Shown here piece by piece: positions 1 through 64,000 of a DNA stretch of 64,000 nucleotides. Positions within the stretch are counted from its first letter, which is position 1, and each line of letters opens with the position of its first letter. Made by a program: the position numbers and the translations under genes. The stretch comes from Laetmonice hystrix. Taxonomy: Eukaryota. Under the pieces are notes generated by a model. That model saw only the letters and a list, made by a program, of their open reading frames with translations. It searched no databases and was not told the DNA's origin. The stretch spans positions 7,876,001 through 7,940,000 of the forward strand of contig OZ249436.1 in the NCBI GenBank assembly GCA_965235115.1, read 5' to 3'.

Positions 1-443
1 TTTCTATAGATGTTGTCCTAAGTGATGAAGCCTTTTTTTAGATCAAACAAAGGCGGTTGAAACACACGGGAAGGGCGGGGGGGGGGGGGGGTCTGGGGTC
101 TTCACGCTGGAGTTCTCAGTTCGCAATCCATGTTAAAGACATCCAATGGTTAATATATTTTAGTAAAGACTTAAATCTTAAGGATTAAATGTTGCTGCCA
201 TCATGGCAGATTCATATAGCAGCAAGTCATTCTGTGGATGATAATTTTCCTTACTCAGAAATAAACGTAGACATAGATTATTTACCAGCTCTGTGTATGA
301 TACAGACTGTACACAATATCTTAGTGTAAAGAAACGGTGAAAGTCACTTTCTGACATCTCCTGTGTTGTTGTTGGGCCTCTCGTCTGTCGTGAAGTGATA
401 CGTGTTGGCAAAAAAGATCGTTTGTATTTGTGTCCATCTATAG

Positions 444-484
444 AACTGATTGTTGAGTTTTGCTTTCTGTTTTAACAGGTAAGT
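444..484 (+). other. Putative recursive splice site (branch point, polypyrimidine tract, CAG|GTAAGT)
   Basis: actgat (branch-like, ~445-450), then ttttgctttctgttttaacAG (477-478) immediately followed by the consensus donor GTAAGT (479-484). A second donor CAG|GTAGGA follows at 523. Confidence 0.6.
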
Positions 485-556
485 TTCCAGAATCGTGTGA
501 CCTTAGAAAGCGGATCTAACAGGTAGGATCGGGTTCTGTCTTAGTGTCACGATATA

Positions 557-784
557 CAGTATGTCCAAAAAAAATGATAGTCGAACTTTAGGTGTGCAAT
601 ACACTTAGATATTTTAGAGGATTGTCGAATTTTGAATTTTGAAGTTTAAGTTGAACATAAAGTTTGATCCCCCTAGATAACTCTCAGCAAGTTTGGTGTT
701 GACAGGGTCACGCATTACTGATCACAACCAGTATCTCTTTTTGACAATGGAACACAGACTATAATTTTTGGGGGGGACATACTG
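557..784. mobile_element. Tc1/mariner-type MITE
   Basis: TIRs CAGTATGTCC(aaaaaaaatgatagtc) and (gactataatttttggggg)GGACATACTG, flanked by TA on both sides (555-556, 785-786). Confidence 0.75.
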
Positions 785-2835
785 TATGCATAGTGCAAAT
801 TATGTTCTACAGTTTTCTATGCTGAATTGAATTAGTCTGAGAGAAAATAAAATAGATTGACGTTCAGAGGCAGGCTGACCTGTCTGAGCTAGTTTAGTTT
901 GACATTATTGGCAGTCATTTGTTGATATAATGAAGTTAGTGTTGCAGCAGGGCGGCTATTTTTGCAGATAGTTTACTTAGCCTGCATGTGTTTGCTGATG
1001 GCTTATGTATACGGACTTGATACATAATTGTCCCTAATGCCTGGTAGAAACACAAGAACATCCAAGTTTGATATCCATGATGTGCCCACAAATACAAGAA
1101 CTCAGATCTTATCCTGCTATATATCTACATTAGATAGATATCTAGACTCCAGAGTAATTGCTCAGGTAATCAGTATATTGTTTGCGGAAAATGAGGAGTA
1201 GGCGAGAGTCTGAGACCTTGTGTTTCTGTGTGTGCCTCCTGTAAATGATATGAAGAGTCAGCCCTAGGGTGAACTGTTGGCGAGGGTGTTATATTGATGG
1301 CGTCCCAGGGTGCCCCATACATATGTTCTGATACTATGTCTAGCGGTTATCGTCCGACAGGATGTAGACAAGATGAAAGAATAATGTCTGTTGGCATTGT
1401 GGTCGACATCCAGAAAATAGGGCATATTTGTGACAGGCTTTGTGCAGTTGTAGCCTAACTCGTGTTTCCCTTATGGTGCCTACAAATATTTGCCAGCCAT
1501 TTGTATTTGTTCTGACAATACCGCTTGCATTAGTCCAGTCACATATTTGTTTTTAATTAAAACCATATCCCCAGCGAGAACTGAACCTGCAATTGGGTCT
1601 TGGATGAAGGCTGAGCACTGTAAGGCACGCCTTCACTGTATTCGTACCCACCCTCGACTGGCATGATTGGCACATGATGATCTCAGCAAGGTGACCAATG
1701 GGAGACAAGCTTACAGACGGCCATGTGGTGGGGGTATAGAGTTGCGCTGCTGAGGAAATCACCGCAAACTTTGTTGATCTTGGCAAGTTTAGGGTGCTTG
1801 ACTCATGCCGGGCTAACAGCCATAGAATACCAGCATCTTGGGGAAAAACGGGCCAGCAGTTATTTTGGAATGCCACAGGTCAGCAGACTTCACAGCTAGT
1901 GTACACACTCCAGAGCCCACTGATTTTAAACAGGGCTCAGTTGGGGCGGTCCGACTGGGGCGGCTGTCAGGACCGACAATCACAGTTATTGGGAGTGAAC
2001 ACTTACAAATGGCCGTGGTGCATGGAAAAAAGCCGGCTCAATGTGTTGGCAAAAGCAGTTAAATATGGCAGGGCAGGGGTGGGGTGGAAGGGGGTGGGTG
2101 GGGGGTAGGATTGGGTGAAAGTTAGCTTTCTGCGTAATGAGCTATTGCTGTGTATGAGAGTTGAGGGTGAATGGGTTAGATTATGTTTGGTGACCCCCGC
2201 CAGCGTCAGTCAGCGGTGTCCGACCAGCCGGCCGTGTCATTAGACCCACCTTCTGATCCTACGTAATGTTTGAAGAAATGAGAGCGGTTCATATGGAGTT
2301 AATATCATGCTTTGTAATCACATATCTGTTGACGCCACCACATGCTGACGGGAATGAGCGCCGCCAGCCCTGGGGCGTCAGGGAGACGACCCTACCCGTA
2401 CTTCATACAACTCCGAGCGCCACGGCGGGTTTCTTGACACCAAATTGGGGCCAGATGGGTCTTGTAGTCGCAAGGTGTTGGGCCTTTGGTGGGCAGGTTA
2501 CTGCAACATGCTGGAGGAATTGCTGGCAGCCTTCACCATGGTTAGGAGATGAGTAACTTCCCCTCGTGTGGTCAACAACACTCAAGTTTTAGACTTCAAG
2601 ACTTAGAGCAAGCCAGGATGGCTCAGTTGACCCGCTTGTTAGACTGTGTTCCTTCTATACGCCGGTTAGAATCCGGACATAGGCCGCCATGAGCAGTCTG
2701 TGCGACCCGGCCGTCAGTGTGGTCTGGAGCACGTAATGGAATGACCCCAAGTACTCCATGATGTCTCCTCATGAGAAGTAGATCTGTTTGGTCCCTCTCA
2801 CCTTCCCTTCCACAATAACTATGACAAAAAACGAA

Positions 2836-4164
2836 AGTAACAGTCGCCCAAATCAAGGCGACAAGTTGAAAGACTGCTAGAAGGAACAGTCACCTAAATC
2901 AAGGAGACATGTTGAAAGACTGCTAGAAGGAACAGTCACCTAAATCAAGGAGACAAGTTGAAAGACTGCTAGAAGTAACAATCACCTAAATCAAGGAGAC
3001 ATGTTGAAAGACTGCTAGAAGGAACAGTCGCCTAAATCAAGGCGACAAGTTGAAAGACTGCTAGAAGTAACAATCACCTAAATCAAGGAGACATGTTGAA
3101 AGACTGCTAGAAGGAACAGTCGCCTAAATCAAGGAGACAAGTTGACAGACTGCTAGAAGTAACAGTCACCTAAATCAAGGAGACAAGTTGAAAGACTGCG
3201 AGAAGTAACAATCACCTAAATCAAGGAGACATGTTGAAAGACTGCGAGAAGTAACAATCACCTAAATCAAGGAGACATGTTGAAAGACTGCGAGAAGTAA
3301 CAATCACCTAAATCAAGGAGACATGTTGAAAGACTGCTAGAAGGAACAGTCACCAAAATCAAGGCGACAAGTTGAAAGACTGCTAGAAAGAACAGTCGCC
3401 TAAAACAAGGAGACAAGTTGACAGACTGCTAGAAGTAACAGTCGCCTAAATCAAGGAGACAAGTTGAAAGACTGCTAGAAGTAACAGTCGCCTAAATCAA
3501 GGAGACAAGTTGAAAGACTGCTAGAAGTAACAGTCACCAAAATCAAGGAGACAAGTTGAAAGACTGCTAGAAGTAACAATCACCTAAATCAAGGCGACAA
3601 GTTGAAAGACTGCTAGAAGGAACAGTCACCTAAATCAAGGAGACATGATGAAAGACTGCTAGAAGGAACAGTCACCTAAATCAAGGAGACATGATGAAAG
3701 ACTGCTAGAAGGAACAGTCACCTAAATCAAGGAGACATGTTGAAAGACTGCTAGAAGGAACAGTCACCTAAATCAAGGAGACATGATGAAAGACTGCTAG
3801 AAGGAACAGTCACCTAAATCAAGGCGACAAGTTGAAAGACTGCTAGAAGTAACAATCACCTAAATCAAGGCGACAAGTTGAAAGACTGCTAGAAGGAACA
3901 GTCACCTAAATCAAGGAGACATGATGAAAGACTGCTAGAAGGAACAGTCACCAAAATCAAGGCGACAAGTTGAAAGACTGCTAGAAGGAACAGTCACCTA
4001 AATCAAGGAGACATGATGAAAGACTGCTAGAAGGAACAGTCACCTAAATCAAGGCGACAAGTTGAAAGACTGCTAGAAGGAACAGTCGCCTAAATCAAGG
4101 AGACAAGTTGAAAGACTGCCAGAAGGAACAGTCACCTAAATCAAAGAGACAAGTTGAAAGACTA
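2836..4164. repeat. 46-bp minisatellite, ~29 copies
   Basis: Unit cacctaaatcaaggagacaagttgaaagactgctagaaggaacagt; period 46 (e.g. 2891, 2937). Confidence 0.97.
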
Positions 4165-6894
4165 AACTAAAGTGGCGACATTAGACGATTTGTGGCACAG
4201 GACCAATCAAATCTGACCGGATCAGTTGTTTCCAAGCACGAGGACAAGAAATAGTCTACATCCTCCTCAGTACGAGGAGAGATAGGATTTTCGGGAAATA
4301 GATTAAATCTCCCGTGCAGAAACTGAACTAAATACGGGTAGTTTCCGAATGGACGTCATCAACTTATTGAGCAGGAAATCCCACTCCTCCTATCTGTCAT
4401 CATTTAGTCAATTCTGTGTTAGTTATAACTGCAATGCAAAGATAATTTGTCATGATGTATCATGCCTAATACAGTTAGTCATAGACCTTGTAAATTTATC
4501 TGCAAGTTATAAAAACAGCGGAAGACCCCAAAAAAGTAGTGATTGATTATTACAGTCCAAATAATGAGGGATATTCCGTGTCATGCACGCAAAGAAATTA
4601 TTCCATAATTAGTCACATGAATTAGTTGGTGCTTTATCTGAACGACCATCACTGAGATGCACCAAACTTATACAAGAAGTTGTCTGTTGGCAAAACCGCA
4701 TAATTGTGAGTGATAATGTCAGAAAACTGAAGCGAATCTGGCATTTGGTGGTATTAAAATGATGACTAGAGTACCGATGTGAACAGAGTTTGTTTGTGAC
4801 GGCTAGATACTTATGACCAGATGACCCTGCCTGGTTTGTAGGTTCAAAGACCTGCAGATCATAGCGGCCCATCGGCACTTTGATTGATAAACTGCTGTCA
4901 ACTTTGAGAGGTTTGTAGCAAGTTTGTTTATTTATCCTGAGTGAAGAGGTATGCATAATGGAGTGGGCAGATGTGGCAAGTTTCACAGCCAGCCATTTGC
5001 ACTTCTGTAGTTTAAACATGCTTGGATTGAGAAATGGTTTCCAGCGAACTGGTCGACAAAGATGAGGCTCAAACTGCACTGGTACAGGCACCCAGTTGTC
5101 AGCCCACCCAGTGGAGCCAAGCGCTCCTCATAAATGTCAGCAAAAATATATTCAAAAAAAGGCCCTTCAAAAAAAACGGAAAGTTCATTTCCTTTTCAAA
5201 GGTTTTCATCAGATTCGCTGCAGGAGGAAAAAAACGCCTATTTATGTCTCTGCACCACGATTAAAGTTGTAAACAGGTCTACTGCGTTTAGTTAACAGGA
5301 AAAAGATCAAATAAATATGACTCAGCTTTTTTTGTTTTGATGCCAGCCTAAGAAAAAAAGGGTGGTATTTTGTTTGATAGGATTGTGTGTCTGGAGGAGG
5401 ATGTGAATTTACATTAAGAGTTGCTCGCATCCTTGTGGGTCGGTCGTGATTGCCGACTCCATCTGCCACTTGTGGTGCTGATATATTTGTGTAGAAAGGA
5501 CTCAAGGGGGCGCTGGCAGTGGGCTCGTCATTGGACACCATGGGAACTGACACTCGAGAGGGGACCATGTGCGGAAAGACAGGCGCGCATGTGCAAGAAA
5601 CCACAGTTGTGCCCACTGTGCTGTGGCGGGTGGGCTTCTGCCTCGTCAGACAGGGCCGCCATTGAATCCCAACTGTCCCCCGAATAAATAATAGGTTCTA
5701 ATTCTGTGTTCAGACATAACAGTTGTTTAAACACAGCTTTGGTCCCAAGAACTATTGAAGAAAGTTCAAAACAGAGTAGGCGTCTTAACATCCCGACGCG
5801 CTTCTTCAAGTGGTTTCATATCAGTTTTGATGTTTCTCTGGGACAAGAATGGATCCTCTTTCCTTCCTATGTCAAGATATTCTGATGAATTATAACGAGA
5901 TGATTTTTGAAAAGGTAGTGGTCCTAAAGTGATTTTATTTCATTTAGTTGAGTCAGTCAGTGCAAAAGTTTGATCCCCCTGGAGATGGCAGACTGACAAG
6001 TATATTGTTGTGATTAGAGACCGACTTAGAAATCGTCCCCTTCTCCTGTTGTAGCCTCGATACCAATACTTACCGTTTATAAACCTTTTGTTTGTGTGTA
6101 TGTTTGACTTTATCTTCCTGTCAGCTTACTTAGCAAATACCAGAATATCTTACAATGTCCTTTTATGGTGTCCGAGATATGTGAACAGATTTGGATTCCT
6201 TTGGTGATTTGTCTGATTCGTTCTCTTCACACGAGTGCTCTACTTGAAGCTTACCTATAGTTATCGTGTTAAATATGTACACTAGTGCAGTATATTGTTA
6301 TGACATAAATGAAAACAGAATTCCAGACATTGTCAGTGAATATAGGTCATGAGGATGGGAAACTGGGTCACCGATTTGATATTCGGGAAGGATTTAATCC
6401 TTAGGTTTGTTACCAGGAGGTTAATGATCCGTCTGGGTCGATGTCCGCGAGGAGTGTGGCTAGGGAGGGTTGTGTTTCCACCTGTAACTGATACTCGCCA
6501 CCCGGTTGTGGCGTACCAGTGCTGATTACCTAACTTAGGTCCCATGTGTCATGCTCCACATGTCCTTTAGTGGCTTTTGTGGTGGCGTGACATACCGGAA
6601 CGTGTCGGATGAGGGCGGTCCGAGTGGAGATCCCGGTGTGCCGGGGCTCCCCGCGCCCCCGGCCTCCCGGCCTGGACGGCCACGCTGCTGACTAACACAT
6701 ACTTACTGACCGCAGTGAAGTCACCAGACCACCCGCCAGTCGGCCCGTCACGTGTTTACTAAACCATGGAGAAATGGTTGTGGTTTCGTGACAACAGATC
6801 CGGTCACCACGACAGGATCAGGATAACTTGTGTACTATTCTACGGGATGTCCTGTCCCAGACCGCTGGTCCCTCCACCCCACCGCTCTCCCCAC

Positions 6895-8310
6895 CCTGCC
6901 CAAGATAACTCCCTCTCTGAGATAACTCATCCTCCCTCCCTGAGATAACCAAACCTCCCTCACCGAGATAACTCATCCTCCCTCCCTGAGATAACCAAAC
7001 CTCCCTCACCGAGATAACTCATCCGCCCTCTCTGAGATAACCAAACCTCCCTCCCTGAGATAACTCGCCCTCCCTCCGTGAGATAACTCGTCCTCCCTCC
7101 CTGCGATAACTCGTCCTCCCTCCCTGAGATAACCAAACCTCCCTCCATGAGATAACCAAACCTCCCTCACCGAGATAACTCATCCTCCCTCCCTGAGATA
7201 ACCAAACCTCCCTCCCTGAGATAACCAAACCTCCCTCCCCGAGATAACTCACCCTCCCTCCCTGAGATAACCAAACCTCCCTCCCTGAGATAACTCAACC
7301 TCCCTCACCGAGATAACTCGTCCTCCCTCCCTGAGATAACTCGTCCTCCCTCCCTGAGATAACTAAACCTCCCTCCCGAGATAACTCGTCCTCCCTCCCT
7401 GAGATAACTCGTCCTCCCTCCCTGAGATAACCAAACCTCCCTCCCCGAGATAACTCGTCCTCCCTCCCTGAGATAACTAAACCTCCCTCCCTGAGATAAC
7501 CAACAAACCTCCCTCCCTGAGATAACTCGTCCTCCCTCCCTGAGATAACCAAACCGCCCTCCCCGAGATAACTCGTCCTCCCTCCCTGAGATAACCAAAC
7601 CTCCCTCCCTGAGATAACTCGTCCTCCCACCCTGAGATAACTCGTCCTTCCTCCCTGAGATAACCAAACCTCCCTCCCTGAGATAACTCGTCCTCCCACC
7701 CCGAGATAACTCGTCCTCCCTCCCTGAGATAACCAAATCTCCCTCCCTGAGATAACTAAACCTCCCTCCCTGAGATAACCAACAAACCTCCCTCCCTGAG
7801 ATAACTCGTCCTCCCTCCCTGAGATAACCAAACCTCCCTCCCTGAGATAACTCATCCTGCCTCCCCAAGATAACTCACCCTCCCTCCCTGAGATAACTCG
7901 TCCTCCTTCCCTGAGATAACTCGTCCTCCCTCCCTGAGATAACCAAACCTCCCTCCCCGAGATAACTCGTCCTCCCTCCCTGAGATAACTCATCCTCCCT
8001 CCTTGAGATAACTCGTCCTCCCTCCCTGAGATAACTCGTCCTCCCGCCCTGAGATAACCAAACCTCCCTCCCTGAGATAACTCGTCATCTCTCCCTGAGA
8101 TAACTCTTCCTCCCTCCCTGAGATAACTCATCCTCCCTCCCTGAGATAACCAAACCTCCCTCCCTGAGATAACTCATCCTGCCTCCCCAAGATAACTCAC
8201 CCTCCCTCCCTGAGATAACTCGTCCTCCCTCCCTGAGATAACTCCTCCCTCCCTGAGATAACCAAACCTCCCTCCCCGAGATAACCCATCCTCCCTCTCT
8301 GAGACTGAGA
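6895..8310. repeat. 23-bp C-rich minisatellite, ~60 copies, two interspersed variants; degenerate tail to ~8640
   Basis: Units gagataactcgtcctccctccct and gagataaccaaacctccctccct. This array generates the repetitive minus-strand ORFs at 6818-8131. Confidence 0.97.
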
Positions 8311-11300
8311 TAATTACCGACTCAAAGGTAACTCAACCTCCGTCCTCGGTATACTCGTACTCCCTTTCTGCGATAATTACCTCTCCAAGAGATAACGCAT
8401 GCCCCAAGGTAGCCCAACCTCCCTCCCCGAGATAACTCATCTTCCCGTCCTGCGATATTAACCACTCCAAGATATAATACAATCTTCTATACATGTATAC
8501 CCGAGGTACCTTTTTTTCTTGCAGCCCGTTCTTACCCAAAGACATCCCCAATCTTCCGTGGAGATAAACTCGCCTCTAAGAGATAACTCAACCTCCCTGC
8601 AGAGATAAGCCAGCCCCGTAGAGATAGATTACCCCTCCCCCCATTGTAACGGATGGTGGCGGAAGAGATCCCGGGTGGCCTGAACCCCCCTAACCCCATG
8701 ATAGTCCTGAGGTGGTTTTTGGCGAGGTTTTCTGTTCGAGCCGAGCCCCTGACGTTTGTTAATGATATCAAGTTTCCGAGGTTATGTATTATCTAACAAT
8801 GAATGTCGGTTTGCGTCACAACAGCCCCAGTTGGGGTGAAATGTATGTATACAGTTCACCCCCAAAGGGGGGTAGGGTTGACCTGGAAGGTTGTGTACAC
8901 ATCAGGGGGCCGCATGTACTGCGTGGCAATCAGACGTGATCTTTTGATGTACGTTGATATCTTTTCCTTTCCTTTTTATATCGCCTTTTGATACCTTTGC
9001 CATAAACGAAGGTGAACCCCCTCAAATTGTTTTGTTGAGGCCAGGAATGGTTTATACCAGGAGATGACTGGCGCTAGATATTCTTGAAAAACTGAAGTAA
9101 AAAGTACTAAATGTGTATATAAACCGGGAGTTCAAGCAGGTTAACAGATCCTGGTTTACCACGGAAATATTTGAAAACTGACCGAAGCTGGCCGAGTGCC
9201 AGGGTTGGAGGGGACCTGGTCAAGGCAATGACGTCCGTAGACAGTGTGAATACTGGAATCCTTGTGTCGTATCCTCTGGGTACCAACCTCAGAAACCACA
9301 GGGGCTGGTCGGTGGGGAGGGGGGGGGGGGGCTCTGTGTGGTGTAGTGACTCAGTGATCAACACCACTCAAAGTGAAAGGCCTTGATTTAACACTGGCAG
9401 ACACACTGAATCATAGCACCCGCAAAAACCACAAAGACCAGCAAATAACCGAAAGGGAACCTTGGAAATCTTCTACCTATTGTAATACCGACTGTTGTGT
9501 TTGCCAGCGAGGAAAAAAGAGGAATGAAAGAAATAGAAAAAAAGAAACTTTTGCGTCGCCCACAGAAAAGCTGCTCGTAATAAAACACCCTGATGACCTC
9601 TCATGCTTGTCTGTCATGAGGAGCCTGTGGGTAGTTTGAAGTCGAGGTGTCATCGTGATCATTTGTCAGGCGGGACTGGAGAGGAGTTGTCATCGGTGGA
9701 GCAGGGACGCGGTGACGGACATGCGCCGCGCCACTGACACCAGGGGGCGCTGAGAGACGCTGACAGCTCCCCTCAAACGTCCAAAGTCGTCTGCTGGCAG
9801 CGCGGCGGGCCGTGTTTAGATCCAGTTTAAAATTAACACGTATAGACTTAATCCGAAATGTCCGGTTTGCTTTTGTAGTTTGAATGCTTTGTATCCTTGA
9901 GGTTATGTACTGAGCAAGGCCAGACGTTTGCCATTGGCTTTGTTATGTCTGGGAGCGCTTAAAGGACAGCGTTCATACACCTCGAGGTACAAGCTCCAAC
10001 GCTGCATTAGCGTCAAAAAGACATGGCTGTCATACAAGAAGAAATCGCGGGATTTATTCTATCCGTAAGCGAAAATGTCATGTCAGTCTGTTTGCCTAGA
10101 TAGAGCTTAGCTTCCTGCCATAATGTTTTTGTAAATTATAATGATGGCAAGTTGAAGTTGAGAAAGTGGTGTTGCTCTGTACTTAGAGATGTGTGAGGTC
10201 TTTCACTGCTACCCATATACATTGTGTACTGTGGTGGCAGGTCAGATTTAGCCTGTGAAGGGGTCGGCAGTCAAGGTCGTTTATAGCGGCACCTGGACTG
10301 ACATCAAGGCGACATGTGGTAAGGGACAATGGAGCAGTGTAACAATCTGTTACACACACCCGGTCTGTCGGTCACTCACACAGCTCAGTGCTGGGTGTAT
10401 GGTTCTGTGTATATCCTGTACTAGGCCGACCAGATTACAACGCCTTGCTCCAGAGATCGGAAAGGGAGAGCGATTTTTGTGGGACGTGTTTGTCATCGCA
10501 GTTGGGGCAGTGGTCTATGGCAGGGGTTTCACGGTTCCAAAGACAACAACGATGTCCCCTATCAGGGGCGCCCACCCACGTACATACCGGTGGAGGTGAG
10601 GACGGAGGGCTCACATTTGGTGTTGCTAGGGGAGGTGGGGGTGTGATCCACAGGGGGCGGGGCCTCTGGCTGGCCACGCCCATAGCCTGTGTAATTAGTC
10701 AGTTGATTCCACCAATGATCTGGTATGACAGGGCGTATATGATGACGTAGAAACCGTCAAGTTGACCTGTTGACCTGACCAGCAGGAACCCAGGACGCGT
10801 GACTATGATACTGTGTGCACACGGATACTGAGATATCGCCTCACCACATCACCATCTGAACTAACCAGCGTAATTACGTCTGACCTTTAGAGTAAGCAAA
10901 GTGAAACTAGTCTGCTGGCCTAGTCTGCAGGGTCAGTCTGCTCCGGTAGAGTGAAATTATACCCATTGTACAGCAGACTATAAAAATAGTTGCTACATCT
11001 TACTGAAATAGCTTATAGTTCAATATAAATTCATATACTTAATTCATTATTCTTAGACTCTTTAAATGCCCCCCCCCCCAATTTTTTCTTTTTTTAAATG
11101 TTCATGTTTGATAAATTAACCCAATCTAGTATATTTTGGAGAAATCAACCAGTACCAGTAGAGCAGAACGTCACCCTTTGGACGAATCCTTATATGGACA
11201 ATTGAATTTTAAAAGTCGAGTCGTATTTCTTCTGAGAACAATGGCCTCTTTCACCGACCATCGTAACGAATTGTGCCGTCGTCAATCCCAGTGGCTGTGG

Positions 11301-13766
11301 GGACGGATCTTGAGTGGGAATACAAAGAAGTAAGTGTGAATGTACTGTTTGAATGGAAAGTAATTGTCAGTAAGTGGATTGTGAGAAAGTATTTAATTAC
11401 TTGGCTTGGTTGGCGGTATCTTGACAGACCTTAGCCACGGGTGCACTCATCACCAAGTCAGCGTCTGTTGACAGCGTCATTGTTTATGTAAATCGTTGTC
11501 AAGGAAGGGTTTATGTTCGGAGCTCTGGGTTGTCTCTCAGCTCGCACTCAAGGAGCTGGGTTGAGTTGTTTGTCCGGAAGCGGATGTTATCATCAACCAA
11601 TCAGAGAACAGCCTCGTTTCCATCAGCAGCTGGTCCTGATGTTTTCATCAATCCTGTAGAAAAATTGCCTCTCCTGGAAGTGTACTGTATGAACAACAAT
11701 GACAGCAGAGAAGGCAAACTGATGGGTAATGGCAGATGTGACTCTAGCATCGAGGAAAGGGAGGGAGTTAGGGATGATGGGCGTGGGCGTCGACAATACA
11801 TTTGGAACTGAAACATCAAGTGGGATGGTGGGGTGGGATAAGAGTGTGGAAAGAAACCCCACAGATAGGGGTAGTAAGGGGACGGCCCTTCCACAGGGGT
11901 CAGAGGTCAGGCTGGCCTAGAGACTGCTGAATGATGTATCACAGCTTTCATGTATAACACACTAAAACCATGGGCACTTTGATAGGCACTTTAGCATAAA
12001 ATATTACCCGAATTCAAGGACAAGGTTGAAGGTCCAATAACTTCGTTCAACGTTTTCATAGCTTTTTAGTGTACAATATTGTGGACTCAGTTATTTCTGT
12101 ATATTTCCCAACTTCACCGTTTGACATGTGTATTGCCATGGTTATATTTTTTCTCAGCATTCTTACGGCTAGAAACGCTCTAAATATGCGCTGACAAGCC
12201 GTTGTTGCCTAGTCCACGTACTTGACCATGCAAGGGCCTGGGGTTGGTAGTGAGAGGGTGCTCAACCTGAATGGAACCCCTGTGTACTCGCCCCTCAGCC
12301 CCACTCAGGGTCTGCAGAGAGTTGTAAATCACCATGTCACTGTTAACCCGGCAACCTCTGAAAAAAACTGAGTGCTGTAATAATAGTAGTGACATCAAAC
12401 AGGCAACCGGACGGTCGGTCGGTCGGTCGGCTTTAGTGGGGAAAGATCCCATGTATTATAAGTGATCATGCTATCACTATTCATGCAGTGTTTTAGCCAA
12501 TTGGTTTTCCCAACCCATACCACCATTTCGTCCCTCACTCGCAGCCCTAAACGATCCCCCCCCCCCCAAATAAAGATGAAAAAGACATAAAAGAGTTCTC
12601 TAGCTTTATTGTTTATTCTGAATACAATTTCTTTTCATCACATTTATCTAAAAATCAGTGTGACTCATTGTGCGGAAGTTAACTATAGAGGCACTCAAAT
12701 TTTTCATTTTCGTAGGAAGTAATGACTCCTTGCGCCAAAAATAACCATATCAATGTAAATTGTGGTAAAGACAGTGATAAAGTCGGACCTGATAGTATCT
12801 CTTGATTGTCTTTATTGATATAGCTACTGAAATAAGAAAAGGTAAGGAAACCATACCGCAAGAATCGTAACATGCTTTTTAGCCTCTTTGATCTGCTTTA
12901 TAATGTTAAACAAAAGTGCAGCATGAAGTGTGCTTTCGTCTACGATAAATCTTTAAAACCGTAATTTACCAATATGGATGACGCATTTTTTACTCAGACA
13001 TGGATGTATGGAGCTCCCGCCAGGTGGCGGTAGTTTAGACCCCTAAGTTAGTAGAGTTGTGGTCACGTGATTTATCCGGCAGGGATAAGGAACGTCAGCA
13101 GTGCCAGCTCAGGGTTGAACGATGTAACCAGATGATGACAAACTAACATGGTAAATAGCCACCCATCTCAGGGCACAGGTCCATCCGAGCATGTGTAGAT
13201 TATAATGTGACTGGCCGTGTCCTGTCAGCTATCATTATGAACAAGTTCCTTTAATACAAGTTGAGGCAGGGGGTGGGGTGGTATTACCGCGTCCCTCAAA
13301 CAGATGCCTACCTCCAGATGTTACAGGTAGACGCCAGTAACCTTACACCCTGGCCGGGAGGGTGTTAGGGGTGGGGTTGGGTTGGTGGAATCCTGCTGTA
13401 AACTACACACATCTCATACATGGCCCTAACTCATAATGGGTTGCAAATGACAAAGATGGCTCTGGAGCACGTCGTCAGCGTAAATCACGGCGGGGAGCGC
13501 CCCCTGGTGGAGTGGAGGTGTGAAATGGTGAGAGGTTGTAAATAAAGCCACCACTCCGGGGTTGAGTGTTGGCTGGCGGTGGCTCAACGATTAGCACTCA
13601 GCCCGACCCACCTGGCTCTGGTTTATGATCATCCTCCATGGTGGGTACATACAACATGATAAGATCATGGTCTTGGCCTGCCGGGAAGGAAGAGAAGGGA
13701 TAGGGCGGTTTACATCATGTCTTATGTCCGTGAGCTGCATATGTATGGTATTTGGGACCCATGAAC

Positions 13767-14260
13767 TGACGGGTGTAGATCTATACAAGCCCAGAAATGG
13801 AGGACACTCTACCAGCATAACGAAGAATTGACGGGTGTGGATCTATACAAGCCCAGAAATGGAGGACACTCTACCAGCATAACGAAGAATTGACGGGTGT
13901 AGATCTATACAAGCCCAGAAATGGAGGACACTCTACCAGCATAACGAAGAATTTACGGGTTTAGATCTATACAAGCCCAGAAATGGAGGACACTCTACCA
14001 GCATAACGAAGAATTGACGGGTGTGGATCTATACAAGCCCAGAAATGGAGGACACTCTACCAGCATAACGAAGAATTTACGGGTTTAGATCTATACAAGC
14101 CCAGAAATGGAGGACACTCTACCAGCATAACGAAGAATTTACGGGTTTAGATCTATACAAGCCCAGAAATGGAGGACACTCTACCAGCATAACGAAGAAT
14201 TGACGGGTGTAGATCTATACAAGCCCAGAAATGGAGGACACTCTACCAGTATAACGAAGA
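13767..14260. repeat. 62-bp minisatellite, 8 copies (single copy at 17347-17406 in the duplicate)
   Basis: Unit tgacgggtgtagatctatacaagcccagaaatggaggacactctaccagcataacgaagaat, starting at 13767, 13829 ... 14201. Confidence 0.95.
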
Positions 14261-14585
14261 GTGTGTCAAAGTAACATTACATCGGTTATATCCAATTGAC
14301 ACATATAAATTAATTGCCCTGTGGTAGTGGTACCCTACCCTGTAATTTACCAATCTCGGTAAAGTAGCTATCGTCTAATTAGATAAAACAACATAGTACG
14401 GTAAATTGCTGTAGGCCGGATCCATCCTTAATAAACACAGTTCCTTATACATCCAGGGGTGTCCGCAAGTCCTGGGAAACTTGGAAAAGTCCGGGAATTT
14501 ATTATTAGTGTCTCCTGGGGATTGAAAACTACGAGAATTTCATTTCCTTACTGAAGTCCGAGAAAGGTCCTAAAAATTGACAGAT

Positions 14586-14671
14586 TTCCTAGAAGACGAT
14601 TCACGAGTTCCTAGAAGACGATTCACGAGTTCCTAGAAGACGATTCAGGCGTTCCTAGAAGACGATTCACG
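14586..14671. repeat. 22-bp tandem repeat, 4 copies (3 copies at ~17727-17790)
   Basis: Unit ttcctagaagacgattcacgag. Confidence 0.9.
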
Positions 14672-16096
14672 ATCGGGATGCTATTTTCCTTTCGTCACCT
14701 TTATCAAGGAGAACGGAGTCCTGAACATGGTCATGGAAAAGATCGTTAAAGGAAAGGCCCGGGAAAATTCCCGAAATTTTGTTATGCTGACAAAGTTCTC
14801 ACAACTATTTTACGGTCGGCTTTATTAATTATTATACGGATTAGTTTTTGAATAGATTGAAGTTGCTGATGGCTGATGGGTGATCTATCTTTGAAGGCTC
14901 TAGTTGGGCCCGCTAAAGTGAAGTGTATATAAAGTGAAGTGTATACATGTATAAAGGCCCTCAGCCGAGCCGCGTGGGCCGAACGGAAGAAAGCAATTGG
15001 CGTGTGGACAGACCCAGCTGAAGGTGATCAAGTTGTAGGGATAGTTGACTCAAGCAGCAAGCACTCCCCTGCCTGTAGGTTCTGTTAGGTCATGGGTCCG
15101 TACCAGATGGCCATCCACTCTGGCTCCAGATACTCCACCCCACTCCACTAACACTGTCTCTGGCAGAACTCAGAAGTTGCCTGAAATACGGCGCAAACTG
15201 CCAACATTCACAGATGTTGCAATCTGAAGTCAGTGCTCGTAATCCTATAAATACAGCGTCAATGCAGGTTTAATACGTGTCGTCCGGAACTGGTTATGTG
15301 GCCGAGAGGCGATGTGTTGTATTGTTATTGATATTAATGGTACACATATAGGTATAGTTAGCTTCCTGGCCAAAGTAACAAATTGATCTCGGCTATGTTA
15401 GCTTTAATCATTCACCCTACTCATACCACTAATCTAGTGCATATTGTCGCATTTTTTTCTGAGCGTTGCTGTAAAAGAAAAATGTATTACTAACCAGCCA
15501 GCTTTATTTGATCAAGAAAATCTATTATTGTTGCATTCGTTTAAAAAAAGACATGTGCCTTTGCAGACGCCATATTTGTTGTGCGAACCAGACTTGGGTT
15601 TTTTCTATACCAATTTGCGTTTCAGAGGTTGCTCCTTCTGCCTTGGAGCAATTTTTTTGCCGTCAGCCAAGTTTCTAACAAATACCTAAGTTGCATGTTG
15701 CTCCCAGGTGTGGCACACATCTGGCAGAACATACGGGGCCCGCCTGACACTGCACGTGCTGCCCCCTGGTGGGCCGGCAGCCATTCAAACACCAACTCGA
15801 GTTAGAGAAAACCTGGATTCATAATGAAGTGATTCCCAGAATGCACCCCGCCAACTCTGGCTATATCTCAGGACAAGTGTACAATCATTGATTTTTGGAT
15901 ATTGAAGAGTCAGAACTAAGACAAACGCCGTAAAACCACGGTAAGAACTCGGCACTTAGGGCAGGTATAAATTTAGAGGTCAGTCAGGAGCCTGGACCCC
16001 TGCGAAACAGACGCAATGTTGACCTGAGGACCAGGCTGGTCAGTCACGAGGGAAGAGAATGGTGTAGTCAATAGAGGCAGAACAGCTGTGAAAAAT

Positions 16097-16236
16097 GTAA
16101 CCTATGTGTCAACGTGAGTGGTGAGCTATGTGTCAAAGCGAGCGGTGAGCTATGTGTCAAAGCAAGCGGTGAGCTATGTGTCAAAGCGAGCGGTGAGCTA
16201 TGTGTCAAAGCGAGCGGTGAGCTATGTGTCAAAGCG
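16097..16236. repeat. 24-bp tandem repeat, ~6 copies (duplicated at 19208-19347)
   Basis: Unit gtgagctatgtgtcaaagcgagcg; source of the VSYVSKRA ORFs. Confidence 0.92.
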
Positions 16237-19200
16237 CAGACGGCGCGGACTGAATGGACTCGACTCGGTCGTAATGGCTAACAAGTGTTTGGGGATGCCC
16301 CTCCTCCTACTTTTTTAGGACTCATTAACCCTAACTTTTTGGAGTGGTTTATATGAGCCACACTGATGATATCCACAGATCTGGCTGTAAAATGAGAACT
16401 AGAAAGCGTTGTATCTTTTATGGGATTGTTATGTGATAATTTATTTACACAATGAAAGGTCTGCCTCTTTGATCTGCTTTATAATGTTAAACAAAAGTGT
16501 AGCATGAAGTGTGCTTTCGTCTACGATAAATCTTTAAAACCGTAATTTACCAATATGGATGACGCATTTTTTACTCAGTCATGGATGTATGGAGCTCCCG
16601 CCAGGTGGCGGTAGTTTAGGCCCCTAAGTTAGTAGAGTTGTGGTCACGTGATTTATCCGGCAGGGATAAGGAACGTCAGCAGTGCCAGCTCAGGGTTGAA
16701 CGATGTAACCAGATGATGACAAACTAACATGGTAAATAGCCACCCATCTCAGGGCACAGGTCCATCCGAGCATGTGTAGATTATAATGTGACTGGCCGTG
16801 TCCTGTCAGCTATCATTATGAACAAGTTCCTTAATACAAGTTGAGGCAGGGGGTGGGGTGGTATTACCGCGTCCCTCAAACAGATGCCTACCTCCAGATG
16901 TTACAGGTAGACGCCAGTAACCTTACACCCTGGCGGGGAGGGTGTTAGGGGTGGGGTTGGGTTGGTGGAATCCTGCTGTAAACTACACACATCTCATACA
17001 TGGCCCTAACTCATAATGGGTTGCAAATGACAAAGATGGCTCTGGAGCACGTCGTCAGCGTAAATCACGGCGGGGAGCGCCCCCTGGTGGAGTGGAGGTG
17101 TGAAATGGTGAGAGGTTGTAAATAAAGCCACCACTCCGGGGTTGAGTGTTGGTTGGCGGTGGCTCAACGATTAGCACTCAGCCCGACCCACCTGGGTCTG
17201 GTTTATGATCATCCTCCATGGTGGGTACATACAACATGATAAGAGCATGGTCTTGGCCTGCCGGGAAGGAAGAGAAGGGATAGGGCGGTTTACATCATGT
17301 CTTATGTCCGTGAGCTGCATATGTATGGTATTTGGGACCCATGAACTGACGGGTGTAGATCTATACAAGCCCAGAAATGGAGGACACTGTACCAGTATAA
17401 CGAAGAGTGTGTCAGGGTAACGTTACATCAGTTATATCCAATTGACACATATAAATTAATTGCCCTGTGGTAGTGGTATCCTACCCTGTAATTTACCAAC
17501 CTCGGTAAAGTAGCTAGTGTAATTAGATAAAACAACATAGTACGGTAAATTGCTGTAGACCGTATCCATCCTTAAACACAGTTCCTTATACCTCCAGGGG
17601 GGTCCGCAAGTCCTGGGAAACTTAGAAAAATCCGGGAATTTATTATTGGTTCCTCCTGGGGATGGAAAACTACGAGAATTTCATTTCCTTGCTGAAGTCC
17701 GGGAACGGTCCTAAAAATTGACAGATTTCCTAGAAGACGATTCACGAGTTCCTAGAAGACGATTCACGCGTTCCTAGAAGACGATTCACGATCGGGATGC
17801 TATTTTCCTTTCGTCACCTTTATCAAGGAGAACGGAGTCCTGAACATGGTCATGGAAAAGATCATTAAAGGACAGGCCCGGGAAAATTCCCGAAATTTTG
17901 TTATGCTGACAAAGTTCTCACAACTATTTTACGGTCGGCTTTATTAATTATTATACGGATTAGTTTTTGAATAGATTGAAGTTGCTGATGGCTGGGTGAT
18001 CGATCTTTAAAGGCTCTAGTTGGGCCCGCTAAGGTGAAGTGTATATAAAGTGAAGTGTATATAAAGGCCCTCAGCCGAGCCGCGTGGGCCCGAACGGAAG
18101 AAAGCAATTGGCGTGTGGACAGACCCAGCTGAAGGTGATCAAGTTGTAGGGATAGTTGACTCAAGCAGCAAGCACTCCCCTGCCTGTAGATTCTGTTAGG
18201 TCATGGGTCCGTACCAGATGGCCATCCACCCTGACTCCAGTTACTCCACCCCACTCCACTAACACTGTCTCTGGCAGAACTCAGAAGTTGCCTGAAATAC
18301 GGCGCAAACTGCCAACATTCACAGATGTTGCAGTCTGAAGTCAGTGCTCGTAATCCTATAAATACAGCGTCAATGCAGGTTTAATGCGTGTCGTCCGGAA
18401 CTGGTTATGTGGCCGAGAGGCGATGTGTACTATTGTTATTGAGATGAATGGTACACATATAGGTATAGTTAGCTTCCTGGCCAAAGTAACAAATTGATCT
18501 CGGCTCTGTTAGCTTTAATCATTCACCCTACTCATACCACTAATCTAGTGCATATTTTCGCATTTTTTTCTGAGCGTTGCTGTAAAAGAAAAATGTATTA
18601 CTAACCAGCCAGCTTTATTTGATCAAGAAAATCTATTATTGTTGCATCCGTTTAAAAAAAGACATGTGCCTTTGCAGACGCCGTATTTGTTGTGCGAACC
18701 AGACTTGGGTTTTTTCTATACCAATTTGCGTTTCAGAGGTTGCTCCTTCTGCCTTGGAGCAATTTTTTTGCCGTCAGCCAAGTTTCTAACAAATACCTAA
18801 GTTGCATGTTGCTCCCAGGTGTGGCACACATCTGGCAGAACATACGGGGCCCGCCTGACACTGCACGTGCTGCCCCCTGGTGGGCCGGCAGCCATTCAAA
18901 CACCAACTCAAGTTAGAAAAAACCTGGATTCATAATGAAGTGATTCCTAGAATGCACCCCGCCAACTCTGGCTATATCTCAGGACAAGTGTACAATCATT
19001 GATTTTTGGATATTGAAGAGTCAGAACTAAGACAAACGCCGTAAAACCACGGTAAGAACTCGGCACTTAGGGCAGGTATAAATTTAGAGGTCAGTCAGGA
19101 GCCTGGACCCCTGCGAAACAGACGCAATTTTGACCTGAGGACCAGGCTGGTCAGTCACGAGGGAAGAGAATGGTGTAGTCAATAGAGGCAGAACAGCTGT

Positions 19201-20449
19201 GAAAAATGTAACCTATGTGTCAACGTGAGTGGTGAGCTATGTGTCAAAGCGAGCGGTGAGCTATGTGTCAAAGCAAGCGGTGAGCTATGTGTCAAAGCGA
19301 GCGGTGAGCTATGTGTCAAAGCGAGCGGTGAGCTATGTGTCAAAGCGCAGACGGCGCGGACTGAATGGACTCGACTCGGTCGTAATGGCTAACAAGTGTT
19401 TGGGGATGCCCCTCCTCCTACTTTTTTAGGACTCATTAACCCTAACTTTTTGGAGTGGTTTATATGAGCCACACTGATGATATCCACAGATCTGGCTGTA
19501 AAATGAGAACTAGAAAGCGTTGTATCTTTTATGGGATTGTTATGTGATAATTTATTTACACAATGAAAGGTCTGAAAAAGGAAGTTTTCTATCAAAAGGC
19601 CAGCCATTTTGTGTTATTTCTTAGCAAGAGTGATACACATCGCTTTTCTTTAAAAAAAAGAAGAGGTGACTAGTAAGTTCAGTTCAATAAAAGCTTTAAA
19701 GATATTTTTTAAACTTCGTTTTGGGAGGAAAAACTGTGGACCTCTCATTGTGTTGTAATAATCCCGCCGGGTGTTTGAATTGAGTCTTCAAAGCCGCGAT
19801 GATTGCCTTGTCAAAAGGAGTACTAACATTATTTTTAGGTATATTTTGATCATTAGAATTACCAACGAATGTGATTATGTGCTTTTCTTTCCAACAAACG
19901 TCCGGAAACATTGAAATGATGTGAGACCTAAAAAGTTCATTATCCAAAGAATACTACGTACCACCTCTTGTGATGTAGAGGGTGAGACTGGAAACTGTGA
20001 AAACACCTCGTTGTGATTACTCAGGTGGTATTTTATACAGCTACCTGTCATCTCCAAACGGTCTATTGTAATTACCCGGTCTAACTTAAAAACTTGTAAT
20101 CGCATGTCACTGCGGCTGACAATCGCAACCCTTCATCTGACGTGGAACACATGTTACTAATACATGTCTGTAATCCGCGCATGCGTGTAGACGCTTTATC
20201 CGGATAGAGACGCTGAGAAATAAATACCTGTAGAAACTGTCTTCATGAGGTAATCAAAAAATTATCGAGACTGATTATATTTAAGCTACGATGAGTGGTT
20301 ACGTAACCTGACATAGACTAGTGGCGCTGTCTTGATAATTACTCGGTGTTAGTAATTACTACCTGCTCCCCGGGCAGGTAAAACGTGCAGGTGTTGGTGT
20401 CGAGGTGAACCTGTTGACGCCTTGCTCAGTCATGTTGTCTCTGTTTCAG

Positions 20450-20515
20450 ACCACCGGTCCAATAGACCCGACCCTTCCGGCCGCCACCCAACGGCAAACC
20501 CGCCTTCAGGCACTG
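20450..20515 (+). CDS. Candidate 66-nt in-frame (phase 0-0) SMG5 exon
   Basis: Strong acceptor tgttgtctctgtttcAG and strong donor CTG|GTGAGT. 22 codons with no stop (TTGPIDPTLPAATQRQTRLQAL), phase-compatible with the phase-0 acceptor at 53088. No clear homology that I can recognise. Confidence 0.45.
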
Positions 20516-23500
20516 GTGAGTCCGCCAGGTGGCGACACCTACCTTCTGCTATTAAAAACATACTCATGCGATCAGGTCTCACGCGGCTAGATAAATTCCC
20601 TGATATTGATGTGGCAATGTGCCCTCGCTACCAGACACCAGACTTTGTTCCTGCAAGGGCCTGGTCGGGGGGATTGTTAGGTTCCCCCACCCCCGCCAAC
20701 ACACATATAAACTCATTAAAAAACATCATATTTATCATCATTATTATCATACCAACAGTCATTATCATATTTATCCCTTCTAATCAGTATTTTTAGAGTG
20801 TTATTGGTAGGTCAGTATAACTGAAGCCGCCTGGCCAGTATATGACCCGAGCAGAATGTCTATGTTTAATTTGACTTTTGACCTCTAACCTTTTCAACTG
20901 AGATTCCTGTGGTGTATGTACCTCCGCGAAAATAACAGATATAGGTAAATAAGATTTACTAGTCCATTTTTTGAGCCAACCAATGTGTTGTGATATACCA
21001 GCATTAGCGGGAGCTGTTACACCTGGTGTAGACTCTACGTCGTTCAAAAGAGAAAGGGTGGATAGGTGCTAATGACTTTTAGTCGTTGAGATTGATGAGA
21101 TTAGGACGAACTCTGACTAGCTGCCCTGTCAGTGCCTAATAATAATCCTGAAAAACAAGGCGGCAGATAAAGTTTTCCAGAGTAAATGAACCGCTAACTT
21201 TTATATGATACTTTTTTTCCTGGGACAATGTGTTCTACCTGTACTATCTAAATAGTCGGCAGCGATTCCATACGATGACACGGTCGTCGGTAATGGTTTA
21301 CGTGATGGCGGCCACCTACAGGGTCATGAGAGCTGTTAACATCGCTCGACTGGACAACAGGTTACGTCAGAATGACCGAGTCGGTTTAAGATTAATGAGA
21401 CCGATAGTGCTGCCACCTGGGGGAGCTAGAATTATGTCACTTGTCCAACCATGAGTCGACTAATGAGGTGGAGTGATTACGAACCCATTGAAATGTGAGA
21501 AATAGTAGTTATGGTCTATAGGCTATCAGTGAACATCAGAACCGTTGATATCTGGAAGGTAACTTAGGGTTCTTTGAAGATTATTTTGGATTTATTAGGC
21601 ATGTCTAAATGTGCAAATATCTTGAATCCGTGAGCTTCAAAAAGATAACAAAAAGATAAGTGTTATCAACCATCATTGTCATCTGCTTCGTGTTAAAGAT
21701 GCAGAACTTCTGTTAATGAAACTAAAGTGGGGGATACTGATGTAATCGTGTTTTAAACATTTACTTATTACAACTTACATGTTCCAGAAGGTCCTAGAAT
21801 ACATGTATTTCTGGCCTAGTTTTCGGGTGAAGCTTGGCCTCAGGCCTATCAAGAAGTCACTGTGCTTCATATGAAGTATGCAGTTGCACGCAGTAAAAAT
21901 ACAAGACTAAGAATGAGTTCATGTTTGACTGCTCGCCCTGAGAGATTATTATTACTCCACTTTATTATTATGAAAAGTAGTTTTTAGATCTGTGTTTTTG
22001 TGTTTTGCTTTTTCCTTTTTTTTTACTCAAGAGGACACAATATTATTCAGGATATAATCAGATGCTGCCAAACAGTTTTTTGTTTTTCAATAATGTATTT
22101 AGTTTCAAGGGATAACATTTCATCATATTGAACAAGAATCTGACAGGGAGTTTTTACATTTAATTTCGCAAAGAGCAACTATTATGATTTCCGTGTCCTG
22201 TAATGTATAGAGGTCGAATTCCAAGTTTAATATTGAGTACTAGAATTAAGGGACGACTTCCCGAGGCGGCTAGTGCTATTAGGTTGAATCCCTGGGACAT
22301 GTCATGTAATTGGCATCAAGGACTTTGGTTTACTTGGGCTATTAGCAGAGTCTTCCAGGAGCTAGCATTTCTATGGTAATTGTTAATGGTAGGGGGGAAA
22401 ACTAATGAGATAACTTGTGCGTCCGCTGTGTCAAGATTACAGGTAACTCCAGGTGCCTACTGCCTCTCCATGCACGTCATTAGTTGTCACTCAGGACGGT
22501 AGTGAGTGCGAGGTCGTGGTCAGTTTACCTGTAAAACGGTGGTGTGGGGGACACCTGACGATGGCCACACCCTATAACTACCTGGCCGCCTATAGGTGGA
22601 CACAGGTGTTAAACTGAAGTTAGCCTGTCCGCCTGTACGCTCAGATCACTACCATTGACATCTTCATATCGTATGACATCACTGAATCCGAGATCTCAGA
22701 ATCTGCAGCTGTGCTACATTGACACACGAGATCTGCCAACTGTGTCACGTGATCGTCAAAATGAGGTCAGCTCCTGCTTTCACTTACACACGGCACTTCC
22801 GGTGGAGATGTCGAACATGGACTTATTTCGTTGTCGTATATGGCCACGCTGTGCCCAGCACCTCACTCACGCCGTCGTGGCTGGTCCACGTTAGGGATAT
22901 ACTTGTATGTGGGTCGCAAATTCGTCATCATCGACCGGTCCGACCCGCCCACATTCCACCCTTTCAGCAACCAATCAACTATCTGCTTTCATATAGCTTT
23001 ACTCGATCGTTGAATCAACGTCAACACAGCAGGTTTTAGTTGACGCTTACCGCAGCGTGGATATAGCCGAGTCAATCTAAAGACTAAATGAACCAGTTGC
23101 CAAACCCAGTAAATTCGGTATTGCCATTTCTATCAGCCTGCAAAATATAGTACTCTTCTGGGTGTGACTAAAACCATAAAGTCTAGATTATAATTTCGCC
23201 AAATTATACTTTTCTCCCCAGAATTATATTTTCTCCGCGGAATTATACTTTTCTGCACGGTGGAAAGTGATAAAAATACGTATGGGCCACCGTAGGTCGG
23301 AAAGTCCGAGGCGCTTCTTGAAACAGTCCCCTGGCTACGTGCCTGACTGGTGGCTGATAGAAATGCACATCTATGCTGATGATGAGTGCATTTTAAGGTG
23401 TGCTAACGTGCGGCCTGATGTACTGCGGGGTCGACTTGTATAACGTTTGACCTGAAGGCCATTCAATCTGCTATTCACACGACTCACTACTCCCGCGTGA

Positions 23501-25099
23501 GACATCGCCCCAGCACAAGGTAACGGTTTAATAGCCAGTGTCACCATTAAAAACGAATACACTGTCTCCTCGTAATACGTAATGGTCCTGACAGCGGGAG
23601 GAGGCGCAGCCCCCTTATACTGAATCATGCTAGGTGTTTTATGGAACATATTAATGTATGCTAATCCCTACATAATTGCGTTTTAGAAACATCAAAGATG
23701 GCAGGCAATTTTTGAAAGCCATCCGGTAAGGTTTGGTGCGTGTGTACGGGGAGTGTTGTAATTTTACCGGAGAATGATAGTCATATACAACGATGTTATC
23801 GGTATAGTCGACATTCATATGAATTTGATTTTTCAGGTGAAAAGCAGTTAAAAGGTACTAAATTTTAAAGCCCTATAAACGTCATTAAAAACGATCGCTG
23901 ATTATGAATATTTCATCGTAAAAAGCGGCTTGCAGCTAATTAAGTCTGTGTTTTGACGCGTCAATTACACCCCCATTACGGGAGCTTGAAATGAGTCACG
24001 ATGAAGACGGAATAGATTTAGGTGGAGACATAGGTGCTGAGTCATGGGGTGACTATACGATGGTTGAATGTGATGAGGCTGGAGTGTAAAATAGACGACA
24101 CCTCGTGTGTGGCCACAGTCCTCCGTCACAGCGTTCCTCTCCGCGTCCACGACAAAACACGCCGAACACGAGAAAAAACGCGAACAACCTGTGACGCGTC
24201 GCTCTGGACAACGGCACAGTGCACGTCTTCTCACTCGTTTACGGACAGCTGTTGTACGATCAGAAAAATATATATGTGTACATATGTCATGGAACACCAC
24301 GTCATCTGTTCCCTCCAGATGAACAAGAGATGGGAATAATGTGGAGTTAAATTGCTCTAAGGAGGTGGTTTGGGAAAATATTTAAGGATCTGGGGAAGGA
24401 GATGTGATGGAACACCCCTGAAGGCTTGAAGTCGAGTAAAGACATTCCGTTTTTCACTCCATACTTTGATAAGTCCAGACATGTGCGAGTTGTGTGCATT
24501 TTTTCTATGACAATTATCTTGGCAAAGAAGTGGAGACAGTTCAACCGTGTTTGATTAAAGGTCAATTAAATACTTGTTGGTGCCGCCACTTAGATTGAGA
24601 ATCAGTGCATGACATGAGACGTGTTAGTAGCATATGTTTTCTTTTGAGTGCATTCATCGGTCTGGCTGGGACATGGGAAAGTAGAAACCCGAGCTTGTGG
24701 CCCCATATGTTATATCAGCCAAAAGTCCCGCGTCTTTTTCTGTCGACATAATAATAGTATAATTATGGATCATAGCACTCGAGGAGCTGTGAGCCAAGGG
24801 TCGTGCTTGGCCCTGGTGGCAGGGCCTGAAACTAGACTGAAAGGTAACATACTTAGGGGTACATTACAGAGGCGAGCGTGGAAGTGATGTCTCTGAACGG
24901 CTCTCGGTATAGATCAGTGAGCAGAAGTTGGGTGAGTGAGACTCAACAGGCTCCTCGCGGAACCGCGGAACATTAAACAGCTTTAAACTCGACCGGCCTC
25001 GGCAAGTGTAAGCAGCTGTGATGTAGGAGATAGGACCCCACCTCGCCACCATAACTATCCCCCACTACGTTCTGCTAACCGACTCCGCCTGGCACGACC

Positions 25100-25700
25100 G
25101 CCCGCATCTTGGCTCGCCCTCACCTGGTTGGTAGGCCGAGGCAGCCAATCAGAACGGAGGCGTGAGGACTCCAGCAACTCTCCTGTCAATCATACGACAT
25201 GGTTTGTGATACAGGGGTCTGTTGCTATGGTCTCTGTAGCTACAAACCCGGCCTGAGACTGAGACAAGCGTTCAATCCTGACCCAGTTACCTCACACCGT
25301 CAACTGGTGGATGATGAAGAAAAGTCTGAGAGGATGTTAACTTGTGGAGATTCTGATTGGCTAGCATGTGTTGAGATCGGGTGGGAGTATGTTACCCCAG
25401 ACACCCGTACTTACCGCCTGCCGACAGGGTGGTTGTCAGGGTTGGCTGCCCTCTCAGCCAATGAGGGCAGCAGGGGTTGGAGGTGGGGGAGACCCCGGTG
25501 GGGACCGGGGGAGGGGGAGGGGGACGGGGACGGGGTGGCAAAGCGATGCCAGTAATTGAAGGTATGCACTGCTGGAGTCGGGTGTCCGGAATGGTCAGCA
25601 GAGCCAGTTGCTATGTCAGTCACCTGGCGACCACATGGCCGCCATGGTAACGACCCATAGCAACAGGCGCCCAGGCGTGAGGGTAGCACATCGCAGCCAA
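25100..25700. promoter_or_regulatory. GC-rich promoter/enhancer-like island (NF-Y CCAAT boxes, PBX-MEIS/PREP decamer, RFX X-box-like sites)
   Basis: AGCCAATCAG 25143, CTGATTGGCT 25353, AGCCAATGAG 25456. CTGTCAATCA (= TGATTGACAG) 25183. GTTGCTATGG 25221, GTTGCTATG 25607, GCCGCCATGGTAAC 25638, CCATAGCAAC 25655. G-rich tract ~25475-25540. Confidence 0.5.
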
Positions 25701-28207
25701 GCTTTGACCTACTCGCACCTCCACTTCGTACCCCTACCCTTTTAGAAGCCACTCCATTAGGTGCTCAAGGAAAGAATAAATAAGCTTCAGATTCAGTTAC
25801 TGTAAAATGTGGTTTCATTAGAAAGACCGAAATACGGAAATGAGATAAAGAAACAAAACAAAGAAAAAAAAGGAGTATGGGAATTTATATTATCAAGTAA
25901 GTGGGACACAGGGGCCAAAATTTGCTGAAAATTTACCGTCTATTTTTGACCCCCCTTACTATTCCTTCTGAGTCTACACCCGCACTCCCAACGTTTAAAG
26001 TTTACCTTTTATTAATTAGAGCGTGACAAAATGTACAGTGATCAAGATCAATCATCTTGTGGATATAATAACAGTCTTACGGATTATCGTAAATACATGT
26101 TTTTGTTATCATTCCCAATCTTGGTTAGTATAGCAATGTCTTCAGTGAGTTTCCAACTATTCTATCATGAGGTTTGAATATCTTGTTTTATGAAGAACTA
26201 CCAGACGTCATCGTGATTTAGTCCCATGGTGTAATCAAAGTTTGCTAGCAGTAGTGTTGGACGTACACGCTCTCACTGTGGGAAGCCCTGACCAGACCTG
26301 ATGGGGCGGCGACCCTAGAGTCTCCAGCGCCCTACACTCACTCATCCATCCCCTCTCCACCACCGACAACCTCCGGAAATGATAGAGGACGCCGACTCCA
26401 GCGCCCCCTCACGGGAGTAATCTATCAAAACATTTCGGGAGATTTCACAAAGTGTGAAGAATTCTTTGTGTGCAGAGCCTCATTGAAACTGTTGAAGAAC
26501 GCCTCCCTGGGAGCGTGGCCGTACGGCAGCTGCTGCCCCCTAGTGGACGACAACACAAAACGAGGCCGGCGTCGGGTTGCTATGTAAATAACATGCGTGG
26601 CAACCGTCGCGATGACCTTTCTAGGCTGAATCAAAGATAGATGAAGACTGTGGTCTTTATCTGTGGGTCAGGTTACAGAAGGTTCTAGAGAGCCTCACGG
26701 GCAAAGATTTACCGAGAAATCTTTCCCCAGGGCTTTAATAACATGCTAGCACTGCGTCTAGTTGATAATCCTTATCATTAATTTATTCCGCTCTTTAAAT
26801 TTCGACTGGAATGGATTCTCTCCTGTACGCTAGAATAACGTTTAGATATTTGAGGCGAGTGCAGGAACCTTTCAATGCAAACGTTGAGGTGTAGACAGTA
26901 CGACTGGCCATCATTGTATCTGATCCGCTGACGTTCTAGTCCTCAAAGACTATTACGTGTGTATTTCCCTGGCAGAAAGGCGTGCAGAGGAAGTCGTGGA
27001 AAACGTCGATGGTTGTCAAAGTCAGAATGGCCGTGAGATTCAAAAGTGACATCCCTCTTAGTAATGGCAGTTCAGTATTGATATTGTACATACCGGATGA
27101 ACGCACTGAATGGTAAATTCACCCAGACATCATTTTTGACTGCCGAGATGTGGAGAATCTCAATATAGGCTGATGAATCATAGCATTTGGCCGGCTGTTA
27201 GTTTTGACATCCCAGTGATAGCTTGTCCGTCTAGTCTGGCTATCAGAGAGTTGCCACACTGATGGACTACAATCAGCTTCCTGATGCAGTGAACCCAGCC
27301 CACTACCCCGTCCATCCGGTTCATGGGGTTCTAAGTGCAGCACCAATTTTACGTGTGATCACTTGGGCAACGGTGGCAATTATGAGCATTATTACCACAT
27401 GATTGCTGATTCATAACAGCCTAATGCAAATTTCCACCTGATTTGCCATTTATATAATGAGGCAGTACAAATTTGTCCTGTCTGCCTATTGTACGATGAA
27501 ATGTGTGTGACCAGATAGGATTATTGCAGAAAGGATAATAGGCAAAGCACACAAGTGAAGAATTCACTGTGGAGGAAAATACAGAATGTCAAAATATAGT
27601 AATCGATGTGGTAGTATTTGGACTGCTGGTTGAATGCGCCACGTCCACCCATTCAAGATATTTTTCCATCATTCGTAAATATTAGACTATGATTGACGGT
27701 GGTCATACACGCACTTGATGCTGGAGGCTTTCTGCTTTCAGAAAAACGAGCGTGAACAGGGCGGTGTGTAATTGTGTTGGTACAGAGAATGTTGACATGC
27801 GGCATATATTGTGTTCGCCAGAAGACATTAGCCAGGTACATGTAAAAAAACACACAAGTCCTTGCAGGTTCCTCAGGTCTTGGCAACATTTTCATCTGGC
27901 TCTCTGGTGTTGTATAATGTTCGAATAAGATCTGAAGCCAACTTTGCCCGAAGCCGTTGTCAGTGATGATTTTTTTCTGTACATTCCGTCTAACTGTCTT
28001 GAAGCCTTGTCGTCTATCCGTGGCGTCAGGCAAGGCGGTTTGGTCTGGTTCACGTTCCATAGAGTGCTAGTGCCGTTATTCTCTCTGTCTCACTCTCTAT
28101 CTCTATGTTTCTCTATCTCGGTGTCTCTTGGTATATTTTTACGGATTTCGCCTGTATGAAATGCATATATTCCAAGATTTGGCCGAATACCTGCTGGGTC
28201 GCCAAGT

Positions 28208-28496
28208 ACCGGTGTCCCAATTTCAAATTAGCCTCCTGTCAGATTACCGGGGGGTAACCTGAAGCTAGCTTTAAATTACCCCCCGGTAATCTGAAGTTGG
28301 TTTCAGAAAGCCCCTCGGTTAGGGTTAAGGTAAGTTTAGGGTTAGGTCTATTTGAATTAACGCGCGAAACATTTTTTATCCGCAGTTTATTTTTGTAACT
28401 TGAAACTGGGGGAGAGGGTAATTTGAAGCTAGCTTCAGATTACCGGGGGGTAACTTCAATGGGGGGGGGGGGGTAATCTGAAACTGTTACACCGGT
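28208..28496. mobile_element. Non-autonomous TIR element with internal inverted subrepeats and a telomere-like core
   Basis: Ends accggtgtcccaatttcaaattagcc and gggtaatctgaaactgttacaccggt are imperfect inverted repeats. Internal repeats of cagattaccggggggtaac and gaagctagct; core ggttagggttaaggtaagtttagggttagg. Confidence 0.65.
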
Positions 28497-30655
28497 CGTG
28501 AAGTTCAGCTTTAAATGCTATGAGTGGTAGAACCAGCAACATTCACTCACCCACTCACCCCGGTTGATGGCTGGCGCGTTGTTTGGGATAGCAATTATCC
28601 CAGGATCTGCTTGGACCAATTATAAATCGTCCTAGAATGGGTATTCATTTAAATATGACCCACCGGTATTAATAATATCTCATATCATAGAGTACATGGT
28701 AGTTTATATGCTCACATTATATGAAAGATAAATAGATTGTTTAATGATATTACATGATAATTTGATATTACATAAGAGAACAGGTTTCCCTTGGGATAAT
28801 TATTAACTCTCAACTCTGTAAAGGTTGTTTTTCTGACAGTTTTGATGGAATTAAACTGATACAGAGTTTTGAGGTTTTTTGTCTACGAGTAAATCCAGAT
28901 TTTTCTGCAATATTTTCAAAGCCATTAACTCAGTGATGTCTAGCGTAGAAAATGAGTTTTAAAAATTAAAAACTCAAAACTGGTTCAACAACAAACATAA
29001 AGAGCATTGCCCCTTTGTTTGGATCACCAAAAAAGGGCAAAAGAATAGGTCTGACAGATTGTCAGGTGTTTTATGCCTCTAGTGTTCTGTTAACAAACTT
29101 TTGAAAAAGTACTGACTTGAATCGATGATGCTTTGTTATAAAGAGAATAGATCATTCCCGATGTAAAAACACAGTGCTTTGTTTGTTTTCTGATGAAGCA
29201 GTACATTGGGGTTTTTTTTAAATCGGTAAAACATCGCCTTGCAATGAGACGCAGGTAGGCGGGATTGTGAGCAGGTGGCGCCACCTAGGGAGATTACCCC
29301 ACACCTGACCTTGTCCTCAGCCCCATGGTTAGTCACAGGGACGGAATTCAGCAGAGCTAGAACAAAAACTGACCAGTCAGAGCAGGTGGCAAACATCAAA
29401 CGTGCTCGCCATAGTTTGTAGGTGGCGCCTGGACACACCGCTCCCGACCCGACCTCACCTCACCGATGTATGTCCAATGGGGGAATAATGCATTCACATC
29501 TAATGATCCCATTGTTGTATATCAATTGTACCAAGCTTTGCTAAATGGGTATTTCATAGGTGCGTAACCATTATAGCATCATGTTCCTGTCTGAATATAT
29601 ACTGCATAACTTCATTTCCTGAGGCTTGTTTTGTACCGCCTTGTATATCGGAATACGATGACATCGCTCATTGACGTTTTGTAGGGTCAAGTGGTCTATT
29701 TTAGTTCTGAGTATAGGGCCTACACGTATACACTGGGATTACGGGGGGTGCTTTCATGATTAAGACCAGCAGTTACTGTAGGTGCTTATCGAGTCGTGGT
29801 GATCCAGCGTGACACCATTACATAATAAATAGTGTCGTCTGCATAATAATTGGTGCATTTTCTGCTCAGCTGCCCCAATTAGTTCCAGCAGGTGATGTTG
29901 ACATGGGGCAGGGCCATCAGGGGTGACTGGCTGTGCAGGCCGAGTCTGCTGCAACTGTCATAGCTCACAGCTGGAACCAACCCTCTGCAACGACCCAGGC
30001 TCCTGCTGCTAATGTTACTGCTAATGGAGAGGATACGAATGCTAATGTTATCACTGATAGTCTTAAGGTTAATGCTAATGGTGATGATGCTGGTACTAAT
30101 GGTAATTTTATTATAGTAATGTTACTTATGATGTATTATTATGTTGTACGCATTTTCTGTTAGAAATGTCCTTTCATAGGTAACGGGAAACAGTAAACAG
30201 ACTTTGGTGCTCCTGCTAATAGATCATACTAGTGATGATGATAATACAAACAGTTTGGCTAAAATTAATTATGTTAGAGTTCCTGGTAGTTATGTGAATA
30301 TTACTGAGTATGGGAGCACTATTACCAGTGATTTTAATGCGGTTAATGATGATATGGTGATGGTGCCAGTTTGCATGCATCAGAATTAAATTCTGTACTG
30401 ATGCTGGCACCAGTGTGAAGAATGTTCGCTGTGAAGGATGAAGAGGTCCTCGTGTCAATACCAGGAGGTCCTGCTCTGATGCTCATGGTGTTTGTCGTTA
30501 TGTTCGCTAGCATAGAGCCGATGTCATTGTTGGAGCAACTGTACAACCTGCTTGGTAGAAACAGTTGTGATACTCACAATCTTCCGACTACTATAGAGAG
30601 ACGCTGCCGTTCACAACTTGATCGTACATGTCCTTAATTATTATCATTAGGTTAA

Positions 30656-31186
30656 AGGGGCATGCTATGAAACACGTTTTTTTACATTTCCGGCAATTAT
30701 CCAACATGACCGTGTACTAGGGATCTAAGTAAATAATCCTACCAAAGCATTTTGTCCTCCGACGTGTTTTCGCTGCGTATGCAGCACAAGTAGATTCTAT
30801 ACGACCAAACCTATAGATTTCTCCCGATAGCACATCTCCTGCCATTATTTGCTATAGACAACCTCCCATCAACCCGTGTAATTGCATACTGTGTCACATC
30901 CTGCGTGTGTACTCTCTGCATGTGCTTAGTCACGTGCTTCGCTTAGTTGTAAAAAAATTCAGCAGTTGCACTCGATCGTCCGGCATGAGAATGCCACCCA
31001 AAAAATATTTTACAAAATCGGCAGAAAAGCGGGCAAGGGAGCTTCATAAACTTCGACTTCTCACACAAAATGAAACTGATAAGTCTGTCTTTGTTTACCA
31101 AGCAATATTAATGAAGGATCTCTTTATGGAAATAGCAAAGGTTCTTTGAAATACCGATTTTTCACGTTTCCTCATAATATGCCCCT
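30656..31186. mobile_element. Kolobok-like non-autonomous DNA transposon
   Basis: TTAA|AGGGGCATGCTATGA ... TCATAATATGCCCCT|TTAA. A TTAA TSD with purine-purine termini is the Kolobok signature. Confidence 0.75.
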
Positions 31187-34100
31187 TTAAAGTCGCTGTA
31201 GGTCTGAAATATGAGTTGGTGAAGACCGAATCTAGGTACCAGGGCGCGGAAAGTGTAGAAAATATTTGAATTACTTCTGATTCAAATGGCATCCTAATGT
31301 CATCGTATTCGTGTATGGGTGAAAGTGATCTTCGTGCTAGCCCATACTAAGTCATTACAATCTAGATGTAGAACTGATTGCGTTCCCGGTTTCTTTAACT
31401 TAAAAATTAACTTAAAAATACGGCAAAAGACTTTGAAGTGAACCAGTTTTGCCTGCTTGTACTATTGCCACAATGTTGAAAACCTAAGTGCTCATTTTGC
31501 ATAGCTTTAAGAGGGGTAACTTTTTGGATTTAACTTACGTGTTGAACAGCTATGAAGGTGTAATTTTTTGTAGATTAAACAGTCACGTTCACCATCAAAG
31601 GTACTGCAAATGCTGTAGTGATTGACTGACTACTAAAAAAATACTTTTTGAACTGAATAATTGACAGGGATGAAAAGGTATTCTCGACAGCAGTCTATAA
31701 ATAAATTATCTGCAGTCAGTAAGTATGCTAGTATATCAAAGGATGACGAATGGAAATCGGTGAAAATCAAGAGAAAGCTTAAGAACTTCTACAAAGCATC
31801 ATTCCAACTCGGTACATATTATTTATACAACGACTGTAGACCGGAGTTTTATTGGTTCACAAAGTGTCGTTGCCACCTTAAACCTTTCACCCTGTGTCCC
31901 CCTCTTTAATAACATCAACATTTCAGGGCTTAGTCATACTGCATGGATTTTCCCGGCCTTTTAGTTAGGCTACTTATTAGCATGGCCAGAATCAACGTTA
32001 TATCAATTTCCCTGGCGAGGACCAGGCGATTTTTGATTTAATGGTGGAATTTCACTCTGAAAATTTTCCTGGCTGGCCCTCCCAGTTTCTGGAAATGGGT
32101 TCCATCCTTTAAGCTCAAAATCACAGTAAAATAAATGGGTGATGTCAAAATCGCATGGGCGTCGCAAGGAAAATCGCCTTAGTGGATGAGGCCTACGCCG
32201 TTGTAGGTTACGTGACCGTTAACGAGGTCATGTTACGTCCTATATTATTTGTCGCTCATCTCTGACAGACCCAATTGATGCCATTTGACCCTGACATACA
32301 CAATTGCTGTCACCTGACTCGGGCAGACAGAATTTAAGGCATTCAGAACTCTTACAAAGATCTGTTTCATTCCTCTTGTTTCAGCATTTTTGGCCGTACC
32401 TTGACTGAGTACCGTACTAACGTAGTTACAACCCCCATATTGAATGTCCGGGCGGATACCAGGTGGTGGCCAAGGCCAGACATACTACAAGGCATCATTG
32501 TTACTCTCCTTTCATATTCAGTTGTAGGAATATTTAATGGCACTGTCAGAATGACTTGTAGTCGGGTAGACTATTTGCCCTGACACTGCTAGACAGCCTC
32601 ATTTTGATTATCAGACTGTGCCATCTTATCTGTCTCTATAAATTTGTAAAGCTGCAGCTGGTAACCATGACAACTGTCGGGGACTATGCAGCGGAACTAA
32701 CTGTAGGATTGCCTGCATGCTGTAGATATGTGGGACTTATAGAATCGAGATTACTCTGATATTTCTTGTTTGATTATTTTAACAAATGAACGGAAGAGCC
32801 ATAAATAGAACAGGGTAGGGAGCACAAACGTGACACTGATAATTCCATCGTAAGTTTGGTCTCATAAGATTAAGCTTTATTTGTTTCAGGTATAATGATT
32901 GAGAAACTTTTATTTCCGTCAATTTAATACTCTATTATAGCGAATGACCGTTTTTTAACTCTCGTGCTCATACCAACGAGTATGCTCATACTAAAATCAT
33001 TATATTTTGCAGTTCAAGATCTTGAGTTTCGGTTCTATAAGAATAACCTCAATGGTAAAAGAGAATACAACAATAGTCCCAAAATATAGCACATATCTAA
33101 AGTGGCTGTGCTTGGCTGCGCATATTGTTGCATATGTAAAGTCTGTAGAGTATTTTTTATTCTGTGGGCGTCCTCCCAGTATGTTAGCGTGTCAGAGTCA
33201 CAGGTAGTTGACTGGTAATCGGTTGGTAATTAAACGTTTGGTATGTAAGGGCCAGCAGCAGGTGCCCATCCCAGGCCCCCACCAATTGCTTTACTATGTG
33301 TTGTTCGCTCTTCCAGCGGGCGCGTTTTTATCTGGGCAGCATTTGCAGTCATTAAAGTGATATGGAAAGGTTTAAAAAAAGAGAGACTCATTTGCCAATA
33401 AATCCATCAAGATTGATCATTGTATTTTAGCTCTGGCTTCCTGTGAAAATATTTATTATTAATGTGATTTAGATAGATAACTGCTGATGGCAGGATGAGC
33501 CATTAGAATGCAAGCCAATAATGAAGTCGTGTGAGTAATGATTCCTAAGTAGGACTGGTTTATTGTTGCAACTAGGACTGGCTCATAGTCACTAAGACTG
33601 GCTCGTCGTCGTTACAAGGACAGATTCATTGTCGTAATTATAGAACTGGGTCATTATCGTAACTAGTAATGAATCTTTGTCCTAATTAAAGGACTTGGTT
33701 ATTGTCTTAAACACGACTGGCTAATTAATTGTTATAACTATGACTAGACCATTGTAACTAGGACTGGGCCATTAGCGTTAATAGGACTGGGTCACTGACT
33801 GTGTGATATTAATTTTAATTATGTCTGGGTCTTTCATTATGGGCTGCATATCGGAACACAATGGGATGTTACGGACGACAGGCGGTAGCCACGCGGCCGC
33901 CTCTACCCAATTTGAGCGTTCTACGGAGTAGTGTAGAGGGCGGCACAGGAATGAAAAAATGGTCTAGTGTACCCTATCCACTGATCTTCGTACGAGCGTG
34001 GAGGAATGATAATTAGTCTATAAGGAAGTAATAACTGACTAAAGATCATTAAAAATCATGTTGGTAATTCAGGTCATAAACACAGCGAACATCTCCGAGC

Positions 34101-36574
34101 TGTTGTCTACATTTTGTGGAAGTTAACATGAAAAACCGACCTGCCTTGGCAGTTAACGGCAGGGGGACTGGTGATGGAATAATGATTATATCATGTTTGC
34201 TACCAGCATACATGTCGGAAACCACCGTGCTGTAAACAAGCCAATATTTTTTCAGCAAGGAGTCCAAGAAGGTGCCATTTTGAATAAGTTGTTATTGACA
34301 TAGCGGTCCATGTTGCCATGGATTGCCATCCCAAAAGGTCACGTGGTGTATAAGGTGGTTCATATTGTTACGCTTGATGGCTTTATGATGAGGCATAGTT
34401 GGCCACGAGTCTAGCATTACGGTAGTATGTTAGTTTTGTCTGGCCAGTGGTTGAGGTGTACACATACATCAAGCCTGGCACCTCTTGACATTCGGTAATT
34501 ACGATGGCCACCATAGAAGTCGCCCATGTAGGTGACGCTAGCATAAAATCACAATTGCTTTTGCACCATCTGCTTCTCAGTACCCCCTCCCCCACCTTCC
34601 AATGCCGTAATACGCCGTACAAGGGTCAGGATAAAAGCTGGCAAGTAATGAAGCTTGGGATGTGACCTCCTTCCGTCAGCCGAGGTGATCTTTAGCGGCC
34701 ATCATTGTAATCTATAGGTCAGACGGTGACACAGTGTCCAACCGCAGGCGATCTGTCTCATACCGCTCGGCTGTATACATGGTGGCGACCAGGGGTCAGG
34801 TAAAGTGGTTAGGGCTAGCTCTCGGACTACAGCAATACCCAACGACTGCCTCAACACCTTTGTATGGGTCCCAGACGTCTCACTTCTGTCTCCAGTCAAA
34901 GGGAAACATCTAAGCCCCGGTAAATGCAGGGTGCTTCCAGGAAAAGTTAAATTTTATATAAGACTACCTTCACAGAAGTGTTAACATTTTTGAAGCACCT
35001 TGTAGATCGTTGCTTCCCGGAAAAAAACGGTCGTTAGGCTCCCTGAGAGTCCTAGAGAGGCCCTTTTAAAATCCTGAATGATTTCTTGAATTTGAAAAAA
35101 AAAAATCTACCCAAAGCAATGAAGTCGGTCTGCTGTAAAGGTAATATGTACTTTTTGCTGATAGTTCAAAGGCTCGATATATGCAGTTCGCTGCTCAGAT
35201 CTACATGTCTGAGAACACTTCTTAGATCTGCTGATATTCTGTAGATATTTTATTTGATAGGTACAGGCAAAGTGTATGCAACTTTAGATGTAACGGGTCA
35301 GCTTGACGGCATATTGATCAAGTATGGCAAGCTGAGACACAGAAAACGAAATCTGTTTCTTTTCCTAGGCCGTATTTGTCCGTACAATATCCTGGCATTC
35401 TCAGACAGTTTTTGAGTGCACAAACACCAGTCTGGGTTGTTAATAGTGTTAATTCTGACGGGTAACTATATCTGTACTTAAAGCTACAAACTAAGGTACC
35501 TCTAAAATCCAGATGGTTGTTCCTGCTTGCACCTTGTGACAGGATTGACCGCAAAGCGAACATCACCACATAAAGGGCGTTTCTATGGACACGTTTCCGG
35601 TTCCGTTTGCCATATCTGTTGAGCAGTTTGGCACATTTTTTGAGACCCCACCCGCATTCACAGCAGAGTTCCTGAGCCCTGAAACAAGTGATTATTAACA
35701 TGGGGTGTCGTTGTGAAGAAGAATGAATGAGCTTTTCATTGATGTATGATATGATATAACCAGGTCACAAATAACTGAGATATACGTGACTTACAACAAG
35801 TTTCCAAACTTTTTTGAGTAGTTTAAGTTAGGCCAGATTGAATCTGGTAAGCACGACGTTCTCTAAGACTGCCGGGCCAGTATACATGCAGTTATGATGC
35901 CCGCTTGGCGGAAGGCGACACCCAGAACCATAGGTCAATCTAATAGGAGACAGAGGCTGTTACATCAATAGCCCGGGTCACATGTGGATGACGACAGAGC
36001 CAAATGATGGAATATTACTGTTCAGAGGATTGCTCCGCACATGCCGGTGATCTATGGTGTTGGCAAGCCGGCCACCATGGGCATACATTTGGCAGGCGGC
36101 TGCCCTGGTTGGTGAGTGCGTAGACTGACACTGCCTTGTCCGCACTGGGAGAAACTATTAAACAGACATTACGAGTAATATGTCCAATTGATAGGCATAA
36201 TATACCGCAGATTCCTGACTTGTTTTTTTTTTGTAAGAGGGGAGGGAGGAGACATACATATACATATTTGTTTTACGGCCATTTCGTGTCAGGGTAATGG
36301 CATGACCTCGTGTACATGGAAACTATATTAAAAATTCATCGGAATGGATGGTGTTAATAGTTTTTAAGACATGTAAGTCAAGAAAGCGTCGCATTTCTCG
36401 TGTTGCTGTTCCAAAATATGTGCATTTACTTTGTGCATTTAAAAAGAAATTTATATATACACATGTAGTTTTCGGTGCGTAATCAGAAGTACTCAGGGAC
36501 GCATTTTAGACCGGTTTTCGTGCTGCTTTGGAAAGATAACCTTTGTTTTTAACTGCTACTGCACATTTGATCCT

Positions 36575-36714
36575 TATCTGAATATGATTTGGCAGAATAT
36601 ACCAGAGAGTGAACAAATTCAACCTGTCCTATATGGTTTTTATGTATCTGAATATGATATCCCAGAATATACCAGACAGTGAACAAATTCAACCTGTCCT
36701 ATATGGTTTTCATG
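36575..36714. repeat. 70-bp tandem duplication, 2 copies
   Basis: tatctgaatatgat...gtgaacaaattcaacctgtcctatatggtttt at 36575 and 36645. Confidence 0.9.
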
Positions 36715-36725
36715 TCTCTAATTAA

Positions 36726-37186
36726 AGCAAATATGTCACGGGGGTATCGACCGAAATCTTCAGTTTTCTGCTTACCTGCCCACCACTGACGTACTTTATG
36801 GCACTGATTGTTTTTCATATTGATTCTATTAACACATACTACGAGTAAACAGCTGTGAAATTCTCCCTAATGTAGGAAAATTAATAAAACTAGCTGCAGT
36901 GTCCAAAAAGTGCGATGAATCAGCCATCTAAGTAAATAACAAATAAATAACAAATCTAAAAAAAGATAGTGAAGCTATAATGGCCCATCCGCCGATCATG
37001 TGAAAAGGGTGCAAAACACCGCCGGCTGCAAATCTCGGGGTCTCAGATTCCCGCGATTTTTTTACAAAATACCGGCCAAAGCTACATAAACAGGTAGGGG
37101 ACCTTTGGGGCATATCGGAGAACCGCAACGCAGACATATTTTTGCTGAAACACGACGTATTATTTTAAATTGGTGGCATATTACCT
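36726..37186. mobile_element. Kolobok-like non-autonomous DNA transposon
   Basis: TTAA|AGCAAATATGTCAC ... GTGGCATATTACCT|TTAA; imperfect TIRs with a TTAA TSD. Confidence 0.6.
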
Positions 37187-40100
37187 TTAACACAGTTCGG
37201 GTAATTAGAAACCCGAGGTTAAACGTGGAATTCGATCATCAAAGACCTTGGTAGACGAACGCCACGGGCCTGGAGTGACCTTGACGGGTGCGTCAGCTTG
37301 GCCTGGAGCCCGTGTTCTATACATGACCATGTTATGGGTGAATGCATTGAGGCACGACCGGGGGAGGCGTCGTACCCATATGTCGGCTAATCTACAGTTT
37401 ATTTGTGTCGACATCATGCTGTGGTCTGGATGGTGTCTGCAAGCTGCCGCTACTAACTGTCGCCTAGTCCCCCTGGCGGCGAGTGACGGAAGCTATGGTG
37501 GAAGGATTGCCTGGATGTCCGCAGCCCCTGGCATGCACGCCTCCAACATGGTCGGCCCAGCGCGCTCCATTGTCTATAACTACAGCGCCGACATTATGCT
37601 GGCACGGTGTATTGTTTGTAAATGGGCACCAACCCCATGTCGGAGTTCTCACACAACTTGTCACAGTCTGTGACCACGGCTGAGCCGGGCTCCGACCAAT
37701 GAGCTGTCACTGTGCCAAGTCATCCAGACACTCTTTACCGCTCATCCGCGCCAGCCCGGCCGGTGAGGTCACCCAAAACAAAATATCCCAGCCGAGGTGC
37801 AGGTTCGACTTCAACAACTCCGTTCTTATTATGCAGGCACTGCGACCTTTTGTGTCCCCCAAGATTCAAGTTATCAAAGCCAAAATATCTTAGACTGTAT
37901 CTAATACTTCCTATATCTGGATAAGCCCCCCCCCCCCCCCCCACTCACTCACCGGAGGAGATGACTCCTAAAATTGGCTAAATGTACTACTGACATGTGT
38001 GTGAACGGTGACTTCAATTAGCAGTACATCTATTTTGGCATTGGTGATGCTGCGTGCCTGTAGGAAGGGGCCGAGGAATGAATTCAGCTGACACATGTCT
38101 TTTTAATGAACCGTCCATGTAATCTGAAACATCTATATGTCAAGGGAAAATTGTTGTGGTTGATTTATATTCACACAGTCAAACAACGGAGTTTTTGTAC
38201 TTACATTATTACACGTCTGAAAAACGAATGGGACTGGAAAGTGCCTCGGAGCAGTCAGAGCATCTCTAGATGGGAATTAAATTTTCTTGTGACAAAGAGC
38301 CATTGGAAAGTGATATTTTGTATGCAGGGGATGTAAAGTAGGAAGTCCTGGTGAAGAGAGTAGGGGTGGGTCGCTAGGGAGGGGGTCATTAGTCTGGCAA
38401 TGTGACTGCTGCATCTAATGGACAACAGAATTGAAAGTGGCCCTCCCACTGCGCCTTTCTCCTGATTCCTGCCTTCTCATGGGTAATTTTCCACACCAGG
38501 CTTAAACTGGGGCCTATAATGCAAAGAGCATTGTGGCGCTGGTCTGGGGTTGGACATGTGCCTCGAGGGGTGTCGATGTCTGTTACGACTCCCCTAGGGC
38601 TGGCGACGATAAACAGTAGGAGACCTTTGTGACAAAACCCTGAAGCTTTTTTGTCGGTGTTCTGGTTTTTCCTTTAAAAAAAGTCGTTGGCCTGGTGATT
38701 AAAAGTTGATTGACTGATTTTATTGGGCACCAATGAGGTGTGACTGTTGGTGCTTTTGAAATGGCGGCCCAAAAAATGGGGTCATGACTGAAAGCCGTTC
38801 TGTGATTGGCTGATGTTTTATGAGACGTCGCAGTGGTAATGTAAACAAGGTCAATACAGATCAGTGGGGAGCCCGCGTCTCTGTCGTCTGCTTGGAGCTC
38901 TTGCAGGAAGGAGAGAGAAACAGATGGAGGCATGTGCTTCCCGCCAGTTTGGGCCGCACCTGATGCGACGCGACATGTAGAGAAAGTTTGCGCAGGCTGC
39001 AGCCTATCAGGCTACCAGTGGCAGCATTACTAGCCATACAGCATACTGTATCAGCAGCCGTTGGTGTGGCGGCGAGAATCAGCTGTTGGCCTAGTAAGTG
39101 ATAATTAGATGGCGAGGTGTCGGGAAGGCTCGTGATTTATCAGCTCGGGACGTGTAAGCCTTTCTCCCAGCTGTGCCTAGCCGTGCATGACGCGCTAAGA
39201 GGCACACTATCGCACATAATGAGTTGCCTTTGGCTGTACAACTCCAAACAGCATCGGTTACATGGGCTCGCTGCCAACGCAGTCTTTTAGCTGCCAACTG
39301 GCTCCGGATTGGTTTAGAGTCGCTACTGGGGGCGGAGTCTACACAACTCTGGCAGTCATGCCTATGCTAATGAGCTGTCGCCAGGAATAATTGACAGACC
39401 GACATGCGTGCGCTGGGCCTTGGGCTGGCGGATATCTCAGCGGCAAAGGTTGTGACGAGGGGGCCAGCACCACAGCCGTCGAGACGAGTGACTCATTATC
39501 TGTAATCTGCGTATCAAAATAGAGACTGGACGATCAACACCCCTCCCCCCTACTCCCTACATGATGGACTCTTCACTTCTCAGCTCGACATACCTCTCTC
39601 GTCACACCTCACCTGTCACCTGGCTCTTCATCAACACTTCTTATCATCATCGGCACACAGATAAAGACCGACCCAAAAATAGTCATAAAATTCCCCACCT
39701 CCTGGCACACTACAGGATAACAAAAAATGCTCTTGCCATTGCTGCTAAAATAAAGAATCTGAAACATTGTCATTTGATTGCCTAAGTTTATCTCTTTTTG
39801 CATCACGACAGCGGCGGATCTATCAACAGCATACTATCATTCATAATCATCTCGCATGATAAAAACCACGGTTTCAGCTTTAGGCAGGAATAAAGGTGAC
39901 ATTCCATTTTTCTGTCACGATATCACCGTCAATAGTCATGAAAGAAGTTCTATACATAATGCACGAAGTCGTGACCTTGTCTCTGTGCTATGCGTGCGCA
40001 AGTCTTACATCAATTATTTGAGTATAGACGTATTGGTATCGATGCGCAGCTATTGTACTTAACATTCTTGTGCGGCAAGGTCATGTCCTTGTGAATGTGT

Positions 40101-42796
40101 CGATTACGGTGTTCTTTGAAGAGCGTTGGCCTAAGAATTTAATCCTATATACACTGAGAATGCATTCCACTGCAGCCTCAGCCTCCGATGTTTGGTGTAC
40201 AATGAAGTTAATGCCTGAAGCAGGGGTTCTCTAGTTACAGGAACTCATCAAAAGCACTGTGTCTGGTGTTGCCAAACAAGTTGCCTGAGAACTAGAACGG
40301 TTCTGATTGGCTTAACATGATCACGTGACGGGTTTCACACAGGAATTGTTCCCAATATAAGTTCTGGCTGAAGGTCATAGTTTTAGGAAAGAAGGCCTGG
40401 TTCCTCTGGTTTAAAGTCATGCTACCTGCTACGATTCCTAACTTCCCCCAAGGGCTCCAAAACTGGGTTACAGGATCTTTGATAAACCCAACTCGTGGAC
40501 GTGCAATCAAAATACCCCAGGCAATGTATCAAAAGGAGTATGCCGTTGGCTTCCTCTGTGGTCCTCGCCATACGGTCTGTTCCTTTATTCATGATAATTA
40601 CTTATGAGCTGATAAGGAGGTGATCCATGTGCCGGGAGACAGTCCTGTTAAGCTCCTCGCGAGCAGGTGGCGTAAGGTCATTTATCAGCATTATGGACAC
40701 ATTTACTTCCGGTTCACCGACCAGATCGGACATAGTCTAAGACAACGATGCAAAACAATCCAAAATCAATCTCTGAAGAAAACGCCTTGCCATTCACACA
40801 CATAGCTAGTCAACCACTGGTTTGCAGTCAGCCCGCAAAAGCTGTTATTTATTAGTTTGACCCACTTCGGCGCTGATGAAGATTTGCATTTCCTAATGCA
40901 GGAAATATTAGATTTATCCCATGTATATCTTAGAGTCTGTGTTAACGTTAAAAATGTCAAATTCTGACGCCATGGAAGACGAGTTGGTTGCCCCAGTCGG
41001 GGGCAGCTCTCTCGCGGTTTCTCACAGAGCCTCGCTCAACTCTCGCGACCTCCTGACAAGACGGGACCGTCACTGATTGGTTCATCATCTAAGAACACAT
41101 TTGGAAACTGATGAAATGTTAAGTAATAGAATGTAGACCAAAGAAGCTACCAACCCCTACCCCCGTGTTGCGATCCCTGACCCTGTCTTGAAACGCGTAC
41201 AAAGACTAAGCCTACTCAAGTTGGCTTTGCCCTTGATTAATGTACCTAGGACATACCAGGGAGCTTAACGATGCACTGGTTGTGACTGAAACCATCAAAG
41301 TTGATGGTTCCACATGGCCTTAGCCATCCAACCCCTGCTCTGATGAACAGGGACGATTATCTAATAGCGAATTACTTGTCTCTAGGACGTGCTTAGTGAT
41401 GGTCATCGCGCGCGCAAAGAATGTTGGGAATGTACGCCATCAGTTGCACCAGCAACCGCTGATTTTAATTTATGATTTCTTTTTCAAAAACATAAAGACT
41501 TTTTTGTAGGACAAGCTGGCTCTCCCTGTCAGTTACTTGTTTTTAACCAGGTCCCCTGAACGTCAGGATATTTTATGGGCAGAAAACGAGCCAGAGATTT
41601 TGTTTTACACCGTACTTGGTGACATTTATTTGCCCAGCGACGGTAACAAAATCATTGGATCTGCATAGCATGTCATTAAGTGAACCCATCAAGTCAACTT
41701 AGTTCAAGACAAAAACCATCTCTGGGCAGTGGTGTGTGCCATTGAGCTGGTTTTCAGATATCTCAAACCCATTGTGGTTTCAACCCCTAAAGAATGTACC
41801 TCACATATTTAGGCCTACACAGCCCCGTGTGGTGATTTTGACGTGATCCCAAAATATACGCTCGTGGAATACGATGTAAAGTGAATCGAGTTTGTGACCT
41901 GAGGAATTTGAGCTTTGCTGTCCTTGCCTCAACGTCTGGCGGTATGAAAATGTACTTAGCGAACGATCTTTGAAGAAGATTCTGAATTTTAGTTATTCAA
42001 ATGTCTTAACGGAGACCATCACCGCCTTCTAACTGGTAGATGGGTGCCCTTACTTCTCCTACGTCACAGCGTCCCCACGACCCTGTGACCTTTTCTTGTC
42101 GTAACCGCATATGGACATATCTTTTGTAAGTTACGGTACACCTCGGGTGCTGCCCTGGTGTTGTACCTCCACCAAAATGATACGTGAGCATGCGCAAGAA
42201 ACAGTTAATCACGTGAGGACCGCACCGACCACAATGAGACACGTTGTGGAATGTGTGCAACACCGGCTCTAGTTGTTAAATGGGCCCTGAAGTTTATGTG
42301 GCTCTGTATGTGACACCATCGCCTCCTGGCGAGGCGAACGCTGCGGTTGACCACATGGAATTTCTTGGATGCCCGTGTCAACTAGAGTATGACAGAGTGA
42401 ATGGCCTGGCACTGAAGAAAGGGGCTCTTCGTGGGAAACTAAAGTGATGGCTTAGAAATCGTGAAAATCGTTAGTCGGTCCACTGTTACCGAGTGCCAAT
42501 CTAGGTAGTTAGTGGTTGTTGTCAGGGCTTGGCCAATACAAAGGCGTGTAGTCTGCCTTGGCTGCTCCAGCTTCAACTGACCGCAAAGTATGGGTAACTG
42601 AATAAAACCACATGAAAGTGGCTGAGGCGTATCGTTATCACCGCGAGTTGGGCAATTCATTCAATTGATGAAGTATGACGCAGTTCTCAGGAATATGACC
42701 GTCAGTCCGTTTCGTAAGCCATATTACGTGGCTTTATTCATGGAGGCCGTTGCTACGAGCGACCAGAGTAAAACAAAGGTTGTCACTAAGAGCCAG

Positions 42797-42950
42797 GGGC
42801 CGGTTTTACTAAAGGTCCTTATTTAAGGACGTCGCTAATTTAACATAGAAGTGAATGGTTGCTAAGTCGTTATTTACGACCTAGCAACCCATTCAATTCT
42901 ATGTTAAATTAGGGACGTCCTTAAATAAGGACCTTTAGTAAAACCGGCCC
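42797..42950. mobile_element. Fully palindromic PIF/Harbinger-like MITE
   Basis: Near-perfect ~75-bp arms gggccggttttactaaaggtccttatttaaggacgtc... and ...gacgtccttaaataaggacctttagtaaaaccggccc, flanked by CAG on both sides (42794-42796, 42951-42953). Confidence 0.85.
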
Positions 42951-44108
42951 CAGGTGGCATTATTACTACATGATAAAAGTCGCCCTGTTCATGTGTGGTA
43001 TGTAAGGCCAGGCGTGGAGGTAACACCCATTCAAGAGATTGAGGTAAAACAGCTGTTGCCAATGGTGATCTGAACTGTTGCCAAGGGTGACCCGGGCCGA
43101 GGATCAGCTGCGGCCTCCGGTGGCAGATGGACAATAAAAGATGGTGTAGAAGTGTAATGGTGGGCAAGTAGGCGCATCTGACACTGTGGTCTACAGAGCT
43201 CCTACACTCGGCTGGCCCCACCACCTGGCCACAGGTCCCTCGCATACGGTTGTCAACATGCGACATAGTAACCAACATGGCCGCCGCCGCCGTACTGAGG
43301 CGGCGCAACTGATCTGACGCCTTAACCTCAGGCGATCTGTGACCGAATATTCAGTTTCCCTGAACCATGGAGAGAAAGAAAAACCTAATACTGAGTCGTT
43401 TCATTTTAGTTCGCTTTTTTTTAATATGTGTACATGTTTTGCGGATGTTTATTGTACGTACTGTTTTCGTTAGGGGGCAGTAGTCTTCTAATATATTTAA
43501 ACTTAATTAATATGAGTGTTCCATGATTTGTTCGTAATATGATCGGATTATAATTTTTTGTTGGATATTTACAACTGAGGTGTTTGTAAGTCGACAAAGT
43601 GAGTCAATCTAGTTCAGGAGGTATGTCGCCATTTTTCATGAGGAGGGCGGGGGTGCTTGAGGTTTGAGAGGAGCTGACAGACTGACGAAAGGTGATGGCA
43701 GGTGAAAGTCACAGCAGCGTCCCGTCGTCATGGCGACGGACGTACGCCGCGTGTGAAGGACCCGGATCCAGCTGGTGACAGGGCACCTGCCGGTTTGCCT
43801 CAGACCACCAAAAGCCGGTTGTCTCCATGGTGACCGGCCGGCTTCGTCATGGCTGTCACCACCAGACCAACTCCCTAAACATATGGTCTCCATAAACCAG
43901 GAGCATCTTGAGCCATTGAATCACGTGACAAAATCATGCCGTGTAGCTAGCGACAACAGCTTGTTTTCTCCTGAAACCGGTCCGGCGGTAACTTCTTACC
44001 ATTGCATGGCAGGTCACTCTAGCTGGCCCACTCTGCATTTATCTCGATTCTGTTGATTCGTACCAATAACATTTGAATTTAAAAATAAGAAATCCCCCCC
44101 CCCCAATC

Positions 44109-44424
44109 AATGTCTGGCTGTATATTGGGTTCAGAGTTGTGTATTGTAGGTGTATTGTGTAAATGTCTGGCTGTATATGGGATTGTGAGTTGTGTATTGT
44201 AGGTGTATTGTGTAAATGTCTGGCTGTATATTGGGTTGTGAGTTGTGTATTGTAGGTGTATTGTGTAAATGTCTGGCTGTATTTTGGGTTGTGAGTTGTG
44301 TATTGTAGGTGTATTGTGTAAATGTCTGGCTGTATATGGGGTTGTGAGTTGTGTATTGTAGGTGTATTGTGTAAGTGTCTGGCTGTATATGGGGTTGTGT
44401 ATTGTAGGTGTATTGTGTAAATGT
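44109..44424. repeat. 53-bp GT-rich minisatellite, ~6 copies
   Basis: Unit aatgtctggctgtatattgggttgtgagttgtgtattgtaggtgtattgtgta. Confidence 0.95.
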
Positions 44425-45195
44425 TATCCACTGGTGGCTTACTTAATGACATACTCGTATTTTATTGACTGTAAGTGACAGTGTCGTCAGTGCCTTGACC
44501 TGCATGCTGTCATCAGTATAATAGTACCTGTGCCGCCTCCTGGTTTACACGATAGAGGGCGTACGAACGATAGCCTCACTCTCACCTTTCATTAACGCCA
44601 CCCTCCCATAGAACACCTGTAGTGAAAGTGGCACTTTGAGCGCATGCATTAATGGCGGAATAGATAGAGTTTATAGCCCCAAGGTTGTCTGGAGGCTAGC
44701 CAGTAGACCTTGACAGCTAACAGAGAAGTGGCAGGATGTCTAAAGTGTACACAGACTTACAGTGGTTCAGGCCCCCTACTTGCCAATCATCAAGGCTTTA
44801 TACCTAATGCACCATTTAGGGAACGAGAGAGTAAATTGTGTTGCATAAAACATGATTAGATTCGTGTCTGAATATATTTGAATTAAGAAGGGTAGCCAGT
44901 GAAAGGTGTGAATTGATACATTCTTCCTGACTGGATGTTAGTGGGAATGACAAAAATATAAGGCCTGCGTATACTGGTAAAGATGCGGAAGGCTATTGTC
45001 ATTCAACATTTCAATAACTAAAGGGCCTGCTTACTTCTGGTTTGTCACGGCTGTATGTGACATAATAAAGATTTGTTTTTGAATTTCCCCTCGAGGAATC
45101 TGGCAGTGTTTGTCGGTTCTTTGTCGTTGCCATGACGTGATGACAGACGCTCCTTGTCAAGTGGTTTGGTGTCATGGGGCAGGTGCCAGAACGGT

Positions 45196-46325
45196 GGAAG
45201 TTACTGTCCTGTGGCACCAAGGCCGTAAAAGAACCAGAACATAACGTATGAAGTTATTGTCCTGTGACACCAAGGCCGTAACAGAACCAGAACACAACGT
45301 AGGATTGTCCTGTGACACCAAGGCCGTAACAGAACCAGAACATAACGTAGGAAGTTATTGTCCTAGACACCAAGGCTGTGGATCAGAACCAGAACATACC
45401 GTAACAGAACCGCAACATAACCTAGGAAGTTATTGTCCTGTGACACCAAGGCCGTAACAGAACCAGAACACAACGTAGGATTGTCCTGTGACACCAAGGC
45501 CGTAACAGAACCAGAACATAACGTAGGAAGTTATTGTCCTAGACACCAAGGCTGTGGATCAGAACCAGAACATACCGTAACAGAACCGCAACATAACGTA
45601 GGATTGTCCTGTGGCACCAAGGCCGTAACAGAACCACAACATAACGTAAGAAGTTATTGTCCTGTGGCACCAAGGCTGTAATAGAACCACAACATAACGT
45701 AAGAAGTTATTGTCCTGTGGCACCAAGGCTGTAATAGAACCACAACATAACGTAGGAAGTTGTTGTCCTGTGGCACCAAGGCCGTAACAGAACCAGAACA
45801 TAACGTAAGAAGTTATTGTCCTGTGGCACCAAGGCTGTAATAGAACCACAACATAACGTAAGAAGTTATTGTCCTGTGGCACCAAGGCCGTAACAGAACC
45901 AGAACATGATGTAGGAAGTTATTGTCCTGTGGCACCAAGGCCGTAACAGAACCAGAACATGATGTAGGAAGTTATTGTCCTGTGGCACCAAGGCCGTAAC
46001 AGAACCACAACATAACGTAGGAAGTTATTGTCCTGTGGCACCAAGGCCGTAACAGAACCAGAACATAACGTAGGAAGTTATTGTCCTGTGGCACCAAGGC
46101 CGTAATAGAACCACAACATAACGTAGGAAGCTATTGTCCTGTGGCACCAAGGCTGTAATAGAACCACAACATAACGTAGGAAGTTATTGTCCTGTGCACC
46201 AAGGCCGTAACAGAACCAGAACATAACGTAGGAAGTTATTGTCCTGTGCACCAAGGCCGTAACAGAACCACAACATAACCTAGGAAGTTATTGTCCTGTG
46301 GCACCAAGGCCGTAATAGAACCACA
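45196..46325. repeat. 53-bp minisatellite, ~21 copies, with a 176-bp higher-order duplication
   Basis: Unit gaagttattgtcctgtggcaccaaggccgtaacagaaccagaacataacgtag; block 45250-45425 is repeated at 45426-45601. Confidence 0.95.
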
Positions 46326-48190
46326 GTGTGGTTCTCGTGGGTTGCTGTCAGATACGTGGATTGCCGTAATAAACATTGAATTATATGTTTGTTTATTTAT
46401 TCATTATTAGTAATTTACCTATTCATGAGTTCTTGTTGTCATGTTAGTTCTTAAAGGGACCTTCATCATCTGGCAGTCTACATTGGAGGTCCCGTTCCCT
46501 TCTCAGGTTCTACGTGTGTGTGAGTGTCGATATAATACGTGTTTTATTGTATGCAGTGAATGTCACAATGACACATTCGTTCTGAGGGCCTCCATAAAAC
46601 ATCCAGACAGGTCGCTTGCGACAGGGCGAGATACACAGGGGTCACATGATGCATGCCCCTATGTCTCCAATAGAAATCCTCGCTTGAAAGTCCCCGTTGT
46701 CCTTCGCCTATGCTTTTGAGTCTGAAGTTGACGCGGAAAATACCTTTAATTTTTAACTGTTTAAAACTCAGATTTACGCTACTTATTCAGAGTTGATAGA
46801 ATGTCTCACATGATTTTGGGCCAGTTTAGACAGGTATCAAAAGCAAGTTGGTGAACCCTTGAGTGTGACGGGGTACTGTCGTCAGGGTTTGGTATGCCCA
46901 CGACCTTCAGAAGACTGCTGGGCAGAAGGACGGAGCCTGGTTGTTTAACGATGGTTGTTTATTTCCGATTCCAAAACTCCAAGTGAGGTTTCAAGGTATA
47001 ACATCAGTATATAAGGAAAATGGCTGGTCCCAAACCGACCAATAAAATAGAACAAAATAACCCTGACCAGCTATTGGCCCAAGCCCTTAGTGGGCAGCCT
47101 GCTTGTACTGAAATTATCTTGTTGCCAGACTCAAAGGACTGAATACGCTTGACTGAACAAAGATATAGAGGAGATGGAATAGTCAGTTGTGAAACGGACA
47201 CATTGACGCTGGACGCTGCATCAAACAGGTGCTAAAACACGGGGAATTAAGGTTCTCTAATTGGGCGCCTATAGATGTCCTGCTACTATTGTTAGACCAA
47301 TTCTGGTATCAAAGCTGCCATCCACACCATGTGAGAACACAATGTCCTTTCGGCATACACTGTCTAGATTGCTGTTAGCATGACTCAAGGTTAAAGCTAG
47401 AGGCACATTAAAGTTTAAAACGAAGGAGGGTTGCAGAAATGTTATCAAGTAATGTCTATAAGCAACTGTAAAATATCTGTACGATAGTACCATAAAGTCG
47501 CACGATTACATCTATATAAGGTGGAGTGTAGGGGTACCGGCCCGCCGCCCCAGGCCCCTTACCTGAGACTACCTGTAACTTACCTGTCCCTCAGGTTTAT
47601 TCACCCCGGCGAGGACATGTGTAAAAATGAGGTCACAGGGTGCAAAGTTTATATTTCTTTCCCACTCTGCCCCACTGACACTTGAATGGTGTCGTCTTAC
47701 TCGTTCTTTGAAGATGAGAACAGGAGTTTTGAATGGCATGGATAGCTCAGGTTTCTACAAGCTGAAATACAGAATAGTGTCGGGAATGAGTTTTTAAAAA
47801 CTCGTGTCCTGTCAGTTCGCCTAAATGTCAGTCAAGAAATGACTTTATACTCATTTAGAACTTGCAATAGATTAATGTACCCCCTCCCCTCCCGATTGGA
47901 GCTGAAATATTTCATAAGACCACCACGTCGCCCCAGGTGAGTTGAACGCCACAGATTTAGGGTGGTTCTTCATGCTTACCAGTGCGTGTAAACCACGCGG
48001 ACAAAGTCACAGCGTCACGGCCATGCTGATATCGTAACTGGCGGTATAAATACTACCAGGAAATAATCACCTTTACCAAATCTCTGCCTGACATTATGAG
48101 CAAAGTTGGCAAGGCATCAGCTGCAAATGGCCCAGTCACATACTGAGGGGCTAAGCAGTATTGTAAACGTATTACCGGTACTAGTACAAT

Positions 48191-48526
48191 CAGTGGGGGA
48201 TCCAGGATTTTGATAAAGGGGGGCCCACCTGAAAAAATCTTTAGCCTCGCTACGCCCGGCATGATTTTATTGCGCTTATAGCCATTTTGGGCCCCTTTTG
48301 ATCTATTTCAATGCGCAATGGCCCAGAGTTATGTTGCTCCTGGATGACTGGGGAGGCCCCTTTGGGCCCGATGTTACTATCACGTATAATATAGGAGGCC
48401 TTTTTAAAAGAATTTTGTTGGAATACTGGTTTCAGGGTCCGAATAATGCATCTTCTTAAAAAAAAGCGGGGAAAAGGAAAATTTAAGGGGGGGCCGGGCC
48501 CCTTGGCCCCCCTGGATCCCCCAGTG
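48191..48526. mobile_element. CAGTG-terminal MITE with a 5-bp TSD (hAT-like)
   Basis: TIRs CAGTGGGGGATCCAGG and CCTGGATCCCCCAGTG (1 mismatch); ACAAT duplicated at 48186-48190 and 48527-48531. Confidence 0.8.
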
Positions 48527-48599
48527 ACAATGTATATATTTTCGTCACTACTGTGCGAACTGTTTTTTGGTTGAGAACAGAAATGTTGTTTTCTGAGTA

Positions 48600-48820
48600 G
48601 TATATGTCCTATTTGCCGCGCACCTCCTATTTGCCGCGCACCCCAGCATTTTTTAAAACCCAATGTGTTTGTCAGGGATGGAAATTTGGGAAAACTCATA
48701 TTGGGGACTCATATTGGGGACCTATTTGGAAAGAAAATGCCCCCTTAACGTTAAAATAATTCATTTGCCGCGCACCCCCCTTCTGCACACGCGCATGCGC
48801 GGCAAATAGGACATATACGG
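48600..48820. mobile_element. pogo/Tigger-like MITE
   Basis: 23-bp TIR gtatatgtcctatttgccgcgca and tgcgcggcaaataggacatatac. The right end finishes CGG|TA; the left end lacks the terminal CC. Internal copies of atttgccgcgcacc. Confidence 0.75.
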
Positions 48821-51800
48821 TATTCCGTTGACTAAATCCCAAAACCAAACTGAGTAGACTGTCCGGGAAGGAATAAGGAATATGTTCAATCACATTCAGA
48901 GGTTAAGATAATAGCGTTTGGTCCAAACGGTAACGGGACGGCCAATTGTAACGCCACTGATACTTTCACTGATCATTCAAACTTTTAATTTTAACAAGAC
49001 TTTGAAAACTTTTGAGGAATTTCATCTGATGCTTTAACACTGCAGGTAAAGGTAGGAAACTCCTTGAACACCGTCAATCAGATGCCATCTGTGAGACTTC
49101 TGTGTGATTACAAATCAGCGCTGGAGAGTGGAGATCCTCCTTGATATTTCCTTGTCTCGCGGAGTGATACAATCAAAACTACCGCATTACCTACAAGGTG
49201 GCAATAATCTCCTGTCTAACGGTGCAGGTTAACAGCTACCTATCGATCTCACACCAGTTACTGGCTTCTTGTTATCGTCTGCCTTCTCCGCCGGCAGGTT
49301 AGACTTCGCAGAATTAAACTGGTTCTGCTGGGGTGATTGTTCGCTGAGTATCAGTTGTGATGCCAGACACGTCTGTCAGGTAATGTCTCACTGTTTCACG
49401 CAAGCCGATGATTGCAAGGAAAGATAAGCCACATTCTAAATGACATTTATGTGTGCGGGAAGAAAAGTATGGCGGCTGGCGTGTGCGTCCGGTTACTTGG
49501 TGATATTCATTGCCAGTTGTCGGGTTTCATTCACGGAATTCTACAGGTAGATTACCGAGTCTTGCGGCTTGCCGAGACAAACAGGACTTGGGTAGATTGG
49601 AGCGTGAGGTTGGAGATTCAGCACTCGGCGGGTAGCTGCTCTTAACTGTGTCCTGGGAACGCCCGGCCTCTCGGTGGGCGTTTTGTAATGTAGCCTAACT
49701 ATCCCTATCCCTAGCTACCCCTAAATCCCTCAAAGAGTTAGTTTTGTAATAATAACAATATACTGTAATTATCAATATCCCTACCCCAGAGAACTGGCCC
49801 TTTTTGAAAACTTTGAGTGAGGAAACAAACAAAAAACCGACCAAGTCGAATCTCGAACCCACAACGTTCACACTATGGGTGGGACACCTTGGCCACTTCA
49901 CTACAATCACCACGGCTGCCATGTCCCAGGTGGCCACATCATTAGTGTCCCCAGGACACAGCTGAGAGCAGCAATCTGTCTTGATTTGAGTTTCACGGCC
50001 CATGGCTTCCGGCCACGAAAAGGGTGTAAGTTGCCACCGGTCAGGTGTAGCTCCTGTGTCACCATGCACGTCATCAGAGCCCAAATAATGTATATTAATT
50101 ACCCCACGAATATCAAACGTTATGTTCACATTGGAAGAAAACACCGATATGCTCATGGTTTGGCAGTTACATATGGAACTTTATCCTGTCTTGCTGTGCG
50201 GAAGGATAAATGCGCAATGCCGGCGTAGTGATTATTTGTGAGCCATTCTGGTGAACTGTGCTTGGCTGCAGGGAGGATTACTCGAAACGTAATCTGAACT
50301 GCTTGTAAGGATGTTACGGTACCTGATGTTAGGAAACGGTACCTGATGTCAGGAATGAAGAGCCTGGTTGTAGGCCTGGAATGGTTGATACTGGCTCTGA
50401 CATGGCACCCACCGTGTCTGTGGTCAGAGCCGTCGGGAGACTGCACGCCATTACCCAGAGGCAACAACTAGTCTCATTTAGTCTGAAATAAAGAAGGATT
50501 GGAAATGCAAATCTGTAAGCAATGTGAAAGACAACGCTCTGATTTTTCGCAGATGACAGTTAAATCGAAACATTGTCGCTGGAATCTGCAGATATTGGAG
50601 GGAGATGATGCACATGGCTCACTAATGGCCAGCAGAAGGCTTCCGCCACTAACAGGCCTCTAAGATTTTATTTGTATTTGACTTCAATTTGTTGGTGACA
50701 TCAGCATATTGATTATCCTTTACAGGAATTGAATTAATATTTCAGTCTGCAAACAACAACTAAGAGGGATTGTTCAAGCAATTTGGTGATTTCCAAGGCC
50801 GTTTATTTTAGTAGATTACGATCATTTAATGTTCCCAATGGAATGGCTTGGCCGAACAATTAGTTTCATTGGCAGCGCGGTTTTTGCTGTGCATCACTTT
50901 CCGATGCGGTTTTCATGATAACCGACCAACGACTCATTGTTGTGAGATGTCAGTGCCATCAGCATCATCAGGTTGGAGACCTTTATTGGAGATTCACAGA
51001 AAGCTGGTCGTACCAGCAACAATTCCTGAAAGGTTCCTCTTTGTAGGAGGTCCACGCGAAATCAGGCCTTTGTTGAAGTCAAGACAATTTTAGTCTGGCA
51101 CTTTGATTCGGCTATTCGGAGATATCCTGTTACATCTGGGCAGCTGACAACATGCAAATGGAATTTAGTTTTAATTACATTTAAGTTAGTTACCAGTAAT
51201 TACAGATATCGGGTAACGTGTCAGTAAATCGAGGAATGGATACAATGGCTTCCCGCATTTTACCCTCATGTTTCTTCTATTAAAAGTTTTTGTAAGTAAA
51301 AGAAACCCTCCCTCGACTTTGGCTTCATAAGTCAGCTTTTTTCTTAATGTATTGTAAACCTGGAAGGGGTTCATATTATCCTGCAAAATTACTCGGGCGG
51401 GGAAAAACGCTCCGAGAACGGAAACACAGTTTGTGAGTTTTTTCAGTGCGCAGTGAGGAGCGACTCCTGCGACATGCCTCAGATTTTGTGAACCGCCTGG
51501 GGGTGTTTTCTCTATAGTTTTTCTTTCCCTTCCGTGACTGGTTTTGCAGTCAAGCCTGTAAGTGTGGTGATAGGCCTCAAGAGGCGACCAGCCATCGTGA
51601 TTGCATACGAATGGTTGTCAGAAAAGTTAAGTAGCGGGTAGCGACCCGCACCGTCGTCGGCTCGTCAAAAGCCTGATGAAAATGCACCGCCTGTCATTGA
51701 GTGTTGTCACGGGGATGGTGTATGTAGTAGCCGGCTAGTAGCCAGGTAGTTGGAGACTGGCTAGCTTAATGACTGCTTGTGTGTGGAGGCTCATCACGGG

Positions 51801-52599
51801 CGTCGTGCGGGAGACTCCCCGGCAGCTCGCTAAAATACCGTGCTCTATCCATCACCCAAACCCTACCCGCTGTCTCTCCGCGCGCGCCAGCCCTCTGGTG
51901 CTTTTGGAAGAGGTCGGAGGTCATCAGAACAATTGCAGTGCAGCTTGGGAAGAGAGGAAGCCAGCAGAAATTGCTGACATCAACAGAACAAGGCATCGAG
52001 ACATGGTGTGTGATTTTCGCAACGAGGATTGATCGCTTGAACAAAAAGCACAGATTAGAAGGGCAGCGAGAGAGAAGCAATGGAATTAGGCGGCGCTCAC
52101 AGGGCAATTTACAAAATGTCTTAAAGCTTGCAGGGCTATTGTAGACCTGATTGGGGAAATAACAGAGTCGAGATAGTAGATTGCCGTGAAGAATATTAAT
52201 TTCTAGCACATATATGTTGCTCGTTCCTTTTTGTTGGGGGTAGAGTAAGGAAGATTGTGAGCAATACAGTTTGCTGAAAGTACATCAGCAAACAGAAGAC
52301 TTCATTGGCCAGTGTGGCAGAACCTGCCGGGTTTTGTGTTGCATTGACGCTAAGAATGGTTTGTGAAGTTCATGTCGGAAACACTCTCCTACCAGTAGGC
52401 AAATGGGGACATACATGTACGTGTGTGTATGATAAAACCGAATAGAATTCGCACTTTTCTGCGGATGGTTTGTAAATCAGGAATATGGTTTAAAATAGAG
52501 TTTTGGAATTTTAAAAGGACATGTCGTCTAGCCTGCTTCAATTCTGTGGACACTGAATTCGAATTCCCATCTGTTTCATCATGGCACTGTACTAATACT

Positions 52600-52895
52600 C
52601 CATACGTGGTCTTAGGCCCGGCCCGTGACCACAGGGCCCAGTCCGTAAACACTTAAGATCTTGCTTCTGATTTGTTGGTCTAAGCAGATCAGACAATCAG
52701 AAGCGTTAAACGTAAGCAAGATCTTAACTTTTTACTGACTAGGCCCAGGACCTCTCAGTGTCACCCCTGGGTATGAATCCGCATCTTGTCAAGTTTGAGA
52801 CGGTCGGTGTTTTGGTACTGTGGTTTGGTCCGCTAGTAAAACTGGCCGCCTTGATATGACCTGACTGTTGCGGATGTGGAAAACCCCAGTCCAAA
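52600..52895 (+). mobile_element. Degenerate tRNA-derived SINE remnant, interrupted by the MITE at 52635
   Basis: A-box-like gtggtcttaggc (~52606), B-box-like ggtatgaatcc (~52769), and tail taaaactggccgccttgatatgacctgactgttg...aaaacccca, which resembles mollusc SINE tails as I recall them. Confidence 0.35.
52635..52745. mobile_element. PIF/Harbinger-like MITE
   Basis: TIRs ggcccagtccgtaaacacttaagatcttgctt and aagcaagatcttaactttttactgactaggcc; CAG on both flanks (52632-52634, 52746-52748). Confidence 0.7.
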
Positions 52896-53087
52896 TATGT
52901 ATTGCCTGAGTGACGCAGGGATTTTAAAAGGGGTTTCCCCCCATTATATCCCCTTGGAACTAACCTGAATTAACGTCACACAACGCAAGGATTATCCCGA
53001 CCCTTTGGACCACCATCACAAATATCTCCCTGACCCCTAGGAGTCGCAATAGCTTCATGGAATCTTTCTTATTCTTTGTTTTTACAG

Positions 53088-53307
53088 GGAGATGCGGAGG
53101 CTCGTCGTAACCAGTTGATGAGGGACATGGCCCAGCTCCGGTTGCAGGCCGAGGTCAGCCAGTTGGAAGGCTCCCTGCAGGTCGCCGCCGATCAACCGTC
53201 CCTACCGCCATATTTGGTGCCCGACGCGAGCGCCCTCTGTGACAACCTACCCCAGTTACGAACGCTGTCCCACTCGGCCAGATTCATCATGATAATTCCT
53301 CTGGCTG
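53088..53307 (+). CDS. SMG5: SMG5 coding exon (helix preceding the PIN domain plus PIN N-terminus)
   Basis: Acceptor ttctttgtttttacAG (53086-53087) and donor G|GTAAGT (53308); phase 0 to phase 1. Translates GDAEARRNQLMRDMAQLRLQAEVSQLEGSLQ...PPYLVPDASALCDNLPQLRTLSHSARFIMIIPLA, closely matching my recollection of vertebrate SMG5 EEARRNRLMRDMAQLRLQLEVSQLEGSLQ...PYLVPDTQALC...FIVIIP. Confidence 0.96.
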
Positions 53308-53672
53308 GTAAGTTAGATTTTAGCTCACCATCTTATTCTTAGGACTTCATACGTTCTGTATTTAGATAAAGCCCTCTTCCAAAATTGAAGTACCCCTGTA
53401 GTCCTTTGCCTCTTTTGCTCACGCCAGACTGGTCAAAAAATGGTCAGTGGTTGTAGAGCCCTGACGATGTTAGATCGCTATGTGAAGGTGGAGCTGTGAT
53501 GATGGATGTGTGTATTAAAGTGGATCTGTGACGGTGTTGTATGTGTGGAGAACCCCACATAATGTTGGATACTTGTGTAGCCCAGATGTTAGATACTTGT
53601 GTATGTTAGATACCAGTGTAGCCCTGATGATGTTGGATACTACTATAACGCTGATGATGTTGGATACCGTAA

Positions 53673-55475
53673 GTGTTAGATACTGGTAGAGCCGTAATGA
53701 TGTTAGATACCGGTGGAGACGTAATGATGTTAGATACCGGTGGAGACGTAATGATGTCAGATACCGGTGGAGACGTAATGATGTCAGATACCGGTGGAGA
53801 CGTAATTATGTCAGATACCGGTGGAGACGTAATGATGTCAGATACCGGTGGAGACGTAATGATGTCAGATACCGGTGGAGACGTAATGATGTTAGATACC
53901 GGTGGAGACGTAATGATGTCAGATACCGGTGGAGACGTAATGATGTTAGATACCGGTGGAGACGTAATGATGTTAGATACCGGTGGAGACGTAATGATGT
54001 TAGATACCGGTGGAGACATAATGATGTTAGATACCGGTGGAGACATAATGATGTTAGATACCGGTGGAGACGTAATGGACGTAATGATGTTAGATACCGG
54101 TGGAGACGTAATGATGTCAGATACCGGTGGAGACGTAATGATGTTAGATACCGGTGGAGACGTAATGATGTCAGATACCGGTGGAGACGTAATGATGTCA
54201 GATACCGGTGGAGACGTAATGATGTCAGATACCGGTGGAGACGTAATGATGTTAGATACCGGTGGAGACGTAATGATGTCAGATACCGGTGGAGACGTAA
54301 TGATGTCAGATACCGGTGGAGACGTAATGATGTCAGATACCGGTGGAGACGTAATGATGTCAGATACCGGTGGAGACGTAATGATGTCAGATACCGGTGG
54401 AGACGTAATGATGTCAGATACCGGTGGAGACGTAATGATGTTAGATACCGGTGGAGACGTAATGATGTTAGATACCGGTGGAGACGTAATGATGTTAGAT
54501 ACCGGTGGAGACGTAATGATGTTAGATACCGGTGGAGACGTAATGGACGTAATGATGTTAGATACCGGTAGAGACGTAATGATGTTAGATACCGGTGGGG
54601 ACGTAATGATGTTAGATACCGGTGGAGACGTAATGGACATAATGATGTTAGATACCGGTAGAGACGTAATGATGTTAGATACCGGTGGGGACGTAATGAT
54701 GTCAGATACCGGTGGAGACGTAATGATGTTAGATACCGGTGGAGACGTAATGATGTTAGATACCGGTGGAGACGTAATGATGTCAGATACCGGTAGAGAC
54801 ATAATGATGTTAGATACCGGTGGAGACGTAATGGACGTAATGATGTTAGATACCGATGGAGACGTAATGGACGTAATGATGTTAGATACCGGTGGAGACG
54901 TAATGATGTTAGATACCGGTGGAGACGTAATGGACGTAATGATGTTAGATACCGGTGGAGACGTAATGATGTTAGATACCGGTGGAGACGTAATGGACGT
55001 AATGATGTTAGATACCGGTGGAGACGTAATGGACGTAATGATGTTAGATACCGGTGGAGACGTAATGATGTTAGATACCGGTGGAGACGTAATGGACGTA
55101 ATGATGTTAGATACCGGTAGAGACGTAATGGACGTAATGATGTTAGATACCGGTGGAGACGTAATGATGTTAGATACCGGTGGAGACGTAATGATGTTAG
55201 ATACCGGTGGAGACGTAATGATGTTAGATACCGGTGGAGACGTAATGATGTTAGATACCGGTGGAGACATAATGATGTTAGATACCGGTGGAGACGTAAT
55301 GATGTTAGATACCGGTGGAGACGTGATGATGTTAGATACCGACGGAGACGTAATGATGTTAGATACCGGTGGAGACGTAATGATGTTAGATACCGGTGGA
55401 GACGTAATGATGTTAGATACCGGTGGAGACGTAATGATGTTAGATACCGGTGGAGACGTAATGATGTTAGATACT
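53673..55475. repeat. 27-bp intronic minisatellite, ~60-65 copies, some with a 9-bp ggacgtaat insertion; degenerate units from ~53460
   Basis: Unit gatgttagataccggtggagacgtaat. It fills most of the SMG5 intron 53308-55507 and is the source of the 570-651 aa repetitive ORFs. Confidence 0.98.
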
Positions 55476-55507
55476 GATGTACCGATGTTAGATGTTGCTG
55501 CTTGTAG

Positions 55508-55598
55508 TGATCGACCACCTTGACCTGCTGAAGAAAGGCTGTCCAGGAGCCCGGGAGGCAATCCGCTGGCTGGAGGCTGAGTTCAGAAAGGGCAACAG
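55508..55598 (+). CDS. SMG5: SMG5 coding exon (PIN domain)
   Basis: Acceptor cttgtAG (55506-55507) and donor AG|GTCAGC (55599); phase 1 to 2, 91 nt. Translates (V)IDHLDLLKKGCPGAREAIRWLEAEFRKGN(R); compare SMG5 VIDGLDLLKKEHPGARDGIRYLEAEFKKGNR. Confidence 0.95.
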
Positions 55599-56034
55599 GT
55601 CAGCCTGGAGGGCGCGTCCCTTCCTTTTAATGCTTCCTTCCTCACCACAAACCCACCCAAGCTAGAGGCGGCCGGCTAGCTTTTCAGTTATTGTTTGTTA
55701 AATTATTTGGGGTGTTCGCCTTTTGACCCCTTCCATTCAAGTTTTAATAAATTTGTAATTTCAAGTTCGCTGTATGTACTGTACTAAAAGTCGCGTAAAA
55801 ATCCTGTTCAGTCTTGTGTACATAAGAAAAGGGTTCATTTCGCTTAGTATAAGCCCTCCCCATTGTGGTTTGTTTGTATGACTTTGGCAATAAACCAAAA
55901 GCCTTTCGCTACATTCAAATAATTCTTTTCGACAGAACATATCTTTTGGTGTGTTCTGTATACGAGATCCAAATTGGAAGTCTCATTTTGCTGGAAGCAG
56001 TATTTTTTAACTTGTAACTTTTTTTCTGCTGTAG

Positions 56035-56115
56035 GTATGTGAGAGCGCAGAAAACGCACGAGAAGATCTCAACCGTGCCACATAAAAACCTCAAAAAGCG
56101 TGACAAGGATGCTTG
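56035..56115 (+). CDS. SMG5: SMG5 coding exon (PIN domain)
   Basis: Acceptor tttttttctgctgtAG (56033-56034) and donor TG|GTAGGT (56116); phase 2 to 2, 81 nt. Translates (R)YVRAQKTHEKISTVPHKNLKKRDKDA(W); compare SMG5 YIRCQKE...KLKRQDADAW. Confidence 0.92.
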
Positions 56116-56402
56116 GTAGGTAGCCAAACCATTTCATTAGTAGTACATATTGTTAGAGGCCTGGCAGCCGTCCAAGCCCGAGTCAGCAGCCTCCGAGGCA
56201 AGATAACATAAACACACAGGACCTTGTTACTGACACTACCAGCGAATTACGTCCTCGGTCTGACAGTAAGAAACAGTGGCAAAGGCGGTGTTCAACTTCT
56301 TGACTAACCGTGGAGAAAAACTACAAGAAGTAGAACTGTAGAAAGTAGGGCTCCGTCTGGATGGCAGGCACAACTGGAGTTTCCGATTTGAATAGACGAA
56401 GA

Positions 56403-56580
56403 CAGTGACGTAGCAAGGAATTAATGAAAGGAGGGGGAGCGTAAATTTTGTTAAGGATAATCTGACAGGTCAAAAAAAGAGGTTTTCAACAATGCTGACA
56501 AGCAAAAAAAAAAAAAAAAAAAAACCAAACGGGGGGGGGGGGGCGTACGCCGGGTACGCCCTGTGGTGGTTACGTCACTG
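56403..56580. mobile_element. CAGTG-terminal MITE with a 6-bp TSD (hAT-like) in an SMG5 intron
   Basis: TIRs CAGTGACGTAGC and GTTACGTCACTG; CGAAGA duplicated at 56397-56402 and 56581-56586. Confidence 0.8.
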
Positions 56581-57032
56581 CGAAGACCTCTACAATGAAG
56601 TTCTTTTGAGAATTTAGTGGACTGAGAGATGGAAGACCGATAAAAATAGTATATAGTTTTACCAAAAGAATGTTTTTATGCAACTTGAGGTAGATGTATT
56701 ACTAAAAGATGCCAGGTGTTTGTGAGATGAGGTAAAGTCAAAGTTGTATGGACGAATGTTCATCACCTCACCCTTGCCTTAACCTTGCCCCTGAGAACCC
56801 ACACTCTCATCTGACGCGTATTCTCCTACTCGTCGGGTTTACTAATTACCTACATACTCGAGGTCTGATTGAATCCTACTCTTACCAAACAATAATTATC
56901 TTGTCATTTATCTTTACAGCTCTTTAACCCAGTTTGAACTCGCACTGGAGCGTCTTTCCGTTGTGAACGTTAACCCTGGGCTGAAGTTGAGATTGTTTTA
57001 ACCTGATGTTGTGGGTAATATTGTTGTTGCAG

Positions 57033-57190
57033 GCGCGTGCTCCAGATCACTGACTGTTGTAAGTACCTGTCCCAGCAGAGCTCTGAGTGGGACTCGAAGG
57101 GTTTGGTCTGTGTACTCTCCAACCTAGACGCTAACAGTGACGACCTCTCGATCCGCGTCCGACAGGCTTTCGCTGCCGCCCAACACGAGG
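57033..57190 (+). CDS. SMG5: SMG5 coding exon (PIN domain)
   Basis: Acceptor ttgttgttgcAG (57031-57032) and donor G|GTAAGC (57191); phase 2 to 1, 158 nt. Translates (W)RVLQITDCCKYLSQQSSEWDSKGLVCVLSNLDANSDDLSIRVRQAFAAAQHE; compare SMG5 LYKILDSCKQL...GMVTIITGL...AALQAAAHA. Confidence 0.9.
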
Positions 57191-58571
57191 GTAAGCACTC
57201 GCCGTTACAACGGCTTCACGGCTCTTTCATCTTTTACCCTCCCGGAAGTTAAGTAGTTGTCTTGTTCCGGTAGGGACAGGACCAATGGAATTGGGAGGGA
57301 ATAAGCTATTTGCCCTTTCGGTGTCGTTCCCAAGACGTGATCGAGAAGAGAAGAAAGTAAACGAAATAAGAGCTAGACAAACTAGACGCTTCAACCAACA
57401 TAATACAGTGAGGTTAATGAATAGAGCATCCCAACTCAGTAGTCAGCCAACACTCGGTGCTTTTGGACTCCAAAATTGACAAACGCAGAAAAAAGTTTTT
57501 TTTTAAAGTCTGAGCACCAATGAAACGTGATCCGAACCGGAAGTCGGATACCTTACTTGATGTCTCTGGTAGCGTTCCAGAGTTGCATCTAAATGTTTCA
57601 GAACCAAATGAAGATAAACTCCTCCCTGTCCCAACTCCCACTGATGATATCTGTCTCTAGTTGGTAAGGCTGTTCGTTAAAACAGTGTGTAACGTGCACA
57701 CAATGTTTATAGTGGCAAGGACCGGTACATGCAGGAATCGAGCCATCACCGCTCGCACGGATACGTCATGCTTATTCTCAGAGTCGCTGTTTCCTTTTTA
57801 TCAATAAGTGGCATTTAGCTGATTGTGGAAATGGAGCGTCATAATGCTAGTTTGTTAAATACAACTGCTGAATCAGGCTGCAGAAAAACATTTGATCCTA
57901 ATTAAAGTTGCCACAAAAAGTGAGTAAATTGAAGAGAGTGACTTGATGTATCAGCAGTTTGATGGAGTGGCATTCAGAATGGACAGGTTATTGGTAACCC
58001 AACGGCGCAGTCATACAAAAAATTCAATATTGCTTTGAGGCCTGAAGCTTTAAAAGTACACAAATCCAAAATGTTAGTCGCTTAGTGCTGTGAGCTGCAC
58101 ATCAGATGTTGTTCATTGCTGAAAGCTTTTTGTTATTCCTAGATAGATATTAGGGCTAGCTTTCCAGTGCTATAGAATCGACAGCACTGCCGTTTACTGT
58201 CCCTGTATCCACAGATCGGCAGCGATAACAAAACATATTTACAGACGGAAACAATAGAACCATAACATTTCCTTTCATTTTAAGATCAGTTTTCTTGTCT
58301 TCAAGTGAATCTAGACTGTCATTCATTGTCTTTATTATAGGTGTATGGGTGTATGTCTGCACATGTCCCTGGGTTTCGTCTTAAGGAGTCATTAATAGTC
58401 ATTATTTCACGGGAACAGATGTTTCGTCGTAGATAGTGAGAATTGAACTAACGACGTGCCTGATTTAACAAGAAGTCTGTTACCTGGAATCCCAGCTAAC
58501 TTGATTAATTCCCGTTTTCTCCACACATCGGTATGCGTATGGCAGTTCTCATAGGATTGCGTTTTATGCTG

Positions 58572-58589
58572 CCGTTACCATGGTAACGG
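58572..58589. promoter_or_regulatory. Perfect RFX X-box palindrome
   Basis: ccGTTACCATGGTAACgg matches the X-box consensus GTNRCC(N)RGYAAC. Confidence 0.5.
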
Positions 58590-58692
58590 GACACCTGTCA
58601 TGACATAAGGCGATGACGTTGCAGAGACAGGATATTAACCGTCTGAAACACGGGGCGACGCTGAGAATTTTTCTACTGCTTGATTTCCACAG

Positions 58693-58763
58693 GACTTCTC
58701 ATCAACAACGTCTCCGAGTTCTTCAACCGGTGGAAAGATCTTTGGAAGACCAACAAGGGATGA
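58693..58763 (+). CDS. SMG5: SMG5 terminal coding exon
   Basis: Acceptor tgatttccacAG (58691-58692); phase 1. Translates (G)LLINNVSEFFNRWKDLWKTNKG then TGA at 58761-58763; compare the SMG5 C-terminus VDIKNVLDFYKQWKEIG. Confidence 0.88.
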
Positions 58764-59727
58764 ACGTTTCCATGGCAATCACCAGAAGGGTTGAGCAATC
58801 ACGTGATACCTGTCACATTAACATGGAAACGATTCAAAGATTGAGGTGGCGAAGACTCGGGCAGGATTGGGCGTCATGATAAGGTTATAACGACTGTGTA
58901 TGTTCTCCACACACCCCGACCCGCAACAGGTTCCCAGCGAGTTGTCCTGGTAACGGCAACAGGTAGCCAATCACCCTAGAGACAGGCGTCACGTGGGCTG
59001 GCGGTCAACCTTGACGTCATAACTCTAGGTTCTGGTTGAACAGTGTACCTGCACAGTCAGACACAATGATGACAATACGAACTTGTCTGCCAGCCGTCTC
59101 CTGTGACAAGAAAGGCACTCCCAGGCGAACTGACAGGTTCATTAGTACGGCATATGGAGTTGGCGTCCAGTTTGACAGAGCAAGCCCAGCGTGGAATCTG
59201 CAACACGAAATGAAGCAGACATGAAACTGTTGAAAATACTGCATTACTATTAGACAGTTGTATGTCTGTAATTTAATTGATAAAACACAATGTTGTAGAT
59301 GTAGGTTAATTAAGAAGAGTCCATTATATGGGAGGGATGACCTGGAACAGATTATTCTGCATTATGAGGCAGACAGGCGACGGTTACAGTCATTACTGAG
59401 AGTGGTACGTAAAGCAGAATATTATATGAAGGGTCATTCTGGGCAATTGCAAGTAAAGCAAGAACGCAAAACAATGTTTCCTGCGGTCTTTTTGTCTTTA
59501 CCACCTGTATTCATCTAAAGGCCAATGCACACAGACGTCATGTTTTAATCGCTACAATGGTTTTTCAATGGTACCATGCACATTGCTCCAGCGCAGCAAT
59601 TCGTCAGCAAAAATCTCTCCCCAATTCGATTCTGGCGGCGTGCTACGTGCATCTCAGCACTGATACCTTTGCTGCAACGCGCTGTGCGTGAATTATTACC
59701 TGTTGTGGCTAGGCAGGTCCACTGAAA

Positions 59728-60139
59728 GGTCTATCACTGCTGTGACCAGCCCTGTCCAGTGATGGGTCTATCACTGCTGTGACCAGCCCTGTCCAGTGAT
59801 GGGTCTATCACTGCTGTGACCAGCCCTGTCCAGTGATGGGTCTATCACTGCTGTGACCAGCCCTGTCCAGTGATGGGTCTATCACTGCTGTGACCAGCCC
59901 TGTCCAGTGATGGGCTTATCACTGCTGTGACCAGCCCTGTTCAATGATGGGCCTATCACTGCTGTGACCAGCCCTGTCCATTGATGGGTCTATCACTGCT
60001 GTGACCAGCCCTGTCCATCGATGGGTATTTCACTGCTGTGACCAGCCCTGTCCATTGATGGGTCTATCACTGCTGTGACCAGCCCTGTCCAGTGATGGGT
60101 CTATCACTGCTGTGGCCAGCCCTGTCCAGTGATGGGTCT
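59728..60139. repeat. 37-bp minisatellite, ~11 copies, each unit self-complementary
   Basis: Unit ggtctatcactgctgtgaccagccctgtccagtgatg, containing ATCACTG and its reverse complement CAGTGAT. Confidence 0.95.
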
Positions 60140-62131
60140 TTCATCAATGACCTTTGCTATCCAAATTTTGCCTGTTGTATTTTGTTGATATCCCTTCTGA
60201 CCACACTGTAGCGTGTAGTGTGTTAAGGTCGGTGGTATTTGTTGGGGGTGGGAGTGGGGTTAATGGTCTGGTTTGTGGGCCATGAGTTTCTTTACTCAAC
60301 CATGTCGGATCAGTGAGTGACAGTAGACTGGTACTGGCGAGCGAGAGGCAAGTTGAAATTTCGCATCTCCGTCAACTTTCTTGTAGTTTTTTTTTTTTAA
60401 TTTGTTATAATTTTTTTTACAAACAGACGATGTCGTCTGTGACCCCTGACGACCTGTTTAGGTCAAGTAAATATAAGATGTTTGACCTTTGTGATGACCT
60501 TGAGGCCCTGATTAGAGATGGCGTCTGATGACCAGTCCCAACCGCCAGGGGGAGCGAGTAGTCATGTACGAAAGCTCGAGAACCGCGCTGATCAAGTCAA
60601 GCACACTGCGTGAGACGGACGGCACATGGCCTTGACGTGGGAGGTCAACCGTGACTGCTCAACCGTGACCCGTAAATCGTGACCAACAAGAAATACCGAA
60701 CCCTTTCTAAAATTAACTCTTTCCTATCTTGTTCCGGGTCCCCCCGATACTCTTTTGGGGACTTAAGCGAAGGTAAATTAAATTAGGTACAAATATTATC
60801 GTTTTCCTGTGACTTATACGGGTAAAAGACGATCGTCTAACGTCCTCAAATCTTGCAAGAAAATATAAAAATAGTAAAAGTAATGTAGGCAGCATTTTAT
60901 AGTTAAGGACTCTATGTATCATACGAATGTGTTTTAAAAATTCCGATTTTCGAATTTGTTGGCAGTTTACCTTCCCTTTAATTATAGGAGGTTTCTCTTT
61001 GAAAACTTTGCAACGTGCGTCGAATGTAAAATGTAAGTCTGCTATGACTGGCTGTGAATCTAGAAAGCCATGATGCAAATTTTATAATAGCTGTTCTGTC
61101 ATTTACGGCTACACCCTTCTCTTATATCCTGTTCCGTTTCACAAGGCGACCTTTCTAGGTGCCTTGTAGTATTTCGTATTGCTTTGAGAACACACGTGTT
61201 GTAATGATCACTCAGGTGCCGTATGTCCCGTCAGTCACGCAGTGTGGGCGGAGCTAGTTTCAGGCGGTGAGATTTGTTGGGACTGACTGGGCGTCATGTT
61301 GAAAAGGAGAGAACGTGCATAAAATGGAGGAGAGCGAAACTTGAGGCAGAGATGTTCTTTTTGTGATTGTCGTATACCCGAGGCTTATCATAAAACTTTA
61401 ATCAAAAATAACCACTTAGGGTGTTCGCTCAAAACGAGCGAGGAAAAGCTGTGAGTTTTAAAAGAGAAAACAACAAAACAAAAACCGTGTTATTCAGCGA
61501 GAGAGAAAAATGATTATTCTGTGAAACGAAAGTGATAATTATGGTTTTATTTTGCATGATTTGCGTACAACAGCGAATTTTATTATGTCAATTATGTGAC
61601 CGAATATAATGTGACCGAATATATCTGCGATATAAGATCTCATTCTGTAATCCAAGAGGAGTAACTTGTTCTTTTATTCATATTAAACCCAATGACATAA
61701 TTGTTAAATTCTTGAATTGTCACCTTATACAACCAAGATAACAGTTTAGGTTTGACGCATTGAGAGGAAGACCTTCATGTTTCCATACAAATAACAGAAG
61801 AAAAACACCTGGCCGTTGTTATGAAAACTGTCTGCATGCTAAAAACAAAGAACTACTCTCATTTGTAATTCTGGTCTTTGACGGCTTTGGAAGTAATTAG
61901 AATGAGAACTATGTTTTAATGTTCTTGTTGTGAAGATTTTTTTCCTATATATATGTTCATTAATTAGTAGTTGACAACGAGTGGAAACTCATTTGTTACC
62001 AAAGCACTGTTAGAGATGAATGTTAACTATGTATGCCGAGTTCATACTGGAGAACACCGACAAGAAAAGTGTCCACTAGAGTACATTTTGATGAACATGA
62101 ATAATGAGTGAAGCTAAGACGTTTTTTCTAA

Positions 62132-62223
62132 AGTAGATACTTGCCTGCCGTGGAGTAGATACTTGCGTGCCGTGGAGTAGATCCATGGTTGCCGTGGAGT
62201 AGATCCATGGCTGCCGTGGAGTA
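62132..62223. repeat. 22-bp tandem repeat, 4 copies
   Basis: Units agtagatacttgcctgccgtgg and agtagatccatggttgccgtgg. Confidence 0.85.
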
Positions 62224-62327
62224 TTATTCTAAGCGAGCGTCCTTTAACACTCGGGGCAGAGAATCCAAGTCTACACATACCTATCCTCGATCGCTGCAAC
62301 TATTCACTGTGTGGTCAAAAAGGTTTC

Positions 62328-62333
62328 AATAAA
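62328..62333 (+). terminator. Candidate SMG5 polyadenylation signal
   Basis: First canonical AATAAA I find after the stop codon. A CA lies ~18 nt downstream, followed by GU-rich tcttgttattgttc. Confidence 0.45.
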
Positions 62334-64000
62334 GCGATTGATCCAAGTCTCATCAGCCTCTTGTTATTGTTCACCCAGCCTTAGTTGTAGTTTTTTCAGG
62401 TGGAGACCCATTGAAAGTTGGTAAATGTACGTCACTGTAAACATAACACCCAGGTTGACAATTCAACATTGGGTCTGTAGGATCGAGCCATAGACACGAC
62501 CTACAGCGGTGCCTCAAGTATCAACAAATGCAAACCAAACAAATGTTTAACAGTTTTAATTGAAATCCGTTCTATGGCCCTCCTCAGCTCGATTGGGAAG
62601 TCGTCATTGATGGAAAACGTTGCTGAGACGGTGTTGATCTTACGAATTGTAGGATGAGCAAAAGTGGCTTCTGTTTCAGGGATCGCTCACTAGAGGGCGG
62701 GTCCGCATCGCCGCGTACCGGCTGGGTGACGTTCCTGGTGCCATGTGACACATAGTCTGGGTATACCGGCCATGTGGAGAGGGGGTCTGGTTGCATTTGT
62801 ATCTGATTTAAAACAACCATTGTAAGATATAAATAGTAGCCCTATGATGCTGAACAACATGTTTATTTATCTAGTTTCGTCTTCAGAAGCATACTTTTCT
62901 GTTAGTATAAAGAGGATTTTAAGATTATATTCTTATTATTTGAATAGTAGGTAGGGGGAGTTGTGTCGAGAATAGTCGGCCATTAATTTAAAGGTCAGAA
63001 TACATTGAGTTAGTCGGATTATGTGTGAGACTGGATCATGGCCGTCGTCCTGGCAGGCGTACGTTGTTTTCAGGGACAGTGTCTGTTTAAGGTCCCCTAT
63101 CCGGATTACACAGCCCAGTGTTAGTGAATAACGTGACGTCTCAGGTCTTTAAGCTGTCCTGTGTCAGTGTCAGTGTTTGACGTGTAGTCCAAGGGTCTCG
63201 AAACCGGGCCACCTCGGCCGTGTATGACGTGTCAGGGTGCCGCTATTTCTTCATATTGTCCTCCCATCGCCCGTGCCCACTGCCAGCTCGAGTCAGCGTG
63301 ATTAATTTGCAATTAAGATTATGCAGATTAACCTGGGAGCTTATCCTTTGATCCCCTGTGGTGCACGCCTTGGGATTGGACACAGCGACCAGATAAATCC
63401 CCACCGCGGCCCTGTCTGCTCGCCAAGCCGGCTTACTCGTAAAACCAACCACTTTTATTGGCCCACAGTTTCCTCCAGCGAGTGCTCATTGTTATGTAGA
63501 TGAGTTTGGTCAGCCATTCAGACCATCATGACCAGTGTTTGATATCTGCCACTAATAATGTTTCGGTTCGATCAATAACGACACTTGCGTTCCTCATTGT
63601 CGGTGCAACGTGTTCTTTATCAGACTCAACTCCCCAGTTATTAATTGCAATTATTATCGACGCAATCTACTTTCAACGCCAAGGGGAAAAAACAGTAAAA
63701 CAAAAGATTCCGCGCCCAAATGAATACAAAGTACGGGTCGGTATCGGTGGAGGATCATTCTGACGAGTTCCCGTATGTTCTCGGGCTGATCTCGCGTGAT
63801 CCTCACATTGACAACTAGTTGTGCAAACACTCTCTATTTGCATTCCATATTTGAGTGTCATTTGATGAGGCAATTATCAATGCTGTTGTCAGTAGCCCGG
63901 CTTTGTTCATGTGTGCCCCGGTCCACAATGGAAGACTGAACGTAGCTGGTCAGGGTCAGGGCCGGTAGGGGGGTCTAATAAATAAAGCGGGGAGGGTGGG

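Follow-up and report, generated by a model that had tools for sequence, protein, structure and literature searches.

A candidate recursive splice site in the giant SMG5 intron of the annelid Laetmonice hystrix and a genome-wide class of similar cassettes

An intron of nearly 100 kb interrupts the SMG5 gene of the annelid Laetmonice hystrix, and close to its middle a splice acceptor directly abuts a splice donor. The question raised by this locus is whether the fused site is a ratchet point, at which the intron would be removed stepwise, or a run of splice-like letters without a role in splicing. We analyzed a 64,000-nucleotide stretch of contig OZ249436.1 (positions 7,876,001 to 7,940,000, forward strand), called the window below, together with its flanks and the genome assembly. 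Published work is cited from the portions of each paper that were accessible to us.

The SMG5 gene and its giant intron

We built a gene model by aligning homologues to the window and its flanks (100 kb upstream, 20 kb downstream), with splice sites fixed by hand. The open reading frame at 53,058 matches SMG5 proteins, and the homology-based model has 24 exons, 23 of 23 introns with GT-AG ends, and a product of 1,113 amino acids free of internal stops. Intron 19 spans 99,991 nt in phase 0; the other 22 introns measure 120 to 2,200 nt, and the median of all 23 is 310 nt. In a quick tree, the protein groups with Capitella and three other proteins (SH-aLRT 99), a group whose internal order the tree leaves open, and molluscs, Lingula, and nemerteans fall outside the group of Laetmonice SMG5 and Capitella, a placement in keeping with an annelid host.

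The fused site lies on the sense strand of intron 19, 47,382 nt after its donor and 52,609 nt before its acceptor (47.4% of the intron length). The sequence-only reading that drew attention to the site had placed it in a giant SMG5 intron, and the gene model agrees, so the site is not outside the gene. Coordinates are collected in Table 1.

Table 1. Features of the SMG5 locus, numbered from the first letter of the window
Feature	Position	Strand	Basis
SMG5 intron 19, 3' part; intron begins 46,903 nt before the window	1-53,087	+	Gene model
Branch-point-like ACTGAT	445-450	+	Motif match
U-rich tract before the acceptor, with an atypical A at -5 (474)	451-475	+	Letters, tract score
CAG acceptor of the candidate ratchet point	476-478	+	Letters, acceptor score
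GTAAGT; joined to exon 19 would become donor ATG/GTAAGT	479-484	+	Letters, gene model
Predicted cryptic RS-exon, 44 nt; inclusion would give a stop at codon 932	479-522	+	In silico frame
Second donor CAG/GTAGGA, would define the RS-exon	520-528	+	Letters, donor score
High-copy dispersed repeat	553-787		Genome search
SMG5 exon 20, follows the giant intron and opens the C-terminal (PIN-region) part	53,088-53,307	+	Gene model
SMG5 exon 21	55,508-55,598	+	Gene model
SMG5 exon 22	56,035-56,115	+	Gene model
SMG5 exon 23	57,033-57,190	+	Gene model
SMG5 exon 24, coding part up to the stop codon	58,693-58,763	+	Gene model

Searches for a nested gene in intron 19 were negative within their scope. None of 150 ORFs, comprising the longest and those near the site, scored above the Pfam cut-off (three gave weak sub-threshold matches), and Rfam returned no match over 114 kb. 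An exon scan for exons of 45 to 320 nt, which recovers neighboring genes, gave one candidate in the intron, a GA microsatellite. About 27% of intron 19 is tandem or locally repeated sequence, and a local duplication of roughly 2 to 3 kb carries the same ORFs and tandem units twice (13,591-16,236 and 17,171-19,347). Intron 20 holds a 27-nt minisatellite of about 63 copies (53,674-55,474) that ends just before the acceptor of exon 21.

The first 19 SMG5 exons are packed into 8 kb of a gene-dense region, and the last five lie in a gene-poor stretch of at least 150 kb (46.9 kb upstream of the window, positions 1-53,087, then 58.8 to at least 104 kb). By eye, the 45 kb downstream of SMG5 contains no clear exons. 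CpG depletion is stronger over the 5' exons (observed/expected, 0.18 to 0.64) than over most of intron 19. The locus looks like that of a bystander gene within a regulatory block; as for a developmental target gene, none of 148 homeobox matches lies near it.

SMG5 database fragments from three Octopus species, Argonauta, Plakobranchus, the crinoid Anneissia, and the fish Notothenia start at residues 906 to 909, the position of the intron 19 junction, in a search that favored fragments of this region and with start points that assembly breaks could also produce. Fragments from Ridgeia (residue 918), Tachypleus, Cherax, Saccoglossus, Oryzias, Ranitomeya, Plectus, and birds start off the junction. 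As a hint, to be taken as a lead only, intron 19 may be old, long, or annotation-breaking in other animals too.

The fused site at 478/479 and its RS-exon

The acceptor letters are TTTTAACAG, with T at -6 and A at -5, where T is usual. The branch-point-like motif places its A (449) at -30 from the acceptor, one AG lies between that A and the acceptor AG, and the tract is T-rich from 451 to 473, with 11 T within -28 to -10. Its CAG directly abuts GTAAGT, and the GT of the second donor stands at 523-524, which delimits a piece of 44 nt. We confirmed letter by letter the motif described in the sequence-only reading (actgat about 30 nt upstream, a U-rich tract, CAG/GTAAGT, and a donor 44 nt on), and all elements are on the + strand, as is the SMG5 gene model.

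The site is covered without a variant letter in DNA contigs of three of three runs, all from one sample that is possibly the source of the assembly, and a 440-nt flank stretch is likewise invariant in that sample. Positions 380-552 have no second match in the genome search, and the exact site has no match in metagenomes. An identical 9-nt word occurs at 473-481, across the fused site, and at 517-525, across the second donor; the remaining 44-nt spacing has no repeat. The short dispersed repeat, which begins about 30 nt past the second donor and lies outside the cassette, is very high copy, with 335 candidates in the genome search and a very high summed depth in the DNA contigs.

Two other origins of the letters were considered and rejected. 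A spliced-leader RNA gene is disfavored by the single genome match of 380-552 and the lack of an Rfam match in 114 kb. Tandem duplication of a splice junction, which is common in this genome, is disfavored since there is no tandem array at the site and the two donors share only the 9-nt word. RNA structure at the site does not exceed that of shuffled sequences (z -0.5).

We scored splice sites with an acceptor model trained on the introns of SMG5 itself and a donor matrix built on textbook frequencies. At 13.2 bits, the site ranks first among 630 sense and 358 antisense AGGT sites of intron 19; the next best reach 8.0 bits (sense) and 8.4 bits (antisense). Its acceptor score of 6.1 is attained by 17 of about 6,700 sense AGs, GTAAGT has a frequency of 2.1e-4, and 1.7% of random positions are followed at the same distance by a donor scoring 4.5 bits or more. 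By this reckoning, an intron of such size would hold the fused site by chance with a probability of about 4e-3, falling to about 6e-5 once the second donor is required; both figures are post hoc and depend on the textbook donor matrix. No further ratchet point with a good donor and an RS-exon was found in intron 19.

We consider it likely that the site works as a ratchet point for recursive splicing, with a mostly skipped RS-exon, and splits intron 19 into 47.4 and 52.6 kb. Once the polymerase has moved past 478, the 44-nt exon would be defined between this acceptor and the donor at 523, and exon 19 would be spliced to 479. The junction would recreate a donor (6.2 bits) predicted to outcompete CAG/GTAGGA (5.1 bits), and a second splice would join exon 19 to exon 20 at 53,088, leaving no trace in the mature mRNA. 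Occasional use of the 523 donor would yield a frameshifted transcript, a predicted NMD substrate without the C-terminal part.

Other splice signals on the + strand might account for the same letters. The AG at 442-443 is a weak acceptor at 443 (3.4 bits), from which GTAAGT could serve as the donor of a 35-nt exon (444-478), and an exon of a non-coding transcript within the intron would escape the coding scans used. However, the 35-nt exon would consist of the branch point and U-tract themselves and would stop SMG5 at codon 909, neither a coding exon candidate nor an Rfam match lies near the site, and the second donor, at the distance typical of the class described below, would be left unexplained. 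The sequence-only reading had also named an ordinary exon ending at 478 as an alternative; each of the three frames meets a stop within 150 nt upstream, and the exon scan is empty there. We judge splice signals of these other kinds to be very unlikely.

Cassettes of the same layout across the genome

We defined a cassette, by sequence pattern, as a strong acceptor followed by GTAAGT and a second donor 34 to 64 nt on. Genome-wide, 36 GTAAGT cassettes compare with 3 for the composition-matched word GTAATG in the same pattern. The 36 remain from 54 rows after removal of 16 belonging to one minisatellite and 2 that were tandem-like; for GTAATG, all three rows were kept.

It is the surroundings of the fused motif that set GTAAGT sites apart from controls. 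A donor of at least 4.5 bits lies 30 to 70 nt downstream of 13 of 28 GTAAGT sites and of 1 of 28 controls (p=4e-4), and at a looser threshold of 3.5 bits the contrast is smaller (15/28 versus 5/28; p=0.011). This distance range was chosen after the first 20 sites, and 5 of the 10 sites added later were positive; in other distance ranges, GTAAGT and control sites were alike. The GTAAGT sites were 30 from two motif searches (every hit of the first, 23, and 7 from the second) minus 2 copies of one repeat, and the controls were drawn from 30 sites (12 GTAATG, 8 GTATTT, and 10 GTAATT), of which 28 were used, a repeat copy being left out. Pyrimidine outside the search pattern is more frequent at GTAAGT sites (0.63 versus 0.51), and branch-like words are commoner there too (19/28 versus 6/28). 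With a looser tract, and with tandem arrays dropped by eye, contigs C1 to C12 gave 41 cassettes at 34 to 64 nt and 11 at 77 to 107 nt among the matches listed (100 of 150 for one search). Cassettes with T at -5 numbered 33 for GTAAGT and 15 for GTATGT, against 19 for nine non-donor words together (among the matches listed, 100 of 106).

The fused motif without a second donor is not enriched (23 versus 26 for the reversed pattern), nor does GTAAGT exceed GTAATG in it (10 versus 12 among the matches listed, 100 of 195). Plain motif counts against reversed patterns are uninformative because minisatellites swell both sides. Minisatellites with a donor-like YAG/GTA junction in their unit lie at C1:19017248-19018038, C7:7889749-7890235, C12:26313500 onward, and C6:15919928 onward.

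Cassettes that lie close together tend to share an orientation: all three pairs within 30 kb (22.5, 23.8, and 26.2 kb) and all five within 120 kb run in the same direction, where 0.06 and 0.24 pairs were expected. Taken together, these patterns suggest that fly-type recursive splicing with cryptic RS-exons is very probably widespread in an annelid genome, which would point to a mechanism shared across bilaterians.

Several loci stand out individually. A second group, in which the recreated donor would be GTATGT, has at least 15 cassettes against about 2 per non-donor word (100 of 106 matches), and two of its members, C4:17656891 and C4:17693371, are co-oriented 36.5 kb apart. On C3, three unrelated same-strand ratchet-like sites (8365605, 8391795, and 8421763) follow one another at 26 and 30 kb, each with T at -5; this triplet is a better test case than the SMG5 site. 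On C10, a 364-codon Ser/Pro-rich ORF (8033617-8034707) with no Pfam match and a strong donor at its end lies between two same-strand cassettes. The paired C10 cassettes are therefore more likely in neighboring introns of one gene than in a single shared intron.

Against this class, the SMG5 site is an uneven fit. The fused acceptor and donor, the sense strand of a very long intron, the pyrimidine tract, and the branch motif near -30 are all present, and the RS-exon donor is weaker than the recreated one, by the small margin given above and according to the textbook matrix. TT at -5/-6, a sequence trait and not part of the mechanistic definition, is absent. T stands at -5 in the other 35 of the 36 cassettes, A being found only in the SMG5 site, and none of the 23 SMG5 acceptors has A there. 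The acceptor score is lower than those of 14 of 15 scored class cassettes, which were chosen by a pattern that demands a strong tract, and the two segments exceed the 22- to 30-kb spacing of cassettes elsewhere in this genome. The A at -5 is the main doubt about the SMG5 site.

This doubt feeds the alternative that the motif is a product of chance or decay without a splicing role, intron 19 being removed in one step or via scattered weak sites. Across contigs C1 to C5, about 15 unique A(-5) cassettes were found over 18 words among the matches listed, with the SMG5 site as the sole GTAAGT case, so this subclass shows no excess over control words; extrapolation from these contigs to the whole genome predicts roughly 2 A(-5) cassettes by chance for each hexamer. 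Among long introns of flies, no more than 6% are recursive (10.1101/006163), and the long introns of lungfish do not in general shift to fixed recursive sites (10.1101/2024.12.11.627982). Yet the tract beyond the search pattern scores 3.3 bits, a strength matched by just 2 of 72 background YYYTANYAG sites with A at -5 and by 8 of 15 class cassettes, and a chance motif would also have had to land in sense orientation close to the center of a giant intron. We regard a chance or decayed motif as unlikely. A rough weighing, with a guessed giant-intron share and A(-5) rate, makes it highly likely at the least that the SMG5 cassette is a selected splice element. The feature is real, probably functional, and of a known kind, and it is better supported as a genome class than as an individual site.

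RS-exon lengths of the class run from 34 to 64 nt, the searched range, with a median of 47.5. Frame preservation, suggested by 9 of 15 in a first sample, was rejected in the full set, where 15 of 36 are divisible by 3 (p=0.19). For SMG5, the sequence-only reading had proposed that inclusion of the 44-nt exon would shift the frame. Our in silico inclusion in the gene model bears this out and gives a premature stop: the predicted stop is followed by four junctions, the nearest of them 189 nt away. The significance that the reading attached to an NMD factor becoming an NMD target did not hold up in the same way, since a frameshifting RS-exon is the ordinary case in flies (PMC8605326), and feedback is possible at most. 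A premature stop is an ordinary hazard of RS-exons and not evidence of NMD feedback, which is speculation for SMG5.

One alternative to a mostly skipped exon is that the 44 nt are included at a meaningful rate, as a regulated RS-exon or poison exon that tunes SMG5 through NMD feedback. The position of the predicted stop suits this role, only about 1 bit separates the two donors, mammalian SMG5 mRNA belongs to an NMD feedback loop (PMC8082775), and flies include certain RS-exons even where the ratchet donor is the stronger one (PMC8605326). On the other hand, out-of-frame, skipped RS-exons are the norm (PMC8605326), the recreated donor is stronger than the RS-exon donor, and class lengths show no frame bias. 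A regulated poison exon seems rather improbable, and we prefer the mostly skipped RS-exon. We would give a similarly low chance to the joint proposal of annelid-wide, fly-type recursive splicing as a bilaterian-wide mechanism together with an SMG5 RS-exon, with its near-balanced donors and maybe old long intron, that acts as an NMD feedback switch.

Comparison with known recursive splicing systems

Recursive splicing is an already known mechanism, and the new part is the controlled sequence evidence for a full fly-type cassette class in an annelid genome. In the literature searched, most of it outside subscription journals, we found no report of recursive splicing in annelids or molluscs, or in SMG5; the sequence-only reading had likewise known of no precedent for SMG5 or lophotrochozoans. 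The class, with at least 36 GTAAGT cassettes and the GTATGT group, would add a third branch of bilaterians, and it is relevant to the question of whether recursive splicing guided by RS-exons is older than the split between insects and vertebrates. The cassette list is a ready set of candidate sites for RNA-level testing. If it is true that the SMG5 RS-exon is regulated, recursive splicing would be linked to NMD self-control.

The NMD feedback loop of Huang et al. and Yepiskoposyan et al. reportedly works through long 3' UTRs and uORFs and not through an RS-exon. Mammalian NMD-factor feedback is like the SMG5 reading in that SMG5 mRNA can be an NMD target (PMC8082775).

A computational study found enrichment of RP-sites in introns longer than 50 kb of fly, mosquito, bee, beetle, and sea urchin (PMC2773006). 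Like ours, its evidence for ratchet points in non-fly invertebrates comes from sequence; it differs in that the fused site alone was scored, and the terms annelid and mollus- are absent from its accessible text.

Vertebrate recursive sites (Sibley 2015; Blazquez 2018) resemble the proposal made here in the order of events, RS-exon definition followed by donor competition. Fully skipped intronic recursive sites are few in mammals, with nine noted in the accessible part of one account (PMC8605326), whereas a single narrow pattern yields at least 36 strict cassettes in this genome, which is closer to the fly situation.

The closest counterparts are the ratchet points of Drosophila (Ubx, kuz, Bx, and luna), which share with the SMG5 site the fused acceptor and donor, a very long intron, a branch point near -30, where fly branch points peak (10.1101/006163), and a strong U tract. 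The sequence-only reading had likened the two on the AG/GT joint and the short cryptic exon with a downstream donor, a likeness that the fly literature supports (PMC8605326). Drosophila RS-exons are about 50 nt long, have a weaker closing donor, and by the published account are as a rule out of frame and skipped in every case (PMC8605326); the SMG5 candidate is similar in length, donor strength, and frame. A single fly recursive site tends to lie nearer the intron midpoint than expected by chance (PMC6110457), and the SMG5 site is likewise single and near the midpoint. The differences are that the SMG5 site has A and not T at -5, whereas positions -5/-6 are TT in 196 of 197 ratchet points of flies (10.1101/006163), and that its segments of about 50 kb exceed the fly mean of 18 kb and fall near the top of the fly range of 2.6 to 63.6 kb (10.1101/006163). 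The host is an annelid, and the SMG5 site is a candidate ratchet point.
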